Shown: piece after piece, positions 1 through 64,000 of the stretch
Layout of the letters: each line of letters begins with the position of its first letter
Numbering within the stretch: position 1 is the first letter of the stretch
Source of the DNA: Lachnospiraceae bacterium
GTDB taxonomy: Bacteria > Bacillota > Clostridia > Lachnospirales > Lachnospiraceae
Direction: 5' to 3'
NCBI GenBank assembly: GCA_024698145.1
Contig: JAILRO010000014.1
Coordinates: 8,356-72,355, forward strand
DNA length: 64,000 nucleotides
Program-made: the position numbers and the translations under genes
The notes under the pieces: model-generated
The model's input: the letters and a program-made list of their open reading frames with translations, nothing else
What the model was told of the DNA's origin: nothing
The model's database searches: none

Positions 1-110
1 AAGACCCGGATCTTCGCGAACAGGTTCGCAAGGAATTGGAAGTTTATCAGATTAATGTGTAAATGTTGCTATGTGGCAGGAAGATTTTGTTAGAGAAGGA
101 GAAGTGACAG

Positions 111-953
111 ATGAGTACAAGTATGGTGCTTGAGGGTGGTGGACTTCGCGGATTATATACGGTTGGAGTACTCGATGTTTTTATGGATAATGATATCAAG
201 GTTGACACAATGATGGGAGTGTCGGCAGGTGCGCTTTTTGGTGTTAATTATCCTTCAAAGCAGAGAGAAAGAGGACTTCGTTACAACCTTAATTATGCCA
301 AAGATCCAAGATATATGGGTTTTCGTTCGTTAATAACTACAGGCAATATCGCAAACAAAGAGTTTGCTTATTATGAGATACCATTTAAACTTGATGTATA
401 TGATGAGGAAGCATTTGAGAAATCCGGAATAGATTTTTATGTTGTTGCAACTAATGTTGAAACAGGTAAGGCGGAATACATAAAGATTGATAATGTGCTT
501 GAGCAAATGGAAGCATTTCGTGCAACATCATCAATGCCAATTGTTTCGAAGCTTGTTGAGATTGACGGGAAGAAGTATCTTGATGGAGGATGTGCGGACA
601 GCATTCCTGTTAAGAAATGTATGGAGTTTGGCTGCGATAAAATGATAGTCGTCCTTACAAGACCGATTGATTACAGGAAAAAGAGCGAGAATAATTTCAT
701 TAATTCGGTTGTTTATCGCAAATATCCCGAGTTTGTACAGACACTTAACAACAGACCAACGGATTACAACAAAACTTTGGAAGATATAATTGAGTTGGAG
801 AAGCAAGGTAAGGCATTTGTCATAAGACCGTCTCGTTCAATACCGATTAAGAGGATTGAGCATGACAAGGAAGTGATGCAGAGTATGTATAATCTTGGTG
901 TTGAGGATGCAAAGAAACAGATAGACGGACTGATCAAATATTTGGGAGTATGA
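111..953 (+). CDS. patatin-like phospholipase family protein
   Basis: 280-aa ORF with the oxyanion motif 'GGGLRG', nucleophile elbow 'GVSAG' and a later 'DGG' Asp motif, all typical of patatin/YjjU-type lipases. AAGGAGAA RBS lies upstream of the ATG. Confidence 0.85.
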   Translation: MSTSMVLEGGGLRGLYTVGVLDVFMDNDIKVDTMMGVSAGALFGVNYPSKQRERGLRYNLNYAKDPRYMGFRSLITTGNIANKEFAYYEIPFKLDVYDEEAFEKSGIDFYVVATNVETGKAEYIKIDNVLEQMEAFRATSSMPIVSKLVEIDGKKYLDGGCADSIPVKKCMEFGCDKMIVVLTRPIDYRKKSENNFINSVVYRKYPEFVQTLNNRPTDYNKTLEDIIELEKQGKAFVIRPSRSIPIKRIEHDKEVMQSMYNLGVEDAKKQIDGLIKYLGV

Positions 954-954
954 T

Positions 955-1290
955 ATGGAATACGCAAAGATAGAGAACAAGGATTCATATGGTTTGACGT
1001 GGTATGAACACGCGCAGCCGTACCTTGGAAGCCACAGAGGAATGAGATTTAGAATCGCCAGGGACCCGATGGATGATGTGTCATTAAAAGCAGAGAAGGA
1101 TAAGGGTGAAGCCAACTTTGTTGTTATAATCTGGCCGGAGCCGTATAGTTTTGAGAGCACTTCCGATGAGGAGAAGGAGACGGCCGAGTTTCCTTTCACG
1201 GTTGAAGGCAAAGAAGCCATGATAGAGTGGTTAAATGAGCAGTATGTCAAGCAGTATGATAGATGGGAAGCTGCAAGGGCAAAGCATTGA
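955..1290 (+). CDS. hypothetical protein (111 aa), translationally coupled to the patatin gene
   Basis: The ATG lies 1 nt after the upstream TGA (tgaTATG). Acidic soluble protein with no family I recognise. Confidence 0.55.
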   Translation: MEYAKIENKDSYGLTWYEHAQPYLGSHRGMRFRIARDPMDDVSLKAEKDKGEANFVVIIWPEPYSFESTSDEEKETAEFPFTVEGKEAMIEWLNEQYVKQYDRWEAARAKH

Positions 1291-1371
1291 AAGTGATAGA
1301 AGGATTACTATAATTTGTTTAGGAAACTCGAAAAAGAGTTGGCAGAAAATTGGTTATAGGTAAGGAGAAAT

Positions 1372-2031
1372 ATGGCAAAAAAATATTATGCGGTTGCTGT
1401 GGGTAAAACCCCGGGAATATATCTTACGTGGGATGATTGTAAGACACAGGTGGCTGGTTTCCCTGGTGCAGTATATAAAGGTTTTGATAATATAAATGAT
1501 GCAGAGAACTTTCTTGGTGTCGCATCCGTAGAAAAAGATGTGAAAGTAACCGGGATTGAGAGAGCAGTATTGAAAACAGAAGACGACAAAGACTGTCAAC
1601 GAATCAGCACCGACACATGTCTTGTCGCATATGTTGACGGAAGCTACGATGATACCACCAAGAGATACGCATATGGTTGTGTGCTCGTGTTTGATGACGA
1701 GGTCGTTAAGCTAAACGGTGATAACAATGATGAAGAATATGTTTCCATGAGAAATGTTGCAGGAGAAATACTAGGGAGTGAGACGGCTATCAAATGGGCG
1801 GCAGAACATGGATACAAAGAAGTAGTAATATATTACGATTATGAAGGAATAGAGAAGTGGGCAAACAATATATGGAAGGCCAATAAGCCCGGAACTATAC
1901 GATACAAAGAGTTTATAAAAGAGCAACGCAAGAAGATCAAAATCACCTTCGTCAAGGTGGCCGCCCACACCGGCGTCACCTACAACGAGATGGCGGATCG
2001 CCTTGCGAAGGAAGCGTTAGATTTAATATAG
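1372..2031 (+). CDS. RNase H1-type ribonuclease with N-terminal hybrid-binding (viroplasmin-like) domain
   Basis: N-terminus 'KKYYAVAVGKTPGIYLTWDDCKTQVAGFPGAVYKGF' is the RNase H1 N-terminal/caulimovirus viroplasmin fold. The C-terminal half ('VDGSY...','VAAHTGVTYNEMADRLAKEA') is RNase H-like. GGAGA RBS. Confidence 0.8.
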   Translation: MAKKYYAVAVGKTPGIYLTWDDCKTQVAGFPGAVYKGFDNINDAENFLGVASVEKDVKVTGIERAVLKTEDDKDCQRISTDTCLVAYVDGSYDDTTKRYAYGCVLVFDDEVVKLNGDNNDEEYVSMRNVAGEILGSETAIKWAAEHGYKEVVIYYDYEGIEKWANNIWKANKPGTIRYKEFIKEQRKKIKITFVKVAAHTGVTYNEMADRLAKEALDLI

Positions 2032-2050
2032 TTTTTTTGAGATCATTAAC

Positions 2051-2195
2051 TGCTTGGTAGGCTATATGTTATTCGTAAGCAGGTGCTTTATAAGTCGCCG
2101 GCACTTAGCGAATGCGAAGCATGAGGTTAGAGCCGCTGCGAGCTTATATGCAGCGAAAGCGTGCCTGCGATGAATGACATATGGACTAACAAGCA
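2051..2195 (+). repeat. structured intergenic repeat element, copy A (candidate cis-acting RNA)
   Basis: Shares the core blocks 'CGCCGGCACTTA', 'CCGCTGCG' and 'GAAAGCGTGCCTGCG' with the copies at 14745, 33857, 45666 and 45947. The ends 'tgcttggtaggctatatgttattcg' and 'cgatgaatgacatatggactaacaagca' are inverted complements. Apical hairpin is ATGC-GAA-GCAT. Confidence 0.75.
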
Positions 2196-2230
2196 TGGAA
2201 AGATAATAAAGGTTTGCAAGGAGATACGAC

Positions 2231-2941
2231 ATGGAGTTTTCAAAATATTTCGATCACACAATTCTTAAGGCGGATGCGTCTAGTGAGGATGTGAACAGAA
2301 TAGTAAGAGAGGCGATACAATATAATTTTGCATCGGTTTGTGTAAACAGTGCAAGAACGAAACAGGTTTCAACGCTTTTGCTTGATACGGACATAGATGT
2401 TTGTACGGTTATAGGATTTCCTCTTGGTGCGATGAGCACTATGGCAAAGAAAATGGAGACATTAACCGCAATAGAAGACGGTGCGACCGAGATAGATATG
2501 GTAATAAATGTAGGCGCAGTCAAGGATGGTGACTGGGATCTTGTGACAGAAGATATAGCAGAGGTCAAAGAGGTTTGTCGTCACAATACAACAGGACAGG
2601 AAGCAATTCTTAAGGTAATAATAGAGACATGTCTTCTCACCGAAGAGGAGAAAGTGCTTGCCTGCGAAGCAGCAGTTGAAGCCGGTGCCGATTTCGTTAA
2701 GACTTCAACCGGATTTTCAACAGGCGGTGCAACCGTAGAGGATGTGGCGCTCATGAGAAAGACTGTCGATGCCAAGACAGCAGAACTTGAGAAAGAAACA
2801 GGTAAGAAGTATCCACGTGTAAATGTGAAAGCTTCTGGAGGAATAAGAGATTACAAGACGGCCAAGGCAATGATAGAAGCCGGTGCGGACCGACTCGGAA
2901 CATCAGCAACCGTGGCAATTCTTATGGAATCAGAGAAGTAA
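2231..2941 (+). CDS. deoC: deoxyribose-phosphate aldolase
   Basis: 236 aa. Motifs 'DHTILK', 'SVCVNS', 'EIDMVINVG', 'LKVIIET' and the Schiff-base region 'FVKTSTGF' are typical of DeoC. AAGGAGA RBS. Confidence 0.93.
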
Positions 2942-3003
2942 GAAACTTTACAAATTAGAAAATGGCGAACATGTAATCAACATGATTAATAAGGAGGAAC
3001 GGA

Positions 3004-5244
3004 ATGAGAAGATATAAGAAAGGACTCGCCCTTGTTATGACAACAGCAATGCTGTTAAGCCTTGCAGCATGCGGAGGCAAGAAAGAAGAACCTGCAGCGA
3101 CTACGACAGAAGAAGTGACAGAGGAAACTTCGGAAGAAAAAACAGAGGACGTAGCAGATGCATCCGACGAGATACAGCCCGGTGTCAACTTGATTAAAGG
3201 CGGCGATTTTTCAGACGGAGTAGGAACATTTGGCACATACACTACTAACGGGGGAAGTGTTAAACTCGATGTAAATGATGATGGAGAGTTACAAATCGAC
3301 ATCGCTAATATAGGAACTGTTGAGCATGGCGTTCAGGTATTTTATGACGGTTTTGCAATGCAGGAGGGAGGTGTCTATCAGCTTGATTTTGATGCACATT
3401 CCACAATAGACAGAGACATTGCATGGAGAATCCAGTTAAATGGTGGTGACTATCATGCATATGCAACAGAGACTGTTTCATTAACAGGCGAACCCCAGCA
3501 CTATTCAATGGAGTTTACCATGGAGGAGGGCAGTGACCCCGCTCCGAGATTTTGTTTTAATTTGGGATATGTTGAGAGCATGCAAGAGGCAGGTGTTGAC
3601 GCCGCAAGTGTGGAGGCACATTCGATAATGATAGATAATCTTTCATTGGTACTTAATGATGGTAGCAACATGCAAGAGGTTGAGGCTCTTGCAGAAGCAC
3701 CGAAGATTAAGGTCAATCAGGTTGGTTACAGAAAAAATGATACAAAGAAAGCAGTATTTACCAATCTTGCAGATGATGACACAACTTTTACTGTTGTAGA
3801 TGCTGCAAGCGGAGAGACAGCATTTGAAGGAACACTTTCAGAGCCATCAGAATACAAAGCAGGACAAGAGATGGATTCTACAGGTGACTTTAGTGAGCTT
3901 AACAAAGAAGGAACTTATAAGATTGTAACCGGTAAAGGTGAAGAGTCCGGAGAGTTTAAGATTGGCGACAATGTTTACGAAGATACATACAAAAGTATTG
4001 TGAAAATGATGTATTTACAGCGCTGCGGAATGGAACTTACAAGTGATGAGGCGGGAGATTTTGCTCATCCTGCTTGCCACACCGGAGAGGCTACTATATA
4101 CGGAACGGATAAGAAGATTGATGTAAGCGGTGGATGGCATGATGCCGGCGATTACGGAAGATATGTTGTTGCAGGCGCGAAAGCTGCTGCGGATCTTGTT
4201 CTTGCTTATGAGAAGTTCGGTGAGAAAGATCTTGTTGACGAAGCAAAATACGAGCTTGACTGGATGCTCAAAATGCAGGATCAGACAAGCGGAGGTGTAT
4301 ATCACAAGGTTACATGCGCAAGCTTCCCGGGAGAAGTTATGCCACAGGAAGAGACCGAGGAATTAATCGTAACACCTATATCAAATGCGGCAACAGGTGA
4401 TTTTGCTGCGGTAATGGCACTTGCCGGTCGTGTATGTGATGACAACAAGTATTTGGATGCTGCGAAGAAGGCGTGGGACTATCTTGAACAGCACAAGGGC
4501 GACAGAGGATTTAAAAATCCCGATGAAATATCGACCGGTGAATATCCTGACAAGTATGACAGAGATGAGTATTTCTGGGCGGCAAGTGAGTTATACAAGA
4601 CAACGGGTGATGACAAATACAAAACTGCAATGGCAGAGTATATTGATGACGAGAGAAATCTTGAAGGTATGGGATGGTCAAGCGTAGGAATGTATGGTTG
4701 TTATGCTGCACTTACCAATGATAAACTTCTTACAGATTCAAGTAATTTAAGAAAGACAATACAGGATTATTTTATAGGCAAGGCTAATGAGTCGGTAGAG
4801 ACAAGCGAGAAGAATCCGTATGGTGTTGATTTTACCAATTCTTTCTATTGGGGTTCTAACATGGGAGTCAGCAACAGTGGAATGGTATTGTTGATGGCCA
4901 ATGAGATTGCACCTGATGAGAAGTATGTAAAATGTGCGAAAGGCCAGCTTGATTATTTGCTTGGACTTAATGCGACAGGTTACTGCTTTGTAACAGGACA
5001 GGGTTACTTAAGTCCACAAAATCCTCATCACAGACCTTCGCAGGCAACAGGTAAATGCATGCCGGGTATGCTTGTGGGTGGACCTAACAGCAATCTTGAG
5101 GATCCATATGCCAAAGCGGTGCTTGCAGATGTTGCACCGGCAAAATGTTATATAGACAACGTGCAAAGCTATTCTTGTAATGAGATTACAATATATTGGA
5201 ACTCACCACTTATTTATCTTATGGCAGCGTTACAGGATGAGTAA
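3004..5244 (+). CDS. GH9 endoglucanase lipoprotein (CBM4/9-like module + Ig-like CelD_N + GH9 catalytic domain)
   Basis: Lipobox 'LSLAACGG'. GH9 signatures 'GGWHDAGDYGRY', 'HHRPS' and 'YSCNEITIYWNSPLIY'. The Ig-like module starts at 'IKVNQVGYR'. Confidence 0.9.
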   Translation: MRRYKKGLALVMTTAMLLSLAACGGKKEEPAATTTEEVTEETSEEKTEDVADASDEIQPGVNLIKGGDFSDGVGTFGTYTTNGGSVKLDVNDDGELQIDIANIGTVEHGVQVFYDGFAMQEGGVYQLDFDAHSTIDRDIAWRIQLNGGDYHAYATETVSLTGEPQHYSMEFTMEEGSDPAPRFCFNLGYVESMQEAGVDAASVEAHSIMIDNLSLVLNDGSNMQEVEALAEAPKIKVNQVGYRKNDTKKAVFTNLADDDTTFTVVDAASGETAFEGTLSEPSEYKAGQEMDSTGDFSELNKEGTYKIVTGKGEESGEFKIGDNVYEDTYKSIVKMMYLQRCGMELTSDEAGDFAHPACHTGEATIYGTDKKIDVSGGWHDAGDYGRYVVAGAKAAADLVLAYEKFGEKDLVDEAKYELDWMLKMQDQTSGGVYHKVTCASFPGEVMPQEETEELIVTPISNAATGDFAAVMALAGRVCDDNKYLDAAKKAWDYLEQHKGDRGFKNPDEISTGEYPDKYDRDEYFWAASELYKTTGDDKYKTAMAEYIDDERNLEGMGWSSVGMYGCYAALTNDKLLTDSSNLRKTIQDYFIGKANESVETSEKNPYGVDFTNSFYWGSNMGVSNSGMVLLMANEIAPDEKYVKCAKGQLDYLLGLNATGYCFVTGQGYLSPQNPHHRPSQATGKCMPGMLVGGPNSNLEDPYAKAVLADVAPAKCYIDNVQSYSCNEITIYWNSPLIYLMAALQDE

Positions 5245-5280
5245 TTAACAACGGACACATACGTTGAGGAGGGGAAAGTT

Positions 5281-6744
5281 TTGGAATATCAACAGTTTGA
5301 CCGCGAAGAATTAAACATAAGCACGCTTTCGGAAAAGTTCGGAGATAATGCCGTATCCAATGTTGCTTTGCAACTTGATGCGGAATCATTTTCTCACGTA
5401 TATCGTTATGTTTTGCACCATGCTATTCTCAACAAAAAGAGTGCCTGCAAGATTCTTTTCACAATAGGAAAGCAGGACGGCAGAGATTCGGAAAGCTATC
5501 GTGACGCATGTGATAAGTTCGGAGATTTTGTAATGGCATTTTTCAGGAAATCCGACATCATGACAAGAAGCAGTGCCAATCAGTATTTTCTGCTTGCTGC
5601 AGACATCAAAGAAGCTTCTGTTACGAAACTTCTTGGGACAGTTTTGGAAAAGTGGTACGAGCTTTACAGAGATGATACTGCTCTTTCCTATGAGATTGAA
5701 TACATTGCAGGCGAAGATAATGCAGTCGACTCTGTAAAGGAGAAGAAAATTGTTGTTGTTGATGATGACGCATCGATTCTTCAACTTGCAGGTCACACAT
5801 TAAGTAAAGCGGGCTATTATGTTGCTGCGCTTCGCTCAGGTCAGGCTCTTCTTCGTCATTTGGAAGAAAACCTTCCAGACTTGATTCTGCTAGACGTTAA
5901 GATGGAAGGCATGGACGGATTCGAGACGCTTGAAAAGCTTAGAAGCATGGAGCATGCGGTCGCTGATATTCCGGTTGTATTTCTTACCGCGGATGAAAGT
6001 ATCGAAGCGGAGAAGAGAGGATTGACACTTGGCGCGATAGATTTTATCAAGAAACCTTTTGTGCCGGAAGTACTTATACTTCGTATACGACACATATTAG
6101 AGCTTGAAACTCTCAAGAAATACTTAAGCAGTATGGTTGATATCAAGACGAAGGAAAACCAGAAGCTTATGATGCATGTCGTGAAGTCCCTTGCGGAGGC
6201 AATTGATGCGAAGGACACGTACACGAATGGTCATTCAGGACGTGTTGCGCAATATGCGAAAATGATTGCGCAAAGAGCGGGTTACTCTCCGGAGAAACAA
6301 AACGACATATATATGATGGGCTTGTTGCATGATGTAGGTAAGATTGGAATACCTGATGCGGTAATCAACAAACCCGCGCGACTTACAGAGGATGAGTTTG
6401 AAATTATCAAGAATCATCCTGTTATGGGAGCCAGAATACTTAAGAATATAAAAGAGATGCCGGAGCTTGCAACGGGAGCAAGATGGCATCATGAACGTTA
6501 CGACGGCAAAGGATATCCGGATGGTCTTAAGGGTGAAGAGATTCCAGAGGAGGCCAGAATTATTGCAGTTGCAGATGCGTATGACGCTATGTCGAGCAGA
6601 CGTAGTTATCGAGGGATTCTTCCACAGGAGGTTGTACGCGAGGAAATCGGCAACGGACACGGAACACAATTTGATCCTACATTTGCTGACATTATGCTGG
6701 AAATGATAGATGAAGATGCGGATTATTCAATGAAGGAGTCGTAA
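5281..6744 (+). CDS. response regulator with degenerate GGDEF-like N-domain, REC and HD-GYP c-di-GMP phosphodiesterase domain
   Basis: TTG start after a GAGGAGGGG RBS. REC region 'IVVVDDD...LILLDVKMEGMDG'. HD-GYP motifs 'HSGRV','LHDVGKIGIPD','HHERYDGKGYPDGL'. The N-domain carries 'RSSANQYFLL' where 'RxGGDEF' would sit. Confidence 0.85.
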   Translation: MEYQQFDREELNISTLSEKFGDNAVSNVALQLDAESFSHVYRYVLHHAILNKKSACKILFTIGKQDGRDSESYRDACDKFGDFVMAFFRKSDIMTRSSANQYFLLAADIKEASVTKLLGTVLEKWYELYRDDTALSYEIEYIAGEDNAVDSVKEKKIVVVDDDASILQLAGHTLSKAGYYVAALRSGQALLRHLEENLPDLILLDVKMEGMDGFETLEKLRSMEHAVADIPVVFLTADESIEAEKRGLTLGAIDFIKKPFVPEVLILRIRHILELETLKKYLSSMVDIKTKENQKLMMHVVKSLAEAIDAKDTYTNGHSGRVAQYAKMIAQRAGYSPEKQNDIYMMGLLHDVGKIGIPDAVINKPARLTEDEFEIIKNHPVMGARILKNIKEMPELATGARWHHERYDGKGYPDGLKGEEIPEEARIIAVADAYDAMSSRRSYRGILPQEVVREEIGNGHGTQFDPTFADIMLEMIDEDADYSMKES

Positions 6745-6745
6745 T

Positions 6746-9340
6746 ATGAAGAAGGTAGAAGAAAGAAACGAGCTTTTCCAAACATCACAGATGACGATAC
6801 TGTTAAGCTATACTATTTTTTCAGGCATCCTTACGGTAGAGTCCATTTTGCTTGGATGGGAAATGTGGGCGGTATTACTTATTTTAATGGGGGTTGGAGT
6901 GTCGTGGTTTATACACATCCAGCAGAGATTTAATGAAAAATACAGGGTATGGATATACTCGATATTTATAATGTTTACATTTTTCTTTTATGGCAGTCAC
7001 CCGACGAGTGTTTTCGATACTGTGGCGGTCATGTCTATTGTGCTGATTCTTTTCACAATGACAGGAATCAGGTCACTTATAACATTTTTGCAGATTCTTT
7101 ATTACATAACTTTTGCGTACGGTATTGTTTCTATGTGGCGAGCCGGCGAGAAGTTTGATTCCCTTGTTATCACACGTGCAATACTTCATATTGCAGCTAT
7201 CACAACCATAAGTTGGATATCTAGAACAATCATTACAAAATGGGTGCAGGTGCTTGACCATTCCCGTGACGAGATTGATCAATTAACCTATGCGACACAA
7301 AGACTTAATGATTTCCTTGCCAATGTTTCTCATGAAATCAGAACACCAATAAATGCGATTATGGGACTTACCGGAATATGTATTGACAACGAGCAGGATC
7401 AGGAGAAACTTACTAATCTCATATCGGTGCGTAATGCCGGAAGACGTGTTGCTGAGCAGATAAGTGATATTCTCGACTATTCAGAGATTGACAGTAACAA
7501 ACTGGCTAATAATTACGAAGACTATGAATTATCTTCGGTGCTAAATGATCTTGTTACGGAGATTCGTCCGTACAAGCCGGAGCATATAGAGCTTGTTATA
7601 GACGTTGATCCTGCAATACCTTGCATAATGAATACGGATATCAACAAATTAAAAAAGATACTTCATCACCTTATAATGAATGGTTTGAAATATACAAGTG
7701 AAGGTGGTGTCTATGCGAGAATATCTGTAGAAAAGCAGGAGTATGGTGTCAATCTTATGCTTGAGGTAACAGATACCGGTATAGGTATGGACGAGGAAGA
7801 AACAGAGCGTATTATGGATGGATTCTATCAGGCAGATTCCGGACGAACCAGACATGCGGGCGGACTTGGCCTTGGCCTTTCCATTACATCAGGTTTTGTT
7901 GCTTCACTTGGTGGCTTCATGATGGTTATGAGTAAACCGGGAGCGGGAACGACAGTCAGGGTTTCAATACCACAGAAAGTTGTTGACCCAAGAAGCTGTA
8001 TGTCGCTTAATAATCGCGAAGAAAAATGTATCGGCGCATTTCTTAATTTTGAAAAATATAAAAACCCGAATGTGCGTGAGTATTACAATGCGATGGTTGG
8101 CCATATCGTTGTCGGACTCGGGGTACAGATGCATAGAGTTGATAATGCAGCCAACTTAAAAAAGCTCACTTCATCTGTTAAATTGACACATCTTTTTGTT
8201 GGTGATGAGGAATACCTTTCGGCCTCTGCAGAGCTTGAGAGACTTGCAAAAGAAATGGTAGTAGTTGTTGTAGCGGATGGCAACTTTAAGCTGCCACGAG
8301 GCTCAAGGGTTAAGATAATGGAGAAGCCGTTCTACTGCTTCCCGGTTGTATCTGTACTGAATACGGACTATACAGATTCGGATACCAATGAAGATGTTAT
8401 GTACTGTAATGGAATAAGAGCATTGGTAGTTGATGACGAGCCGATGAACTTAAGTGTTGCAAAAAGTATATTCAAGCGTTACGGCATGGTTGTCTCAACT
8501 GCGGCTTCCGGACAGGATTCAATTGATATGTGCCATGAAAATGAATACGATATTGTCTTTATGGATCATATGATGCCGGGTATGGATGGTGTTGAAGCAA
8601 TGAAACACATCCGTTCGATACGTTCCAAAGAGAATAAAGATTTGCCGATAGTTGCGCTTACTGCCAATGCTGTAAGTTCTGCAAAGGAAATGTTCTTGTC
8701 GGTAGGATTTGATGGATTTGTAAGCAAGCCGGTTGAAAGGCAGGAGCTTGAGCGCGTGCTTAAAAAGGTTCTTCCAAAGTCGGCAATCACATACGAGAAA
8801 GCAGAAGTTGTACAGGAATCATTTACTTCTTCGGAAGAGAACGCAGAGCCTGAACATGAACTTTCAGCATATGAGAAGCTTAATAATTTCGGAATCGATA
8901 CATTGCTTGGTCTTGAGTACTGCCAGAATGATGATGAACTCTATGAGACATTGCTTCGCCAGTTTGTTGAGGAATATCCTGGAAAGCAGAATAAGATTGA
9001 GGAATACTATAACGCAAAAGATTTCAAGAACTATGAGATATACGTTCATGCATTAAAGACCACAGCAAAAATGCTTGGTAATATGCAACTTTCGGAGCAG
9101 GCGAAAGATCTTGAATTTGCTGCAAAGAAAGAGCAGGCTACTTATATAGAAGGTCATCACAATGCTTTGATGTCATCTTACAAATCGACAATGCAGCATA
9201 TCGCTGATATATACGATATACAACCGGTTGACAAACCGGCAGAGAGTTCTTCGGCAGATAGTGAAGATGAAGTGCTTATATTTGCCCCGGAGAAAAATGA
9301 GAATGATGACGTGTTGATTTTTGAACCGGTAAAGGAGTAG
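6746..9340 (+). CDS. hybrid sensor histidine kinase (multi-TM sensor, HisKA, HATPase_c, REC, HPt)
   Basis: H-box 'ANVSHEIRTPIN', G-boxes 'DTGIGM' and 'GGLGLGLS', REC 'ALVVDDEPMN...FMDHMMPGMDG', C-terminal HPt 'YVHALKTTAKMLG'. The start is 1 nt after the upstream stop. Confidence 0.9.
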   Translation: MKKVEERNELFQTSQMTILLSYTIFSGILTVESILLGWEMWAVLLILMGVGVSWFIHIQQRFNEKYRVWIYSIFIMFTFFFYGSHPTSVFDTVAVMSIVLILFTMTGIRSLITFLQILYYITFAYGIVSMWRAGEKFDSLVITRAILHIAAITTISWISRTIITKWVQVLDHSRDEIDQLTYATQRLNDFLANVSHEIRTPINAIMGLTGICIDNEQDQEKLTNLISVRNAGRRVAEQISDILDYSEIDSNKLANNYEDYELSSVLNDLVTEIRPYKPEHIELVIDVDPAIPCIMNTDINKLKKILHHLIMNGLKYTSEGGVYARISVEKQEYGVNLMLEVTDTGIGMDEEETERIMDGFYQADSGRTRHAGGLGLGLSITSGFVASLGGFMMVMSKPGAGTTVRVSIPQKVVDPRSCMSLNNREEKCIGAFLNFEKYKNPNVREYYNAMVGHIVVGLGVQMHRVDNAANLKKLTSSVKLTHLFVGDEEYLSASAELERLAKEMVVVVVADGNFKLPRGSRVKIMEKPFYCFPVVSVLNTDYTDSDTNEDVMYCNGIRALVVDDEPMNLSVAKSIFKRYGMVVSTAASGQDSIDMCHENEYDIVFMDHMMPGMDGVEAMKHIRSIRSKENKDLPIVALTANAVSSAKEMFLSVGFDGFVSKPVERQELERVLKKVLPKSAITYEKAEVVQESFTSSEENAEPEHELSAYEKLNNFGIDTLLGLEYCQNDDELYETLLRQFVEEYPGKQNKIEEYYNAKDFKNYEIYVHALKTTAKMLGNMQLSEQAKDLEFAAKKEQATYIEGHHNALMSSYKSTMQHIADIYDIQPVDKPAESSSADSEDEVLIFAPEKNENDDVLIFEPVKE

Positions 9341-9344
9341 TGCT

Positions 9345-12020
9345 ATGTTATATAAAAAGATAAAGAGTATCATTTATGATGAAAAGCGCGATTTGCAGGA
9401 GGCAATGTATGTAGTACTCTCTGTTGTATCGGTTGCTGCATGGACTTTGATGTTAATTGAAGATTTGATTCTTGGACAGCGTATAGAGGAAACCGTGTTT
9501 TTGTTTGGCGTTTTGTTTATGTACACAGCTGTGGCTTTGGTTGCAATAAAGCACAACAAAGAAAAAATCGGTTCCGTTTTAGCTGCATTTGGTATGACGT
9601 TATTCTTTCTTCCCTGTTCCTATATTTTTGATGGAGGAATCAGTGGAGACGCACCAATCTGGTTTGTGTATTGTGTGTTCTATGTTACGGTGTGCTTAAG
9701 CGGAAAGAGACGAGTGCTTTTTTATGTGCTTAATGCTTTTTCGGTAATAATATGTTGGTGTATTTCTTATTATGCACCTCATATGATTGAGCAAAAGGAT
9801 ACCCTTGCCGTTCATTTGTATTCATTTAATGCGCTTGTGCTGGTGTGTATATGTATAAGTATTTCGCTTATATTCCAGTCGCGTATGTATCGTCGCGAGG
9901 TGAAGCGTTCGGATGAGCAACGCGTGGAAATCGAGCAGTTAAATCAGGCGCAGAATCAGTTTTTCTCTAATATGAGTCATGAGATTCGTACACCGATTAA
10001 CACGATTGTCGGACTTAATGAAATGATTCTTCGAGAGAATATTTCCGATGAGGTGGCTGAGGATGCTATTAATATTCAATCGGCAAGTAAAATGCTGCTT
10101 CATTTGATAAATGATATTCTTGATATGTCGAAACTTGCATCCGGACAGATGCAGTTGACGCCCGTTGTATATAATGCGGGTGATATGCTTTCGGATATTG
10201 TCGGAATGTTGTGGCTTCGCGCCAAAGAAAAGAAATTAGAGTTTCACATCAACGTTGCACCAGATGTTCCTGCTGAACTTGTAGGTGATGAGGTAAGGAT
10301 TAAGCAGGTGCTTATAAATGTTCTTAATAATGCAATCAAATATACAAGTGAAGGTTCCGTATCTTTGTCCGTTCAGCGTGGTGAATTAAAAGACGGCATG
10401 CTTAATGTAATATATTCCGTAAGTGATACGGGAATGGGAATAAAGAAAGAGAGTATTCCATATCTCTTCACTGCGTTCCGTCGCGTGGATGAGGAGAAAA
10501 ACCGTCATATCGAGGGAACAGGACTTGGACTTTCCATAGTTAAGCAGTTTGTTGACTTGATGGGTGGTAAGATAACCGTTAACAGTATATATACGGAAGG
10601 AACAACATTTATAATCGAAATCCCGCAAAGAATTTCCGGCGATCAGAAGATTGGCGATGTTGATATTGAAGCAAGAAAAGAGATGCACATGCGTCATGAA
10701 CATGTGACGAGATTCGAGGCCCCGGAGGCGAAGGTTTTGGTTGTTGACGATAATGCTTCTAACCTTTTGGTAGTATCAAAACTTTTGCGTAACACAAAGG
10801 TTCAGCTTACAACTGCTTCAAGTGGTGCAGAGGCTTTGCAGAAGACTTTAAATGATCATTATCACGTAATATTCATGGATCACCTTATGCCGGAGATGGA
10901 TGGTATTGAATGTATGAAGGCGATTCGTACGCAGGTCGGCGGACGTTGTAAAGAGTCTAGGATTGTTGCACTTACTGCCAATGCAGGTGGAGACAGTCGC
11001 GCACTTTATGAGAAAGAGGGCTTTGAAGGATATCTTGTAAAACCTATTTCCGGCGATTTATTAGAACGAGAACTATATCGTTTGTTGCCATCGGAGATTA
11101 CCAACCTTATAGGTGATGATGAGGATATATTGCAAGAGACTATCTCTTGGATGAACAAAGGTCAGAGGAAGGTTGCGGTTGCGATTACGACAGAGAGTGT
11201 TGCGGATATAGCGCAGGAGCTTGTCGAGAAGAATGAAATATCATTGTTGCCACACCTTGTTCATACCGAAGAGGGATCATTTAAGGATGGAATTGAAATA
11301 GAGACACAGGGACTTCTTAATTACATGGACGACCCTGACAAAGTAGTTACATACAGTGGTCCTACGGTCAAGGACGAGGAATCATTCTTTGCGGAAAAGC
11401 TGCACGGAGCTAATGATATTATTCATATATCTATTTCCAGTGGACTTGCTAACAGTGGTTATTACACGTCACTCGAGGCTTCGAAAGCATTTGATAATGT
11501 AAAGGTATTTGATACCGGACATCTTTCCAGTGGACAGGGACTTTGCGCGTTAGAGGCGTGCAGGCTTGTTAGGGAAGGTAAAAGACCTGATGAGATTATG
11601 GAAGAGTTGGAACATGTGAGAAATCGTGTCAGCACAAGTTTTGTCGTTGACAATCTTGATTTCCTTGCAAGAGCCGGTCAGGTTAGTCCTCGAATTGCAA
11701 GAATTACAAAGTCAATTATGGCAAGACCTGTTCTTGTTATGAAGAAGGGTGATTTGGGCGTCGGCAGGATATATTTTGGTGCGAGAGAGCGAGCATGGAG
11801 AAAGTATATCGCATCTGTTCTTCGTTATCCAAATGAGATAGATACGAAAATCCTCTTTGTAACATATGTTGGTCTTACCAAGAAAGATATGGATTGGATA
11901 CGTGCACAGATTGAGGATCATATGAAGTTTGAGAAGATATATTTCCAGAAAGCATCGCCGGTTATTGCCGTTAACTGTGGACGCGGAACGTTTGGACTTT
12001 TGTACCTGAGGAAAAAATAA
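9345..12020 (+). CDS. hybrid sensor histidine kinase fused to a C-terminal DegV (fatty-acid-binding) domain
   Basis: Multi-TM N-terminus, H-box 'SNMSHEIRTPIN' (His codon about 9978), 'DTGMGI' and 'GTGLGLSIV', REC 'VLVVDDNASN...FMDHLMPEMDG'. The region from about 11169 matches DegV by eye: 'VAVAITTES','IHISISSGLANSG','VFDTGHLSSGQG','FVVDNLDFLARAGQVS'. Confidence 0.88.
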   Translation: MLYKKIKSIIYDEKRDLQEAMYVVLSVVSVAAWTLMLIEDLILGQRIEETVFLFGVLFMYTAVALVAIKHNKEKIGSVLAAFGMTLFFLPCSYIFDGGISGDAPIWFVYCVFYVTVCLSGKRRVLFYVLNAFSVIICWCISYYAPHMIEQKDTLAVHLYSFNALVLVCICISISLIFQSRMYRREVKRSDEQRVEIEQLNQAQNQFFSNMSHEIRTPINTIVGLNEMILRENISDEVAEDAINIQSASKMLLHLINDILDMSKLASGQMQLTPVVYNAGDMLSDIVGMLWLRAKEKKLEFHINVAPDVPAELVGDEVRIKQVLINVLNNAIKYTSEGSVSLSVQRGELKDGMLNVIYSVSDTGMGIKKESIPYLFTAFRRVDEEKNRHIEGTGLGLSIVKQFVDLMGGKITVNSIYTEGTTFIIEIPQRISGDQKIGDVDIEARKEMHMRHEHVTRFEAPEAKVLVVDDNASNLLVVSKLLRNTKVQLTTASSGAEALQKTLNDHYHVIFMDHLMPEMDGIECMKAIRTQVGGRCKESRIVALTANAGGDSRALYEKEGFEGYLVKPISGDLLERELYRLLPSEITNLIGDDEDILQETISWMNKGQRKVAVAITTESVADIAQELVEKNEISLLPHLVHTEEGSFKDGIEIETQGLLNYMDDPDKVVTYSGPTVKDEESFFAEKLHGANDIIHISISSGLANSGYYTSLEASKAFDNVKVFDTGHLSSGQGLCALEACRLVREGKRPDEIMEELEHVRNRVSTSFVVDNLDFLARAGQVSPRIARITKSIMARPVLVMKKGDLGVGRIYFGARERAWRKYIASVLRYPNEIDTKILFVTYVGLTKKDMDWIRAQIEDHMKFEKIYFQKASPVIAVNCGRGTFGLLYLRKK

Positions 12021-12117
12021 TTACTATGCAAATGATAGGCTTTATGTTTGTATGTATCCATGCGAAGGCATAAGTTAATTATGTAACGTGCTTGAAATGT
12101 AAAGGAGGAATGGAGAA

Positions 12118-12712
12118 ATGAAGTTATTGAAAAAGACCGGCATGAACAAAATGTTGGCGATTGTAACTATTTTAATGATGGCAATAGGTTATTGGTCTTG
12201 TACCGACTGTTGCTAAGGCGGAAACGGTGGAACCGGAAGGGTATGATTGGACTATTAGGATTATGAATGCTGAGAGTTCCGGAAAGCCTTGCATTAAATA
12301 TATGAGTGGTGCTCCGTCAGCAGGTTCATACGAGATTAAATTATATGAGTTTAAGGATGATGCATGAGTTTTTGTGGGGAGCATCAATAAAAGTTACCTT
12401 AATCCGAGTGATATTTTAAAGTATAACGGACATGATTGGAGTGATCCGGATCCTGTAACAAAAGCAAGAAAATGTAATTATTGTGGCAAGGTTAATATCA
12501 AGTTCAAGAAAGCAAAGAACGCATATAAGTATAAGATAGAGAAGAGACCGGGAAGCGGTACAACCATGAATGATTCATGGATTACTACTAAGACAAATAA
12601 CAATTATGAGATGTGGTTTAAGGGCGGTACCGGTAAGGTAACTGTCAAGATAACACCATATAGCAAAGAGGGTATCAAGGGTAAGACAATTAAGAAGACA
12701 ATAAGAATTTAG
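12118..12712 (+). pseudogene. disrupted gene for a small secreted protein (frameshift in signal peptide plus in-frame TGA)
   Basis: ATG at 12118 after a GGAGG RBS encodes 'MKLLKKTGMNKMLAIVTILMMAIG' and stops at 12214-12216. The +1 frame continues the signal peptide ('LVPTVAKA/ETVEPEGY...') to a TGA at 12365-12367, then reads on in the same frame as the 12374-12712 ORF. Confidence 0.45.
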
Positions 12713-12749
12713 TTTTCCTCATATCTTTGTCTCGTTGTACGGAGGACAT

Positions 12750-12977
12750 ATGAACGCAAAAAAAATACTGATAGTGGTAGGCTTAATTCTTTTTGGTGTG
12801 GCGGCAACATTTACCCGCGTGCGCTATCCGAATCGTTTTCGCAATGAGGATGCGGTTGTGTCGGCAGAGAAAATGTGCCCTAACTGCGGAGGCGCATTCA
12901 CACCTGATGAGAAGGGTAATTGTAAGTTCTGCGGAAAGTTTCTTTTCAGGGATAATGTTAAGTGGAAACGGGTATGA
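12750..12977 (+). CDS. small membrane-anchored zinc-ribbon protein (75 aa)
   Basis: ATG at 12750 lies 5 nt after a GGAGG. N-terminal TM helix 'ILIVVGLILFGVAATF' and a 'CPNCG...CKFCG' zinc ribbon. A terminator follows directly. Confidence 0.6.
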   Translation: MNAKKILIVVGLILFGVAATFTRVRYPNRFRNEDAVVSAEKMCPNCGGAFTPDEKGNCKFCGKFLFRDNVKWKRV

Positions 12978-13001
12978 GATTAAGTCTCATACCCGTTTTT
13001 G
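12967..13001 (+). terminator. intrinsic terminator
   Basis: 13-bp stem AACGGGTATGAGA/TCTCATACCCGTT, loop TTAAG, then a T-run. The stem overlaps the stop codon. Confidence 0.8.
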
Positions 13002-13023
13002 TCATTTGTGGGAAATGTCGTAT

Positions 13024-13052
13024 TTGTCAATGAAACGATTATAAGGTATAAT
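13024..13052 (+). promoter_or_regulatory. sigma-A type promoter (TTGTCA-17-TATAAT)
   Basis: -35 TTGTCA at 13024-13029, a 17-nt spacer, and -10 TATAAT at 13047-13052. It lies about 165 nt upstream of the 13220 ORF. Confidence 0.5.
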
Positions 13053-13219
13053 GCATCTAGTATGAAAAAAGAGTGTGAAATAGATATCTGCTTTACGGTA
13101 ACCAGTGTAATAATCATGGTAAGAAATATAATTACAAATACGTTACAACAATAAAAGCATCGAAAAGCACATATGTAAATGTGACAGTAGAATAATTACT
13201 CTATGGGGAGGATTACATT

Positions 13220-13678
13220 ATGGGTTACAGATTTTATGGTTGGGAGACTGCTGTCGTTCCGGCAAAGACGAAGGGATACAAAGGAATTGAAACACCGCAG
13301 GATTTGTACGACGCACTCACAAAGGTGTGGTGCGAGTACACCTGTGCACCACGTCTTAGAAATGAGTGGAGCGAGGATAATATTACGCTCGGACAGTGTT
13401 CCATTACTGCATTTTTAGTGCAGGACATCTTCGGTGGCGAAGTGTATGGAATACAAAGACCTGGTGGCAATTATCATTGTTATAATGTCGTTGATGGCGC
13501 GGTATTTGACCTTACAAGCGAGCAGTTCGGGGATGAGGTTCTCTCTTACGAGGACAATCCTATACAGACGAGAGAGGAACATTTTGCCAAAGAAGAGAAA
13601 AGACAGCGATATGAGTTCCTTTGCGTTTCGCTTACAAAGTATCTTGAGGGTCATATTCCGACCTCGTGTAAGAAATAA
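13220..13678 (+). CDS. hypothetical cytosolic protein (152 aa)
   Basis: ATG after a GGGGAGG RBS, with coding-like composition. I cannot assign a family with confidence. Confidence 0.6.
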   Translation: MGYRFYGWETAVVPAKTKGYKGIETPQDLYDALTKVWCEYTCAPRLRNEWSEDNITLGQCSITAFLVQDIFGGEVYGIQRPGGNYHCYNVVDGAVFDLTSEQFGDEVLSYEDNPIQTREEHFAKEEKRQRYEFLCVSLTKYLEGHIPTSCKK

Positions 13679-13791
13679 GGTTACGTTAAGGTTTTGAGAT
13701 TTTTACAGAAAGATAATTATGTTAGTATGTAAAATGCAAACACATATAATAAATACTAGTGAAATGATTTGCAGGTTATGAGGAGTTATTT

Positions 13792-14700
13792 ATGTTGAAA
13801 TTAGGTTGTCACGTCGGAATGAGCGGCAAGGATATGATGCTTGGTTCCGTCAAAGAAGCAATAAGCTATGGTGCAAATGTGTTCATGCTATACACGGGCG
13901 CACCACAGAACACACGAAGAAAGGATTTGTCCGAACTTAAGATTGATGAGGCACGTGCCCTTATGGAAGAGGCAGGGATTAACGAGTTTGTTGTTCATGC
14001 TCCGTATATAATCAATCTTGCCAATTGCGTTAAGCCGGAGACCTTTCAGATTGCCGTTGAGTTCCTTGAACTTGAACTTAAGAGAACGGAAGCTATGGGG
14101 GCAACAGAACTCATACTTCACCCGGGTTCGCACGTGGGCGAGGGCGTTGAGAAAGGCGTAGCCCAGATTATCAAGGGAATAAATGAAGTACTAACGCAAG
14201 ATACCAAGGTGCACATTGCACTTGAGACAATGGCAGGTAAGGGAAGCGAGATTGGAAGAAGCTTTGAAGAACTTGCTATGATATATGATGGCGTTAAGTA
14301 TAACGACAAATTAAGAGTGTGCTTCGACACGTGCCATACTAATGATGCCGGCTATGATATAGTCAATGATTTTGACGGTGTTATCGAGCAGTTTGATGAG
14401 ATAATCGGCAAAGACCAGATTACGGTCTTCCATATCAATGACAGTAAGAATGAACGAGGTGCAGGCAAAGACCGCCATGAGAACTTCGGTTTCGGACATA
14501 TCGGATTCGATGCACTTTCGTATATAGTTAACCACAAGGATTTCGAGAACGTACCGAAGATTCTCGAAACACCATACGTCAAAGATCCGGATGATGCCAA
14601 GAAAGCATATCCACCATACAAACACGAAATCGCCATGATCCGTTCGGGAGCATTTTCTCCCGACCTTATCGAGAGGATACTTGAAGAATCAAAGAATTAG
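13792..14700 (+). CDS. nfo: deoxyribonuclease IV (endonuclease IV)
   Basis: 302 aa. TIM-barrel AP-endonuclease 2 motifs 'HAPYIINL','HPGSH','ETMAGKG','CFDTCH','HINDSKN...[17 protein letters not shown]'. Confidence 0.93.
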
Positions 14701-14744
14701 ATAATGTTATCATAAGTAACTACACAATCAAGAAAAACTATATT

Positions 14745-14888
14745 GCGTTGTGTATATTATGCAGATTCTACAAGCAGGTGCTTATAAGCCGCCGGCACTT
14801 AACGAGCATGAAATGCGAGTTTAGTACCGCTGCGTGCGCATAGCAGTGAGAACGTGCCTGCGGTGGAACTGCATAATATGCACAACGT
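14745..14888 (+). repeat. structured intergenic repeat element, copy B
   Basis: The core 'GCCGCCGGCACTTAACGA..GAGTTTAGTACCGCTGCG..GAGAACGTGCCTGCGG' is enclosed by the complementary ends 'gcgttgtgtatattatgcag' and 'ctgcataatatgcacaacgt'. Apical hairpin is GCAT-GAA-ATGC. Confidence 0.75.
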
Positions 14889-14923
14889 AAAAAAGAAGTA
14901 TCGATATTGCAGAAGGAGAGAAA

Positions 14924-15607
14924 ATGTCAAGTTTAATTGAAGTTTCCGACATGTACAAAATATATAATCCCGGTGAGAACGAAGTCCATGCTTTAGATGG
15001 AATTAGTTTTAGCGTCAATGAGGGTGAGTTCGTGGCAATAGTCGGTCATTCCGGTTCGGGTAAGTCCACCCTTATGAACATGCTGGGATGTCTGGATGTT
15101 CCCACAGCAGGAACTTACATATTGAATGGCCGTGACGTGTCGGATCTTACCGATAACGAATTGTCAGAAGTAAGAAATGAATATATAGGGTTCATTTTCC
15201 AGGGATTCAATCTTATACCGAATCTTACCGCTATCGAGAATGTAGAGCTTCCTCTTATATACAGGCACGTTGATAGGAATAAGAGAAGAAAACTTGCAGA
15301 GGATGCGCTGGAAAAGGTAGGGCTTGGCAATCGTATGAAACACAAACCCGCGGAGATGTCCGGAGGACAGCAACAACGTGTGGCGATTGCAAGAGCGATA
15401 GCTGCTACGCCACCTCTTATATTGGCCGATGAGCCTACAGGTAATCTTGATTCAAAGTCCACGAAGGACATTATGAATATTTTGAATGAGTTAAATGAGC
15501 AAGGGAATACAATAGTTCTTATCACTCATGATGACGGAATTGCGGCAAACGCCAAACGTGTTGTGAGGATTATGGACGGTAAAATAGAAGAAGATATTAC
15601 AAGGTAG
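14924..15607 (+). CDS. ABC transporter ATP-binding protein (MacB/LolD-type)
   Basis: Walker A 'GHSGSGKST', signature '[14 protein letters not shown]', Walker B '[11 protein letters not shown]'. Confidence 0.9.
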
Positions 15608-15638
15608 AGAATCGTTTTGATTATAACAGGAGGAGAAT

Positions 15639-17207
15639 ATGTATAACGAAAACGAGAACAACGTGGAATTGAATGAGGCAGCAGGAGTTATATCGGACAC
15701 GAAAGAGACTGTCCCAAGCGCGAAGGCGGTTAAGAAGAAAAAACCGAAAAAGAAACTTCCGGTATGGGCGATTGTTTTGATTGTTGTAGGATGCTTTGCT
15801 GTTTTTGGTGGACTTTGTTTTTCAGGATACAATGCATATAAGAAAATGCAGGAAGCCATGAAGCAGGCAATGGAAGATATGAATGACGCCGGTATCTACA
15901 AAGTTGAAAAGATAGATATTGAGCAGGAAATATCAACAACCGGTACCACGGTTGGATTGGAATCGGATGCATATACTTCTCCGGTAACAGCCAAGGTTGA
16001 TAACATCAATGTTGAGGTTGGACAGACCATTCACAAGGGTGATGTACTTCTGACATATGATACTTCTGACTTGGGAGAGAATTTAACCAAGGTTAAGATT
16101 CAGGCACGTTCGGATCAGGCTGCTTCTAATCAGAGCTTTGAGACTGCTGATGAGGCTGCTGACAAGACAAAAGATGCCAAGAAGAAAGCAAAGAAATACA
16201 AAGGTCAGGTTGATGACGTTAAGAAGGACATAGAGAAGATAAACGACAGTCTTACAGCATATCAGGATAAACTTGCAGAGATTGAGGCAGCCAATGCCAA
16301 GGAAGAAACGAAGGCGGCTGTTCCGGATGATAAGGGAACAACAAGAGAGCCGAAGCTTCAGAGCACAAAGGAACTCAAAGAAAATATACGTGCTCTTAAC
16401 AAAAAGCTTACGAAGAAAAATGAAGAACTTGCAGACAAGCAGGCAAAACTTACAGAACAGCAGACAATAGTATCTGCTAATAAGGATGTCAAGGTGTCAG
16501 AGAGCACCAAGGCACAGGTTAGTGCTACAAGAGAATTGTCACAGCTTACAATAGATGCGGCTCAAGAGTCTCTTGATGAAGGTGAAGCAGGAATTGTTGC
16601 GGAGAAAGACGGCGTAGTCACAGATGTAAATATCATCAAGGGTGCGTATGCAAGTGAGACACAGACATTGTTTACTGTAGTTGATGCGGAAAAGATTGGT
16701 GTTGAGTTCTCCATTTCGAAAGACAATCTCGGTGCTATCGTTCCCGGACAGAAGGCGCGTGTTGTAATAGGAAGCAAGCAGTACGAAGGAACTGTTGATT
16801 ATGTAAGCCGTGTTGCTTCGGTTGAAAAGAGTATAAGCGGAGGAAATGCAACAGGCGGAAGCATACAGGGAAAGATAACCATTGATAATCCGGACGAGAA
16901 TCTTTTCATCGGTGTTGCGTCAAAGGTATATGTGTTTGTCGGAAAAAGCGAGCAGACATTTGGCGTACCATATGAAGCACTTTGTACCGATATCAAAGGC
17001 GATTACGTATTCGTTGTTGATAAGGACAATATAATCCACAGAAAAGACGTGACTATCGGAATATATTCTGATGAATATTACGAGGTTGTTGAGGGACTTT
17101 CCGAAGGTGACAAGGTTATCAAAAATGTTACCAAGGACATGAAGGATGGCGACACATACACACCGGCAGCGACAATGATGCCGGGAATGACAGGAATGGC
17201 ACAGTAA
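15639..17207 (+). CDS. HlyD/MacA-family periplasmic adaptor with long coiled-coil
   Basis: N-terminal TM anchor, a Lys/Ala/Glu-rich coiled-coil (about aa 150-300), and a C-terminal beta-barrel region ('GQKARVVIG','VPYEAL'). It sits between the ATPase and the FtsX-type permease. Confidence 0.8.
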   Translation: MYNENENNVELNEAAGVISDTKETVPSAKAVKKKKPKKKLPVWAIVLIVVGCFAVFGGLCFSGYNAYKKMQEAMKQAMEDMNDAGIYKVEKIDIEQEISTTGTTVGLESDAYTSPVTAKVDNINVEVGQTIHKGDVLLTYDTSDLGENLTKVKIQARSDQAASNQSFETADEAADKTKDAKKKAKKYKGQVDDVKKDIEKINDSLTAYQDKLAEIEAANAKEETKAAVPDDKGTTREPKLQSTKELKENIRALNKKLTKKNEELADKQAKLTEQQTIVSANKDVKVSESTKAQVSATRELSQLTIDAAQESLDEGEAGIVAEKDGVVTDVNIIKGAYASETQTLFTVVDAEKIGVEFSISKDNLGAIVPGQKARVVIGSKQYEGTVDYVSRVASVEKSISGGNATGGSIQGKITIDNPDENLFIGVASKVYVFVGKSEQTFGVPYEALCTDIKGDYVFVVDKDNIIHRKDVTIGIYSDEYYEVVEGLSEGDKVIKNVTKDMKDGDTYTPAATMMPGMTGMAQ

Positions 17208-17234
17208 TGTGGTGCATAAAATAGGAGCAGATAC

Positions 17235-18473
17235 ATGACTCAATTAGTGGAATATGTAAAAATGGCGCTCAAGAATATATGGGCGAATAAGATAAGAACA
17301 CTTCTTACCATGCTTGGTATTATAATAGGTATATCTTCGGTCATTCTTATCATTTCGGTTGGTAACGGTGCGACAGGCCTTATTACTTCTGAACTTGGTG
17401 CATTAGGAAAAGGACAAATTGGATTTGCCGTAACGGATGATCAGGAAAAATACCTTATAACACAGGATGACCTCAAAGCAATCCGTCAGATGGATGGAGT
17501 TAAGGCGGCGACCGGACAGGTCTTCTATGAGGGAACAACCAAGACAAAGAGGGATGAGTTCAAAGTTAATTTCATTGGTATAGACCAGGATGGTTTTTCT
17601 TTCCTCGAATCTGAATTCGTTAAAGGAAGACAATACACGGAAAGAGAAGCGGATGAAGGCAAGAAGGTTTGTGTAATAAGTGAAGATGATGCAATGAAGT
17701 TCTATGGCTCGACAGATGTTGTCGGCATGGAAATCACTGTAACACTTTATGAAAAATACGATGTCAACCTTTCGATCATCGGTGTTACCAAGTCAAAGGA
17801 TGAGAATAATAAGATTACATCAATGCTTACCGATCCGACAGCGCAGATTATAGTTCCGACCAATACATTCGGTAACGCGTTAGGATTTGATGTTGCATCT
17901 GAACTTAGTGAGTTCTACGTGCTCAAAGAGGATGACGCAGACGCCAAGGAGATTACAGATAAGGTTGTTGAATACCTAGAGACTACTCATCATGCAAAGG
18001 GCAAAGATGTATATTTCTTCCAGAGTTTTGACGATATCATGAAGACGGTTAACAAGATTATCAATCTTATTACAGTGTTTGTAGCATTTGTTGCTTCGGT
18101 ATCATTGCTTGTTGGTGGTATTGGTGTTATGAACATCATGCTTGTATCAGTTACCGAGCGTACAAGGGAAATCGGTATAAGAAAGGCACTTGGTGCCAAG
18201 ACGGGTTCGATTACATTGCAGTTCCTTGCAGAGTCAGCATTTATCACGCTGATAGGAGGAATTCTTGGAATACTTGCCGGAGTGGCAGGCGCATGGATGA
18301 TAGCCGCTGTAATCGCCAAGGTTGTACCGGGCGTTAAGTTCTATCCGGTGCTTTCACTTAAGACTGTGCTTGGGGCATCGCTGTTCTCGTCAGCAGTCGG
18401 TATATTCTTCGGAATCTATCCTGCAAGAAAGGCAGCCAAGTTAAGCCCGATTGAAGCATTAAGACATGAGTGA
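17235..18473 (+). CDS. ABC transporter permease (MacB_PCD + FtsX domain)
   Basis: 412 aa. N-terminal TM, a large extracytoplasmic domain, and a C-terminal FtsX-like 3-TM bundle with 'ERTREIGIRKALGA'. Confidence 0.88.
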   Translation: MTQLVEYVKMALKNIWANKIRTLLTMLGIIIGISSVILIISVGNGATGLITSELGALGKGQIGFAVTDDQEKYLITQDDLKAIRQMDGVKAATGQVFYEGTTKTKRDEFKVNFIGIDQDGFSFLESEFVKGRQYTEREADEGKKVCVISEDDAMKFYGSTDVVGMEITVTLYEKYDVNLSIIGVTKSKDENNKITSMLTDPTAQIIVPTNTFGNALGFDVASELSEFYVLKEDDADAKEITDKVVEYLETTHHAKGKDVYFFQSFDDIMKTVNKIINLITVFVAFVASVSLLVGGIGVMNIMLVSVTERTREIGIRKALGAKTGSITLQFLAESAFITLIGGILGILAGVAGAWMIAAVIAKVVPGVKFYPVLSLKTVLGASLFSSAVGIFFGIYPARKAAKLSPIEALRHE

Positions 18474-18515
18474 TGATGAGCACATATGTCTTACATATTA
18501 ATATAGAAGATATAG

Positions 18516-18559
18516 AAAAAAGAGGAATTCGTATAAATATTACGAATTCCTTTTTTTTT
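18516..18559 (+). terminator. intrinsic terminator
   Basis: Stem GGAATTCGTA/TACGAATTCC, a 7-nt loop, then T9. Confidence 0.85.
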
Positions 18560-18571
18560 GAGAAATTCTTC

Positions 18572-18600
18572 TTGACACTAGGTATTTGCTTGGCTATAAT
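18572..18600 (+). promoter_or_regulatory. str operon promoter (consensus TTGACA-17-TATAAT)
   Basis: -35 TTGACA at 18572-18577 and -10 TATAAT at 18595-18600 with an exact 17-nt spacer, about 100 nt upstream of rpsL. Confidence 0.7.
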
Positions 18601-18700
18601 GATTAAGCATGTGCGAAATCCACAGGGATAGTGCGCCTTGCACAATGCATATCGTTGGTTAAAGCGATATTGTAAATATAAAATACAGGAGGTGAAAAAC

Positions 18701-19120
18701 ATGCCTACATTTAACCAGTTAGTTCGTAAAGGAAGACAGACAGTAGAAAAGAAGTCAACTGCTCCTGCTTTGCTTAGAGGTTACAACTCTTTGAAGAAGA
18801 AACCTACAGCAACAGCTTCACCACAGAAGCGTGGTGTTTGTACTGCAGTTAAGACAGCTACACCTAAGAAACCTAACTCAGCTCTTCGTAAGATTGCCAG
18901 AGTTCGTCTTTCCAATGGTATCGAGGTAACCAGCTACATCCCAGGTGAAGGTCACAACCTTCAGGAGCATAGCGTTGTTATGATCCGTGGTGGTAGAGTA
19001 AAGGACTTACCAGGTACAAGATATCACATCATCCGTGGTACATTGGATACAGCAGGTGTTGCTAAGAGACGTCAGGCCCGTTCTAAGTACGGTGCTAAGA
19101 GACCTAAGGATGCAAAGTAA
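18701..19120 (+). CDS. rpsL: 30S ribosomal protein S12
   Basis: '[12 protein letters not shown]...' begins at the ATG at 18701, 7 nt after AGGAGG. The ORF-track start at 18638 is an upstream in-frame extension. Confidence 0.97.
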
Positions 19121-19308
19121 TCTAAGGTAAGTCTGAAATTTAATAGTGCTGGTTACGGCTATGTTTTTCATTATTAAGATAAATGTACGCAATACCCGCA
19201 CGAACAGGTTCCCCAAGTGAATCATTTATTGATTCCCAAGCGGAGCGTGAGTACCTTTAAGTCGATCGGATATCGACTTAGTAAGAATAATAATAGGAGG
19301 GAAGTAAC

Positions 19309-19779
19309 GTGCCACGTAAAGGACATATTCAAAAGAGAGACGTATTAGCGGATCCGATTTATAATAGCAAAGTGGTTACCAAGCTTATCAATAACATTAT
19401 GTTAGATGGTAAGAAGGGTGTAGCCCAGAAGATCGTCTATGGCGCATTCGATCGTATTGCCGATGAGACAGGCAAGCCTGCTTTGGATGTATTTGAAGAG
19501 GCTCTTAACAATATCATGCCTGTACTTGAGGTTAAGGCAAGACGTATCGGTGGTGCTACTTATCAGGTACCTATCGATGTAAGACCTGATAGAAGACAGG
19601 CTTTGGCTCTTCGTTGGTTGACAACATACTCTCGTGCAAGATCTGAGAAGACTATGGAAGAGAGATTAGCCAAAGAGTTATTAGATGCAGCTAATAATAC
19701 AGGTGCATCAGTTAAGAAGAAAGAAGATATGCATAAGATGGCAGAGGCTAATAAGGCATTTGCGCATTATCGCTTCTAA
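19309..19779 (+). CDS. rpsG: 30S ribosomal protein S7
   Basis: GTG start after a GGAGGG RBS. '[27 protein letters not shown]' is a typical S7 N-terminus. Confidence 0.97.
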
Positions 19780-19828
19780 TTTGATTTTTTCTTAGTATAT
19801 ACAATACTAGAATAAGGAGGAAATAATC

Positions 19829-21949
19829 TTGGCAGGAAGAGAATACCCGTTAGAGAGAACCAGAAATATCGGTATCATGGCTCATATCGATGCAGGTAAG
19901 ACTACATTGACAGAGCGTATCCTTTATTATACTGGTGTTAACTATAAGATTGGTGAGACCTACGAAGGTACTGCTACCATGGACTGGATGGAGCAGGAGC
20001 AGGAAAGAGGTATCACAATCACTTCCGCTGCTACTACATGTCATTGGACATTACAGGAGCAGGCTAAGCCAAAGGCCGGCGCATTAGAGCATCGTATTAA
20101 CATTATCGATACTCCGGGACACGTTGACTTTACCGTAGAGGTTGAGCGTTCACTTCGTGTACTTGACGGTGCGGTTGGTGTCTTTGATGCAAAGGGTGGT
20201 GTTGAGCCTCAGTCAGAGAACGTATGGCGTCAGGCTGACACTTACAAAGTACCTCGTATGGCATTTGTTAATAAGATGGACATTCTTGGTGCTAATTTCC
20301 CTAACACAGTAGCAGAGATTGGTACAAAGTTAGGAAAGAACGCAGTAGTTATTCAGTTACCTATCGGTAAGGAAGACTACTTCAAGGGAATTATCGATTT
20401 GTTCGAAATGAAAGCCTACATCTACAATGATTCAAAGGGTGAGGATATTTCAATCGAGGATATTCCGGAAGATATGAAGGACGAGGCTGAAGAAGCTCAT
20501 ACAGAGCTTGTTGAGAAGATCGTTGAGTTTGATGATGCATTGATGGAGAAGTACCTTGAGGGTGAAGAGCCTTCAGTAGCTGAGCTTAAGGCTGCACTTC
20601 GTAAGGCTACAATCTCAAATGAGGGTGTACCTGTATGTTGTGGTTCTGCTCATCAGAACAAAGGTATCCAGAAGCTTCTTGATGCTATTATCGAGTTCAT
20701 GCCTGCACCTACAGATATCCCTGATATCACAGGTGTTGACGAGGATGGTAATGAGGTAACAAGAAAGTCATCAGATGACGAGCCATTCTCAGCTCTCGCA
20801 TTTAAGATTGTAACAGATCCATTCGTAGGTAAGCTTGCTTACTTCAGAGTTTACTCTGGTTCTGTTAACTCAGGATCTTATGTATTAAATGCTACAAAGG
20901 GCAAGAAAGAGCGTGTTGGACGTATCGTTCAGATGCATGCTAACAGCCGTACAGAGATAGATAAGGTTTACTCAGGAGATATCGCTGCTGCAGTTGGATT
21001 TAAGACAACTAGTACAGGTGATACAATCTGTGATGAGCAGCATCCTGTTATTCTTGAGTCTATGGAGTTCCCTGAGCCGGTTATCGAGCTTGCTATTGAG
21101 CCTAAGACTAAGGGAGATCAGGGTAAGCTTGGCGAGTCACTTGCAAAGCTTGCTGAAGAGGATCCTACATTCCGTGCTCATACTAACCAGGAGACTGGTC
21201 AGACAATCATCGCCGGAATGGGTGAGCTTCACCTTGAGATTATCGTAGACAGACTTCTTCGTGAGTTTAAGGTAGAGGCTAATGTTGGTGAGCCTCAGGT
21301 TGCATATAAAGAGACATTTACTAAGGCAGTTGACGTTGAGAGCAAATACGCTAAACAGTCAGGTGGTCGTGGACAGTATGGTCACTGTAAGGTTCGTTTC
21401 GAGCCTATGGATGCTAACGGCGAGGAGCTTTTCAAGTTCGATACAGAGGTTGTCGGTGGTGCTATTCCTAAGGAGTACATCCCTGCAGTCGGCGAAGGTA
21501 TCGAAGAGGCAATGCATGCAGGTATTCTTGCAGGATTCCCTGTTGTTGGTGTACATGCAACTGTATATGATGGTTCATACCATGAAGTCGATTCATCAGA
21601 AATGGCATTCCACATTGCAGGTTCTATGGCATTCAAGGATGCTATGGCTAAGGCGTCACCTGTACTTCTTGAGCCTATCATGAAGGTAGAGGTAACAATG
21701 CCTGAGGAATATCTTGGTGATGTAATCGGTGATATCAACTCAAGACGTGGACGTATTGAGGGAATGGATGATGTTGGTAACGGTAAGATCGTTAAGGCTT
21801 ATGTTCCACTTGCTGAAATGTTCGGTTACGCAACAGACCTTCGTTCATCTACTCAGGGACGTGGTAACTACTCAATGTTCTTCGAGAAGTATGAGCCGGT
21901 TCCAAAGAGCGTTCAGGAAAAAGTTGTCAACGCTAAGAAGGGCAACTAA
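19829..21949 (+). CDS. fusA: elongation factor G
   Basis: TTG start after AAGGAGG. G-domain motifs 'AHIDAGKTT','DTPGHVDF','NKMD'. Full-length, 706 aa. Confidence 0.97.
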
Positions 21950-22010
21950 TTAAAGTAAAATAACGTATTTATCACGAACTATCAGTTTGTGAAAGTTTAT
22001 AAGAAAACAC

Positions 22011-22039
22011 TTGAAAATATTGGATAATTTTAATATAAT
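22011..22039 (+). promoter_or_regulatory. internal promoter upstream of tuf (TTGAAA-17-TATAAT)
   Basis: -35 TTGAAA at 22011-22016, a 17-nt spacer, and -10 TATAAT at 22034-22039, in the fusA-tuf spacer. Confidence 0.5.
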
Positions 22040-22093
22040 CAGTGTTAGCGGATTTAAAAAGCCCATAGAGGCGAATTTAAGGAGGATTTTAAA

Positions 22094-23281
22094 ATGTCAA
22101 AAGCTAAGTTTGAAAGAACAAAACCGCATTGTAACATCGGTACAATTGGACACGTAGACCATGGTAAAACAACTTTGACTGCAGCTATTACTAAGACTCT
22201 TCATGAGAGATTAGGTACAGGTGAGGCTGTAGCATTCGAGAATATCGATAAGGCACCCGAAGAGAGAGAAAGAGGAATCACAATTTCTACTGCTCACGTT
22301 GAGTATGAGACAGAGAAGCGTCACTATGCACACGTTGACTGTCCAGGACATGCTGACTACGTTAAGAACATGATCACTGGTGCAGCTCAGATGGATGGTG
22401 CTATCCTCGTTGTTGCTGCAACTGATGGTGTTATGGCTCAGACAAAGGAGCATATCCTTCTTTCACGTCAGGTAGGTGTTCCTTACATCGTTGTATTCCT
22501 TAACAAGTGCGATATGGTTGATGACGAAGAGCTTATCGAGCTTGTAGAGATGGAAGTAACAGAGCAGTTAGAGGAGTATGGATTTACTGATTGTCCTATC
22601 ATCAAGGGTTCTGCTCTTAAGGCTCTTGAAGATCCTTCAGGAGAGTGGGGAGATAAGATCCTCGAGTTAATGAGCACAGTTGATGAGTACATTCCTGATC
22701 CTCAGCGTGCAACAGATCAGCCATTCCTTATGCCTGTAGAGGACGTATTCACAATCACAGGTCGTGGTACAGTTGCTACTGGTAGAGTAGAGCGTGGTGT
22801 TCTTCACCTTAATGATGAAGTTGAAATCATCGGTGTTAAGGAAGAGACACAGAAGACTGTTGTAACTGGTATCGAGATGTTCCGTAAGCTTCTTGACGAG
22901 GCTCAGGCTGGTGATAACATCGGTGCACTTCTTCGTGGTATCCAGAGAACAGACATCGTTCGTGGACAGGTTGTTGCTAAGCCGGGTTCAGTAACATGTC
23001 ATAAGAAGTTCACAGCTCAGGTTTACGTTCTTACTAAGGACGAGGGTGGACGTCATACACCTTTCTTCAACAACTATCGTCCTCAGTTCTACTTCAGAAC
23101 AACAGACGTAACTGGTGTTTGTGAGTTACCTGCAGGTACAGAGATGTGTATGCCTGGTGATAACGTAGAGATGACTATCGAGCTTATTCATCCAGTAGCT
23201 ATGGAGCAGGGTCTTACATTCGCTATCCGTGAGGGTGGTAGAACAGTAGGTTCTGGTCGTGTAGCTTCAATCATCGAGTAA
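22094..23281 (+). CDS. tuf: elongation factor Tu
   Basis: '[28 protein letters not shown]','DCPGHADY','NKCD'. 395 aa. Confidence 0.98.
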
Positions 23282-23322
23282 TATACACGTTAGCTTTGAG
23301 CTAAGCGCATAAATACAAATAG

Positions 23323-23360
23323 AACAGCCCTTCGTGCTTGCACGATAAGGGCTGTTTTTA
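23323..23360 (+). terminator. intrinsic terminator after tuf
   Basis: Stem ACAGCCCTT(CGTG)/(CACG..)AAGGGCTGT followed by TTTTT. Confidence 0.8.
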
Positions 23361-23380
23361 TTTGTATTTATAGGCATTTA

Positions 23381-23457
23381 GCGAATGCCGTGACCGAGCC
23401 GACAGGCGAGGTGCGCGAGATAGGGCGAATGCCGTGACCGAGCCGACAGGCGAGGTG
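23381..23457 (+). repeat. perfect 33-bp direct repeat (two units, 44-bp period)
   Basis: 'gcgaatgccgtgaccgagccgacaggcgaggtg' occurs at 23381-23413 and again at 23425-23457. The first unit is preceded by the small hairpin GGCATT-tagcg-AATGCC. Confidence 0.85.
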
Positions 23458-23575
23458 TGTATTAAGTTTTTTCAAACATTTTTTACCTAAATTTTAAAAA
23501 ATATGTTATAATCAAACATAAGCAATTTATTTTATGGGGTATATTGTAACCACGTGATGATTGGAGGAAGTGCTT

Positions 23576-25627
23576 ATGAAAAACATGAAACTTAGTGTTA
23601 AGATTACAATCGTAATTTCTATTGTTTTGGCCATTTGCCTGTTTGGTATGTTTTTTGTATCAAACCGCAATATGTCGACTACTATGACAAAGATGGCTGA
23701 GAATACTCTTATGACATCATTGGATATCAAGACACAGATTATTGATGAATATATTTCCAATGCGGAGACTGTTCTTACAGCTTTTAGTAAGAGTGGAGAA
23801 CTTCGCGAATTTGTTAAAAATCCGGAAGACGAAGAACTAAAGAATAAAGCGCAGAGTTATAATGAAGATTTTTATTCATCAATTCCTGATTGGGAAGGAA
23901 TTTATCTGGATACATGGGATTCAACTGTTATAACTCATTCAAATCCGCAAGTTCCGGGTATGGTAATGAGAACGGATGATGCGTTAACACAACTTCAGGA
24001 TAGCATTCTTTCAGCCGGTGATGGAGTGAAAAACTTGGGTATAGTTCAATCTCCTGCTTCCGGACAACTTGTTATATCGATGTATAAAGCCATTTATGAC
24101 GGAGAAAAGCCTATTGGATTTGTAGGAGGTGCAATACTTGCAGGTGGCCTTAAAGAAATGTTGGATGCATCCATGGCAGAAGGCTTCGAAGGAGCTACAT
24201 ATTCTCTTGTTAATCTGAACACAGATATGTTTATCTTTGACAGTGATGAGTCGCTTATTTATACGGAAATCGGAACTACGGCTGATGCTGAGTTTGCGAA
24301 GGTTGTTGAGGAGATTAAGAACTCTTCTGATGAGTCAGGTAAGCTTCAATATACAGACAGTAACGGTGAAGATTATATTTTAGTTTACAAGGTTTTAAGC
24401 GATCGTGGATGGGCATTTATAATGAAGGATACAACCCAAGAAGTATATGCCGATGTCATAATCGGAAGAAGAGCACTTCTTATAGTATGTATTGTTGTAT
24501 TCTTAATAATTGTAATTATATCTAATGTCGTTATTCGTTATGAGACAAGACCTATTGGTGATATAGTTAATTCTATTAAGAGACTTGGAGAACTTGATCT
24601 TGTTGAGGATGCTGCGGTTGAAAAATACGCAGGATTACAAAGCGAAGTAGGAGAAATTGCAACGGCAGTTCACAATCTGACAGATAGTTTAAGTTCTATT
24701 ATTAATACACTTGGCCTTTGCTCTGATTCTCTTTCAAACAACGCTAATGAGATGAATGGAACATTCCAAGAGCTTCGTGGTAATATTGAGAACAATGCGG
24801 CAACAACAGAGCAGTTATCAGCAAGTATTACCAATACTAACGATGCTATCAATAAGATGAGTGGTGAAATGAATAAGATGGGAGAAATGATAGAAGATAT
24901 CTCTCGTCAGGTAACAAACGGTTCAGATATGAGTGACCAACTCATTGAAAACTCTGACGCGATGTCGGCTAAAACGGATGCTAAGCTTAACAGTAGTTTG
25001 CAGAAGATATCTGAGACTAAGAATAACATCCAAGAGGCTATGGATGCATTGTCTGCACTTTCGAAGATTAACGAAATGGCTTCGCAGATTCTCGATATTA
25101 CCAGTCAAACCAATCTTCTTTCACTTAACGCTTCTATCGAGGCTGCAAGAGCAGGTGAGATGGGACGAGGTTTTGCAGTTGTTGCTGATGAGATTGGTAA
25201 GCTTGCAGATGATTCTACGCAGACGGCTGTCCAGATTCAGCATATCTGTGAAGAGTCTGATAAGAGTATTGAGAGGGTCGGTGCTTGCTTTAAGGATATC
25301 ATAGAGTTTATGGAGACAGATATTGCCGGACACTTCCAGGAGTTTTCGGATATGGCAAGGGAATACGGAGAAGACGTCAAGAACATTAAGGATGCGATTA
25401 ATTCAATTGAAGAAACATCTAACAACTTCGTTGAATCAATGCAGAATATTAAGCACTCTGTTGAGCAGGTTAGTGCAGCATCCGATAATAATGAGCAGGG
25501 TGTGGAGTATATTATTGAGAAAAATAATGAGACAACAGAGACTGCCGACAGAATAATAAGAGTTGCCGAAGAAAACAGCGATAACGCAAAAGAGATTAAT
25601 GATATTATTGACAAGTTCAATAGATGA
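23576..25627 (+). CDS. methyl-accepting chemotaxis protein (Cache-type sensor, HAMP, MCP signalling domain)
   Basis: ATG at 23576 lies 7 nt after GGAGGA. Two TM helices flank a roughly 280-aa extracytoplasmic domain. Conserved hairpin tip '[30 protein letters not shown]'. Confidence 0.9.
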
Positions 25628-25635
25628 ATCTTGAA

Positions 25636-25677
25636 ATAAAAAGAGACCGAATCAGGGTTTACTGATTCGGTCTCTTT
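25636..25677. terminator. bidirectional terminator between convergent genes
   Basis: 14-bp stem AGAGACCGAATCAG/CTGATTCGGTCTCT flanked by an A-run upstream and a T-run downstream. Confidence 0.75.
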
Positions 25678-25828
25678 GTACTATAACATTTAACATTTGA
25701 GATGCAAAATCACCAAAGTCTGCTTTGGAATTACCAATATCATTAGACTTGGCAACTTTGTTGCCTATTATAAATATACTTACAGAGCATCCGATGAAGA
25801 CGCCCAATAAAAGTGCTAAAAGAAACAT
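25652..25828 (-). CDS. possible small membrane protein (58 aa)
   Basis: Not in the ORF track (<60 aa). The ATG lies 7 nt after a GGAGGT that overlaps the stop of the upstream 465-aa gene. Predicted sequence 'MFLLALLLGVFIGCSVSIFIIGNK...' is one TM helix plus a polar tail. Confidence 0.4.
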   Translation of the reverse strand: MFLLALLLGVFIGCSVSIFIIGNKVAKSNDIGNSKADFGDFASQMLNVIVQRDRISKP

Positions 25829-25840
25829 ATATGATACCTC

Positions 25841-27238
25841 CTACTGTCCACGGTTTTTAACAAAGTTATTAGTTGCAGAAGAGCTTGTTAATTTCATGCT
25901 TTCCTTAACTTTCTTAAGGTTTGAAAATCCTGCAATCATTCCGGAACCGGCAAAAATAAGTATTGTAATAAGCAATTTCATAGTTCCTTCGCTGTCTGTA
26001 TCCTGCAAAAGCCAGTACATAACGAAAGTTGCAATTACAGAGAATACTACAGCCAGTACGGCAAATGAGCTTGCAACCTTGCCTCTGTCGTAAGGTATAC
26101 CACCTACAATCTTTTCTGTTTGTCCGTTGACAAGCAATGTGTATGGGACATCTTCGTATCTGAAGGTCAAAAACCACGCCGGGAACATAGCATATTGTGT
26201 TTTCAGTATCTTGTAGTCAGGAGCATTTTTGATAACGGAAATAGAATGTGCTTTAATGGTTTCGTTAACTGCTTCCTGGAAAAGAGCATATGCTCGCTGA
26301 AGTGCTAAAGTATCAACTTCCGAGGTTGTGACATCATATGTATCGGCATAAAAACCGGACAGATATTCAAGCGCAAATGGTCTCATTTTATTAGTGTAGT
26401 AAGGCTCGAGTCGCTGTGAACTCTCGTCGTTTAACTGTCTTGAAGCATCGAGTGTAATCTCTTTGAAGTTACAATCTGCCTCGCGGTAATAGTAGTATGT
26501 GTGCTCGTTCTTACCGCTGCCAACCTTGCCTTTTAGATACTGTTTGTCGTGATAATATACATCATAAAGCCAGAATGGAATATAAATACCTCTGACTCTT
26601 TCTAATTCAAAGTTCTTGATTGCGTCAGGCACAAAAAATCCCTTGTTTAATCTTTTCCTAATTACTTCGATAGCGGTCTCTTTTGTAACGGAGAACGGTA
26701 TTATGTACTTGGGTTTTCTTTGCGAATCCACGCGGTTAAATACAACTGTAGGCTGACCACAGAAAGAACAGAAAGTAGAAGCCTCAACATCGTTGATGGC
26801 AACTTCGGCACCACAGGAAGTACATGTGTATATCTTACATTCCATTGTCTCGTTATCAAGGTCGAGCTGTTCTTGAGAAGCTTCGTCGCCATGGTCGTAT
26901 ACGGGATTATCAAATGTGCTTTCCGGATTGAAGGATACGTCTCCTTCTTCACGTTTTAATGATAATCCTTGCGAGGGACTGCTCGATACGGCAGGTGCCT
27001 CTGTATCATTTAACTTGAGCGATATTTTTTCTGTATCGTCATGTTTGATTTTTAATGTAGATGTTTTGTTATCAGCTTCGTCAAAGGAGCTGTATTTAAG
27101 TTCTTTTTGTCCACGAGCTTGAAAATCATCTTTTAACTCGCTGGGATCGTATAAACTGTCACAGGCATCGCATTTCATTTTGCCTGTTTCCGGGTCGAAC
27201 ATTAACGCGGCGCCACATGCCGGACAATCGATAACCAT
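25841..27238 (-). CDS. uncharacterised double zinc-ribbon membrane protein (465 aa)
   Basis: GGGAGG RBS. Zinc ribbons 'CPACG..CDAC' and 'CTSCG..CSFCG', a roughly 230-aa conserved-looking soluble core ('GIYIPFWLYDVYY'), and C-terminal TM helices. Confidence 0.8.
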   Translation of the reverse strand: MVIDCPACGAALMFDPETGKMKCDACDSLYDPSELKDDFQARGQKELKYSSFDEADNKTSTLKIKHDDTEKISLKLNDTEAPAVSSSPSQGLSLKREEGDVSFNPESTFDNPVYDHGDEASQEQLDLDNETMECKIYTCTSCGAEVAINDVEASTFCSFCGQPTVVFNRVDSQRKPKYIIPFSVTKETAIEVIRKRLNKGFFVPDAIKNFELERVRGIYIPFWLYDVYYHDKQYLKGKVGSGKNEHTYYYYREADCNFKEITLDASRQLNDESSQRLEPYYTNKMRPFALEYLSGFYADTYDVTTSEVDTLALQRAYALFQEAVNETIKAHSISVIKNAPDYKILKTQYAMFPAWFLTFRYEDVPYTLLVNGQTEKIVGGIPYDRGKVASSFAVLAVVFSVIATFVMYWLLQDTDSEGTMKLLITILIFAGSGMIAGFSNLKKVKESMKLTSSSATNNFVKNRGQ

Positions 27239-27386
27239 GAGATATCCTCCCTATTTTTGATATTCACATTTTATCACAGGATTCGACAAAAGAAAAGAAT
27301 GGACTTACCTTGTTGATATTCGAATGTTATTGTATAATGTATCTTATCGGAATATTTATATTAAGCACGGAAAGAGGTATCGGGGA

Positions 27387-28934
27387 ATGGATAAAAAGAA
27401 AATAATAATAATTGTGTCAATTGTTTTATTGGTGATTGTAGGTGTTGTAATAGCACTTAGGATTCATTACGTCAAGTCGGTTCCTGAACTTGATCAGCAG
27501 CCGGATTCGCTCATTGAGCCCAACGCCACAATTGAGGAGATTACAGAGGAATTGCCGGAAGAAAATGAGCAGGCTGACGAGACGGTGGGATACAACGTGA
27601 CCATTAATCCTTCGTCTTCGTGGGAGGAAAATGGGAAATATGTAACACAGTTCGATGTGGTGCTTACCAATGATTCTACGGCGTCTATAAGTGATTGGAA
27701 AATAACCTTCGATAATGTGGCTGATGGGGAGATTGTTAATTCATGGAATGGCAAGGTTGGAATAGCCGGTGGTGTCATGACATTAACGCCTGAGGACTAT
27801 AACACATCAGTAAATGTCGGAGATAAGGTTGAATGCGGCGTTCAGATTGCATTTGCCGATGGAGAGGCTGCCGGTAAGGTTTCCAAGAACGGTGTGCTGT
27901 ATGTAGGTGGCGAGAAGGTGGATGTATTGGCATCTGCAAATGATACTGTCGATGAGCAGACTTCTGAAACTACTGTAGCAAAAACAGAGGAAGAAAAAAC
28001 AAAGAAGGAAGTTAAAGCTGAAAGTGGAACACCTTATGACAATCACGGGGCACTGTCCGTCAAGGGGACAGATATTGTTGACAAGAACGGAGAAAAGTAT
28101 CAGTTAAAGGGCGTGAGTACACACGGCCTTTCTTGGTTTCCGGACTATGTGAACAAGGATGCCTTTGCTTCATTTCGCGATGACTGGGGCGCAAATATTG
28201 TAAGACTTGCAATGTACACTGATGAGGGCGGTGGATATTGTACGGATGGAGATAAAGCTAAGTTAAAAGCGCTTGTAAAATCGGGAATTGATGAAGCTAC
28301 AGAGCTTGGTATGTATGTAATTGTTGACTGGCATATTCTTCATGATTTGACACCTTTGAAATACGAGGATGAAGCCAAGAAGTTTTTCGAAGAAATAACG
28401 TCGGAATATAAGAACAGTGACAATATCATATATGAGATATGTAACGAACCAAACGGTGGTACACAGTGGCCGGACATCAAGAAGTATGCAGAGGATATCA
28501 TTCCAATAATTAAGAAGAATGACAGCAATGCGATTATTGTAGTAGGAACACCTAACTGGTCGCAGGATGTTGATATAGCAGCCAAAGATCCGATAACTGG
28601 TTATGACAATATCATGTACACGCTTCATTTCTATGCAGCAACTCAAAAGGATGACTTGAGAGGAAAATTAACCACAGCTAAAAATGCAGGACTTCCGATA
28701 TTTATAACCGAGTTCTCTATATGTGAGGCTTCCGGTAACGGAACGGTTGATTATGATTCTGCAAAGGCATGGTTTAATCTCATAAATGATAATAATCTTT
28801 CGTATTGTGCGTGGAATGTATCAAACAAGGATGAGAAGTCGTCGCTTATTAAGAGTGATGTCTCAAAGAAGTCCGGCTGGACGGAAGATGATTTATCGGA
28901 GACCGGCGTTTGGATTAGACAACAAATGAAATAG
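27387..28934 (+). CDS. GH5 cellulase with N-terminal membrane anchor and CBM-like module
   Basis: Start chosen at 'MDKKKIIIIVSIVLLVIVGV'. GH5 motifs are 'HGLSWF', acid/base 'ICNEPNG' and nucleophile 'FITEFS'. A beta-sandwich-like module lies at about aa 60-160. Confidence 0.88.
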   Translation: MDKKKIIIIVSIVLLVIVGVVIALRIHYVKSVPELDQQPDSLIEPNATIEEITEELPEENEQADETVGYNVTINPSSSWEENGKYVTQFDVVLTNDSTASISDWKITFDNVADGEIVNSWNGKVGIAGGVMTLTPEDYNTSVNVGDKVECGVQIAFADGEAAGKVSKNGVLYVGGEKVDVLASANDTVDEQTSETTVAKTEEEKTKKEVKAESGTPYDNHGALSVKGTDIVDKNGEKYQLKGVSTHGLSWFPDYVNKDAFASFRDDWGANIVRLAMYTDEGGGYCTDGDKAKLKALVKSGIDEATELGMYVIVDWHILHDLTPLKYEDEAKKFFEEITSEYKNSDNIIYEICNEPNGGTQWPDIKKYAEDIIPIIKKNDSNAIIVVGTPNWSQDVDIAAKDPITGYDNIMYTLHFYAATQKDDLRGKLTTAKNAGLPIFITEFSICEASGNGTVDYDSAKAWFNLINDNNLSYCAWNVSNKDEKSSLIKSDVSKKSGWTEDDLSETGVWIRQQMK

Positions 28935-28939
28935 AGCAG

Positions 28940-29125
28940 TCATTTCTGACTGCTCATGTAATCATCTATTATTTTCTGGATTGCATCTATGGAGAGGGGG
29001 TAATTAAACTCCCTTTTTATTTGTTCGGCGTCATATCCGTGATTAACAAGATGACGTATGGCACCTCCGTAATTAAAGTCCGTAACAAAATTACCTAATG
29101 CTTCATTGAAAAAATGATTCTCCAT
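28940..29125 (-). CDS. small hypothetical protein (61 aa)
   Basis: Lies directly downstream of the PaaK-like gene. The second ATG has 7-nt spacing from GGAG. No family recognised. Confidence 0.4.
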   Translation of the reverse strand: MENHFFNEALGNFVTDFNYGGAIRHLVNHGYDAEQIKREFNYPLSIDAIQKIIDDYMSSQK

Positions 29126-29148
29126 ACACATTCTCCGTTATAACATAA

Positions 29149-30471
29149 TTACTTCTTGAACTGGCTCTCCTCGAAGAGTGCACGCTTGTCGATAATACGA
29201 ACAGCTTTGCCCTCGCTTCTTGGAACTGTCTTAGGCGGTACAAGGTGAACACCAACAACAATACCGAGCATTGATTTGAGTGCTGATACAAGCTTCTTCT
29301 CGCGAGCAGCCTTGTCTGCGTCGTCTGCAGGTGCGTTGTCCGGCAACCACTCAACATCACAATCAATTGTGTCGCTGTTGCCCACACGGTCAACTGTAAG
29401 CTGGTAGTTAGCCTCATAGCCCTTGTTAAGAAGAACAGTCTCTATCTGTGAAGGGAATACGTTGACACCCTTAACAACCATCATATCATCACTACGTCCA
29501 AGTGGCTTACTCATTCTTATAAATGTACGTCCACATGAACATTTCTCTCTTGAAAGAACGCAGATGTCACGAGTTCTGTAACGCAAAAGTGGGAAAGCTT
29601 TCTTGGTAATACATGTGAATACCAACTCACCCTTCTCGCCGTCCGGAAGAACTTCTCCTGTCTGAGGGTTGATGATTTCTGCAATGAAATGATCCTCATT
29701 TACATGCATACCTCTCTGCTCTGAACACTCAAATGAGACACCGGGACCTGAGATTTCTGTAAGTCCGTAAATATCATACGCCTTGATGCCGAGAGAGTTC
29801 TCGATGTTTTTACGCATTTCCTCTGTCCATGCCTCGGCACCGAAGATACCGGCTTTTAATTTTAACTGATCTTTAACGCCACGCTCCGCGATGCTTTCGC
29901 CCAAGAATGCAGCGTATGAAGGGGTACAACAAAGAACTGTCGAACCCAAATCCGCCATGAACTGAATCTGACGGTCTGTATTACCTGAAGACATAGGGAT
30001 TGTAAGACAACCAAGCTTGTGTGAACCGCCATTTAATCCGGAACCACCTGTGAAAAGTCCGAAACCGTAGCTGACCTGAACAACGTCTTCTTCTGATGCA
30101 CCCGCAGCAACAAGTGCTCTTGCACAACAAGTATCCCAAATATCTATATCGTCCTGAGTATAAAATGATACCACGCGACGGCCGGTCGTTCCACTTGTTG
30201 AATGGATTCTTACGCAATCCTTAAGGGGTACGCCCAAAAGTCCGTATGGGTACTGGTCTCTCAAATCATCTTTTGTTATAAACGGAAGCTTGTGAAGATC
30301 CTCGATACCGTTGATATCTTCAGGCTTAACACCTGCTTCGTCCATTTTATTTCTGTAAAACTCAATGTTGTCGTATACGTGTTTAACTTGCTCTTTTAAT
30401 CGGTCACTTTGAAGCTTCTTGATATCGTCAACAGCCATCGTTTCGATATCCGAATTAAAATAATTGCCCAT
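29149..30471 (-). CDS. phenylacetate-CoA ligase family protein (PaaK/F390 synthetase-like adenylate-forming enzyme)
   Basis: Start set at 'MGNYFNSDIETM' (AAGGAGA RBS). AMP-binding motifs 'HSTSGTTGRR' and 'YGLTE', plus 'SDDMMVVKGVNVFP' typical of PaaK. Confidence 0.85.
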   Translation of the reverse strand: MGNYFNSDIETMAVDDIKKLQSDRLKEQVKHVYDNIEFYRNKMDEAGVKPEDINGIEDLHKLPFITKDDLRDQYPYGLLGVPLKDCVRIHSTSGTTGRRVVSFYTQDDIDIWDTCCARALVAAGASEEDVVQVSYGFGLFTGGSGLNGGSHKLGCLTIPMSSGNTDRQIQFMADLGSTVLCCTPSYAAFLGESIAERGVKDQLKLKAGIFGAEAWTEEMRKNIENSLGIKAYDIYGLTEISGPGVSFECSEQRGMHVNEDHFIAEIINPQTGEVLPDGEKGELVFTCITKKAFPLLRYRTRDICVLSREKCSCGRTFIRMSKPLGRSDDMMVVKGVNVFPSQIETVLLNKGYEANYQLTVDRVGNSDTIDCDVEWLPDNAPADDADKAAREKKLVSALKSMLGIVVGVHLVPPKTVPRSEGKAVRIIDKRALFEESQFKK

Positions 30472-30730
30472 TGTTTGTCTCCTTATCCTACTATGTGTGT
30501 ATGCATTTACTGCGAAACGTAACAATTATATCAAAGAAACAACGTTAACTCAATATTTTTCTAAAAAAATGTTACCTTTTTCCAACTTCATAACATTTCA
30601 TAAATACTTCGTATAAAAACGACTTTTACGAATTCGTTCTTGGTTCTATAATTATGCTATCTGTTATTGTGGCGTGTTTTAATCTGCCGCAATACATTGT
30701 TCGGACAATATTTACAAGGAGGGCAAGGAA

Positions 30731-32227
30731 TTGATTAAGAAGAAAGAATACAAATTCTGGTTTTGCACAGGATCGCAGGACCTTTACGGAGACGAGGTTT
30801 TAGAGCATGTAGCAAGACATTCCAAAGAAATAGTTGAAGAGCTTAATCGCTCGAAAATGTTACCTTACGAGGTTGTGTGGAAGCCGGTGCTTATTACAAA
30901 TGAGCTTATCCGTCGTACCTTTAACGAGGCCAATGAAGATGAGAATTGTGCCGGAGTTATTACCTGGATGCACACATTTTCACCGGCTAAGTCGTGGATA
31001 CTCGGACTTCAGGAATACAGAAAACCACTCCTTCATTTACATACGCAGTACAATGAGGAGATTCCGTACGACACAATCGATATGGATTTCATGAATGAGA
31101 ATCAGGCGGCCCACGGTGACAGAGAGTACGGTCACATCGTAAGCCGCATGCGTATTGAGAGAAAGGTTGTTGTCGGCTATTGGAAGGATGAGGTAGTGCG
31201 TAAGAAGATTGCGTCATGGATGAGAACGGCAGTCGGCGTTATCGAGTCCAGCCACATTCGTGTCATGAGAGTTGCGGATAATATGAGAAATGTTGCTGTG
31301 ACGGAAGGTGACAAAGTTGAGGCACAGATTAAGTTCGGCTGGGAAGTTGATGCGTATCCGGTCAACGATATTATTGAGTCGGTTCAAGCAGTGTCGGATG
31401 CTGACGTAAGGAAGTTGATGGACGAGTACTATGAGAAGTACATGATGGTTTATGATGGCAGAGACCCTGATGAGTTTAAGAAACACGTTGCGGAGCAAGC
31501 TCGTATTGAGATTGGTTTCGAGAGATTTCTGGAAGAGCAAAATTATCAGGCAATCGTTACACATTTTGGCGACCTTGGTGCACTAAAACAGCTTCCGGGT
31601 CTCGCAATACAGAGACTTATGGAGAAAGGCTACGGCTTTGGAGCAGAAGGTGATTGGAAGGTTGCTGCGATGGTTCGTCTCATGAAGATTATGACCGAAG
31701 GCATGGAGGGTGCAAAGGGTACTTCCATGATGGAGGATTACACTTACAATCTTGTGAGAGGAAAAGAAGGAATACTTGAGGCTCACATGCTTGAGATATG
31801 TCCTTCGATTTCCGAAGGCCCGATTTCAGTTAGAGTTAAACCTCTTTCGATGGGTAACAGAGAGGATCCTGCAAGACTTGTATTTACGTCAAAAGAAGGA
31901 CGCGGAATTGCTGTGTCATTGGTTGACCTTGGCAACCGTTTCCGTCTTATCATTAACGATGTTGAGTGTAAGAAAAATGAGAAGCTTATGCCAAATCTTC
32001 CGGTTGCGACGAACTTCTGGACCCCTTATCCTGACCTTTATACAGGTGCGGAAGCATGGATTCTGGCAGGTGGCGCACACCATACAGCATTTACATATGA
32101 CTTAACAGCTGAACAGATGGGTGACTGGGCAGATCTTATGGGCATTGAAGCAGTATTTATAAATGAGCATACAACCATACCGGAGTTTAAGAGAGATTTG
32201 AAACTCGGTGAGGTGTTCTACAGATAA
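30731..32227 (+). CDS. araA: L-arabinose isomerase
   Basis: TTG start after GGAGGG. 498 aa. '[12 protein letters not shown]','[11 protein letters not shown]','[13 protein letters not shown]' are typical of AraA. Confidence 0.93.
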
Positions 32228-32243
32228 AAAGGAGGCGACATAT

Positions 32244-33830
32244 TTGGATATTCGTGAATTAATTGATGAAGGAAGAACAACTATAGGTATTGAGTTTGGT
32301 TCGACAAGAATCAAGGCGGTGCTTGTTGATGAAGATGGCAAGCCGATTGCATCAGGTAGTCATGCTTGGGAGAATCAGTATGAGGACGGCATATGGACGT
32401 ACAGTCTTGATATGATCTGGCACGGATTGCAGGATGCATATTCTGATTTGTTGGCAGACGTAAATCTTCAGTATGATACGGTAATCAGAAAAGTTCGTGC
32501 AATTGGTTTTTCGGCAATGATGCATGGTTACATGGCGTTTGATAAAAATGACAATCTGCTTGTACCATTTAGAACCTGGAGAAACACGATTACAGAAGAG
32601 GCGGCAAGCAAGCTTACGAAGGAGTTTGGCTTTAACATTCCGCAAAGATGGAGCATTTCGCATCTCTATCAGGCAATGCTTAATAAGGAGCCTCACGTTA
32701 AGGATGTGACATTCTTTACAACGCTTGCAGGCTACATTCACTGGCAGTTGACAGGACAGAAGGTACTCGGTGTCGGTGATGCTTCGGGAATGTTCCCAAT
32801 CGACAGCACAACTAAGGATTACAACAAGGAATATATTGAGAAGTTTGAGAAGCTTGTTAAGGCAGACGGCTATACCTGGAAGCTTGCAGACATTCTTCCT
32901 AAGGTGCTTGTAGCGGGCGAAAATGCAGGAACATTAACGGAAGAAGGCGTTAAGAAGCTTGATCCATCGGGAATGCTTCAGCCGGGAATTATGCTTTGTC
33001 CTCCTGAGGGCGATGCAGGAACGGGAATGACCGCAACCAACAGCGTGGGCGTTCGTACAGGTAACGTTTCTGCAGGAACTTCAATATTTGCAATGGTTGT
33101 TATGGAGAAAGCGTTAAATGCTGTCCATGAGGAAATAGATGTTGTTACAACCCCTGCCGGAGATGATGTCGCAATGGTACATTGTAATAACTGTACTTCG
33201 GACATCAATGCGTGGGCTAAGATATTTACAGAGTTTTCTGAGGCAATGGGATTTGAGATTGACCAGAATAAGCTCTTTAAAACAATGTTTAAGGCAGGAG
33301 ATGTGGGCGAACCTGATTGTGGTGGACTTGCAGGCTTTAACTATTTCTCGGGTGAACCTGTAACGGGCTTTGATGAAGGAAGACCTGTATTTGCAAGAAA
33401 GGTAGATGCCAACTTTACATTTGCCAACTTTATGAGGTTGCATCTGTACTCAGCAGTTAGTACACTTAAATACGGTTTGGATATATTGTTTAATGAAGAG
33501 CAGGTTAAGGTTGATAAGCTTTACGGCCATGGTGGTTTCTTCAAAACACCTGAGGTTGGCCAGCGTATAATGTCGGCAGCAACAGGTGGCCCTGTGACTG
33601 TTATGGAAACAGCCGGTGAAGGTGGTGCGTGGGGTATCGCAATCCTTGCCCTTTACGCATCACTTGAAGAAAAACCTTCCCTTTCCGACTACTTAAACAA
33701 TAAGATCTTTGCAGGCGAAACAGGAAGCACCATTACCGCTTCCGACGAAGACATCGCAGGCTTCAACGCCTTTATGGAAACTTTCAAGAAAACTTTGCCA
33801 ATCGAGAAGGCAGCAGTTGAAACCTTGTAA
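32244..33830 (+). CDS. FGGY-family sugar kinase, probable ribulokinase
   Basis: TTG at 32244 lies 6 nt after AAGGAGG. The ORF-track start at 32208 overlaps araA. Actin-fold phosphate-1 motif '[13 protein letters not shown]'. Its position between araA and araD supports ribulokinase. Confidence 0.8.
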
Positions 33831-33856
33831 AGCACCTTGTTTAAAATGTATAATTA

Positions 33857-33997
33857 ATGTGTGGTTTTGTGTAGTTTCCATAAGCAGACCCTTTTTATAC
33901 GCCGGCACTTAACGAACACGAAGTGTGAGTTTAGTACCGTTGCGTAATAAAACGGAGCGGAAGCGTGTCTGTGTTGGAACTATGCAAATCCACACAT
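33857..33997 (+). repeat. structured intergenic repeat element, copy C (inside the ara operon)
   Basis: Core 'CGCCGGCACTTAACGA..GAGTTTAGTACCGTTGCG..GGAAGCGTGTCTGTG'. Complementary ends are 'atgtgtggttttgtgtagtttcca' and 'tggaactatgcaaatccacacat'. Apical hairpin is ACAC-GAA-GTGT. Confidence 0.75.
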
Positions 33998-34045
33998 ATG
34001 AAAATGATTAACAAGGTGCTCGACAAATTATGAAAGGAATTAATA

Positions 34046-34741
34046 ATGTTAGAAGATTTAAAGAAGGCAGTTTTTGAGGCCAACATGGAGCTTCCCCGCC
34101 GTGGCCTTGTAACTTACACATGGGGAAATGTCAGTGGAATCGACAGAGAGTCAGGTCTTTTTATAATCAAGCCAAGCGGTGTAGATTACGAGACGATGAC
34201 ACCTGACGATATGGTTGTTATGGACCTTGAGGGTAATAAGGTTGAGGGAAAATATAAGCCTTCCTCAGACACACCGACACATTTGGAACTTTACAAGAGA
34301 TATCCGGAGATTGGAGGAGTTGTGCACACGCATTCGCCGGAAGCAACTTCGTGGGCTCAGGCAGGAAGAAGTATTCCTTTATATGGAACAACCCATGCCG
34401 ATTATTTCTACGGTGAGATTCCCTGTGCGAGAAGTCTTACACCGGAGGAAATAGACGAAGCTTACGAGACCAACACAGGACTTGTTATAATCGAAACATT
34501 TGATAAAAAAGGACTTAATCCTATGCACACACCGGGAGTGCTTTGCACCAACCACGGACCATTTACATGGGGCAAGGATGCGGCAGAGGCAGTGCACAAT
34601 GCAGTAGTGCTTGAAGAAGTTGCCAAAATGGCGCTTAAGACAGAACTGATTAACCCGGATGTTAAGCCCGCACCGGATTGTATAAGAGACAAGCATTTCT
34701 TCAGAAAACATGGAGAAAATGCGTACTATGGACAGAATTAA
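34046..34741 (+). CDS. araD: L-ribulose-5-phosphate 4-epimerase
   Basis: 231 aa class II aldolase fold with 'TYTWGNVSG','IKPSGV','DTPTH','VVHTHS'. Confidence 0.93.
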
Positions 34742-34795
34742 TAATTGATTATGTGCAGGTTTTGGGTTAGTATATTTATAAGATTAAGAAAGAGC

Positions 34796-34822
34796 GCGGG
34801 GAGATATTCTCCCCGCAATTTA
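34796..34822 (+). terminator. possible terminator after araD
   Basis: Hairpin GCGGGGAGA-tat-TCTCCCCGC followed by only a weak AATTT tract. Confidence 0.4.
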
Positions 34823-34839
34823 GACGGGACGGTACACAC

Positions 34840-36483
34840 ATGATCAAGGTATTTTTGGTAGAAGATGAGTTCGCGATACGCGAAGGAATAAAGAAGACTA
34901 TTCACTGGGAAAGGGATGGTTTTGAATTGGTTGGAGAAGCCGGAGATGGTGAGATGGCTTATCCAAAGATTCTTAATGCGGAGCCTGACATTCTGATAAC
35001 GGATATCCGCATGCCTTTTATGGACGGGCTTGAATTATCACGACTGGTTAAGAAGGAAATGCCCAACATCAAGATAGTAATACTTAGCGGTTACGATGAT
35101 TTTGATTACGCCAAGGAAGCTATCAGTATAGGTGTTGAGGAATACATTCTCAAACCGGTATCTGAAGAATCCCTTATGAAAGAGTTGAAGAAAATAGGCG
35201 ATGACATTGCAAGTGCCAAGCGCGAAGAGGAATCACGCATCAAATATATGGAGGAGCGTGAGGAGATTCGTATGCTTGAACAGCAGAAGTTTTTGCATGA
35301 TATGATAGATGGAAGAATATCGGTTCAGGAATCTTTATCGAGAGGTAAGGAGCTTGGGATTGACATTACTGCAGCATGGTACAATGTGTTTCTTATGCAG
35401 GTATTTCCAAAGGATATCAAAGGCGGGGATGTCAATGAATACTCGTCTATCAAAGAGGAAATATACAGCAGGATCAAAGAGAATAATATAGATAACAATC
35501 ACGTATATCTCTATGAGCAGGTCGGCGATGTGTTATGCTTCCTTGAAAAAGCAGATTCCAAGGATGAGCTTGAAAACAACATAGATGCCGGAATCAAGTC
35601 ACTTACAGAGATAATGTCCGAATATGAAGACATGTTCTTCTGTCTTTCTGTAGGTAATCCGGTTGAAAGATTAAGGGATGTTAACATGTCTTACCGTGAT
35701 GCGAGCAGAAGATTCTCGGAAAGATATATGATGGAAGCTACTTCCATATTTTACAGCAAGGATGAGAAGATTCCTTCAGGGGATGACGGCTCTGACAGCA
35801 CTAATTTAGATATTACCAATATCGACGTAAGCAAGATATCACAGCGTTCTGTACTTAATTTTTTGAGAAACGGCTCAAGAGTGGAGCTTGAAGATTTCGT
35901 GTCGGATTATTTTGACAGCATGGGAGAGGCAATCAAATCACTTATGCTACGCCAGTACGTTTTGTTAGGCTCACTGCTTAGCGCTGTATCATTTCTTGAA
36001 ACAATGGGCGTTGAGCGTGGCGACATTACGGATTATATGGGTGAGTTAAATGATCCCACAAGCTATATCACTTCCGTCGATACGGCAGAGGAATATATGA
36101 GAGCCTTACTTGAAAAGACGATTGATTACAGAAACAATTTGTCCGGCAAGAAATATACGGAGATTATCGATAAAGCAAGGAATTATATTCAGGATAATTA
36201 CCAGAATGAGGATATGTCTCTTCAGACGGTGGCGTCTCATGTTAATGTAAGCTCGAATCATTTCAGCGCGATATTTAGAAAAGAGACGGGCGAAACATTT
36301 ATCGAGTATCTTACGACTGTACGTATGGAGAAAGCAAAAGAATTGCTTACATGTACATCGATGAAGACATCAGAGGTTGGATTTGAGGTGGGATACAAAG
36401 ACCCGCATTATTTCAGTTTTATTTTCAAAAGATTGCAGGGCATGTCCCCGAAGGAATACAGAAAATCAAAAAAGGAAGCATAG
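34840..36483 (+). CDS. response regulator, REC + AraC-type HTH (YesN-like)
   Basis: 'KVFLVEDE...DILITDIRMPFMDG' (REC) and a C-terminal AraC HTH ('YLTTVRMEKAKELL','GYKDPHYFSFIFK'). Confidence 0.9.
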   Translation: MIKVFLVEDEFAIREGIKKTIHWERDGFELVGEAGDGEMAYPKILNAEPDILITDIRMPFMDGLELSRLVKKEMPNIKIVILSGYDDFDYAKEAISIGVEEYILKPVSEESLMKELKKIGDDIASAKREEESRIKYMEEREEIRMLEQQKFLHDMIDGRISVQESLSRGKELGIDITAAWYNVFLMQVFPKDIKGGDVNEYSSIKEEIYSRIKENNIDNNHVYLYEQVGDVLCFLEKADSKDELENNIDAGIKSLTEIMSEYEDMFFCLSVGNPVERLRDVNMSYRDASRRFSERYMMEATSIFYSKDEKIPSGDDGSDSTNLDITNIDVSKISQRSVLNFLRNGSRVELEDFVSDYFDSMGEAIKSLMLRQYVLLGSLLSAVSFLETMGVERGDITDYMGELNDPTSYITSVDTAEEYMRALLEKTIDYRNNLSGKKYTEIIDKARNYIQDNYQNEDMSLQTVASHVNVSSNHFSAIFRKETGETFIEYLTTVRMEKAKELLTCTSMKTSEVGFEVGYKDPHYFSFIFKRLQGMSPKEYRKSKKEA

Positions 36484-36491
36484 GTTAGCCT

Positions 36492-37958
36492 GTGCAAAAA
36501 ACGGGTATGGGAAGATTATTCGGAAAAAGCAGAATACAATCGAGGCTGATGTCGTATATTTGGACATGCGTTTTGCCGTTCATACTGCTCTTTGGTTTTG
36601 CGGTAACGAGACTTTACGGATATTACAAAGACTATGATCAGCTTGTAAGAAACATTACCGGTGTTAATGAGTACAACATGAGTTTCAAGGAAGAAATGGA
36701 CGAAATGATGTATAAGATTATCATCGGTTCTGCCAATTGGACCGACCCCGAGAAGAAGCTTGAAGATGAGGATCCAAAAGAGCTTATCAAGAATGCAAGG
36801 GAACATTTTGAGAAGCTTGAGAAAAACGCGAGCGAACCTAATGTTAAGACGGACCTCGAGGCGCTTGTTAAGCTTTTTAACATACTTGATGAGCGTGTGG
36901 ATGACATACTTGTTAATGTTGAAGAGGGTGGACATTATGACGAGAATATGGAAATGCTCGACATGAATATCCGCACACTTACTTCTCTTATACAGGAGGA
37001 TATTCAGCAGTACGTTTACGACGAGGCGACGAACATGGAGCTTCTGCGTCGTGAGGTGGCAGCGGGAGTTATCAACACCGTAAGAATACTTGTTATTGTA
37101 TTTTTTGTTATGACCGGTGTGATTTTCGCTTTCTCAAAACGACTTGCAAGACGTATAACAACACCAATTACGGAACTTTGTGATATGACCGAGAAGTTTG
37201 CGGGCGGTGATTTCACAGTTTCTTACCATACTGACCGCAACGATGAAATGGAGACTCTTGCCAACAGTTTTAACTCGATGGTTGGTGAGATTGAAACATT
37301 GGTTGCCGACATTCATCGCGAGCAGGAGAATGCAAGAGAGGCGGAGCTTCGACTTTTGCAGGAGCAGATTAATCCGCATTTTCTATACAATACACTTGAT
37401 GCAATTATCTGGCTGACGGAGTCTGGTGAGACAAAGAAGGCGGTACAAATGATTCAGGATTTGTCATCATTTTTTCGCGTGTCCTTAAGTAAAGGTGAGA
37501 GTCAGATAACGGTTAAGGAAGAGCGTGAGCATGTAAGAAGTTATCTCGAGATTCAGCACTACAGATATCAGGATATCATGGAGTACGAGATACTTTTTGA
37601 TGAGGAAATATTAGGTTATCATATCCAGAAACTTACCCTTCAGCCGATAGTTGAGAACGCGCTTTATCACGGAATCAAGAACAAGCGTGGTAAGGGACGG
37701 ATTACGGTAACCGGCGAGATTACCGGCAATGATATTCTCTTCACGATTAAGGATAACGGAATCGGCATGAACGAAGAACAATTGGAGAATCTTCGTGACA
37801 GAATATCCGGTAAGGTGCATGATGAGAGACAGCACGGTTTTGGTATGTACAATGTTGAGAAACGTTTGGAAATGCAGTACGGCAGTGCGTACGGAATAAC
37901 GGTAAGTAGCGAGTATAATGAAGGAACAGTAGTTAAGGTATTGATACCGAAAGTATAA
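36492..37958 (+). CDS. sensor histidine kinase (YesM-like; HAMP + His_kinase + HATPase_c)
   Basis: GTG start. Two TM helices flank a roughly 170-aa external domain. 'LLQEQINPHFLYNTLD' is the LytS/YesM-type H-box, and 'DNGIGM' the G-box. Confidence 0.88.
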   Translation: MQKTGMGRLFGKSRIQSRLMSYIWTCVLPFILLFGFAVTRLYGYYKDYDQLVRNITGVNEYNMSFKEEMDEMMYKIIIGSANWTDPEKKLEDEDPKELIKNAREHFEKLEKNASEPNVKTDLEALVKLFNILDERVDDILVNVEEGGHYDENMEMLDMNIRTLTSLIQEDIQQYVYDEATNMELLRREVAAGVINTVRILVIVFFVMTGVIFAFSKRLARRITTPITELCDMTEKFAGGDFTVSYHTDRNDEMETLANSFNSMVGEIETLVADIHREQENAREAELRLLQEQINPHFLYNTLDAIIWLTESGETKKAVQMIQDLSSFFRVSLSKGESQITVKEEREHVRSYLEIQHYRYQDIMEYEILFDEEILGYHIQKLTLQPIVENALYHGIKNKRGKGRITVTGEITGNDILFTIKDNGIGMNEEQLENLRDRISGKVHDERQHGFGMYNVEKRLEMQYGSAYGITVSSEYNEGTVVKVLIPKV

Positions 37959-37987
37959 ATATTGCTTAATGCAAGGAGATTAGTTAC

Positions 37988-39040
37988 GTGAAAAAATATA
38001 TCATTCTTACATTGTTAATAGTATTAGGTGTTCTTGCAGGTTGCGGCAAAAAGGAAGAAGTGGCAAAGGAAGATGTCTATGTTCGCAACGTGATAAATGT
38101 AGGCTTCTCGCAACTTGGTGCGGAGTCTGATTGGCGTGTGGCTAACACCGAGTCGATGAAGAGCAGCTTAAGTCTTGATAAGGATTTTAATCTCCTTTTT
38201 GATGACGCCCAGCAGAAACAGGACAAGCAGATTATGGCAATACGTAAGTTCATTCAACAGGAGGTTGATTGTATTGTACTGGCACCTGTTACAGAGACCG
38301 GTTGGGACACAGTGCTTAAGGAAGCAAAAGATGCAAAAATACCTGTCATTGTTACGGACCGTATGGTAGACGTTGAAGATGATTCTCTTTATACGGCGTG
38401 GGTTGGTTCGGACTTTTTTAAAGAAGGACGAATTGCTTGCGAATGGTTAAAAAGATATGCGGAATTGGAAGGTATCGAGCCTTCGGAACTTAATATAGTG
38501 GATATTCAGGGAACACTTGGTGCAACTTCACAGATTGGACGAAGCAATGCACTCTCGGAATCGGCAGCAGAAAACGGCTGGAAGCTTCTCGAGTCGGTTC
38601 CGGCGGACTATGCGCAGACTAAGGCGAAAGAAGTAATGCAACAGTTGCTCAGAAAGCATAGTGATATCAATGTTGTTTATTGTGAAAATGATAACGAGGC
38701 AATAGGTGTGATTGAGGCAATAGAAGAAGCAGGCAAGACTGCCGGAAGTGACATTAATTCCGGTGATATTCTTGTGATTTCATTTGATGCAGCTCATTCC
38801 GGACTTAACATGGTTTTGGAAGGTAAGATAGCTCTTGATGTTGAATGTAATCCTTTGCAGGGTGAGGAAGTTGCATGGTTGATAAGAGATGTTACTGCCG
38901 GCAAAGACGTTGAAAAATATACATATATAGAGGAAAGCGTATTTTCTACTTATGACAAAATCAATGGAATTGTTGCTGACAAACAGGCTTTTGATGTGAC
39001 AATTCTCACACAGGAAATTCTCGACGGAAGAAAATATTAA
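37988..39040 (+). CDS. lipoprotein, periplasmic sugar-binding protein (sensor-associated paralogue)
   Basis: GTG start and lipobox 'LAGCG'. Type I PBP fold ('INVGFSQLGAESDWR','VDCIVLAP','IPVIVTDR'). Adjacent to the kinase, not to the permeases. Confidence 0.85.
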   Translation: MKKYIILTLLIVLGVLAGCGKKEEVAKEDVYVRNVINVGFSQLGAESDWRVANTESMKSSLSLDKDFNLLFDDAQQKQDKQIMAIRKFIQQEVDCIVLAPVTETGWDTVLKEAKDAKIPVIVTDRMVDVEDDSLYTAWVGSDFFKEGRIACEWLKRYAELEGIEPSELNIVDIQGTLGATSQIGRSNALSESAAENGWKLLESVPADYAQTKAKEVMQQLLRKHSDINVVYCENDNEAIGVIEAIEEAGKTAGSDINSGDILVISFDAAHSGLNMVLEGKIALDVECNPLQGEEVAWLIRDVTAGKDVEKYTYIEESVFSTYDKINGIVADKQAFDVTILTQEILDGRKY

Positions 39041-39102
39041 AATAATCAAACTCTTGGAATAAAAAATCATAAAAAATATCATTTACATTCTTTTTGCAGT
39101 AA

Positions 39103-39161
39103 ATATTCCCAAAAAAAACAACGGATATTCTGTATCTTAGTTAAAGGTCTTTTGCTACAAT
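39103..39161 (+). promoter_or_regulatory. candidate activator-dependent promoter for the ABC importer
   Basis: Extended -10 TGcTACAAT at 39153-39161 with a poor -35. Direct repeats ATATTC at 39103-39108 and 39125-39130 (22-bp period) are separated by an A8 tract. Confidence 0.3.
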
Positions 39162-39213
39162 TCCAATATCGGTAAACGTAAACCAAATATAAAGAATATG
39201 GAGGATTTACTTT

Positions 39214-40236
39214 ATGAGGAAGATGGGTAAAAGAATATTGGCAACACTTCTTACAGCCACAATGATGGTAGGCCTTGTAGCCTGCGGTGGCGGAGCATCA
39301 GATGGAGGAACAACATCAGGCGGAGATTCTGATAGCGGTTCATCATCATCAAGCGGCGGAACAATCAAGGTTGGTATCATTAACAACGATCCTAACGAGT
39401 CAGGATATCGTACAGCTAATGATAAAGACCTTAAGGAAATGTTCTCAGCAGAGAATGGATATGATGCTTCATTTGCTTACAGTCTTAAGAATGACGAGCA
39501 GATTACAGCAGCTCAGAAGTTCATTCAGGACGGTGTTGACTATCTCTTACTTTCAGCAGCTGATACAGCAGGCTGGGACAGCGTACTTAAGGACGCACAG
39601 GATGCAGGTATTCATGTAATTCTTTTCGACCGTACAATCGATGCAAGCGACAGTCTCTATGACGCTTCAATCGTATCTGATATGGCAAAAGAAGGTGAGA
39701 CAGCAGCTAACTGGTTAAAGGATCAGAACTTAGACGAGTACAATATCATTCACCTTCAGGGTGTAATGGGATCAGCAGCTCAGCAGGGTAGAACCGGAGC
39801 TCTTGATGACCTCGCAAAAGAGAACGGCTGGAATATCGTTACACAGCAGACAGCAGAGTGGAACGCAGAGAAGGCTCAGCAGATTGTACAGTCAGTTATT
39901 GATTCAGGTGAGAAGTTTAACGTTATCTACGCAGAGAATGATGATATGGCTAAGGGTGCTGTAGAGGCTCTTGACAAGGCTAACATCTCTCATGGCGTAG
40001 GCAAGGACGTAATCGTAATGGGATTTGACTGCAACAAGTGGGCTCTTGAAGAGTTACTTGCTCAGAACTGGAACTATGATGGACAGTGTAATCCATTCCA
40101 GGCTAAGTACATTGATGATGTTATCAAGACAATCGAGGGAGGCGGAACTCCTGAGCAGAAGACCATCATCATGGAAGAGAAGGGATTCGACGCATCAACC
40201 ATTACACAGGACGATGTAGATAAATACGGAATCTAA
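39214..40236 (+). CDS. sugar ABC transporter substrate-binding lipoprotein (YtfQ-like)
   Basis: Lipobox 'LVACGG', a Gly/Ser linker, and a type I PBP fold ('IKVGIINNDPNESGYR','VDYLLLSA','IHVILFDR'). Confidence 0.9.
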   Translation: MRKMGKRILATLLTATMMVGLVACGGGASDGGTTSGGDSDSGSSSSSGGTIKVGIINNDPNESGYRTANDKDLKEMFSAENGYDASFAYSLKNDEQITAAQKFIQDGVDYLLLSAADTAGWDSVLKDAQDAGIHVILFDRTIDASDSLYDASIVSDMAKEGETAANWLKDQNLDEYNIIHLQGVMGSAAQQGRTGALDDLAKENGWNIVTQQTAEWNAEKAQQIVQSVIDSGEKFNVIYAENDDMAKGAVEALDKANISHGVGKDVIVMGFDCNKWALEELLAQNWNYDGQCNPFQAKYIDDVIKTIEGGGTPEQKTIIMEEKGFDASTITQDDVDKYGI

Positions 40237-40251
40237 TCTGTAAATGTAATG

Positions 40252-40293
40252 AAAACGGTGCAGTGTATGAACGTATGCTGCACCGTTTTATAC
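40252..40293 (+). terminator. intra-operon hairpin / partial terminator after the binding-protein gene
   Basis: 12-bp stem AAAACGGTGCAG/CTGCACCGTTTT followed by TTTTA. Confidence 0.6.
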
Positions 40294-40322
40294 TTTAGGC
40301 TAGCACGAGAAGAGGTGGAACG

Positions 40323-41843
40323 GTGAAAGATAACGCAGTATTGGAATTGCATAATATTAATAAAAGCTTTCCGGGTGTGCGGGCATTACAGGGTGTGGAC
40401 TTCACATTAAGGAAGGGCGAGATACATGCCTTAATGGGAGAAAATGGTGCCGGTAAGTCAACGCTTATCAAAGTAATAACCGGAGTTTATGAAAAGGAAG
40501 AAGGAGAAATCCTTCTTGAAGGATATGATCATGCAATCAATATTCATTCGCCACAGCATGCACAGGATGTCGGAATAAGTACAGTGTATCAGGAGATAAC
40601 ACTTTGTCCTAATCTGACTGTGGCAGAGAATATGTATATAGGAAGAACTAAGGGAGCAATCCAGAATTGGAAGAAAATGAATGAGGACGCAGATAAGATT
40701 CTCAAATCTCTGGATATTCCCGCCAAAGCAAATCAACAGCTTGCAAGTTGTTCATTGGCTGTTCAGCAGATGGTGGCTATTGCAAGAGCTGTAGATATGG
40801 AATGTAAAGTTCTTATTCTTGATGAGCCTACATCATCACTTGATGATAACGAGGTTCAGAAATTGTTCGGACTTATGAGAGATCTTAAGAAGAAGGGTGT
40901 AGGAATCATTTTCGTAACACATTTCCTTGATCAGGTATATGAAGTGTGTGACAGAATAACCGTACTTCGAGACGGTAAGCTTGTCGGCGAATATGAGATT
41001 GCAGACCTTCCGAGAGTAGAACTTGTTTCAAAGATGTTAGGTAAAGAACTTGATGACCTTTCAGATATCAAGGGAGAATCGGATAATACGGATGCTCTCG
41101 AAAAAGCAGAGACAATATTTGAGGCAGAGGGACTTCAAAGTGATGCCGGAATCAAACCTTTTGATTTTTATATCAAGAAAGGTGAGGTTAACGGATTTAC
41201 CGGACTTTTGGGTTCAGGCCGAAGCGAATGTGTTCGTGCAATATTCGGTGCAGACCGAGTAATTAACGGAACCGTTAAGAAGAACGGTAAGACAATTAAG
41301 ATTAACAAACCGATAGATGCTATGCGTAACGGAATAGCCTATCTTCCTGAGGACAGAAAAGCAGACGGTATTATAGGAGACTTATCGGTAAGAGACAATA
41401 TAATACTTGCTTCACAGGTACTTCGTGGATTTCTCAAGCCTATATCCAAAGCCAAGGCATATAAGCTTGCCGAGGAGTATATAGATATGCTTGATATAAA
41501 GACTGCTTCTGCAGATACACCAATCAAATCATTATCCGGTGGTAATCAGCAGAAGGTTATACTTGCAAGATGGCTTCTTATGCATCCTGAATATCTCATT
41601 CTTGATGAGCCTACAAGAGGTATTGATGTAGGTACCAAAGTTGATATTCAGAAGCTCGTATTAAAGCTTGCATCAGAAGGAATGAGTGTAACATTTATAT
41701 CATCAGAGACAGACGAAATGTTAAGAACGTGTTCAAGACTTGTGGTTATGCGTGACCGCAAAGTTGTTGGCGAATTAAAGGGTGACGAGCTCACTCAAAG
41801 CGGAATTATGAAGACGATTGCAGGAGGTGACAACAATGAATAA
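40323..41843 (+). CDS. sugar ABC transporter ATP-binding protein (tandem ATPase domains, YtfR/RbsA-like)
   Basis: GTG start. Walker A 'GENGAGKST', Walker B 'LILDEPTSSLD', and a second signature 'LSGGNQQKV' with 'LILDEPTRGID'. Confidence 0.92.
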   Translation: MKDNAVLELHNINKSFPGVRALQGVDFTLRKGEIHALMGENGAGKSTLIKVITGVYEKEEGEILLEGYDHAINIHSPQHAQDVGISTVYQEITLCPNLTVAENMYIGRTKGAIQNWKKMNEDADKILKSLDIPAKANQQLASCSLAVQQMVAIARAVDMECKVLILDEPTSSLDDNEVQKLFGLMRDLKKKGVGIIFVTHFLDQVYEVCDRITVLRDGKLVGEYEIADLPRVELVSKMLGKELDDLSDIKGESDNTDALEKAETIFEAEGLQSDAGIKPFDFYIKKGEVNGFTGLLGSGRSECVRAIFGADRVINGTVKKNGKTIKINKPIDAMRNGIAYLPEDRKADGIIGDLSVRDNIILASQVLRGFLKPISKAKAYKLAEEYIDMLDIKTASADTPIKSLSGGNQQKVILARWLLMHPEYLILDEPTRGIDVGTKVDIQKLVLKLASEGMSVTFISSETDEMLRTCSRLVVMRDRKVVGELKGDELTQSGIMKTIAGGDNNE

Positions 41844-42894
41844 AGGAAAGGTTTCTTTTAACAAGCAGCTACTTATACCGATTGCGGCGCTTGTTGCATT
41901 GGCATTGTTTAACCTTATAAAAGATCCTTCATTCTTCAAGATTGCACTTGGTACTAACAGTGCAGGAGATCCGGTATTATCCGGTTATCTTATTACAATA
42001 CTTGACTACGGTTCAGAGCTTGCAATTCTTGCAATCGGTATGACGCTTGTTACAGCGGCATCCGGTGGACAGGATATCAGTGTGGGTGCTGCAATCGCTA
42101 TTGCAGGTAGCGTTATTCTTAGAGTTTTATGTGGAACCAATTCAAGACCTGATACATTGCAGGCGCCTATAATAGTAGCATTTTTGGTGGCTTGTGTAGT
42201 TGCAATGTTGTTTGGTGCATTTAACGGTATATTGGTTGCGTATTTCAAGATTCAGCCGATGGTTGCGACGCTTATACTTTTTACAGCAGGTCGTTCCATT
42301 GCAGCATGGATTAACAACAACGAGCTTCCTATTATCAGTGAGCCAAAGTTCGGATACTTCGGTGGATATATTCCGGGAGTACCTATTCCGACACCGTTCT
42401 TTATAGCGATAATTTGTGTAATCATTATTATGCTTGTGCTTAAGTTTACTACACTTGGTCTGTACACACAGGCTGTTGGTATCAATGGAAGTTCTTCAAG
42501 ACTTAACGGTATCAATCCACAGTTTATCAAGTTCCTTACATTTGTAATACTTGGACTTTGTGTAGCTGTTGCCGGACTTATCAAAGTAAGTCGACTTTCG
42601 ACAATCAACTATTCGGTTATCGCTAAGGATATTGAAATGGATGCAATCCTTGCTGTAGCACTTGGTGGTAACTCGTTAAGTGGTGGTAAGTTTAATATGA
42701 CCGCTTCAATTCTTGGTGCATATGTAATCCAGTTCCTTACTACAACTCTTTACAAGATGAACGTACAGTCAGATGCGCTTTCAGCATACAAGGCTGTTGT
42801 CGTTATCATTCTTGTAGTACTCAGTACTCCGGTTGTTAGAAAGAAACTGTCACAGCTGGGAGCAGCAATACTCCCCAATAAGAAGGAGGCGTAA
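41836..42894 (+). CDS. sugar ABC transporter permease (YtfT-like)
   Basis: ATG at 41836 lies after GGAGG and overlaps the ATPase stop. Multi-TM BPD_transp_2-type protein. Confidence 0.88.
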   Translation: MNKGKVSFNKQLLIPIAALVALALFNLIKDPSFFKIALGTNSAGDPVLSGYLITILDYGSELAILAIGMTLVTAASGGQDISVGAAIAIAGSVILRVLCGTNSRPDTLQAPIIVAFLVACVVAMLFGAFNGILVAYFKIQPMVATLILFTAGRSIAAWINNNELPIISEPKFGYFGGYIPGVPIPTPFFIAIICVIIIMLVLKFTTLGLYTQAVGINGSSSRLNGINPQFIKFLTFVILGLCVAVAGLIKVSRLSTINYSVIAKDIEMDAILAVALGGNSLSGGKFNMTASILGAYVIQFLTTTLYKMNVQSDALSAYKAVVVIILVVLSTPVVRKKLSQLGAAILPNKKEA

Positions 42895-42895
42895 T

Positions 42896-43951
42896 ATGGA
42901 ATCCCAAAATGTTAAAAAGAATTCTAAGTTTATGGAATGGTTTGGAGGCACAAGCGATACCAACCTTCTTCTTACAATTACAATAGTTGTATTTTTCTTA
43001 ATGTACATAGGAGCTATTCTCTTTCAGGGACAGGGCTTCTTAAAGCCACAGACATTTTTCAACATTTTAAATGCTAACGCTGCACTTATCATTACCTCTT
43101 GTGGAATGAGTATCGTTATGATATGTGGAGGAATTGATATATCCGTTGGTGGAGTTGTTGCACTTGTTAGTATGTCGTGTGCCGTATATCTTGATTACAA
43201 GGGTGGAAATATAATCGGAGCAATTGGAATTGCACTTGCAATCGGACTTGCTTTCGGACTTGTACAGGGCTTCCTCGTGGCATATCTTGATATTCAGCCG
43301 TTTATCGTAACACTTGCAGGAATGTTCTTTGCAAGAGGTATGACTACGATTGTACACACAGCACCATTTAATGTTGAGAATGAAGCATTTGTAAAATTAA
43401 AAGACACAAGAGTTGTTGTTCCCGGTTTCGGTTCGGTTAACAAGTTAGGCAACTACGTAAATGCTTACGTAGAAATCGGTGTTATCGTTGCAATTCTTGT
43501 TGTAATAATTCTCTTTGTAACGTTGCGCTGGACAAAACTTGGTAGAAGTTTTTATGCAGTCGGTGGTAATAGTCAAAGTGCACTTATGTTGGGAATTAAT
43601 GTGAAGAGAACTAAGTTCATTTCGCATCTTATATGCGGACTTCTTGCAGGTGTTGCGGGATTTGTGTATTTCATGCACGTAGGTTCCGGTTCTGCTTCAC
43701 ATGCAAGTGGTATGGAAATGAATGCAATTGCTTCATCGATTATCGGTGGAACAATGCTTACCGGTGGCGTTGGTAATATCATAGGAACCCTCTTTGGTGT
43801 GTTGTCACTCGCAACTATTCAGAATATTGTTTCTTCAGCAGGTCTTGATCAGGCGTGGTGGACAGGAATCACAATAGCTGCAATGCTTTGCTTATTCCTT
43901 GTTATTCAGAGTGTGGTTATGGCCAAAAAGAAGAAGCTCCTCACAAAATAA
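42896..43951 (+). CDS. sugar ABC transporter permease (YjfF-like)
   Basis: ATG at 42896 lies 6 nt after AAGGAGG and 1 nt after the upstream stop. Second BPD_transp_2 permease. Confidence 0.88.
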   Translation: MESQNVKKNSKFMEWFGGTSDTNLLLTITIVVFFLMYIGAILFQGQGFLKPQTFFNILNANAALIITSCGMSIVMICGGIDISVGGVVALVSMSCAVYLDYKGGNIIGAIGIALAIGLAFGLVQGFLVAYLDIQPFIVTLAGMFFARGMTTIVHTAPFNVENEAFVKLKDTRVVVPGFGSVNKLGNYVNAYVEIGVIVAILVVIILFVTLRWTKLGRSFYAVGGNSQSALMLGINVKRTKFISHLICGLLAGVAGFVYFMHVGSGSASHASGMEMNAIASSIIGGTMLTGGVGNIIGTLFGVLSLATIQNIVSSAGLDQAWWTGITIAAMLCLFLVIQSVVMAKKKKLLTK

Positions 43952-43983
43952 GCCAGTAGTTTTCTGCACATAAAACATACCGG

Positions 43984-44020
43984 AAGGACCTGATGGGCGT
44001 GGTATACATCAGGTCCTTTT
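43984..44020 (+). terminator. intrinsic terminator after the ABC operon
   Basis: 12-bp stem AAGGACCTGATG/CATCAGGTCCTT followed by TTTT. Confidence 0.7.
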
Positions 44021-44103
44021 GGTATGCTTTAACTTATTTGACAAATCATTTGTAAAATGGCAAAATGTAGAGGATAGAGAGTTTTGTCAAGGAGGTTTTC
44101 ATA

Positions 44104-45648
44104 ATGAATTGGAATGATGCTATAAGCGATTTGGAAAGTCGTAGAGAACAAGCCAAATTAGGCGGAGGGGAAACGGCTATTGCCAAACAGCATGAAAAAG
44201 GCAAATTAACTGCCAGAGAGCGTTTGGAAATTCTTTTTGATGAGGGGACATTTGTGGAGATCAATGACCTTGTTGAATCAAGGATCGATGATTTTGGACT
44301 CGATAAGAAGAGAGTTCCGGGAGATGGAGTTGTTACAGGATACGGAAAGATTAATGGGAGGACCGTATTCGCATGTTCTGAGGATTTCACTGTTATAGGA
44401 GGAAGCCTTGGAGAATATCATTCAAGAAAGATTATACACATTCAGGATATGGCGCTTAAGATGCGATGCCCGATTGTTTGTATCAACGATAGTGGCGGAG
44501 CCCGAATTGAAGAGGGAATCGATTCGCTTAGCGGATATTCGGGAATATTTGAGAGAAATACAATTGCATCAGGAGTTATTCCGCAGATTGCGGTAATACT
44601 CGGCCCATGTTCGGGTGGTGCATGTTACTCACCTGCAATATGTGATTACATATTTGTAGTTGAGGATATAAGTAAAATGTTTATAACAGGCCCTCAGGTT
44701 GTTAAGACTGTTATTGGTGAGGAACTTACGGCGGATGAGCTTGGCGGTGCCAAGACACACGCAGAGAAATCGGGTGTGGCTCATTTTTACTACAAGAGTG
44801 AGAAGAACTGCTTAGGCGGAGTAAGAGAACTTCTTTCTTATCTTCCTCAAAGCAACAAGGATCCCATGCCGGTTAAGGTTGGTAAGCCTGTAGATAATTG
44901 TGCTAATATAGTTAATATTGTTCCGGATAATAAGAAGAAATCTTATGATGTCCATGATGTTGTTAATGCGATTATAGATAAGGACAGTTTCTTTGAGGTT
45001 CAGAAGCACTGGGCTAAAAATGCTGTTGTAGGATTTGGACGAATCGATGGACACACTGTAGGTTTTGTTTGCGACCAGCCTAACTTTATGGGTGGTTCGC
45101 TTGATATTGATGCGTCTGATAAGATTGCAAGATTTATTCGTTTCTGCGATTGCTTTAATATACCTATTGTATCATTGGTAGATGTGCCGGCATTTCTTCC
45201 GGGTTCCGAACAGGAGCATAACGGAATTATCCGCCACGGTGCAAAGATTCTTTTTGCATATGCGGAGGCGACAGTTCCAAAGATTACGCTTATTATGAGA
45301 AAGGCGTACGGCGGAGCTTACATTGCGATGAACTCAAAGCATATGGGAGCGGATGTTGTATACGCATGGCCGATAGCTGAAATTGCGGTTATGGGTGCAG
45401 AAGGTGCGGTTAATATTATCGGAAGACGTCAGATTGCTGCAGCGCAAGATCCGGAAGCAGCAAGAGCAGAGCTTATTAAACAGTATGAGGACAAGTTCCT
45501 CAATCCATATACGGCTGCAAAGCGTGGTTTTGTAGATGAGGTTATCAAACCTGAAGAAACAAGGCAGCGTATCGTAAGTGCACTTGATGCGCTCAAAAGT
45601 AAGCGCATGAGCCGTCCATTCAAAAAACACGGCAATATACCGCTGTAA
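44104..45648 (+). CDS. acyl-CoA carboxyltransferase subunit (methylmalonyl-CoA decarboxylase alpha / propionyl-CoA carboxylase beta family)
   Basis: 514 aa. 'KQHEKGKLTARERL','GGSLGE','DSGGARIEEG','RKAYGGAYIAM' are typical of the carboxyl-transferase family. Confidence 0.9.
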   Translation: MNWNDAISDLESRREQAKLGGGETAIAKQHEKGKLTARERLEILFDEGTFVEINDLVESRIDDFGLDKKRVPGDGVVTGYGKINGRTVFACSEDFTVIGGSLGEYHSRKIIHIQDMALKMRCPIVCINDSGGARIEEGIDSLSGYSGIFERNTIASGVIPQIAVILGPCSGGACYSPAICDYIFVVEDISKMFITGPQVVKTVIGEELTADELGGAKTHAEKSGVAHFYYKSEKNCLGGVRELLSYLPQSNKDPMPVKVGKPVDNCANIVNIVPDNKKKSYDVHDVVNAIIDKDSFFEVQKHWAKNAVVGFGRIDGHTVGFVCDQPNFMGGSLDIDASDKIARFIRFCDCFNIPIVSLVDVPAFLPGSEQEHNGIIRHGAKILFAYAEATVPKITLIMRKAYGGAYIAMNSKHMGADVVYAWPIAEIAVMGAEGAVNIIGRRQIAAAQDPEAARAELIKQYEDKFLNPYTAAKRGFVDEVIKPEETRQRIVSALDALKSKRMSRPFKKHGNIPL

Positions 45649-45665
45649 TTAGTTCAAGACGGACG

Positions 45666-45808
45666 CTACGGGTGAGTTGTATGTCCTTTGTGTCGGACAC
45701 GCTTTCGCTCGGTTATTCACGCAGCGGTACTAAACTCATGCAAGGCATTCGTTAAGTACCGGCGGTCATAAACGGTCCGAACAAAAGAACATACAGCAAC
45801 ACCCGTTG
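45666..45808 (-). repeat. structured intergenic repeat element, copy D (inverted orientation)
   Basis: The reverse complement reads '..GGACCGTTTATGACCGCCGGTACTTAACGAATGCCTTGCATGAGTTTAGTACCGCTGCGTGAATAACCGAGCGAAAGCGTGTCCGACA..', which is the same core as copies A-C and E. Confidence 0.7.
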
Positions 45809-45946
45809 CTGTTCATTGGAAAAGATTACAGCGTATATGTTCCGGTAAAGAGCGATAACGTTGCTTGCGTCGCATCGAGTGGATAATACACACCTTTCGT
45901 GTGATATGTATGCAATTCCTTCGATGTCGTGCAATATACAAATAAA

Positions 45947-46095
45947 CAGCTGTAACTTATGTTGCGATGTCCTTTAAAGAGGACCGTTTATGACCGCCGG
46001 TACTTAGGCACCGTACTTTGGTGCCTTACGTACCGCTGCGTGAATAACCGAGCGAGAGCGTGTCCGATTGAAGGACATACAACAAAGTTACAGCG
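45947..46095 (+). repeat. structured intergenic repeat element, copy E
   Basis: '..GGACCGTTTATGACCGCCGGTACTTAGGCACCgtactttGGTGCCTTACGTACCGCTGCGTGAATAACCGAGCGAGAGCGTGTCCG..'. The outer ends 'cagctgtaacttatgttgcgatgtcc' and 'ggacatacaacaaagttacagcg' are complementary. Confidence 0.7.
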
Positions 46096-46153
46096 TACGT
46101 TATATCTGCTTGAAGCGACGCAATGGAAAGTTGATGATTAGGGGAAAGAACGA

Positions 46154-47029
46154 ATGTCAGAGAGTTTACAATTAAAAGCGTATGCAAAGATTAACCTGGG
46201 TTTGGATGTTGTTGGACGACGTGAGAACGGATACCATGATGTCAGAATGATTATGCAGACAATAACTTTGTTTGATAAGTTAACATTTAAGGTGATAGAG
46301 GAAGATGAGATAAGAATATCTACGAATCTCAGTTTCTTAAGTCCCGGTGAGAATAATCTGGTGTACAAAGCTATTAAGCTTATCAAGGATGCATACAATA
46401 TTAAGCAGGGTATGGAGGTTGACCTCTTCAAATGCATTCCTGTAGCAGCGGGAATGGCAGGTGGAAGCACGGATTGTGCTGCTGCATTATACGGTACTTC
46501 TAAGCTTTTCGGGCTTAATCTTTCCAAGCAGGAGTTGATGGATCTCGGTGTTAAGCTTGGTGCTGACGTGCCTTATTGTGTTATGAGAGGTACGGCTTTA
46601 TCTGAAGGAATCGGTGAGATATTAACACCGTTATCACCAATGCCGGATTGTACGATATTGATTGCCAAGCCTTCGATATCAGTATCGACGAAGTTTGTTT
46701 ATGAGCATTTAGATGCGAAGGAGTCATACGAGCACCCGGATATAGATGGAATGATAAGCGCAATTAACAACCGTGATTTGCAGGGTATTGCAGACCGTCT
46801 TGGCAACGTGCTTGAAACGGTTACTGTACCGGAATATCCTGTTATTGATGAAATCAAAACATATATGAAAGAGCATGGTGCGTTAAATGCTCTTATGAGT
46901 GGTTCAGGTCCTACGGTGTTTGGTATTTATGATAATGAGGACGAGGCAACCAAGGCTAAGAATGCGTTACTCGATAAAAAACTTGCAAAGAATGCATTTG
47001 TCGTAAAGCCGTATAATGTTGGAGATTAA
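46154..47029 (+). CDS. ispE: 4-diphosphocytidyl-2-C-methyl-D-erythritol kinase
   Basis: 291 aa GHMP kinase with 'AKINLGLDV' and 'IPVAAGMAGGSTDCAA'. Confidence 0.92.
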   Translation: MSESLQLKAYAKINLGLDVVGRRENGYHDVRMIMQTITLFDKLTFKVIEEDEIRISTNLSFLSPGENNLVYKAIKLIKDAYNIKQGMEVDLFKCIPVAAGMAGGSTDCAAALYGTSKLFGLNLSKQELMDLGVKLGADVPYCVMRGTALSEGIGEILTPLSPMPDCTILIAKPSISVSTKFVYEHLDAKESYEHPDIDGMISAINNRDLQGIADRLGNVLETVTVPEYPVIDEIKTYMKEHGALNALMSGSGPTVFGIYDNEDEATKAKNALLDKKLAKNAFVVKPYNVGD

Positions 47030-47056
47030 TAAGTAACTTTCAATGGAGGCTGTGAT

Positions 47057-47728
47057 ATGGAGATAAAATACGATGGAGACAATGAATATCTGCCGTTAAG
47101 AGATTTGGTTTTTCAGGCACTTCGTCAGGCGATAATCACGGGTGAGTTTTCGCCCGGTGAGCGACTTATGGAGATTAAGATTGCCAATAAGCTTGGTGTT
47201 TCCAGAACGCCTGTAAGAGAGGCGATTCGAATGCTTGAACTTGAAGGTCTTGTTGTGATGATTCCAAGACGTGGGGCTGAGGTTGCAAGAATCACAGAGA
47301 AAGACTTAAGAGATGCGCTTGAGGTTCGTACAGCTATCGAAGAATTGTCTGTAGAACTTGCCTGCGAGCGAATAGATGAGGAAGGCAAGGAGAGACTCAA
47401 GAGAGCGTGTAATGAGTTCAAAGATGCTATCGGAACAAAGCATGTACAGAATATTGTGGACGGAGACGTGAAGTTCCATGATGTTATTTTTGAAATGACA
47501 AGGAATCCGAGACTTATAAGTATTGCGCAGAATCTCAGAGAGCAGGTATATAGATATAGGGTTGAATATGTTAAGGATTTTTCTTATCATGACGTACTTG
47601 TTACGGAGCATTATGAGATAACTAACGCGATTCTTACCAATGATGTTGATAAGGCGAAAGAGATTATGAGAAAGCACCTTACTAATCAGGAACTTATCGT
47701 CATCAAAAATCTTAAAGATACCCTATAA
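47057..47728 (+). CDS. GntR-family transcriptional regulator (FadR/FCD subfamily)
   Basis: N-terminal winged HTH 'ANKLGVSRTPVREAIRMLELEGLV' plus a C-terminal helical FCD-like domain. Confidence 0.88.
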   Translation: MEIKYDGDNEYLPLRDLVFQALRQAIITGEFSPGERLMEIKIANKLGVSRTPVREAIRMLELEGLVVMIPRRGAEVARITEKDLRDALEVRTAIEELSVELACERIDEEGKERLKRACNEFKDAIGTKHVQNIVDGDVKFHDVIFEMTRNPRLISIAQNLREQVYRYRVEYVKDFSYHDVLVTEHYEITNAILTNDVDKAKEIMRKHLTNQELIVIKNLKDTL

Positions 47729-47814
47729 TTTTACTAGATAATTTTAATTAATTATGGTAAAATTATAAAATATAGTGATTCGTTCGGTTTGTGTTGGAGA
47801 AGGGGAGTGCTTGA

Positions 47815-49242
47815 ATGGATTTTCAAACGATTTGCGACAGCATGTCGGCAATGACTTGCGTTGTTTCTGTCGAGAAGCTGGACAATAATAAGGTGGGGAA
47901 GTATCGTATTGTAACCGGTAATAGGGCATATATTGATTCTATTGAGAATCCTGCTCCCGGAACAGAGATGCTTACAGTTAAGTTTATTCCGAATATGGAG
48001 TACACCAATTATCTTACAAGAGATCTTAATTTTGAGGACTTCTGCTACAGAGCTGCTGTGGAGAAGAAGTGTCTTCACTCATATGTACATCCGGACAGAA
48101 TTCCGGTATGGTTTAATATGAGTTTTCTTCCGTTATGTCCTGATGAAGGTAATCTTTGTTATTGCCTATATATTATGGAGATTAACTTTGAACCCAACTC
48201 AGAGAACATGTCTAGTATATCGGGCGACGTCGCATCGAAAGTTTTAGAGACTTGTATTAAGCTTCGTGGAACAGATGATTTCAAAGAAACAATAAAAGAT
48301 GTAATTGCAGACGTTGGCGAGATATGCGATGCTGAACATTGTTGTATATTGCAGATGGACGAATATGAGAGAAAATGTTCCGTCCTTTGTGAACACTTGT
48401 CAGAGAATACTAAGTTGCTTCCTATGGGCAATTATGTTGATGATAAGTTTTATGATATTGCAGAGTCATGGGATGAGACTATTGCAGGAAGTAACTGCTT
48501 GATTGCGAAGAATGAGCAGGATATGGAGGTTGTCAAAGAGAGGAATCCAATCTGGTATGAATCTATTACATCAGCCGGTGGCAGGAATATAGTATTATTC
48601 CCGTTAAAATCAAGAAATCAACTATTGGGATATATTTGGGCTATTAATTTCAATGCCGAGAATGCGGTTAAGATTAAGGAAACTTTGGAACTTACAACAT
48701 TTATATTAGGTTCTGAACTTGGTAATTATTTGCTTCTTGATCGCCTGAAGATATTAAGTTCAAAAGATATGTTAACAGGTGTTATGAATCGTAATGAGAT
48801 GAACAATTATGTTGATTCTCTATGTGCTGATACTGAAGGTCCGGTACGTACAGCAGGTGTTATTTTTGCAGATATTAACGGTCTTAAGGTAGTCAATGAT
48901 AAAGAGGGACATAACGCAGGTGATATTCTTCTTAAGGATGCTGCTAATGCATTGCGCGAAGTATTTGAGGAGAAGAACATATACAGAGCCGGTGGTGATG
49001 AGTTCTCGATTATCGTTACGGGAATTACGAAAGACGAGCTTGAAGACAGAATCGAAGCGATTAGAAAAGCATGCAACAACTATGACAAAGTATCATTTGC
49101 ACTCGGAGGCAGTGTTGTTGATGATAGCAGGAATGTTCGTCAGGCACTTCGAAGCGCGGACGAGAACATGTACGCAGACAAAGAGAAGTACTATAATGAA
49201 CATCCGGACAAACGACAGGAGCAGTTGTTAAGTAGAAGATAA
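47815..49242 (+). CDS. diguanylate cyclase (PAS/GAF-like sensor domains + GGDEF)
   Basis: C-terminal 'MLTGVMNRNEM...FADINGLKVVNDKEGHNAGD...YRAGGDEFSII' has an intact GGDEF motif. Confidence 0.88.
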   Translation: MDFQTICDSMSAMTCVVSVEKLDNNKVGKYRIVTGNRAYIDSIENPAPGTEMLTVKFIPNMEYTNYLTRDLNFEDFCYRAAVEKKCLHSYVHPDRIPVWFNMSFLPLCPDEGNLCYCLYIMEINFEPNSENMSSISGDVASKVLETCIKLRGTDDFKETIKDVIADVGEICDAEHCCILQMDEYERKCSVLCEHLSENTKLLPMGNYVDDKFYDIAESWDETIAGSNCLIAKNEQDMEVVKERNPIWYESITSAGGRNIVLFPLKSRNQLLGYIWAINFNAENAVKIKETLELTTFILGSELGNYLLLDRLKILSSKDMLTGVMNRNEMNNYVDSLCADTEGPVRTAGVIFADINGLKVVNDKEGHNAGDILLKDAANALREVFEEKNIYRAGGDEFSIIVTGITKDELEDRIEAIRKACNNYDKVSFALGGSVVDDSRNVRQALRSADENMYADKEKYYNEHPDKRQEQLLSRR

Positions 49243-49256
49243 TACATAGAACTTAC

Positions 49257-49289
49257 GAAAAGACACATACTAGTTATGTGTCTTTTTTG
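49257..49289 (+). terminator. intrinsic terminator
   Basis: Stem AAAAGACACATA/TATGTGTCTTTT followed by a T-run. Confidence 0.85.
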
Positions 49290-49332
49290 TGCGCAAAAAT
49301 GGCAAAACATCTTGTAAGGGTTAGTAAGTTTT

Positions 49333-50880
49333 ATGAAAGTGGAATATGACGAGAACAATAAAATAGATATTAGGTTGTCAGCAAGCCTTAATAGAAATAT
49401 CGAAGTGCTTGAAAGTATTTTTGATAAGTGGGGTGACCTTGTCAAAAAAAGGTTTGAACTTAAGCGGGCTGAAGGTGAGGTTTCGATATTCATATTGTAT
49501 ATAGACGGACTGGCTGATAATGAAATGGTGGAGAGGACAATAACACGGCCTCTTCTTTATGAATGGAAGAATGAAAATGCTGACATAAAAAGTATATTCT
49601 CATCAGAGACTGAAGCGGTTGATATGAAAGAATCCGCAGAGATTAATGATATTGTTGATGCAATTCTTTGTGGTGATACTGCAATACTTGTTGAGAACTA
49701 TGATAAGGTGATGCTTCTGTCCACCAAGCATTATCCCGTAAGGAGTGTTGATAAACCGGAAAAGGAGTCGGGGCTAAAAGGTCCAAGAGATTCCTTCACG
49801 GAGAATCTTCGGACGTCAACTGCTCTTATAAGAAGACGCATTAAGGACCCAAAACTAAAACTCGTTCAAAACACACTCGGACAACGCTCAAAAACTGCGT
49901 ACGGTCTGATGTATATGGAGGACTTGGCAAGGCCTTATCTTCTTGAAAGGATTAAGGAAAAACTTAACGGTTTTGATATCGACGCCATATTCGACAGCGG
50001 TATGCTTGTGCATCTTATAGAGGATAAATGGTACTCGCCGTTTCCACAGGTTCAAACAACAGAACGCCCGGACAAAGCGGCTTCGGCATTATTGGAGGGA
50101 AGGGTTGTACTGGTCATTGATAATTCGCCGGAGGTTATAATTCTTCCTACAACATTTAATACTTTTTTTCAAGCGGCTGACGATTACTACAACCGTTTTG
50201 CGGTGGGAACATTTGCAAGAATTATAAGGTATATGGCGGCGTATTTGAGCGTGCTCTTGCCGGGACTTTATATTGCGATAACCTGTTACTACCCACAGGT
50301 ATTGCCGACGGATTTTCTTCTTGCAATAGTGGCGGCAAGAAATGATGTCACATTTCCGGTCGTGATAGAAGTGCTTATTATGGAACTTTTGTTTGAACTG
50401 TTAAGGGAAGCGGGAATACGACTTCCGGGGCAAATGGGTAACACGATAGGAGTTGTTGGGGGACTTATCGTTGGACAGGCGGCAGTGGAGGCTGCACTGG
50501 TCAGCACAATAGTTGTCATCGTTGTGGCTCTTACCGCTATATGCTCATTTGCTATACCAAATGAGGAGTTTGCATCTACTTTCCGTCTGCTTAAGTTTGT
50601 AATGATATTATTGGGCGCAGGGCTTGGATTGTATGGCATACTTTTGGGTATACTTGTAATCGAGATTCATCTGGCAAGTCTTGAAAGTTTCGGAATACCA
50701 TATATGATGCCGCTTGCGGCCGGCAGTGCTGATGACAATATTGAGTTTCAGGATTTTGTGTTAAGAAAACCTATTTTTTTGATGAAGCAAAGACCTATAT
50801 ATGCAAGGGCTGGAAGGCGGAGAAGATACAAAAATACGGAAAGTGAAGGACAAGACCGAAACCACCATGCACATAAGTAA
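49333..50880 (+). CDS. spore germination protein, GerA/GerKA (A subunit) family
   Basis: 515 aa. 'LRTSTALIRRRIKDPKLK' and a C-terminal 4-5 TM block, typical of GerA-family A subunits. Confidence 0.88.
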   Translation: MKVEYDENNKIDIRLSASLNRNIEVLESIFDKWGDLVKKRFELKRAEGEVSIFILYIDGLADNEMVERTITRPLLYEWKNENADIKSIFSSETEAVDMKESAEINDIVDAILCGDTAILVENYDKVMLLSTKHYPVRSVDKPEKESGLKGPRDSFTENLRTSTALIRRRIKDPKLKLVQNTLGQRSKTAYGLMYMEDLARPYLLERIKEKLNGFDIDAIFDSGMLVHLIEDKWYSPFPQVQTTERPDKAASALLEGRVVLVIDNSPEVIILPTTFNTFFQAADDYYNRFAVGTFARIIRYMAAYLSVLLPGLYIAITCYYPQVLPTDFLLAIVAARNDVTFPVVIEVLIMELLFELLREAGIRLPGQMGNTIGVVGGLIVGQAAVEAALVSTIVVIVVALTAICSFAIPNEEFASTFRLLKFVMILLGAGLGLYGILLGILVIEIHLASLESFGIPYMMPLAAGSADDNIEFQDFVLRKPIFLMKQRPIYARAGRRRRYKNTESEGQDRNHHAHK

Positions 50881-50932
50881 GGTGAACGCCCGGAGGTTTG
50901 CAACGCAAAAGGAATAAAAGGAGAGCGCATGT

Positions 50933-52612
50933 ATGTTTGGTGAAAATGGAATGATATCGGAAAAGCAGATAAGTCTTATGTCGCTTTTGCCGGTGTTTAC
51001 GAGCAGTGTTCTTATACTTCCGTATCTTTTTGCAAGACTTTTTGAGGAAAATTTGATTGCAGGCATGATCTTATACGTGTTTGTCGGATTCGTGTATGCT
51101 GCAATTTTAATTACGATTAACTGCAAAGTAGAGTATGAGGAATTGCGTATAACATCTGTAATTAATCTTGTAAGGTACGAACTGCGGTTGGTGTTGTATA
51201 TCTTGCTGTGTAGTGCTGTGATTGTTGAGGGTAGGGTGCCATATACAACCGTAAAAGAAGCAGGAGATGTAAGCAATCTTGCTGTGCTTATTCCGTTTTT
51301 ATTTGTTTCATTGTATGCGTGTGTGCATAAAGTTGAACGACAGGGCAGACTATGTGAGATAATATTTGGAAGTGTGATGCTTCCGTATATAACCATGCTT
51401 GTGTTGGGGATAAAGAATATGGATGTCATTCCGTTTTGTAACGATTTCAACACAGGAACATTACTCTTCAAATGTGTCGGTCTGCTTTCTTTTATTACGC
51501 CGATAGAACACTTTGGAAGACTCAAAGAAAGACTTAATGATAAGCGGAATGTGGGACGTAAGTTATTGGCCAAAACGTTTGGTGTAATAACATTTGTGAC
51601 TGCCGGTTCGTATGTCTTAATATGCATAATGGGGCTTGCAACAGCATCATTAGATCCGATGATGTCCATATCCATAATGCGATATATAGAGCTTCCTTTT
51701 GGGGTCTTACAGCGACTTGATGTGCTGATGGTTTGGTTTTTTGTGACCGGATGTTTTGGACTTGTAGTTGGTCTTTTGCACAGAGTAAATGATACCGCAA
51801 CAAGTCGTTGTGGTAGGGGCGGTGGTTTTATTCTTACTGTGGTTATGCTTTTTTCTTCGGTAATTATTGCATATATGATAGGTGACTATAAAGACGCACT
51901 TGGACATTTTTTGGTATATGGTTTGTTTGTTGAAGTGCCATTGTCGATTATTCTTCCGTTAATTAATAATAATAGATTTATCAAACGCATTGCCATGCTT
52001 GGATTGGTTATTGCACTCGCCACAAATCTTACGGCATGTGGAGGCAGGATAGAAAATATCGAGCAGCGGGATTATGCTACGGTTATGGTTGTGAATTTAA
52101 CTGTGGATAAAATTACGGTTGGGGTTGCAAAAGAACATCGCGTGGGTGATGCAATTGGAACAGAGACTTTGTATGAAACAACAGGTGTTGATAAACTTTA
52201 CGATTCGTATGCTGATGAGAAGGGTAAGGATTTGTCGATGTCGCATTTGAAGGTGATTGTTGTTGGAGATATATCCGAACAAGAAGGTCGGATGGATGCC
52301 GGACATTTTGATGGTGAACGAAAACTTGTGAGTCTGATTGATAAGCTCGATTCCAATATGGAAATTGCCAAGACTTGTCCCGTGTTGATGACAGAGGACG
52401 CGGATGCAGTAGTTGAATACATGAAAAAATCAGATGAGCCGACGGCAACGTATATAGATAATCTTATAAGGACTTCAGAAAAGAAGAAGCACAAGATTCC
52501 AAGGCTTATGGATTATATCAAACATATAAGGGATGGGAAAAAGATAGATATGTATAGTCTTGCTAAAGACGGAAATTATCTACGCCTCTGCGAATACGAT
52601 AAGAATAAATGA
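50933..52612 (+). CDS. germinant receptor B subunit (spore permease) fused to a short GerC-like lipoprotein module
   Basis: About 355 aa of 10-TM GerAB-like permease ('ISEKQISLMSLLPVF...'). An internal lipobox 'LATNLTACGG' (about 52020-52046) is followed by GerXC-N-terminal-like sequence ('IEQRDYATVMVV','SHLKVIVVGD'). Confidence 0.75.
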   Translation: MFGENGMISEKQISLMSLLPVFTSSVLILPYLFARLFEENLIAGMILYVFVGFVYAAILITINCKVEYEELRITSVINLVRYELRLVLYILLCSAVIVEGRVPYTTVKEAGDVSNLAVLIPFLFVSLYACVHKVERQGRLCEIIFGSVMLPYITMLVLGIKNMDVIPFCNDFNTGTLLFKCVGLLSFITPIEHFGRLKERLNDKRNVGRKLLAKTFGVITFVTAGSYVLICIMGLATASLDPMMSISIMRYIELPFGVLQRLDVLMVWFFVTGCFGLVVGLLHRVNDTATSRCGRGGGFILTVVMLFSSVIIAYMIGDYKDALGHFLVYGLFVEVPLSIILPLINNNRFIKRIAMLGLVIALATNLTACGGRIENIEQRDYATVMVVNLTVDKITVGVAKEHRVGDAIGTETLYETTGVDKLYDSYADEKGKDLSMSHLKVIVVGDISEQEGRMDAGHFDGERKLVSLIDKLDSNMEIAKTCPVLMTEDADAVVEYMKKSDEPTATYIDNLIRTSEKKKHKIPRLMDYIKHIRDGKKIDMYSLAKDGNYLRLCEYDKNK

Positions 52613-52707
52613 AATGCAAACAGACGCACAGTTTAATCAAAAAAGTGAATAAATAGGAATTATTTCGGTAATACTTTCCTTAAAATAAATAAAAGGAAGG
52701 TATTGGC

Positions 52708-53643
52708 ATGAGACATCTTAAAACAATAACGCTTGCAATATGTATTGGTATAATCGGTGGTATGGCAGTAACGATTTTTTCATATTATTTAAGCCACAGG
52801 GAAGGCGGAATAGTTACTACGTTACGGGCGGTGGCAGACAGCGCCAATCGCATAAGTGAGGCGTATGAAGGAACAATGAGTCGCAGTAACGGCTGGAGTA
52901 TGAATCCGGAGATTTTGGCAGGCGGACGACTTACTTCAACGGGCGGAGAGTTTATTGATAACAGGCCCACTATGGATAATTCCGTGTTGGCTGCATTTGC
53001 CGGAATAGGTGAAGAGAACGGCCTTGCGGTTAAGCTTGGGAATATATTCGATAAGGGTAATTCCTCCTCTGATCTTATCAAGGTAAATGATGACACATTG
53101 GAAGATAATCCGTATGGAGATATTCTGCGTTTTCATGTGCGAGCTAACAGCGACAGTGATAATGATCAGGAACTTAAGCTTGCGGTAAGAGATGACGTGA
53201 TTGCTCTGCTAGAACCACTTGTATCTGATTGCGGAAGTGTGTCGGAAAGCAAGAGAATTATCATTAATAATCTTCAAAACATTCATACTACAGCGGTTAA
53301 TACAATCGTAGAACAAGGCTATGATTATCCGGTTAAAGCATACGTTACGGTTGAGGATTTTCCGGAGAAAACATATGGCGATGTGACGTTACCTGCCGGC
53401 AAGTACCAGGCCTTACGCATAGACATTGGAAATGCGCAAGGACATAACTGGTGGTGTGTGATGTATCCACCACTATGCTTTATTGACGAGACTACGGCAG
53501 TTGTTGACGACAAAGGCAAAGAGATACTTAAGGAGAACTTATCGCCCGAGGCTTATAAAGCACTTTTTGAAAATGAAGAGATTAGAGGGAAGTCATTGTT
53601 ATATGAGAAAATTAAGGAATGGTTTGATGGGGATGAACAATAG
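52708..53643 (+). CDS. spoIIR: stage II sporulation protein R
   Basis: N-terminal TM helix. The C-terminal domain has 'LRFHVRANSDSDNDQELKLAVRD','GKYQALRIDIGNAQGHNWWCVMYPPLCF', which are SpoIIR hallmarks. Confidence 0.9.
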   Translation: MRHLKTITLAICIGIIGGMAVTIFSYYLSHREGGIVTTLRAVADSANRISEAYEGTMSRSNGWSMNPEILAGGRLTSTGGEFIDNRPTMDNSVLAAFAGIGEENGLAVKLGNIFDKGNSSSDLIKVNDDTLEDNPYGDILRFHVRANSDSDNDQELKLAVRDDVIALLEPLVSDCGSVSESKRIIINNLQNIHTTAVNTIVEQGYDYPVKAYVTVEDFPEKTYGDVTLPAGKYQALRIDIGNAQGHNWWCVMYPPLCFIDETTAVVDDKGKEILKENLSPEAYKALFENEEIRGKSLLYEKIKEWFDGDEQ

Positions 53644-53745
53644 CATTTTTTGATAGAATTAAATGCTTTATTGTGCTATAATATTTGTGCTTGCATGAGT
53701 AAATGATTAGCAAAAGATAATGAATATGTAATAAGGAGATACATC

Positions 53746-55023
53746 ATGGAAAACTACAGAATCGACACAGCATGTGTACAGGCAGGATACAGACCGGGTA
53801 ACGGAGAACCAAGACAGATTCCTATCGTGCAATCTACAACATTTAAATATGATACAAGTGAGGATATGGGTAAGCTTTTTGACCTTGAGGCAAGCGGCTA
53901 CTTCTATACAAGATTACAGAACCCGACCAATGATTATGTTGCAGCTAAGATTGCTGATTTGGAGGGTGGTACGGCAGCAATGCTTACATCATCAGGACAG
54001 GCTGCCAACTTCTTTGCTATGTTTAATGTATGTGAGAATGGCGGACATATCGTTTCATCTGCTTCAATATACGGAGGAACATTTAATCTTATTGCCGTAA
54101 CAATGGCAAAGATGGGAATTGATGTAACATTCGTTTCGCCGGATTGCAGTGACGAAGAATTAGAGGCAGCATTTAGAGATAATACCAAGCTTGTGTTTGG
54201 TGAGACAATCGCTAATCCGGCACTTACTGTATTTGATATTGAGAGATTCGCTAAGGCTGCACATGCACACGGTGTACCTCTTATTGTAGATAATACATTC
54301 CCGACACCGGTTAATTGTCGTCCTATAGAGTGGGGTGCTGATATAGTTACTCACTCAACAACCAAATACATGGACGGACATGGTGCTGCTGTTGGTGGTG
54401 TTATAGTTGATTCAGGTAAGTTCGACTGGATGGCTCACGCTGATAAGTTCCCGGGACTTACTACACCGGATGAGTCATATCACGGAATTGTATATGCCGA
54501 GAAGTTCGGCAAAGAGGGTGCATTTATTACAAAATGTACTGCTCAGCTTATGAGAGACTTTGGTTGTATTCAGTCACCTCAGCATGCATTTATATTGAAT
54601 CTTGGACTTGAGTCGCTTCATGTAAGAATGCCAAAACATGTGGAGAATGGCCAGGCGGTAGCAGAGTTCCTTGAAGGACATTCCAAGGTTAAGAAGGTAA
54701 GCTATCCGGGTCTTCCTTCAAATCCATATTATGAGCGTGCAAAGAAATATCTTCCAAAGGGTGGTTGCGGAGTTGTTTCATTTGAACTTGAAGGTGGACG
54801 TGCTGCTGCAGAGAGCTTTATGAAGAAGCTTAAGCTTGCGGCTATCGAAACACACGTTGCAGACGCAAGAACATGTTGTCTTAATCCTGCAACATCAACA
54901 CATCGTCAGCTTACGGATGAGCAGTTAGAGGCAGCAGGAATTCCTGCAGGTCTTATAAGAATTTCTTGTGGTCTTGAGGATAAAGAGGATCTTATAGCAG
55001 ATCTTAAGCAGGCGCTTGAATAA
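53746..55023 (+). CDS. metY: O-acetylhomoserine sulfhydrylase (PLP-dependent, Cys/Met metabolism family)
   Basis: 425 aa with 'TTFKYD','YTRLQNPT' and the PLP-lysine region 'VTHSTTKYMDGHG'. Confidence 0.9.
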   Translation: MENYRIDTACVQAGYRPGNGEPRQIPIVQSTTFKYDTSEDMGKLFDLEASGYFYTRLQNPTNDYVAAKIADLEGGTAAMLTSSGQAANFFAMFNVCENGGHIVSSASIYGGTFNLIAVTMAKMGIDVTFVSPDCSDEELEAAFRDNTKLVFGETIANPALTVFDIERFAKAAHAHGVPLIVDNTFPTPVNCRPIEWGADIVTHSTTKYMDGHGAAVGGVIVDSGKFDWMAHADKFPGLTTPDESYHGIVYAEKFGKEGAFITKCTAQLMRDFGCIQSPQHAFILNLGLESLHVRMPKHVENGQAVAEFLEGHSKVKKVSYPGLPSNPYYERAKKYLPKGGCGVVSFELEGGRAAAESFMKKLKLAAIETHVADARTCCLNPATSTHRQLTDEQLEAAGIPAGLIRISCGLEDKEDLIADLKQALE

Positions 55024-55051
55024 GGGTTTATGAACGAAAGAGGGAGTATTT

Positions 55052-57979
55052 GTGGGGAATACAGAGCACGACGGCCGTTTTGGTCTTAGACCATATTTGA
55101 CACCAATGGGTGCGTGGGCACTCGCTTTTGGCTGCAGCGTTGGCTGGGGTGCGTTTGTTATGCCCGGGAATACTTTTCTTCCCTTGGCAGGACCGCTTGG
55201 AACTGTTTTGGGAATATTGATAGGCGGACTTGTAATGCTGCTTGTCGGAAACAATTATTATTTCATGATGAATATTTATAAGGATTGCGGTGGAACATTT
55301 ACCTTTGTCAAACACGAGATGGGCTATGACCATGGTTTCTTAAGTGCATGGTTTCTCTGTCTTGTGTACATGGCGGTTATATGGGCAAATGCCACCGCAA
55401 TTCCTCTTATTAGCAGATATCTTCTCGGGGGACTTTTTGAACACGGACCGCATTATACGGTGGCGGGTTATGAAGTATATCTTTTGGAGGCGTTAGTGTC
55501 GGTGGCTTCTCTTGCTTTGGCAGGAATCATATGTGCCATTGGTGGCAGGACGACATCACTTTTTCAGATAAGCTGTGCGCTTGTTTTGTTTGGCGGAATA
55601 ATTCTTTGTGCCAGCGCTATTTTCTTTGCAGATGCATTCAATCCTTTCGGTGTGATACCTGCATTTGCAACGGAAGATGTAAGCCATGCACATCAGGTGA
55701 TGCGTGTAATTGCTCTTGCACCGTGGGCCTTCATAGGTTTTGAATCAATATCGCACTCTACGGAAGAGTTTCGTTTTTCGACTGCAAGAGTTATCGGTAT
55801 AATGTTTTGGGCGATACTTGCCGGAATGTGTGCTTATGGAATATTGTCATTTATTGCTGTGTCGGCTGTGCCGACGGGTTTTGACAACTGGGTATCTTAT
55901 GTAGAAAGTCTTGATTCCGCAAAAGGCATAGAAGCACTTCCGGTTTTTAATGCTGTATATACATACACCGGTAAGACGGGAATTTTCATTCTTGGTATAA
56001 CGACTATTGCGGGCGTTGCGACAGGACTTGTTGGTAACATGGTTGCTGCCAGCAGACTTATATATTCCGTGGCGAGAGACAACATGGTGCCTAATTGGTT
56101 TGGACGGATTAGCAGTGACAATGTTCCCGTTAATTCCATCTTGTTTGTAGTGCTTCTTTCTATGCCGATACCATTTTTGGGACGTACTGCAATCGGTTGG
56201 ATTGTTGATGTCAACACGATAGGCGCAAGTATTGCTTTTGCGTACACTTCGCTGGTGGCTTACAGAGTGGCAAAACGAGATAAAAAAAGGTTTTATGAAA
56301 CAACAGGCGTTATCGGATTTGTTGCTTCTGTTATATTGATACTTTATTTTCTGATTCCTAATATATGGACCGGCGGCAATTTGTCCTCCGAGTCGTATTT
56401 TATTCTTTTAATATGGAGCATTGTAGGTTTCTCATTATTCCATTATGTTTTGGAGCGTGATGAAAAACGCCGCTTTGGAAGGTCGACGGTGGCGCTTTTG
56501 GTGATGCTTTTCCTTGTGATATTTATAGCTATGTTGTGGTTTAGGGAAGAGTCTTTGGACGTGTCAAAGGAACTGCTCGAAAAACTTAATAACTACCATG
56601 TCAAAGAACTTATCGATAACGGAATCACAATAGAATATGAGACGCTTAAGAATACGTCGGATTATCTTACGAAGATGATGAATCAGTCGGATCGTCTTAT
56701 GCAGAGAAACAGTATAAGAGAAATGATAGTAATCATGATAGCGCTTATCGTAATGTTTCGTATATATAATCTTATTCACAAACGTCAGCGTGAAATCGAA
56801 GTTGAGAAGATTAAAGCAGAAGAAAGCAGTCGCGCAAAGAGCACATTTCTTTCAAATATGAGCCACGATATTCGAACTCCGTTAAATGCAATTATCGGTT
56901 ACACAGAAATTGCAAAAAAGGTTGGTAATATACCAGAGAAGGAGTTGGAATACCTCGATAAAATAGAGGCGTCAGGGCATCATTTACTTGCACTTATCAA
57001 TGACGTGCTTGATATGAGCCGGATAGAGAGCGGAAAAATCGAACTCGATATTCAGTGTGCCGACATAACTGAGGCGATTAACAATGTATATGATTTGTTC
57101 AACACACAGATGGACATGAAGGGCATAACGTACAATGTAAATGTAGATGATGTAACGGATAAGTATGTTATGTGTGATGCCAATCGAATTAATCGTGTGC
57201 TTATCAATCTTGTAAGTAATGCATATAAGTTCACGGCCTCGGGAGGAAATATTGATGTCAAATTGACGCAACTTAAGACGGTAGATAATGTTGCAACCTA
57301 CGAATTGAAAGTCAAGGACACCGGTGTCGGTATGAGTAAGGAGTTTGCCGATAAGGTGTTTGAGGCATTTGAGAGAGAGGATACGGCAGGTGATGTGCAG
57401 GGTACCGGACTTGGTATGGCTATAACCAAGAGCATAATCGATATGATGGGTGGAACCATCAAAGTTGACAGCGAGAAAGGTGTAGGAACAGAGTTCGTTA
57501 TCAAGGTTGACTTGGAAATTGCAAGCGATAGAGATATTTTGAATCAGGATATCGACATTTATTCTGAAGACATCAGTTTTGAAGGACTTAGGGCGCTACT
57601 TGTTGAAGACCAGTCTATCAACAGGGAGATTGCAACAATGATTCTTAACCAATACGGCATTTCCCTTGAGTATGCCGAGAATGGAAAGGAAGCTGTTGAG
57701 AAAGTGGTTTTGCAGGGGCCGGGGCATTTTCAGGTTATATTTATGGACATACAAATGCCGGTGATGAATGGTTACGATGCGGCCAAAGTCATAAGGTCGC
57801 TGTCTGACAAAGAACTTGCCACAATTCCTATAATAGCGATGACTGCCAATGCGTTTTCTGTTGATGTCAAAGAAGCGATTGAGGCAGGAATGGATGGACA
57901 TATCGCAAAGCCTATAGAGGTTGATAAAATGTTAAAAACATTAAATGAAGTATTGAACAATAAGGAGGCCGATTCATGA
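55052..57979 (+). CDS. APC-family amino-acid-permease-like domain fused to a hybrid histidine kinase (HisKA-HATPase_c-REC)
   Basis: GTG start after GAGGGAG. The first ~470 aa are APC-permease-like ('AFGCSVGWGAFVMPG','AGPLGTVLGILIGGLVML','GGTFTFVKHEMG'). H-box 'SNMSHDIRTPLN' (His codon 56864), 'DTGVGM', and REC 'ALLVEDQSIN...FMDIQMPVMNG'. Confidence 0.88.
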   Translation: MGNTEHDGRFGLRPYLTPMGAWALAFGCSVGWGAFVMPGNTFLPLAGPLGTVLGILIGGLVMLLVGNNYYFMMNIYKDCGGTFTFVKHEMGYDHGFLSAWFLCLVYMAVIWANATAIPLISRYLLGGLFEHGPHYTVAGYEVYLLEALVSVASLALAGIICAIGGRTTSLFQISCALVLFGGIILCASAIFFADAFNPFGVIPAFATEDVSHAHQVMRVIALAPWAFIGFESISHSTEEFRFSTARVIGIMFWAILAGMCAYGILSFIAVSAVPTGFDNWVSYVESLDSAKGIEALPVFNAVYTYTGKTGIFILGITTIAGVATGLVGNMVAASRLIYSVARDNMVPNWFGRISSDNVPVNSILFVVLLSMPIPFLGRTAIGWIVDVNTIGASIAFAYTSLVAYRVAKRDKKRFYETTGVIGFVASVILILYFLIPNIWTGGNLSSESYFILLIWSIVGFSLFHYVLERDEKRRFGRSTVALLVMLFLVIFIAMLWFREESLDVSKELLEKLNNYHVKELIDNGITIEYETLKNTSDYLTKMMNQSDRLMQRNSIREMIVIMIALIVMFRIYNLIHKRQREIEVEKIKAEESSRAKSTFLSNMSHDIRTPLNAIIGYTEIAKKVGNIPEKELEYLDKIEASGHHLLALINDVLDMSRIESGKIELDIQCADITEAINNVYDLFNTQMDMKGITYNVNVDDVTDKYVMCDANRINRVLINLVSNAYKFTASGGNIDVKLTQLKTVDNVATYELKVKDTGVGMSKEFADKVFEAFEREDTAGDVQGTGLGMAITKSIIDMMGGTIKVDSEKGVGTEFVIKVDLEIASDRDILNQDIDIYSEDISFEGLRALLVEDQSINREIATMILNQYGISLEYAENGKEAVEKVVLQGPGHFQVIFMDIQMPVMNGYDAAKVIRSLSDKELATIPIIAMTANAFSVDVKEAIEAGMDGHIAKPIEVDKMLKTLNEVLNNKEADS

Positions 57980-58704
57980 TAAAAGCAAAGAACCTGTCAA
58001 TGGTTTACGGAAACAATTTTAAAGCTGTGGACAATCTTTCCTTTGAGATAAAACCGGGTGAGATTGTGGGATTTGCGGGACCAAACGGAGCCGGCAAAAC
58101 AACGGCAATCAAAATGCTTACGGGAATACTCAAACCCGTTGAAGGAAGTGCCGAGATAAACGGTTTTGATATAGTCAAGGATCCGATTAAGGCAAAAGAA
58201 AGCTTTGCATATGTGGCGGATAATCCGGACATTTTATTGCAGCTTACAGGAATTGAGTATATCAACTATATTGCGAATCTGTATAAGGTTCCCGATGAGC
58301 AGAGATACAAACGTATTGATGATTTGGCCAAGCGTTTCGGAATTAAGGAAAGTCTCGGAATACCAATGAGAGAATACTCGCATGGGATGAGACAGAAAAC
58401 AATGGTAATTGCGGCGCTTGTACATAATCCGCCGGCATGGATACTTGATGAGCCGATGACGGGACTTGATCCGACGGCAGCATTTGAACTTAAGCAGATG
58501 ATGAAGGAACACGCAGCAGCCGGGAATGCGGTGTTGTTTTCAACTCACGTATTAGAGGTTGCGGAGAAACTTTGCGACAGAATTATGATAATTAATCATG
58601 GACATAATCTTTATCAGGGAACTGTTGAGGATCTTGAAGCAGCTCATCCGGGTAAAGATTTGGAAGCTATATTCATTGAGATGGTAGGACAGAAAGAGGA
58701 GTAA
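57976..58704 (+). CDS. ABC transporter ATP-binding protein (ABC-2/DrrA-like)
   Basis: The ATG overlaps the kinase stop (ATGA). Walker A 'GPNGAGKTT', Walker B 'WILDEPMTGLD', and signature region 'YSHGMRQK' (His in place of the usual second Gly). Confidence 0.88.
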   Translation: MIKAKNLSMVYGNNFKAVDNLSFEIKPGEIVGFAGPNGAGKTTAIKMLTGILKPVEGSAEINGFDIVKDPIKAKESFAYVADNPDILLQLTGIEYINYIANLYKVPDEQRYKRIDDLAKRFGIKESLGIPMREYSHGMRQKTMVIAALVHNPPAWILDEPMTGLDPTAAFELKQMMKEHAAAGNAVLFSTHVLEVAEKLCDRIMIINHGHNLYQGTVEDLEAAHPGKDLEAIFIEMVGQKEE

Positions 58705-58705
58705 T

Positions 58706-60376
58706 ATGGATATTTCCGGTATAAGATCAATAGTCAAAATATTAAGCAAAAATGCTGAAATGCGTTTGCCGCAGAAGACCTTATACAAGGTGCTCGCATT
58801 TATTGCGGTATTCGCAATTATGATTCCGTGCGTTGTGATTGTCGGCTTTATAAGCTTTGTCATGACCGAGGCGTTAATTGAGGTTAATAATCCCGGTAAC
58901 GGCATGCTATTTGAAATGCAGATACTGTCGGCATTTTCCATGATATTCGGAATACTTGTGATTTTCTCTGTGCTGTTCTTTTCGTCAGACAGGGAACATT
59001 TTGTAACGTTACCGATTCCGGCACATCATCTTATGATGGCGCGTTTCATATATTCATACATGGCCGAGTCTATTATGGAGTTTTTGGTGCTTGGCGCGGT
59101 TTATGTCGGATACTTTATTGCAGCGTCAATGGAACTTGGTGTGCTTAAGGCGCTTAATCCGATATCGGTTATAGCGGCGCTTTTGGGAACATTTGCAATA
59201 CCGCTTGTGCCTATGATATATTGTGCACTTTTTGCGATTGCGCTTATGGTGCTTCTTAAGGGTGTTAAGAATGTTAATGTCTTTTACAAAATGTCGTCGG
59301 TGTTTCTTCTTATATTTACATTGATTTTCGTGTATTCTTTGAGAGGACTTGGGGATATTAATATTGAGAATTATGTGGAGTCGTTGGGTAACGGAGACAA
59401 TTCATTCCTTAAGACGCTTAATATAATTTTCTTCCCGGTAGTATGGTTGTCCGAGGCGGTATCGCGTGGTAATGTTTTGTATCTTTTGCTTTATATAGTG
59501 TCAAATATTGCGCTTCTTGCGATACTTTATTTTGTTGGCAAGGCGCTTTATCAGGAGGGCTTATATACAGCAGCATCGCTTGGCTCTGACAAGAAGGAAG
59601 GACTTAAGAAAAAAGATATAGTTGTTGAGTCACAATTTATGGCAAGTCTTAAGAAGGAACTTCGCGTGATACTTCGAACAAGGGCATTTGCCAATAACAC
59701 AGCTTATATTAATCTGCTTTGGCCGGTTGGTACGTTTTGTTTGTTCCATTTTGCAGGTGACAAGGGTGCGATTGCGATGTTTGTGGAAATGTACTCGTCA
59801 GGAAAAGAGAGAGCAGATATGATACTTATTATGCTCATGGTTTCCGTAGCGTTTGTGGCAAGTGCGCTTAACAGCCTGGCTGCGACTTCATTTACAAGAG
59901 AGGGACAGCATCTTGAACTGATTAAGTTTATTCCGGTGCCGTTTAAGACGCAAATGTATGCCAAAGCGATGGTAAGTTTTATCTTCACTTATCCGGCGTT
60001 GCTTGTTACGGACATCATAGTTTGCGCATACATTGATGCGGGAATTGTCAGATGCCTTGTGATTGCAGTATTCATGCTTCTTGCACATGTGATTGCTCTT
60101 GTTGCGGGCATGATTCTTGACAGTTCTTCACCGTATGTGGAGTGGAGTGATGAATACAGTGCACTTCGAGGAAATCTCAATGCATTTTTCAATATGGCGG
60201 TAATGATGTTTGTTTCATTGCTGGTTATTGCACTCGGTCTGTTGTTATATGAAGTATTAAAGCTTCCTGTAAAGACATACTACATTGTAATGTTCTTGAC
60301 TCTTTTGGTGGCTGCAATTAGATTTGTTATGGTTGGACCTAAGGTTATAATTAAAAATATGTCAAAACTATTTTAA
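58706..60376 (+). CDS. multi-pass membrane protein, putative ABC exporter permease
   Basis: 556 aa and highly hydrophobic throughout. The start is 1 nt after the ATPase stop. Confidence 0.75.
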   Translation: MDISGIRSIVKILSKNAEMRLPQKTLYKVLAFIAVFAIMIPCVVIVGFISFVMTEALIEVNNPGNGMLFEMQILSAFSMIFGILVIFSVLFFSSDREHFVTLPIPAHHLMMARFIYSYMAESIMEFLVLGAVYVGYFIAASMELGVLKALNPISVIAALLGTFAIPLVPMIYCALFAIALMVLLKGVKNVNVFYKMSSVFLLIFTLIFVYSLRGLGDINIENYVESLGNGDNSFLKTLNIIFFPVVWLSEAVSRGNVLYLLLYIVSNIALLAILYFVGKALYQEGLYTAASLGSDKKEGLKKKDIVVESQFMASLKKELRVILRTRAFANNTAYINLLWPVGTFCLFHFAGDKGAIAMFVEMYSSGKERADMILIMLMVSVAFVASALNSLAATSFTREGQHLELIKFIPVPFKTQMYAKAMVSFIFTYPALLVTDIIVCAYIDAGIVRCLVIAVFMLLAHVIALVAGMILDSSSPYVEWSDEYSALRGNLNAFFNMAVMMFVSLLVIALGLLLYEVLKLPVKTYYIVMFLTLLVAAIRFVMVGPKVIIKNMSKLF

Positions 60377-60471
60377 AAAAAATTGAAAAAATGTTGTTAT
60401 AGTCCATAAACATGTACAATAGTTTGTGGTATAATCAAACTACAAAAATAAATTATAAGGATGTTGATACT

Positions 60472-61017
60472 ATGGGCATACGACAAGACAAAGAATTATT
60501 AATTGATTCATTTGAAGATTTTCGCAATGAATGCGAAAGATCACAGGATATCACGCAGGGGGTTGAGTATTCAATTAAGAATACCGTTATTTATTCCGCC
60601 GGTGATATCACAGAGTTATCAGAGGATGGCGTTTGCGTCATCAACCTTGGTAAGGATACTTCCTGGGAGGATGACGAGCGTATATATTGTGGGGACAATA
60701 TAGGAATAGTTCTTAAGTTGTCGGGGGTTTATCCCGGTGACGGAGTTGTCAGAGGTGTGGTCAGCACCGAGGCTGATCTTTGCAGATGTTCTACATTGTA
60801 TTTTTGTCTGCAGAGTGCGAATTCCTTCTATGAAGGCGATAAGGACAGTATAATTTTGGTGCCGGATGTATTTATGTTTAAGAACGGTAAGCCGGATGGT
60901 GGTAACGCTGCCAAGGTTACGGTAATAGGTTATATCGAAGATACGCCGGACATGTTGGCATATGTGAAAACAATCGCTGGAAAGAAGGGCCTTGATAAGC
61001 TGTTGGTCGTTGACTAA
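60472..61017 (+). CDS. hypothetical protein, degenerate PARG-like/macrodomain (DUF2263-like) candidate
   Basis: Start set at 'MGIRQDKE' because a TGgTATAAT extended -10 at 60427-60435 lies downstream of the ORF-track ATG (60412). 'VLKLSGVYPGDGVVRGVVSTEADLCRCSTLY' resembles the bacterial PARG core. Confidence 0.55.
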   Translation: MGIRQDKELLIDSFEDFRNECERSQDITQGVEYSIKNTVIYSAGDITELSEDGVCVINLGKDTSWEDDERIYCGDNIGIVLKLSGVYPGDGVVRGVVSTEADLCRCSTLYFCLQSANSFYEGDKDSIILVPDVFMFKNGKPDGGNAAKVTVIGYIEDTPDMLAYVKTIAGKKGLDKLLVVD

Positions 61018-61039
61018 TGATTGTTTTAAGGAGGTAATT

Positions 61040-61345
61040 ATGGAACCTATAGTTTTAACACAAGACAATTTTTCGAAGGAAGTACTTGAAAGTGATAAGC
61101 CGGTTTTGGTAGATTTCTGGGCTTCATGGTGTGGACCATGTAAGATGCTTTCACCGGTAGTTGACCAGGTGGCAAGTGAGTCCGATGCTTTCAAAGTATG
61201 TAAGCTTAATGTTGATGATGTATCTGATATTGCAGTAGAGTATAAGGTGATGTCTATACCTACACTTATTGTATTTAAGGACGGTAAGGAAGCTAAGCGC
61301 AGCGTTGGTGTTGTTAGCAAAGAAGATATTTTAGCTATGCTGTAA
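61040..61345 (+). CDS. trxA: thioredoxin
   Basis: ATG at 61040 lies 7 nt after AAGGAGG. 101 aa with the active site 'FWASWCGPCK'. Confidence 0.95.
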   Translation: MEPIVLTQDNFSKEVLESDKPVLVDFWASWCGPCKMLSPVVDQVASESDAFKVCKLNVDDVSDIAVEYKVMSIPTLIVFKDGKEAKRSVGVVSKEDILAML

Positions 61346-61371
61346 TACGGTAAGATTTTCTCGCATACACT
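61343..61371 (+). promoter_or_regulatory. sigma-E-type sporulation promoter for spoIIID
   Basis: 'TAATACG' (61343-61349), a 14-nt spacer, and 'CATACACT' (61364-61371). This fits the B. subtilis sigma-E consensus as I remember it (ZHATAXX-14-CATACAHT). It lies about 28 nt upstream of the spoIIID start. Confidence 0.45.
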
Positions 61372-61398
61372 GTAACAACAAGTGTATCGAGGATTACC

Positions 61399-61659
61399 TT
61401 GAAGGAGTATATCGAAGAACGGGCGACAGAGATTGGCCTTTATATCATAGAGGCTAATGCCACGGTAAGACAAACTGCCGGTAAGTTCGGAGTTAGCAAA
61501 AGTACGGTTCACAAGGATGTATCGGAACGTCTGACATATATCAATCCCGCGTTAGCGGCAGAGGTCAGGAAAGTTTTGGATGTTAATAAGGCCGAACGAC
61601 ATATCAGAGGCGGTCTGGCAACAAGGGAGAAGTACCTGCACCGGAACGAATCTGCATAA
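61399..61659 (+). CDS. spoIIID: stage III sporulation protein D (transcription factor)
   Basis: TTG start 6 nt after GAGG. 'KEYIEERATEIGLYII..TVRQTAGKFGVSKSTVHKDVSERL..INP.LA.EV' aligns end-to-end with SpoIIID. Confidence 0.9.
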   Translation: MKEYIEERATEIGLYIIEANATVRQTAGKFGVSKSTVHKDVSERLTYINPALAAEVRKVLDVNKAERHIRGGLATREKYLHRNESA

Positions 61660-61661
61660 CA

Positions 61662-61705
61662 AAATACCCTGCAGACTTTTTCTGGTCTGTAGGGTATTTT
61701 TTACA
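61662..61705. terminator. bidirectional terminator between convergent genes
   Basis: 15-bp stem AAATACCCTGCAGAC/GTCTGTAGGGTATTT flanked by A- and T-runs. Confidence 0.8.
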
Positions 61706-61717
61706 TGAATACTGTGA

Positions 61718-63499
61718 TTATTTTATCCTGACGCTCTTGGTCTTACTCCATTTGGAATAGATTTTTTTACCGTTTTTCTTGGTAAAGGTGCGTATTCTTA
61801 CAAAATACTTTGTTTTGGACTTGAGTTTTTTAATTGTCTTAGATGTAGTCCTTGCCTTATCAATGGTCACTGCTTTGGTTGCATCTTTCTTGAACTTCTT
61901 GTCTGTGCTGTACTGTATCTCATACCCCTTTATGCCACCTTTGGTCTGCTTCTTCCAGGTAAGGCTGAGTGACTTCTTTTTGGCTGTTACTTTTGAAAAT
62001 GATGTAGTCTTCTGCTTATTATCTATCAGCTCGGGTTGTTGTTTATCAGTTGGATTACTAACCTTATCACTGTTTTGATTATTGCTGTTTTCTCCTGAAT
62101 TATTTTTATTTGATGGCGCTGCTTCAGGATTAAGTACAGGTATAATTACAGATGCAGGATCAGTTATTTCTTTTTTTCCTTCACTATCAGAATAAAGCAT
62201 GTGACAATATGTACATCTATAATATTCTTTATTTCCGTTATCTGTATATGTACTTTCTTTTCCGGGTACATGTATCATATTGTGTGATCCCCATTTGGCA
62301 TAGATCGTTGTCGGGGCGGTTATAGGATTTATAAAATCGAATTCATTTGTTGTCGCCTCGTCCTTATACCAACCTCTGAAGCATACACCTTCGGAAGAAG
62401 GATTGCCGGGTTTTGTTATTAACTCTCCACTTGAAACATACTGATTATCCGGTACATTAGTTGCTTTTGTATAATTCATATCGAATTTCACTTCAATCAG
62501 CCATCCGGCATACAGAGTAAATGGTGCAACGATTGGTACATTGAAATTAAACTTTTCTGTACATTCATGATTCGTATACCATGCATCAAATTTATATCCT
62601 GCCGATACAGGATCAGCTGGTTTGGTTACTTTTCGTCCCGGGAATACTTTCTGTGTTGCCGGAGCAGTTCCTGTTTTTTCATTCAGATTAAATGAAATGT
62701 CGTGTCGGGGATCTATACAACAATTATTAGCAGGTATTGTCTCAGATGACTTAGACACATAACCAATTGAATCTTTATACACCCACATGTTTCCATTAAA
62801 ACTACAATCAACTAATTTAAGGACGCTATTTGAATCTCTTACTGTTGTATACATATCGCTTGCTTCTACAACAGATGTTGTATCATTTGCTGTAATAGTA
62901 TGAACAGCTCCCGTACCACCACTAATTTTAGTGCATTCAATTTGAAGGAGTGATTTATCTATAACCAGCATAGCTCTTCCAAGGAATATTCCTTCGCAAG
63001 GCTGTGATGAGTTTTGATTTTTAATTGACAATTGAATATCAGCATTAACTATGTTCACTTCACTGCGCTGAATCTCAAAGCCTGTCACAGGTCCGTAGTT
63101 GTTTTGTGAATTAACAGTAATAATTACATCTTCACCGGATTTGATATTTATTTTAGATCCATAAATAAAGAATGGACAGACGGATGATGATGTAATACTT
63201 GTTTCATTTTCAAAATAAACTGTTAATCCTGTCTGCCCTGTTATACTAATAATAGCATTATTTGATGTGTGATTAATACTGCCCCTTACAGTAAGGGTCT
63301 GGGTATCTGCATTATAGCTATAATGTCCATCACCTTTGATATCAGCATTAGAAGTAGTCAAATCCACATTGGTTCCAAGCACGTTAACATATGATGATGC
63401 TGCTTTTGCAGTCACTCCGGACCACATAAGAATACTGATTATCATTGCAAACGACAGCATAATTAGTTGCAATTTTCTAGTAACCTTTGCTCTTTCCAT
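61718..63499 (-). CDS. secreted/cell-surface protein (beta-helix-like N-region, two Listeria-Bacteroides-type repeats, C-terminal FN3-like domain)
   Basis: Signal peptide 'LIMLSFAMIISILMWSGVTAKA'. Two repeats of the form 'F.G..VTKP.DP...GY.F..WY......F.F..PI.AP..LYA.W', an Asn/Ser-rich linker, and a Lys-rich FN3-like end 'LSLTWKKQ..GIKGYEIQYS'. Confidence 0.8.
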   Translation of the reverse strand: MERAKVTRKLQLIMLSFAMIISILMWSGVTAKAASSYVNVLGTNVDLTTSNADIKGDGHYSYNADTQTLTVRGSINHTSNNAIISITGQTGLTVYFENETSITSSSVCPFFIYGSKINIKSGEDVIITVNSQNNYGPVTGFEIQRSEVNIVNADIQLSIKNQNSSQPCEGIFLGRAMLVIDKSLLQIECTKISGGTGAVHTITANDTTSVVEASDMYTTVRDSNSVLKLVDCSFNGNMWVYKDSIGYVSKSSETIPANNCCIDPRHDISFNLNEKTGTAPATQKVFPGRKVTKPADPVSAGYKFDAWYTNHECTEKFNFNVPIVAPFTLYAGWLIEVKFDMNYTKATNVPDNQYVSSGELITKPGNPSSEGVCFRGWYKDEATTNEFDFINPITAPTTIYAKWGSHNMIHVPGKESTYTDNGNKEYYRCTYCHMLYSDSEGKKEITDPASVIIPVLNPEAAPSNKNNSGENSNNQNSDKVSNPTDKQQPELIDNKQKTTSFSKVTAKKKSLSLTWKKQTKGGIKGYEIQYSTDKKFKKDATKAVTIDKARTTSKTIKKLKSKTKYFVRIRTFTKKNGKKIYSKWSKTKSVRIK

Positions 63500-63525
63500 T
63501 TATACAACCTCCATTTTATTTATTT

Positions 63526-63565
63526 TTTAAAAAACGCATCTTAAGAAGGACATTCCTAAGATGCG
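63526..63565 (-). terminator. intrinsic terminator (minus strand) after the DUF4234-like gene
   Basis: On the minus strand: stem CGCATCTTA/TAAGATGCG followed by TTTTTT. Confidence 0.7.
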
Positions 63566-63607
63566 AAATTGAACCTATAAAACACTATTGAACTAAATAT
63601 TATTGCT

Positions 63608-64000
63608 TTAAATTACTTTTGTATTCTTTTTGAAATGTTTGTTGTACTGTCTTGCAATTATGTTCATGTTTCTTATTGTTACATAGTTAGCAACAAAAGG
63701 ACCTATGAGTATGAAAGAACCAAAGAGCTTCCATATAAGCGTAACACTTGGTCCGGGATTAATCTTGACTCCCAATTCTTCACCGGTAACCTGAACTCGG
63801 TCAACTACATAGAAGAACCATACCCAACGGTAGATGCCTAAAGTTATTATCGATAAGAAGAGTACAAGTATGTAGTTCTTAAGCTTCTTCTCTTCTCTGT
63901 TCATCTCGTTAAGATCCTGTGTGAAACGGAACCAGAAGTATATACTGTATATTCCCAAAGTCGGTATTGTGAATAGTAAAAGTTTCCAAAACTTTCTATC
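63608..64000 (-). CDS. DUF4234-like small membrane protein (5' end outside window)
   Basis: The frame stays open to the window edge ('DRKFWKLLLFTIPTLGIYSIYFWF...'). Two 'GIY..(Y/R)W' motifs sit within TM helices, as in DUF4234. The ORF-track TTG start is probably internal. Confidence 0.6.
   Translation of the reverse strand, partial: DRKFWKLLLFTIPTLGIYSIYFWFRFTQDLNEMNREEKKLKNYILVLFLSIITLGIYRWVWFFYVVDRVQVTGEELGVKINPGPSVTLIWKLFGSFILIGPFVANYVTIRNMNIIARQYNKHFKKNTKVI

Follow-up and report, generated by a model that had tools for sequence, protein, structure and literature searches.

A probable non-coding MITE family with an RNA-like folded interior in Lachnospiraceae, represented by five copies in a 64-kb stretch

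Five structured elements in the window

The window analysed here, namely the whole stretch of 64,000 nucleotides from a contig of a Lachnospiraceae bacterium, carries five copies of an intergenic element that consists of a long closing stem (P1) and a conserved core. Copy A (2051-2195, plus strand; core at 2072-2173 by the covariance model, 69.1 bits) lies between the RNase H gene and deoC, and its P6 GNRA hairpin, GCGAAAGC, is found at 2153-2160 on the plus strand. Copy B (14745-14888, plus strand; core 14767-14866, 73.6 bits) and copy C (33857-33997, plus strand; core 33877-33977, 83 bits) follow, the latter in the araB-araD spacer. Copies D and E form a divergent pair with ispE downstream. 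Copy D, the left member of the pair, is on the minus strand (45666-45808; core 45688-45787, 82.7 bits), copy E is on the plus strand (45947-46095; core 45972-46072, 85.1 bits) and has the long type of apical hairpin, and a spacer of 138 nt (45809-45946) separates their 5' ends.

In addition, outer inverted repeats were seen around two of the copies. Around copy C, the left arm (AGCACCTTGTTTAA, 33831-33844) pairs with the right arm (TTAACAAGGTGCT, 34008-34020); the left arm lies at the position of the terminal repeat in the canonical copies described below, but its sequence is different. Around copy E, the arms (45865-45885 and 46103-46123) are 21 nt long and 81% complementary, and the right arm falls within a 31-nt stretch that is missing from relatives of 95-96% identity.

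The original prediction had described these five copies from the sequence of the window, and we confirmed that this multi-copy structured element is real. The sequence CGCCGGYACTTA was found five times with zero mismatch, at 2096, 14790, 33900, and 45995 on the plus strand and at 45753-45764 on the minus strand. Furthermore, a search of the window with the covariance model of the family, with filters off, returned these five copies only, at 69-85 bits. The five-copy alignment has 44 invariant columns, mostly inside the three conserved blocks named in the prediction, and the swaps of the apical hairpin between copies are as it had described. The same is true of the pair that changes among C-G, U-A, and C.A, which in the family as a whole is UA in 65 copies, CG in 25, and CA in 29. 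Meanwhile, the copies start 17-44 nt past the end of the upstream ORF and stop 35-58 nt ahead of the next start, also as predicted.

A long closing helix is present in every window copy, with folding energies of -58.9 to -70.2 kcal/mol and z-scores of -5.7 to -9.5, and none of 200 shuffles folded as well. The reverse strands of the window copies also fold, because the element is palindromic, and they are less stable in all five.

A three-way junction maintained by compensatory change

The cores of 120 distinct copies, picked by core pattern, were aligned. The core is a three-way junction in which P2 closes the junction, P3 runs into a long P4/P5 hairpin, and P6 is a hairpin of 2 bp; the P3-P5 hairpin carries an invariant U.U mismatch and a YU bulge. 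In the 120 copies, 83% of the cells were paired, compared with 27-45% when the partners were slid by 1-3 columns. The covariation score was 0.344 against 0.07-0.11 for the slid partners, and it was reached by none of 500 shuffles. Furthermore, at several core pairs each of the four Watson-Crick types was seen, and broken pairs were very rare.

Since the 120-copy set had been picked by core pattern, the test was repeated on loci selected by the terminal repeat and not by the core. In this independent sample of 24 distinct copies, 83.9% of the cells were paired, double changes were found in 26 of 32 pairs, and again 0 of 500 shuffles did as well. Pairs that had seemed invariant among the 120 copies covaried in this sample; for example, C28-G73 was CG in 11 copies and UA in 11. 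The covariation in both samples shows that compensatory changes maintain the fold, as had been proposed from the five copies.

The fold belongs to one strand. The P6 loop was G-N-R-A in 119 of 120 copies (GAGA in 46, GAAA in 35, GCAA in 25, GGAA in 10, GGGA in 2, and GCGA in 1; AAAA in the other), and its closing pair, CG in 110 copies and UA in 10, covaried again in the independent sample. At two positions, tandem G.A/A.G pairs alternate with Watson-Crick pairs on one strand only. Beside the invariant U.U, an A.G combination was kept in 119 of 120 copies, and U.G and G.U wobbles at the base of P2 face an invariant GUG. In addition, the reverse strands of the five window copies reached only 14-16 bits in the covariance model, compared with 69-85 bits for the sense strands. 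However, pair 32-66 is contrary to the other strand features, with 29 C.A combinations that are a wobble on the opposite strand.

The closing stem

Across the family, the hairpin spans 122-274 nt (median 150), and its stability ranges from -59 to -95 kcal/mol. In one subfamily (L001, L032, and L111), A-runs and T-runs are found at the stem base.

Counts of G.U pairs from minimum-free-energy folds (242 in sense and 251 in antisense) were dropped. Minimum-energy folding favours whichever strand is folded, and therefore the left arm was aligned against the reverse complement of the right arm with equal mismatch scores. It had been stated that the closing helices contain about 10 G.U pairs and no A.C pairs on the sense strand. 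The excess of G.U was found again, but A.C pairs do exist: there were 13 G.U and 5 A.C in the five copies, a count that also takes in P2 and flanks beyond P1. For the family with everything aligned, there were 218 G.U versus 190 A.C (P = 0.18), and for isolated mismatches inside P1 there were 55 G.U versus 22 A.C (P = 2 x 10-4). By gene context, the ratio of G.U to A.C among the isolated P1 mismatches was 21:6 in copies sense to both neighbours, 17:7 in copies antisense to both, 17:2 between divergent genes, and 9:2 between convergent genes (64:17 in total). The excess is found in all gene contexts, and thus the bias tracks the orientation of the element and not the surrounding transcription. 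This pattern speaks against a mutation bias coupled to transcription, as well as against selection acting in sense or antisense read-through mRNA. Selection on the sense strand of the element would be consistent with it, as would inheritance from selected master copies.

The closing helix was also said to differ in sequence in every copy. This holds in the window and among older lineages, but genomes with a recent burst have copies that share their stems, for instance the copies of Robinsoniella, those of a Blautia MAG, and the 'GCAAAGTC' subfamily. The five stems in the window are all different because these copies come from different old lineages. Furthermore, at two orthologous loci, the core was 95-96% identical and much of P1 had been replaced on both arms with complementarity kept.

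Terminal repeats and target site duplications of intact members

The intact form of the element is about 210 bp long and ends in 17-bp inverted repeats (TAGGCRWTTGCGAAACT), which lie about 18 nt beyond P1. We found 27 repeat-bounded pairs, and 22 of them were 203-213 bp long and contained the core. Direct repeats of 8 nt or more abut the ends of 21 of 28 repeat-bounded elements (median 10, range 9-13, AT-rich), compared with 1.5% when left and right pairings were shuffled. Thus, the earlier statement that there is no target site duplication is borne out by the window copies, whereas intact members elsewhere do have such duplications, and their ends match those of an insertion sequence as well. 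In the canonical copies, conservation per position was 1.5 bits in the repeats, 1.2 in P1, and 1.4 in the core, and 0.4-0.5 in the two spacers between repeats and stem. Since these spacers are unconserved, the canonical elements have no conserved internal promoter that we could find.

The scan of metagenomes for the terminal repeat returned short pairs of many sizes and six pairs that are 1751-1783 bp apart. Five of these six long pairs enclose one frame of 483-516 codons, and the sixth (L195) has a 137-codon frame only. The two products that were scanned (L164 and L208) contain DUF772 (E = 5 x 10-13) together with weak DDE domains. Among the NCBIfam models they match IS1182 best (NF033551; E = 3 x 10-20), and they match an IS5-family model weakly too. 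At 72-73 bits against a curated cutoff of 270, this transposase is a distant relative of IS1182 and not a clear member. The terminal repeats TAGGCRWTTGCGAAAC...GTTTCGCAAWYRCCTA are common to the canonical copies of about 210 bp and the elements of 1751-1783 bp, and 11-12-bp AT-rich duplications were found at four of the six long elements. The homology between long and short elements ends at the 17-bp repeat, and no match to the core model was found inside the insertion sequence. From the 17-bp identity and the similar duplications, we infer that the transposase of the insertion sequence moves the short element in trans.

The same repeats and duplications also bound elements (L132 and L133) whose interiors are unrelated and do not form the junction, and the repeat-selected sample had 23 full-length cores in 21 of its 100 loci. 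Because the same ends enclose unrelated interiors, the transposon ends are a vehicle and the structured core is their cargo. A search of the core-selected loci found neither an autonomous parent nor a gene flanked by two half-cores.

Presence and absence at the window loci

The results showed insertion polymorphism at the loci of the window. The synteny of RNase H and deoC around copy A is conserved, and the spacer varies. An exact look-up of the deoC of the window matched no record. In the relative whose deoC is 94% identical to that of the window (L139), the site is empty and the stop codon is directly followed by AGGAGATACGAC-ATG; these are the same 12 nt that follow copy A in the window. 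The relative with 92% identical deoC (L140) is also empty, and its 56-nt spacer, as judged by eye, is similar at both ends to the window flanks up to the P1 boundaries. Two relatives at 88% (L141 and L142) have a decayed remnant at the site of copy A, and one at 85% (L143) has an intact variant in the opposite orientation. In the closest relatives, where copy A is missing, the ribosome-binding site and start codon are unchanged.

Similarly, relatives whose IspE is 95-96% identical have both D and E, and relatives at 80% have neither, their spacer being 97 nt. Copy C is missing from the araB-araD spacer of two syntenic loci (L153 and L155), whose araD is about 80% identical. Size variants were also seen: an orthologue of copy D has a 52-nt insert, and L120 has an expanded core.

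In the 64-kb window, no canonical terminal repeats were found beyond chance. The one-sided repeat scores of the window copies were 7-10 of 15, and the random mean was 7.8. Decayed terminal repeats had been seen by eye at copy B, but they were rejected, since scores of 8 and 10 of 15 hardly exceed chance, if at all. Against a canonical profile made from 22 full-length elements (209 positions), copy A covers positions 54-158, copy C 34-172, copy D 66-149, and copy E 60-159. Copy B covers positions 22-180 through 14733-14892 on the plus strand, a region that includes both P1 arms and extends into both spacers. Thus, B and C are homologous to the canonical element through the stem, and B also into the spacers. 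The five copies were assigned to the family by homology of core and stem only, their own repeats and duplications being absent.

Furthermore, the hairpin outlasts the signals of transposition. P1 was paired at 95.0% of positions in copies with a chance-level repeat score (n = 61) and at 93.6% in canonical copies (n = 22), in a comparison of copies that had been selected by their intact core; some of those counted as repeat-less may have variant ends. The stem is thus equally paired in copies without recognisable repeats, all five window copies included.

We also considered purifying selection on the region from D through the spacer to E, for the reason that fourfold-degenerate sites in the flanks are 16-28% different versus about 1% in the spacer (an apparent 15- to 25-fold ratio). 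This claim was dropped because the divergence is mosaic: in a sliding profile, the adjoining coding DNA differs by just 1.5-3%.

Gene context and divergent pairs

The copies were found in all four gene contexts: 34 were sense to both neighbours, 25 antisense to both, 18 between divergent genes, and 9 between convergent genes. The orientation relative to neighbouring genes is therefore near random (34 sense, 25 antisense, and 27 other). The split of sense to antisense was 10:12 in copies with one or both terminal repeats and 24:13 in copies with none. The original prediction had suggested a REP/BIME-like distribution and an RNA that is tied to host transcripts and is not a transposon; the near-random orientation, the terminal repeats, and the duplications speak against this. 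Copies insert just upstream of ribosome-binding sites.

Adjacent copies less than 300 nt apart were divergent, with their 5' ends facing, in seven of seven unrelated loci including D/E, and the probability of this outcome by chance is (1/4)^7. The paired neighbours have their own stem each, and their cores are 68-86% identical. A search of the 138-nt D/E spacer for a sigma-70-like promoter found none.

Extent of the family

With the three conserved blocks as query, a genome scan of one genome per species returned at least 119 loci, nearly all of which, by record title, are from Lachnospiraceae or unclassified Clostridia/Eubacteriales. The named genera among the matches listed were Blautia, Acetatifactor, Roseburia, Eisenbergiella, and Robinsoniella, and [Clostridium] symbiosum and [Lactobacillus] rogosae were also among them. 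By the covariance model, more than one copy was present in 18 fetched loci, most of the loci being 8 kb long. Aligned copies, by inspection, have no conserved start codon in the core.

No plasmid record matched the family. Four unannotated fecal 'phage' contigs were among the matches, two of them with variant copies. The core was found in one of 2.9 million viral contigs, and thus the family is not phage-borne; a scan of the viral contigs for the terminal repeat returned mostly chance matches.

As the original prediction had anticipated, the element could not be placed in a described RNA family: there was no Rfam 15 match at gathering score anywhere in the 64-kb window, and at E-values up to 10 nothing relevant was found around copy A, a canonical copy, or the D/E pair. 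A description of the family was not found either in the literature on MITE and REP repeats of Lachnospiraceae and on GNRA-bearing MITEs. The family is apparently undescribed so far, as it is missing from Rfam and from the literature found.

Discussion

We propose, with a probability of about three in four, that the five elements are relic copies of a non-coding MITE family that is abundant in Lachnospiraceae and carries an RNA-like folded cargo. The vehicle would be a pair of IS1182-like ends, about 210 bp in all, mobilised in trans by the transposase of the insertion sequence. The cargo would be the stretch of about 150 nt between the repeats and the two unconserved spacers, with P1 and a junction made of P2, P3-P5, and P6. 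Judging from the type of motif and the asymmetry of the strands, we lean slightly towards RNA as the folded species, and this RNA may be made via read-through or weak promoters. The near-random orientation to genes, the lack of a conserved promoter in our searches, and the 29 C.A combinations at pair 32-66 count against RNA.

What the cargo does can be discussed only tentatively. It may be a gene for a functional RNA, whether a small structured RNA of a new class or a module resembling a ribozyme, which is promoterless and spread on the ends of a DNA transposon. We regard this as possible but not as the likely case, and it is compatible with the strand-specific fold, the covariation at nearly all pairs, the GNRA loop, the invariant junction nucleotides, and the persistence without transposition signals. 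Such an RNA would be expressed from any transcript that crosses it, and divergent pairs would ensure that one copy is in sense for either direction of transcription. It is a speculative idea that the P1 duplex serves as a stalk for double-strand-specific (RNase III-type) processing or stabilisation, by which the junction RNA of about 100 nt would be excised and freed, or protected; this guess is modelled on the Correia/NEMIS hairpins, which are reported to be cut by RNase III.

The main rival, which we consider unlikely, is that the fold is formed by single-stranded or cruciform DNA for propagation or replication, as a transposition structure or as a priming or pausing signal, and has no RNA function. 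The excess of G.U (in DNA, G.T) tracks the orientation of the element even in copies antisense to both neighbours (17:7), as this explanation would have it; it is also in line with the near-random orientation to genes and the lack of a conserved promoter in our searches. In addition, mini-hairpins of the GCGAAAGC type are unusually stable in DNA also. However, DDE transposases of the IS1182/IS5 type act on double-stranded ends, for which an internal folded strand is unnecessary. The insertion sequence has no match to the core, and the coreless elements with the same ends carry duplications too; thus, the core is unnecessary for transposition. Furthermore, the GNRA loop, whose N varies by transversion and whose R is strictly a purine, and the tandem sheared G.A pairs are typical of RNA, and the stem is kept in copies without terminal repeats.

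A cis-acting regulatory RNA for the downstream gene (riboswitch, leader, attenuator, or thermometer) is close to refuted. In its favour, four of the five window copies lie in sense to the genes beside them and have a start codon 35-58 nt past their end, and invariant unpaired junction nucleotides closed by a variable stem look like an aptamer. However, the downstream genes checked in the window (deoC, araD, and ispE) are unrelated, and the 25 copies antisense to both neighbours lie beside long ORFs. The closest relatives do without copy A and keep the ribosome-binding site and start codon unchanged. Target duplications, a transposase partner, and the high copy number (five in 64 kb, and more than one in 18 fetched loci) also stand against regulation of this kind.

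It is just as improbable that the element is an intrinsic terminator or a plain stabiliser of 3' ends with an incidental conserved core. The intergenic position of the hairpins and their high stability (-59 to -95 kcal/mol), and likewise the A- and T-runs at the stem base of the L001, L032, and L111 subfamily, would suit such a role. However, a T-rich tail followed the hairpin in only 5 of 113 copies in sense and 11 of 113 in antisense, compared with 6 of 113 at a control position 40 nt further on, and covarying inner helices, a GNRA loop, and junction nucleotides that never vary would be superfluous in a plain stabiliser.

With REP/BIME or REPIN-type elements, which a RAYT (Y1/HUH) transposase spreads, the family shares its intergenic, palindromic, and multi-copy nature and the occurrence in both orientations, but for intact copies this identity is refuted on its defining features. 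REPs are 20-40 nt long, have a conserved tetranucleotide at the 5' end and a RAYT as partner, and cause no duplications, whereas the copies here have a far larger hairpin (122-274 nt), 17-bp terminal inverted repeats, 9-13-bp duplications, and a matching autonomous element that encodes a DDE transposase with DUF772 and not Y1. Four further candidates, compared via Rfam searches only, were rejected: integron attC sites, retron ncRNAs, and guide RNAs (omega RNA of TnpB/IscB, bridge RNA of IS110), on the grounds that the variable part is double-stranded and the associated gene is absent, and also plasmid single-strand origins.

Having weighed these alternatives, we return to the MITE family with a folded cargo and compare it with known systems. 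ERIC, bcr1, Correia, and MIC231 were set beside it by their general features, not by sequence; on this comparison, the first three appear to be the closest analogues for the behaviour of the hairpin and MIC231 for the division into vehicle and cargo. The ERIC/IRU sequences of enterobacteria are intergenic imperfect palindromes of about 127 bp that occur in either orientation and at the same loci in related strains. Their stems show compensatory changes that are read as constraint at the RNA level, and they have size variants via internal insertions, to which the 52-nt insert in the D orthologue and the expanded core of L120 are similar. ERIC is not known to have a matching transposase, regular target duplications, or a multi-helix GNRA junction, whereas the Lachnospiraceae family has ends that match an insertion sequence and a three-way junction core.

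The bcr1 elements of the Bacillus cereus group are MITE-like elements of a Firmicute, about 155 bp long; they have terminal repeats, duplicate their target, occur in many intergenic copies, and are predicted to share a conserved RNA fold. Their duplication is short and fixed (TTTAT), and we know of no description of a split between cargo and vehicle in them; in contrast, the family described here has 9-13-bp duplications, an IS1182-like partner, and ends that carry other interiors. Correia/NEMIS elements of Neisseria are MITEs with terminal inverted repeats and a TA duplication, and they are co-transcribed with their neighbours. It is their terminal repeats that make up the long hairpins, whereas the hairpin in Lachnospiraceae is internal cargo, is set off from the repeats by unconserved spacers, and caps a conserved junction. 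MIC231 cassettes have IS231 ends around unrelated protein-coding cargo, are 1-2 kb long, and are mobilised in trans. They share with the present family the use of insertion sequence ends as a vehicle for unrelated cargo, but the Lachnospiraceae cargo is about 150 nt long, non-coding, and structured. As for IS1182 itself, the autonomous element is similar in size (1.75-1.78 kb) and in its single ORF of about 490-510 aa with an N-terminal DUF772 and DDE; however, the partner scores 72 bits against the cutoff of 270, and the short element shares just the 17-bp repeats with it.

Lachnospiraceae are dominant in human and animal guts, and the element appears to be at high copy number in many of their genomes. 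More than 140 distinct copies, with nearly all helices covarying and the GNRA loop conserved, are evidence of a quality that is rare among unannotated bacterial motifs of this size. Because vehicle and cargo are clearly split, the family lends itself to studies of whether non-coding RNA can be spread by a DNA transposon, and to what effect. In addition, the repeat can mislead gene callers, and it may break metagenome assemblies, since several of the fetched contigs start or end within a copy.

Insertion sequence with the same terminal repeats

The 17-bp terminal inverted repeats of the element (TAGGCGTTTGCGAAAC) also bound an insertion sequence of 1.75-1.78 kb, which was found in six copies (L164:638-2405, L195:1410-3192, L208:952-2717, L247:809-2559, L253:870-2638, and L268:582-2348). 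This insertion sequence is flanked by AT-rich target duplications of 11-12 bp. In addition, DUF772 and DDE domains were present in both of the transposases scanned (L164 and L208; 490-507 aa), and these two proteins showed only distant kinship with IS1182 (72 bits, cutoff 270). The copy in L195 was without a long open frame. The 1.75-1.78-kb insertion sequence may represent an undescribed IS group.

Repeats beside and hairpins within the element

The GC-richer subfamily of the element is accompanied by a second conserved repeat, aaaaggctgttaaggaaaagcgccatcaaaaacaa...ctgttgctgtt, which precedes the element by about 170-250 nt in L011, L049, L060, L066, L079, and L113, and is reverse-complemented in L004. 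Meanwhile, a matching GGCTGAACTGTTAC motif was found downstream in L004, L015, L066, and L112. This second repeat may be another mobile element or part of a larger composite.

In relatives with 95% identity, the orthologue of copy D (window 45666-45808, minus strand), which lies at L144:1014-1165 and is also present in L145 and L146, carries a 52-nt insertion. The inserted segment can form its own hairpin, and its site is the ACUU|A internal loop, which is invariant elsewhere. Likewise, the core of the copy in L120 (MT836394) includes two additional hairpins. The elements seem to take up small hairpin modules by insertion.

The araB-araD and ispE regions

P0241 (NCBI, 325 aa), a version of the araD product in the databases, extends 94 residues further at the N-terminus than the 231-aa product of window 34046-34741. 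If P0241 comes from this organism, the called gene would begin upstream of copy C (33857-33997, plus strand) and run across it; the longer version is possibly a gene-call artefact. Furthermore, in a relative whose araB-araD spacer is empty, an unrelated hairpin, AATGAGTCA...TGACTCATT (L155:1938-2000), stands at the position that copy C occupies in the window.

A comparison with L144 and L149 around window 46623-47223 showed that the window's divergence from close relatives is mosaic: the 3' half of ispE and the 5' portion of the GntR-family gene differed by 15-18%, and the following 1.3 kb by 0-3%. This pattern has the appearance of recombination with a more distantly related lineage. In addition, about 31 nt (window 46103-46133) were missing from all of the 95-96% relatives. 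This stretch sits immediately upstream of the ispE ribosome-binding site, and it contains the right arm (46103-46123) of the outer inverted repeat around copy E.

Contig ends and host labels

Seven fetched contigs or loci (L015, L017, L036, L064, L069, L098, and L116) started or stopped within a copy of the element, as would be expected of a repeat that interrupts metagenome assembly. Meanwhile, a canonical copy with terminal repeats and target duplication was found in L028 (JAMPGV010000002.1), from a MAG labelled Muribaculum sp., a genus of Bacteroidota. Either this contig was binned wrongly, or the element has been transferred beyond Lachnospiraceae.

Follow-up and report, generated by a model that had tools for sequence, protein, structure and literature searches.

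To our knowledge, DegV/FakB proteins are known only as the fatty-acid carriers of the Gram-positive fatty acid kinase. No paper on kinase–DegV proteins was found in the literature searched, in agreement with an earlier sequence-only reading of this DNA, which was not aware of a characterised example. The protein described here is encoded in a window of 64,000 nucleotides (the whole stretch analysed) from a gut Lachnospiraceae bacterium, contig JAILRO010000014.1. In Vibrio, LuxN, LuxQ and CqsS form a multi-kinase phosphorelay converging on one HPt, LuxU. Similarly, two hybrid kinases are encoded in our cassette along with just one HPt and one receiver protein downstream; in contrast to the LuxU-type relays, this HPt belongs to one of the kinases, a c-di-GMP enzyme serves as the output and DegV is an obligatory third element. 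In the H-NOX–HnoK–HnoB/D and NosP–NahK relays, a soluble ligand-binding haem sensor is encoded beside a hybrid kinase or fused to it, and the signal passes through an HPt to REC-EAL or REC-HD-GYP. The related cassettes with a free DegV share this sensor-beside-kinase layout, although the putative sensor fold is DegV and not a haem protein, and DegV is mostly fused behind the receiver of the second kinase.

With FakB1 and FakB2 (S. aureus 5UTO, 6MH9 and 4X9X; S. suis 7W7H), the DegV domain of this protein shares the full-length two-lobed EDD fold (TM 0.85–0.88, 22–26% identity) and most of the hydrophobic core columns. FakB1 and FakB2 are, however, free soluble proteins, whereas the DegV domains of the phosphorelays (relay DegVs) occur in a signalling neighbourhood and not in one of lipid synthesis, and this one is fused to a membrane hybrid kinase and scores below the FakB equivalog cut-off. 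The site residues also differ: FakB1 His270 is replaced by Asn throughout the relay branch, and Arg173 by Gln, Ser95 by Ala, Thr62 by Tyr and Trp180 by Arg in the subclade of this protein. In FakB1 numbering, Thr62, Ser95 and His270 form the carboxylate hydrogen-bond network (PMC8892158, PMC10848957), and FakB loses its activity when the Arg is changed to Ala (PMC10848957, PMC8892158). Fatty acids are reported to control the SaeRS two-component system of S. aureus through FakAB (PMC5539427). A fatty-acid-binding/kinase system is tied there, too, to histidine-kinase signalling; the link in S. aureus is indirect, via the free fatty-acid pool, and involves separate proteins, whereas here the DegV fold lies inside the relay.

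The DegV-bearing kinase and its reading frame

The kinase–DegV gene is the last of a three-gene cassette encoding REC-HD-GYP, TM-HK-pseudoreceiver-REC-HPt and TM-HK-REC-DegV proteins, in this order; the cassette is translationally packed, with intergenic gaps of 1 and 4 nt. The features are as follows (positions in the window).

5281..6744, + strand: response regulator; REC at residues 157-269, HD-GYP domain (c-di-GMP phosphodiesterase) at about 300-450 (Pfam and motifs)
6746..9340, + strand: partner hybrid kinase, 864 aa, about six TM helices, acidic tail (Pfam)
7304-7495, + strand: HisKA of the partner, His196 (Pfam)
7637-7975, + strand: HATPase_c of the partner (Pfam)
7967..8419, + strand: insert of the partner between ATPase and receiver, about 150 aa (residues 408-558), CheY-like pseudo-receiver by prediction (AlphaFold2 and Foldseek)
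8423-8758, + strand: REC of the partner, Asp607 (Pfam)
8951-9130, + strand: HPt of the partner, His768 at 9047-9049 (Pfam, E 2e-05)
9266..9337, + strand: acidic motif 'D-[DE]-V-L-I-F-x-P', present twice at the very C-terminal end of the partner (pattern search)
9345..12020, + strand: hybrid histidine kinase with C-terminal DegV domain (ORF, Pfam, NCBIfam, cluster search)
9345..9900, + strand: membrane region, about six hydrophobic helices joined by short loops, extracytoplasmic domain absent (hydropathy scan)
9948..10631, + strand: kinase core, HisKA 9948-10145 and HATPase_c 10284-10631 (Pfam)
10734..11066, + strand: receiver with the full active-site set (Pfam and alignment)
11067..11177, + strand: REC–DegV linker, predicted flexible (predicted structure and alignment)
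11178..12011, + strand: DegV (EDD-fold) domain of the relay-associated Asn-type branch (Pfam, NCBIfam, Foldseek, alignment)

The gene is a single unbroken ORF of 891 aa. Pfam placed HisKA at residues 202-267 (E 9e-17), HATPase_c at 314-429 (E 1e-26), Response_reg at 464-574 (E 3e-19) and DegV (PF02645) at 612-889 (E 2.7e-44, 152 bits against a cut-off of 27). The DegV match spans profile positions 2-279 of 280 and is thus full-length, and the NCBIfam DegV model TIGR00762 gave 167 bits against a cut-off of 99.7. Pfam, NCBIfam, hydropathy and Foldseek together confirm the domain order proposed by the sequence-only reading (multi-TM region, HisKA, HATPase_c, REC, full-length DegV), and the identity of the C-terminal region as DegV stands on scores above both curated cut-offs; only the span given for the domain, about 11169-12017, is replaced by the Pfam-placed 11178-12011. 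The phospho-acceptor His212 (9978-9980) lies within 'SHEIRTP', and the H-box and ATP-lid motifs are nearly invariant in 117 close relatives. All five receiver residues Asp468, Asp469, Asp512 (10878-10880), Thr544 and Lys566 (alignment positions 18, 19, 62, 94 and 116) are invariant in the 117 sequences. With the catalytic residues of kinase and receiver intact, the protein appears to be a functional membrane hybrid histidine kinase.

The AlphaFold2 model of residues 451-891 reached a mean pLDDT of 87.7, and Foldseek matched its whole DegV part over about 287 columns to FakB1, FakB2 and other DegV crystal structures, the two-lobed fold matching more than 30 DegV/FakB structures at the TM scores given above. 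The linker has a pLDDT below 50 over model residues 143-157 and carries a nearly invariant 'I-x-x-E-x-x-S-W-M' motif, with I145, E148, S151, W152 and M153 conserved at 90% or more. With a linker of predicted flexibility and a pTM of only 0.64 for the two domains together, the model does not support a fixed REC–DegV interface.

An assembly or frameshift artefact at about 11100-11170, joining a kinase gene to a separate degV, was a concern of the sequence-only reading, and it is refuted by the conservation of the fusion across genomes. More than 100 independent protein clusters (59-89% identity) contain the four-domain protein at a length of about 890 aa, and about 40 of the 300 genera sampled from the family encode the same fusion in one open frame, 865-1166 aa long. 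Matches at E<=1e-35, mostly frames of this length, were found in 52 of the 300 genera; the relay DegV occurs in about one genus in six. Fused forms are also present in a second family of the class (58-59% identity), the linker is conserved, and the host genome holds four paralogous cassettes in three layouts. Two bovine-gut DNA runs gave only short low-depth contigs, none of which bridged the REC–DegV junction, a result neutral to the question. RNA contigs from two metatranscriptomes matched only conserved motifs of 35-50 nt from other organisms, and counts in a scan for promoters and terminators were at chance level.

The partner kinase and related cassettes

The partner kinase carries the sole HPt of the cassette; the HPt residues H768, K771 and G778 are invariant in 27 orthologues. 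The membrane regions of the two kinases have no similarity detectable by BLASTP. The partner insert matched no Pfam family at E<=1 and is without a conserved acidic pocket; its AlphaFold2 model (pLDDT 85, pTM 0.79) resembled receiver and pseudo-receiver domains weakly in Foldseek (TM 0.55-0.68). Among the related loci, a profile of the insert matched 32 of 35 HK-REC-HPt and 7 of 10 HK-REC proteins and none of 35 DegV kinases, and its four strongest matches in the host genome are the four partner kinases. By a strict pattern, one to three tail motifs of the similar form '..EF.P' were present in 10 of 27 partner kinases. In the response regulator, Pfam recognised REC plus HD_5/HD, with HD at 350, HHE at 403 and GYP at 411; its N-terminal 150 aa or so, like the N-termini of the X-REC proteins, matched no Pfam family at E<=1. 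A REC-HD-GYP or related c-di-GMP gene occupies the same position in most related loci.

A core consisting of a pseudoreceiver-bearing hybrid kinase, an HPt domain and DegV recurs over 51 related loci. These contexts were taken from genome-search matches, and a search that used generic kinase and receiver peptides reached REC-DegV in just 11 of its 80 loci. In the first batch, HK-REC-HPt lies directly upstream of HK-REC-DegV in 24 of 31 loci, the pair being usually preceded by REC-HD-GYP, REC-GGDEF-REC-HD-GYP or REC-GGDEF-REC. DegV itself was found after REC, before HPt, at the N-terminus of the other kinase, with REC alone and free-standing. It follows HK-REC-HPt directly as a free-standing gene in six loci (L113-L117, L123), four of them with a c-di-GMP regulator gene nearby; it heads the kinase in nine clusters (DegV-HK-REC-HPt) and forms a two-domain REC-DegV protein beside an HK-REC-HPt kinase in locus L132. 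In sister forms of the architecture HK-REC-DegV-HPt, one chain carries both, the HPt behind DegV. Among the metagenomic variants (P0255, P0314, P0278), some of the short representatives with DegV-HPt or REC-DegV-HPt may be fragments. In every layout, the pseudo-receiver insert is on the partner and never in the DegV kinase. From the free-standing, REC-DegV, HK-REC-DegV-HPt and N-terminal forms, DegV apparently belongs to the relay rather than to REC alone. The remark that DegV takes the place where a hybrid kinase usually carries an HPt or output domain is fair, the HPt being on the adjacent kinase (6746-9340, His768) or, in the sister forms, after DegV. The annotated cassettes contain no lipid-metabolism gene; all neighbours that could be recognised are two-component or c-di-GMP proteins.

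The DegV site and the relation to FakA

The site residues of this protein are Tyr670 (11352-11354), Ala702, Ser704, Arg776, Gln779 (11679-11681) and Asn877 (11973-11975). In the HMMER alignment to 6MH9 and 4X9X, the positions of FakB1 Thr62, Ser95 and His270 are taken by Tyr670, Ala702 and Asn877, i.e. the carboxylate network is not kept, and Gln779 stands at the tunnel entrance in place of FakB1 Arg173 (FakB2 Arg170). The His270 column is Asn in all 117 close relatives, in 86 of 99 fused forms and in all six free DegVs within cassettes, and His in 8 of 9 DegVs away from kinases. Gln at the Arg173 column is found in 115 of the 117 close relatives, and Thr at the Thr62 column in 79. On alignment evidence, the relay DegVs are thus a distinct branch marked by the His-to-Asn replacement, in which the subclade of this protein has exchanged the essential Arg for Gln as well. 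In the wider relay branch, the Ser95 column varies (S 40, G 26), and the Arg173 column reads R 34, Q 17, L 13, Y 11 and K 9, with Arg in about a third. The conservation of Asn877, Gln779, Arg776 and Ser704, each kept in at least 115 of the 117 close relatives, together with the retention of a hydrophobic residue in 69 of the 84 columns hydrophobic in canonical DegVs, points to selection on the site.

The column of Trp180, which in FakB1 inserts into the membrane, is basic or polar in the relay branch and Arg in this subclade. The column aligned with the FakA-docking Arg205 of FakB1 (Arg202 of FakB2) is Gly, also in canonical DegVs, in a loop of ambiguous alignment; the nearly invariant Arg814 lies two residues beyond it. 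A tree of 194 DegV domains (FastTree only) showed a cluster of fused kinases around this protein and does not settle the number of fusions and fissions.

That the domain is a genuine FakB-type carrier mounted on a kinase, presenting fatty acid to FakA while the kinase reports or controls uptake, is very improbable. The complete fold, close to FakB1 and FakB2, and the one FakA of the host genome, where the search for a fakA homologue succeeded, would agree with it. The four substitutions at Arg173, His270, Ser95 and Thr62, read against the inactive Arg-to-Ala FakB, speak against it, and the NCBIfam FakB1 equivalog NF038249 gave 114.7 bits, far below its cut-off of 350. The host genome has, besides its own FakA, four canonical FakB-type DegVs separate from the relay DegVs. 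FakA is near-universal (294 of 301 genomes of the family, with or without a relay DegV), whereas the relay DegV has the restricted distribution given above, and a 100%-complete genome (G181) contains the fused kinase without a FakA_C match. Given Tyr670/Ala702/Asn877, Gln779 and the separate FakA and canonical DegVs, the initial premise that the domain behaves like FakB is not supported.

Possible roles of DegV in the relay

The reading we prefer, at a probability of about 0.5, is that DegV is a ligand-binding regulatory module of a two-kinase phosphorelay, gating phosphate flow to the c-di-GMP phosphodiesterase, and not FakA's fatty-acid carrier. As gene order and the intact residues suggest, both kinases would autophosphorylate and pass the phosphate to their own receivers, which may either compete for the one HPt (His768) or supply it; from there, phosphate would pass to the REC of the HD-GYP enzyme and so set c-di-GMP. 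The DegV domain, kept near the inner membrane face by its kinase, would bind a small hydrophobic molecule, either a fatty acid or a lipid akin to it, through changed contacts to the head group; by touching the receiver next to it, the pseudo-receiver of the partner or the HPt, it could alter the phosphate delivered or drained by its branch. A sensor located after a receiver is unusual, this position being typical of output domains, which counts against a ligand module, as does the lack of support for a fixed REC–DegV interface. The variability of the head-group columns across the branch argues against a single conserved ligand chemistry and also fits a purely protein-binding role.

A role of the latter kind, with DegV as a ligand-free docking scaffold that joins both kinases or brings the receiver up to the HPt, the pseudo-receiver or the acidic tail of the partner, is possible though rather doubtful. 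DegV strictly co-occurs with the pseudoreceiver-bearing partner in all layouts, the head-group residues vary over the branch, and 8 of the 10 partners bearing the tail motif are paired with a Gln779-type DegV, an association that may be mere shared descent. The hydrophobic core and tunnel columns are, however, largely retained, and a working site is suggested by the Asn that has taken the place of the carboxylate-binding His and is the best-conserved mark of the branch. It is less probable still that DegV is an output domain in which phosphorylation of Asp512 alters the holding, release or hand-over of a bound lipid, e.g. to the membrane or a lipid enzyme, so that the kinase regulates lipid handling. 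DegV does sit directly behind the receiver, where outputs of response regulators are found, the linker carries a conserved motif and the REC-DegV protein of L132 has just this form; yet the same branch occurs with no receiver in front in the six free-standing cassettes and nine N-terminal clusters, the annotated cassettes lack lipid-metabolism genes, Gln stands in for the essential Arg, and basic or polar residues fill the Trp180 column.

Acetyl phosphate is a phosphodonor for many receivers. By extension, an acyl group bound to DegV might itself take part in the relay, its acyl-phosphate acting as donor to the Asp of the adjacent receiver, or HPt~P or REC~P transferring phosphate to the carboxylate in the pocket; in that case the pool of acyl-phosphate from which phospholipids are made would be sensed or altered by the relay directly. 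Although highly improbable, the idea is compatible with the repeated occurrence of DegV-HPt and REC-DegV-HPt fusions and with a Ser/Ser/Arg site retained over much of the branch; for the protein studied here, the Gln779 of its subclade makes it less likely.

The earlier interpretation had offered two mechanisms, and it is supported in its architecture and in the HPt/output position of DegV and not in FakB-like behaviour. Feedback of lipid occupancy on the relay would fit better than phosphorylation-controlled lipid presentation because the same DegV branch occurs without a preceding REC, free-standing or at a kinase N-terminus. A prediction of the complex between DegV residues 600-891 and partner residues 690-864, with alignments, scored 0.00 and gave no answer in either direction.

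Rather than a protein of lipid metabolism, this DegV copy is probably a binding module of the lipid type with a regulatory role. If it binds lipid, it would represent a new class of cytoplasmic lipid sensor, linking free fatty acids or the state of membrane lipids, which are important to rumen Lachnospiraceae, to behaviour controlled by c-di-GMP. A whole sister branch of DegV is embedded in His-Asp phosphorelays ending in c-di-GMP enzymes; the kinase–DegV relay is common in rumen and gut Clostridia, and the pseudoreceiver-bearing partner kinase is defined as the obligatory companion of the relay DegV.

Architecture and distribution of the DegV kinase

The reading from sequence alone had described a hybrid histidine kinase ending in a DegV domain, and this architecture was borne out by profile searches. 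The DegV kinase is a single unbroken ORF of 891 aa and closes a cassette of three genes separated by only 1 and 4 nt:

5281-6744, + strand: HD-GYP regulator (REC-HD-GYP), with the HD, HHE and GYP motifs intact
6746-9340, + strand: partner kinase, a hybrid kinase with HPt, whose His768 is unchanged in 27 orthologues
9345-12020, + strand: DegV kinase (TM-HK-REC-DegV)

Pfam domains of the DegV kinase
HisKA: residues 202-267
HATPase_c: residues 314-429
Response_reg: residues 464-574
DegV, full-length: residues 612-889 (profile positions 2-279 of 280, E 2.7e-44)

The NCBIfam DegV domain model was passed as well (167 bits, cut-off 99.7), which upholds the assignment of the C-terminal region; the FakB1 equivalog model was not (115 bits, cut-off 350). 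The first 190 residues comprise some six hydrophobic helices joined by short loops, His212 is present, and the receiver residues Asp468, Asp469, Asp512, Thr544 and Lys566 do not vary across 117 relatives. In an AlphaFold2 model of residues 451-891 (mean pLDDT 87.7), the REC and DegV domains are both confident. With low confidence in the linker between them (model residues 143-157) and a pTM of 0.64, the model predicts no fixed packing of REC against DegV. The entire DegV part superposes on FakB1, FakB2 and other DegV crystal structures in Foldseek (TM 0.85-0.88).

The suspicion that an artefact had joined two genes can be dismissed, and the fusion is genuine. A REC-DegV query retrieved over 100 protein clusters that share all four Pfam domains, about 890 aa long and 59-89% identical; besides the isolate Butyrivibrio sp. 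AE2032, their sources are MAGs of Lachnospiraceae, Oscillospiraceae, Ruminococcus and others. When the window's family was surveyed with a single genome for each of 300 genera (E<=1e-35), matches were found in 52 genera, about 40 of them within open frames of 865-1166 aa; the other species of the window's own genus gave no match. The window's genome itself has eight DegV loci, four within kinases and four free-standing (283-298 aa, with high Pfam scores). A class-wide sample yielded fused forms from two families, the window's own and one more. The copies from this second family are 58-59% identical and thus nearer than most same-family copies, which suggests, at the level of sequence similarity, horizontal spread of the fused kinase between families.

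The DegV binding site

In FakB, Thr62, Ser95 and His270 (FakB1 numbering) bind the fatty-acid carboxylate and Arg173 is also required, Ala mutants being inactive (PMC10848957, PMC8892158). When aligned to 4X9X and 6MH9 with HMMER, the DegV kinase has Tyr670, Ala702, Asn877 and Gln779 at the positions of Thr62, Ser95, His270 and Arg173, respectively. Among 117 close relatives, Asn877 is unvarying, Gln779, Arg776 and Ser704 are each kept in 115, and the Thr62 column is Thr in 79. In the wider set, DegVs away from kinases read Thr/Ser/Arg/His at the site. Free DegVs inside cassettes read Ser or Thr/Ser/Lys or Arg/Asn, with Asn in 6 of 6, and the fused forms have Asn in 86 of 99, Arg in only 34 and Ser95 in 40. 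The hallmark of the relay branch, i.e. of the DegV domains found with two-kinase phosphorelays, is therefore His to Asn as judged from these alignments; Arg loss is confined to subclades such as that of the window.

Hydrophobic columns of canonical DegVs are still hydrophobic in 69 of 84 cases. FakB1 inserts Trp180 into the membrane, and relay-branch domains have a basic or polar residue in that column. In a FastTree phylogeny of 194 DegV domains, the window's domain falls among 87 rows that form a well-supported set, nearly all of them fused kinases. The in-cassette free DegVs are scattered over the tree, so that fusion and fission either recurred or are not settled by the tree.

Layouts of the related loci and the partner kinase

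Domain profiles made from this genome's proteins were used to annotate 51 related loci. HK-REC-HPt stands immediately 5' of HK-REC-DegV in 24 of the first 31, usually with REC-HD-GYP, REC-GGDEF-REC-HD-GYP or REC-GGDEF-REC ahead of the pair.

Other layouts
HK-REC, then HK-REC-DegV-HPt
HK-REC, then DegV-HK-REC-HPt (locus L110)
HK-REC-HPt, then REC-DegV (locus L132)
Split HK-REC / DegV (locus L023)
Free DegV directly 3' of a single HK-REC-HPt gene (six loci, four with a c-di-GMP regulator gene nearby)

Pfam searches of all-against-library representatives confirmed DegV-[membrane]-HK-REC-HPt, REC-DegV-HPt and DegV-HPt forms, some short ones being possible fragments. The metagenomic representative P0283 (1568 aa) carries an N-terminal DegV, a dCache_1 extracytoplasmic sensor, HisKA, HATPase_c, REC and HPt; a relay DegV can thus share one kinase with a classical periplasmic-type sensor domain.

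Three further DegV-kinase cassettes were found in the window's genome (L010:4989-19935, which is C16:34989-49935, and L011:1805-10294 on C43), two of them adjacent on a single contig. They differ in HPt placement and c-di-GMP output (REC-HD-GYP, 7TM-HD-GYP or X-GGDEF).

Paralogous cassettes
REC-HD-GYP / HK-REC-HPt / HK-REC-DegV
HPt protein / HK-REC / HK-REC-DegV / X-REC / 7TM-HD-GYP
X-REC / HK-REC / HK-REC-DegV-HPt / X-GGDEF

In the cassette with the 7TM-HD-GYP output, counted as the third of this genome's four, the stand-alone HPt protein (L010:11327-12265) resembles a receiver in its N-terminal half, though below threshold (Response_reg E 0.0016, 19 bits). The approximately 150 aa before the receiver of the HD-GYP regulator (5281-5745) are without a Pfam match, and similar N-termini without family occur in the X-REC proteins of other cassettes. 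This region may be a GGDEF remnant, since 'RSSANQYFLL' lies at the place expected for the GGDEF motif and sister cassettes have REC-GGDEF-REC-HD-GYP at the same place.

Between its ATPase and receiver, the partner kinase carries a conserved stretch of some 150 inserted residues (7967-8419). This insert has no Pfam match and is modelled confidently (pLDDT 85, pTM 0.79). Its best structural matches, weak ones, are receiver and pseudo-receiver domains, and no conserved acidic pocket is present; the fold is predicted from the model to be CheY-like. The insert profile matched 32 of 35 HK-REC-HPt and 7 of 10 HK-REC proteins of the related loci, in all layouts including the free-DegV cassettes, and none of 35 DegV kinases. 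Three elements accordingly recur at the heart of the system: a hybrid kinase bearing the pseudo-receiver, an HPt and a DegV. Genome-wide, the four strong matches were precisely the four partner kinases; a fifth, weaker copy is in an orphan kinase (C18:5241-7748).

The C-terminal tail of the partner kinase (9266-9337) has two acidic 'D-[DE]-V-L-I-F-x-P' motifs. With a strict pattern, one to three similar '..EF.P' motifs were found at the tail of 10 of 27 partner kinases, 8 of which accompany a cassette DegV with Gln at the Arg173 column, an association that may be phylogenetic only. In other partner kinases the C-terminus is instead a helical extension that bears a 'DF[DE][FY][DE]' motif.

DegV in the relay

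The anatomy of the system and its conservation were observed. In the branched relay that we infer, each of the two kinases would phosphorylate its own receiver, and phosphate would reach the REC of the HD-GYP enzyme through the sole HPt, on the partner kinase. Tethered to the membrane's inner face, the DegV domain would bind a hydrophobic ligand and modulate phosphate flow. We prefer DegV as an input, a sensor or modulator, to DegV as an output because the relay branch is also found without a preceding receiver, every recognised neighbour is a signalling protein, and selection acts on the site residues. A serious rival to this input role is a docking module without a ligand, since the head-group columns vary across the branch.

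A fakA homologue was looked for in the genome and found, namely one canonical FakA (Dak2, FakA_M and FakA_C, 600 aa), alongside four canonical DegV proteins. The 100%-complete genome G181 has the fused kinase and no FakA_C match; FakA_C, present in 294 of 301 family genomes, therefore does not track the relay DegV.

No paper on proteins of this kind came up in full-text literature searches that paired DegV with histidine kinase, response regulator, receiver or output domain, phosphorelay or c-di-GMP, in line with the earlier reading, which was aware of no characterised example; public annotation reads only 'DegV family EDD domain-containing protein'. We rate the system as a hybrid-kinase phosphorelay carrying an unprecedented accessory domain. 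The present analysis adds the four paralogous cassettes within one genome, the complete permutation set with free DegV included, the pseudo-receiver companion, and a branch defined by His to Asn rather than Arg loss.

The cassette is immediately preceded by a gene (3004-5244) for a GH9 cellulase that carries CBM4_9 and CelD_N domains, as would fit a fibre-degrading gut or rumen organism.
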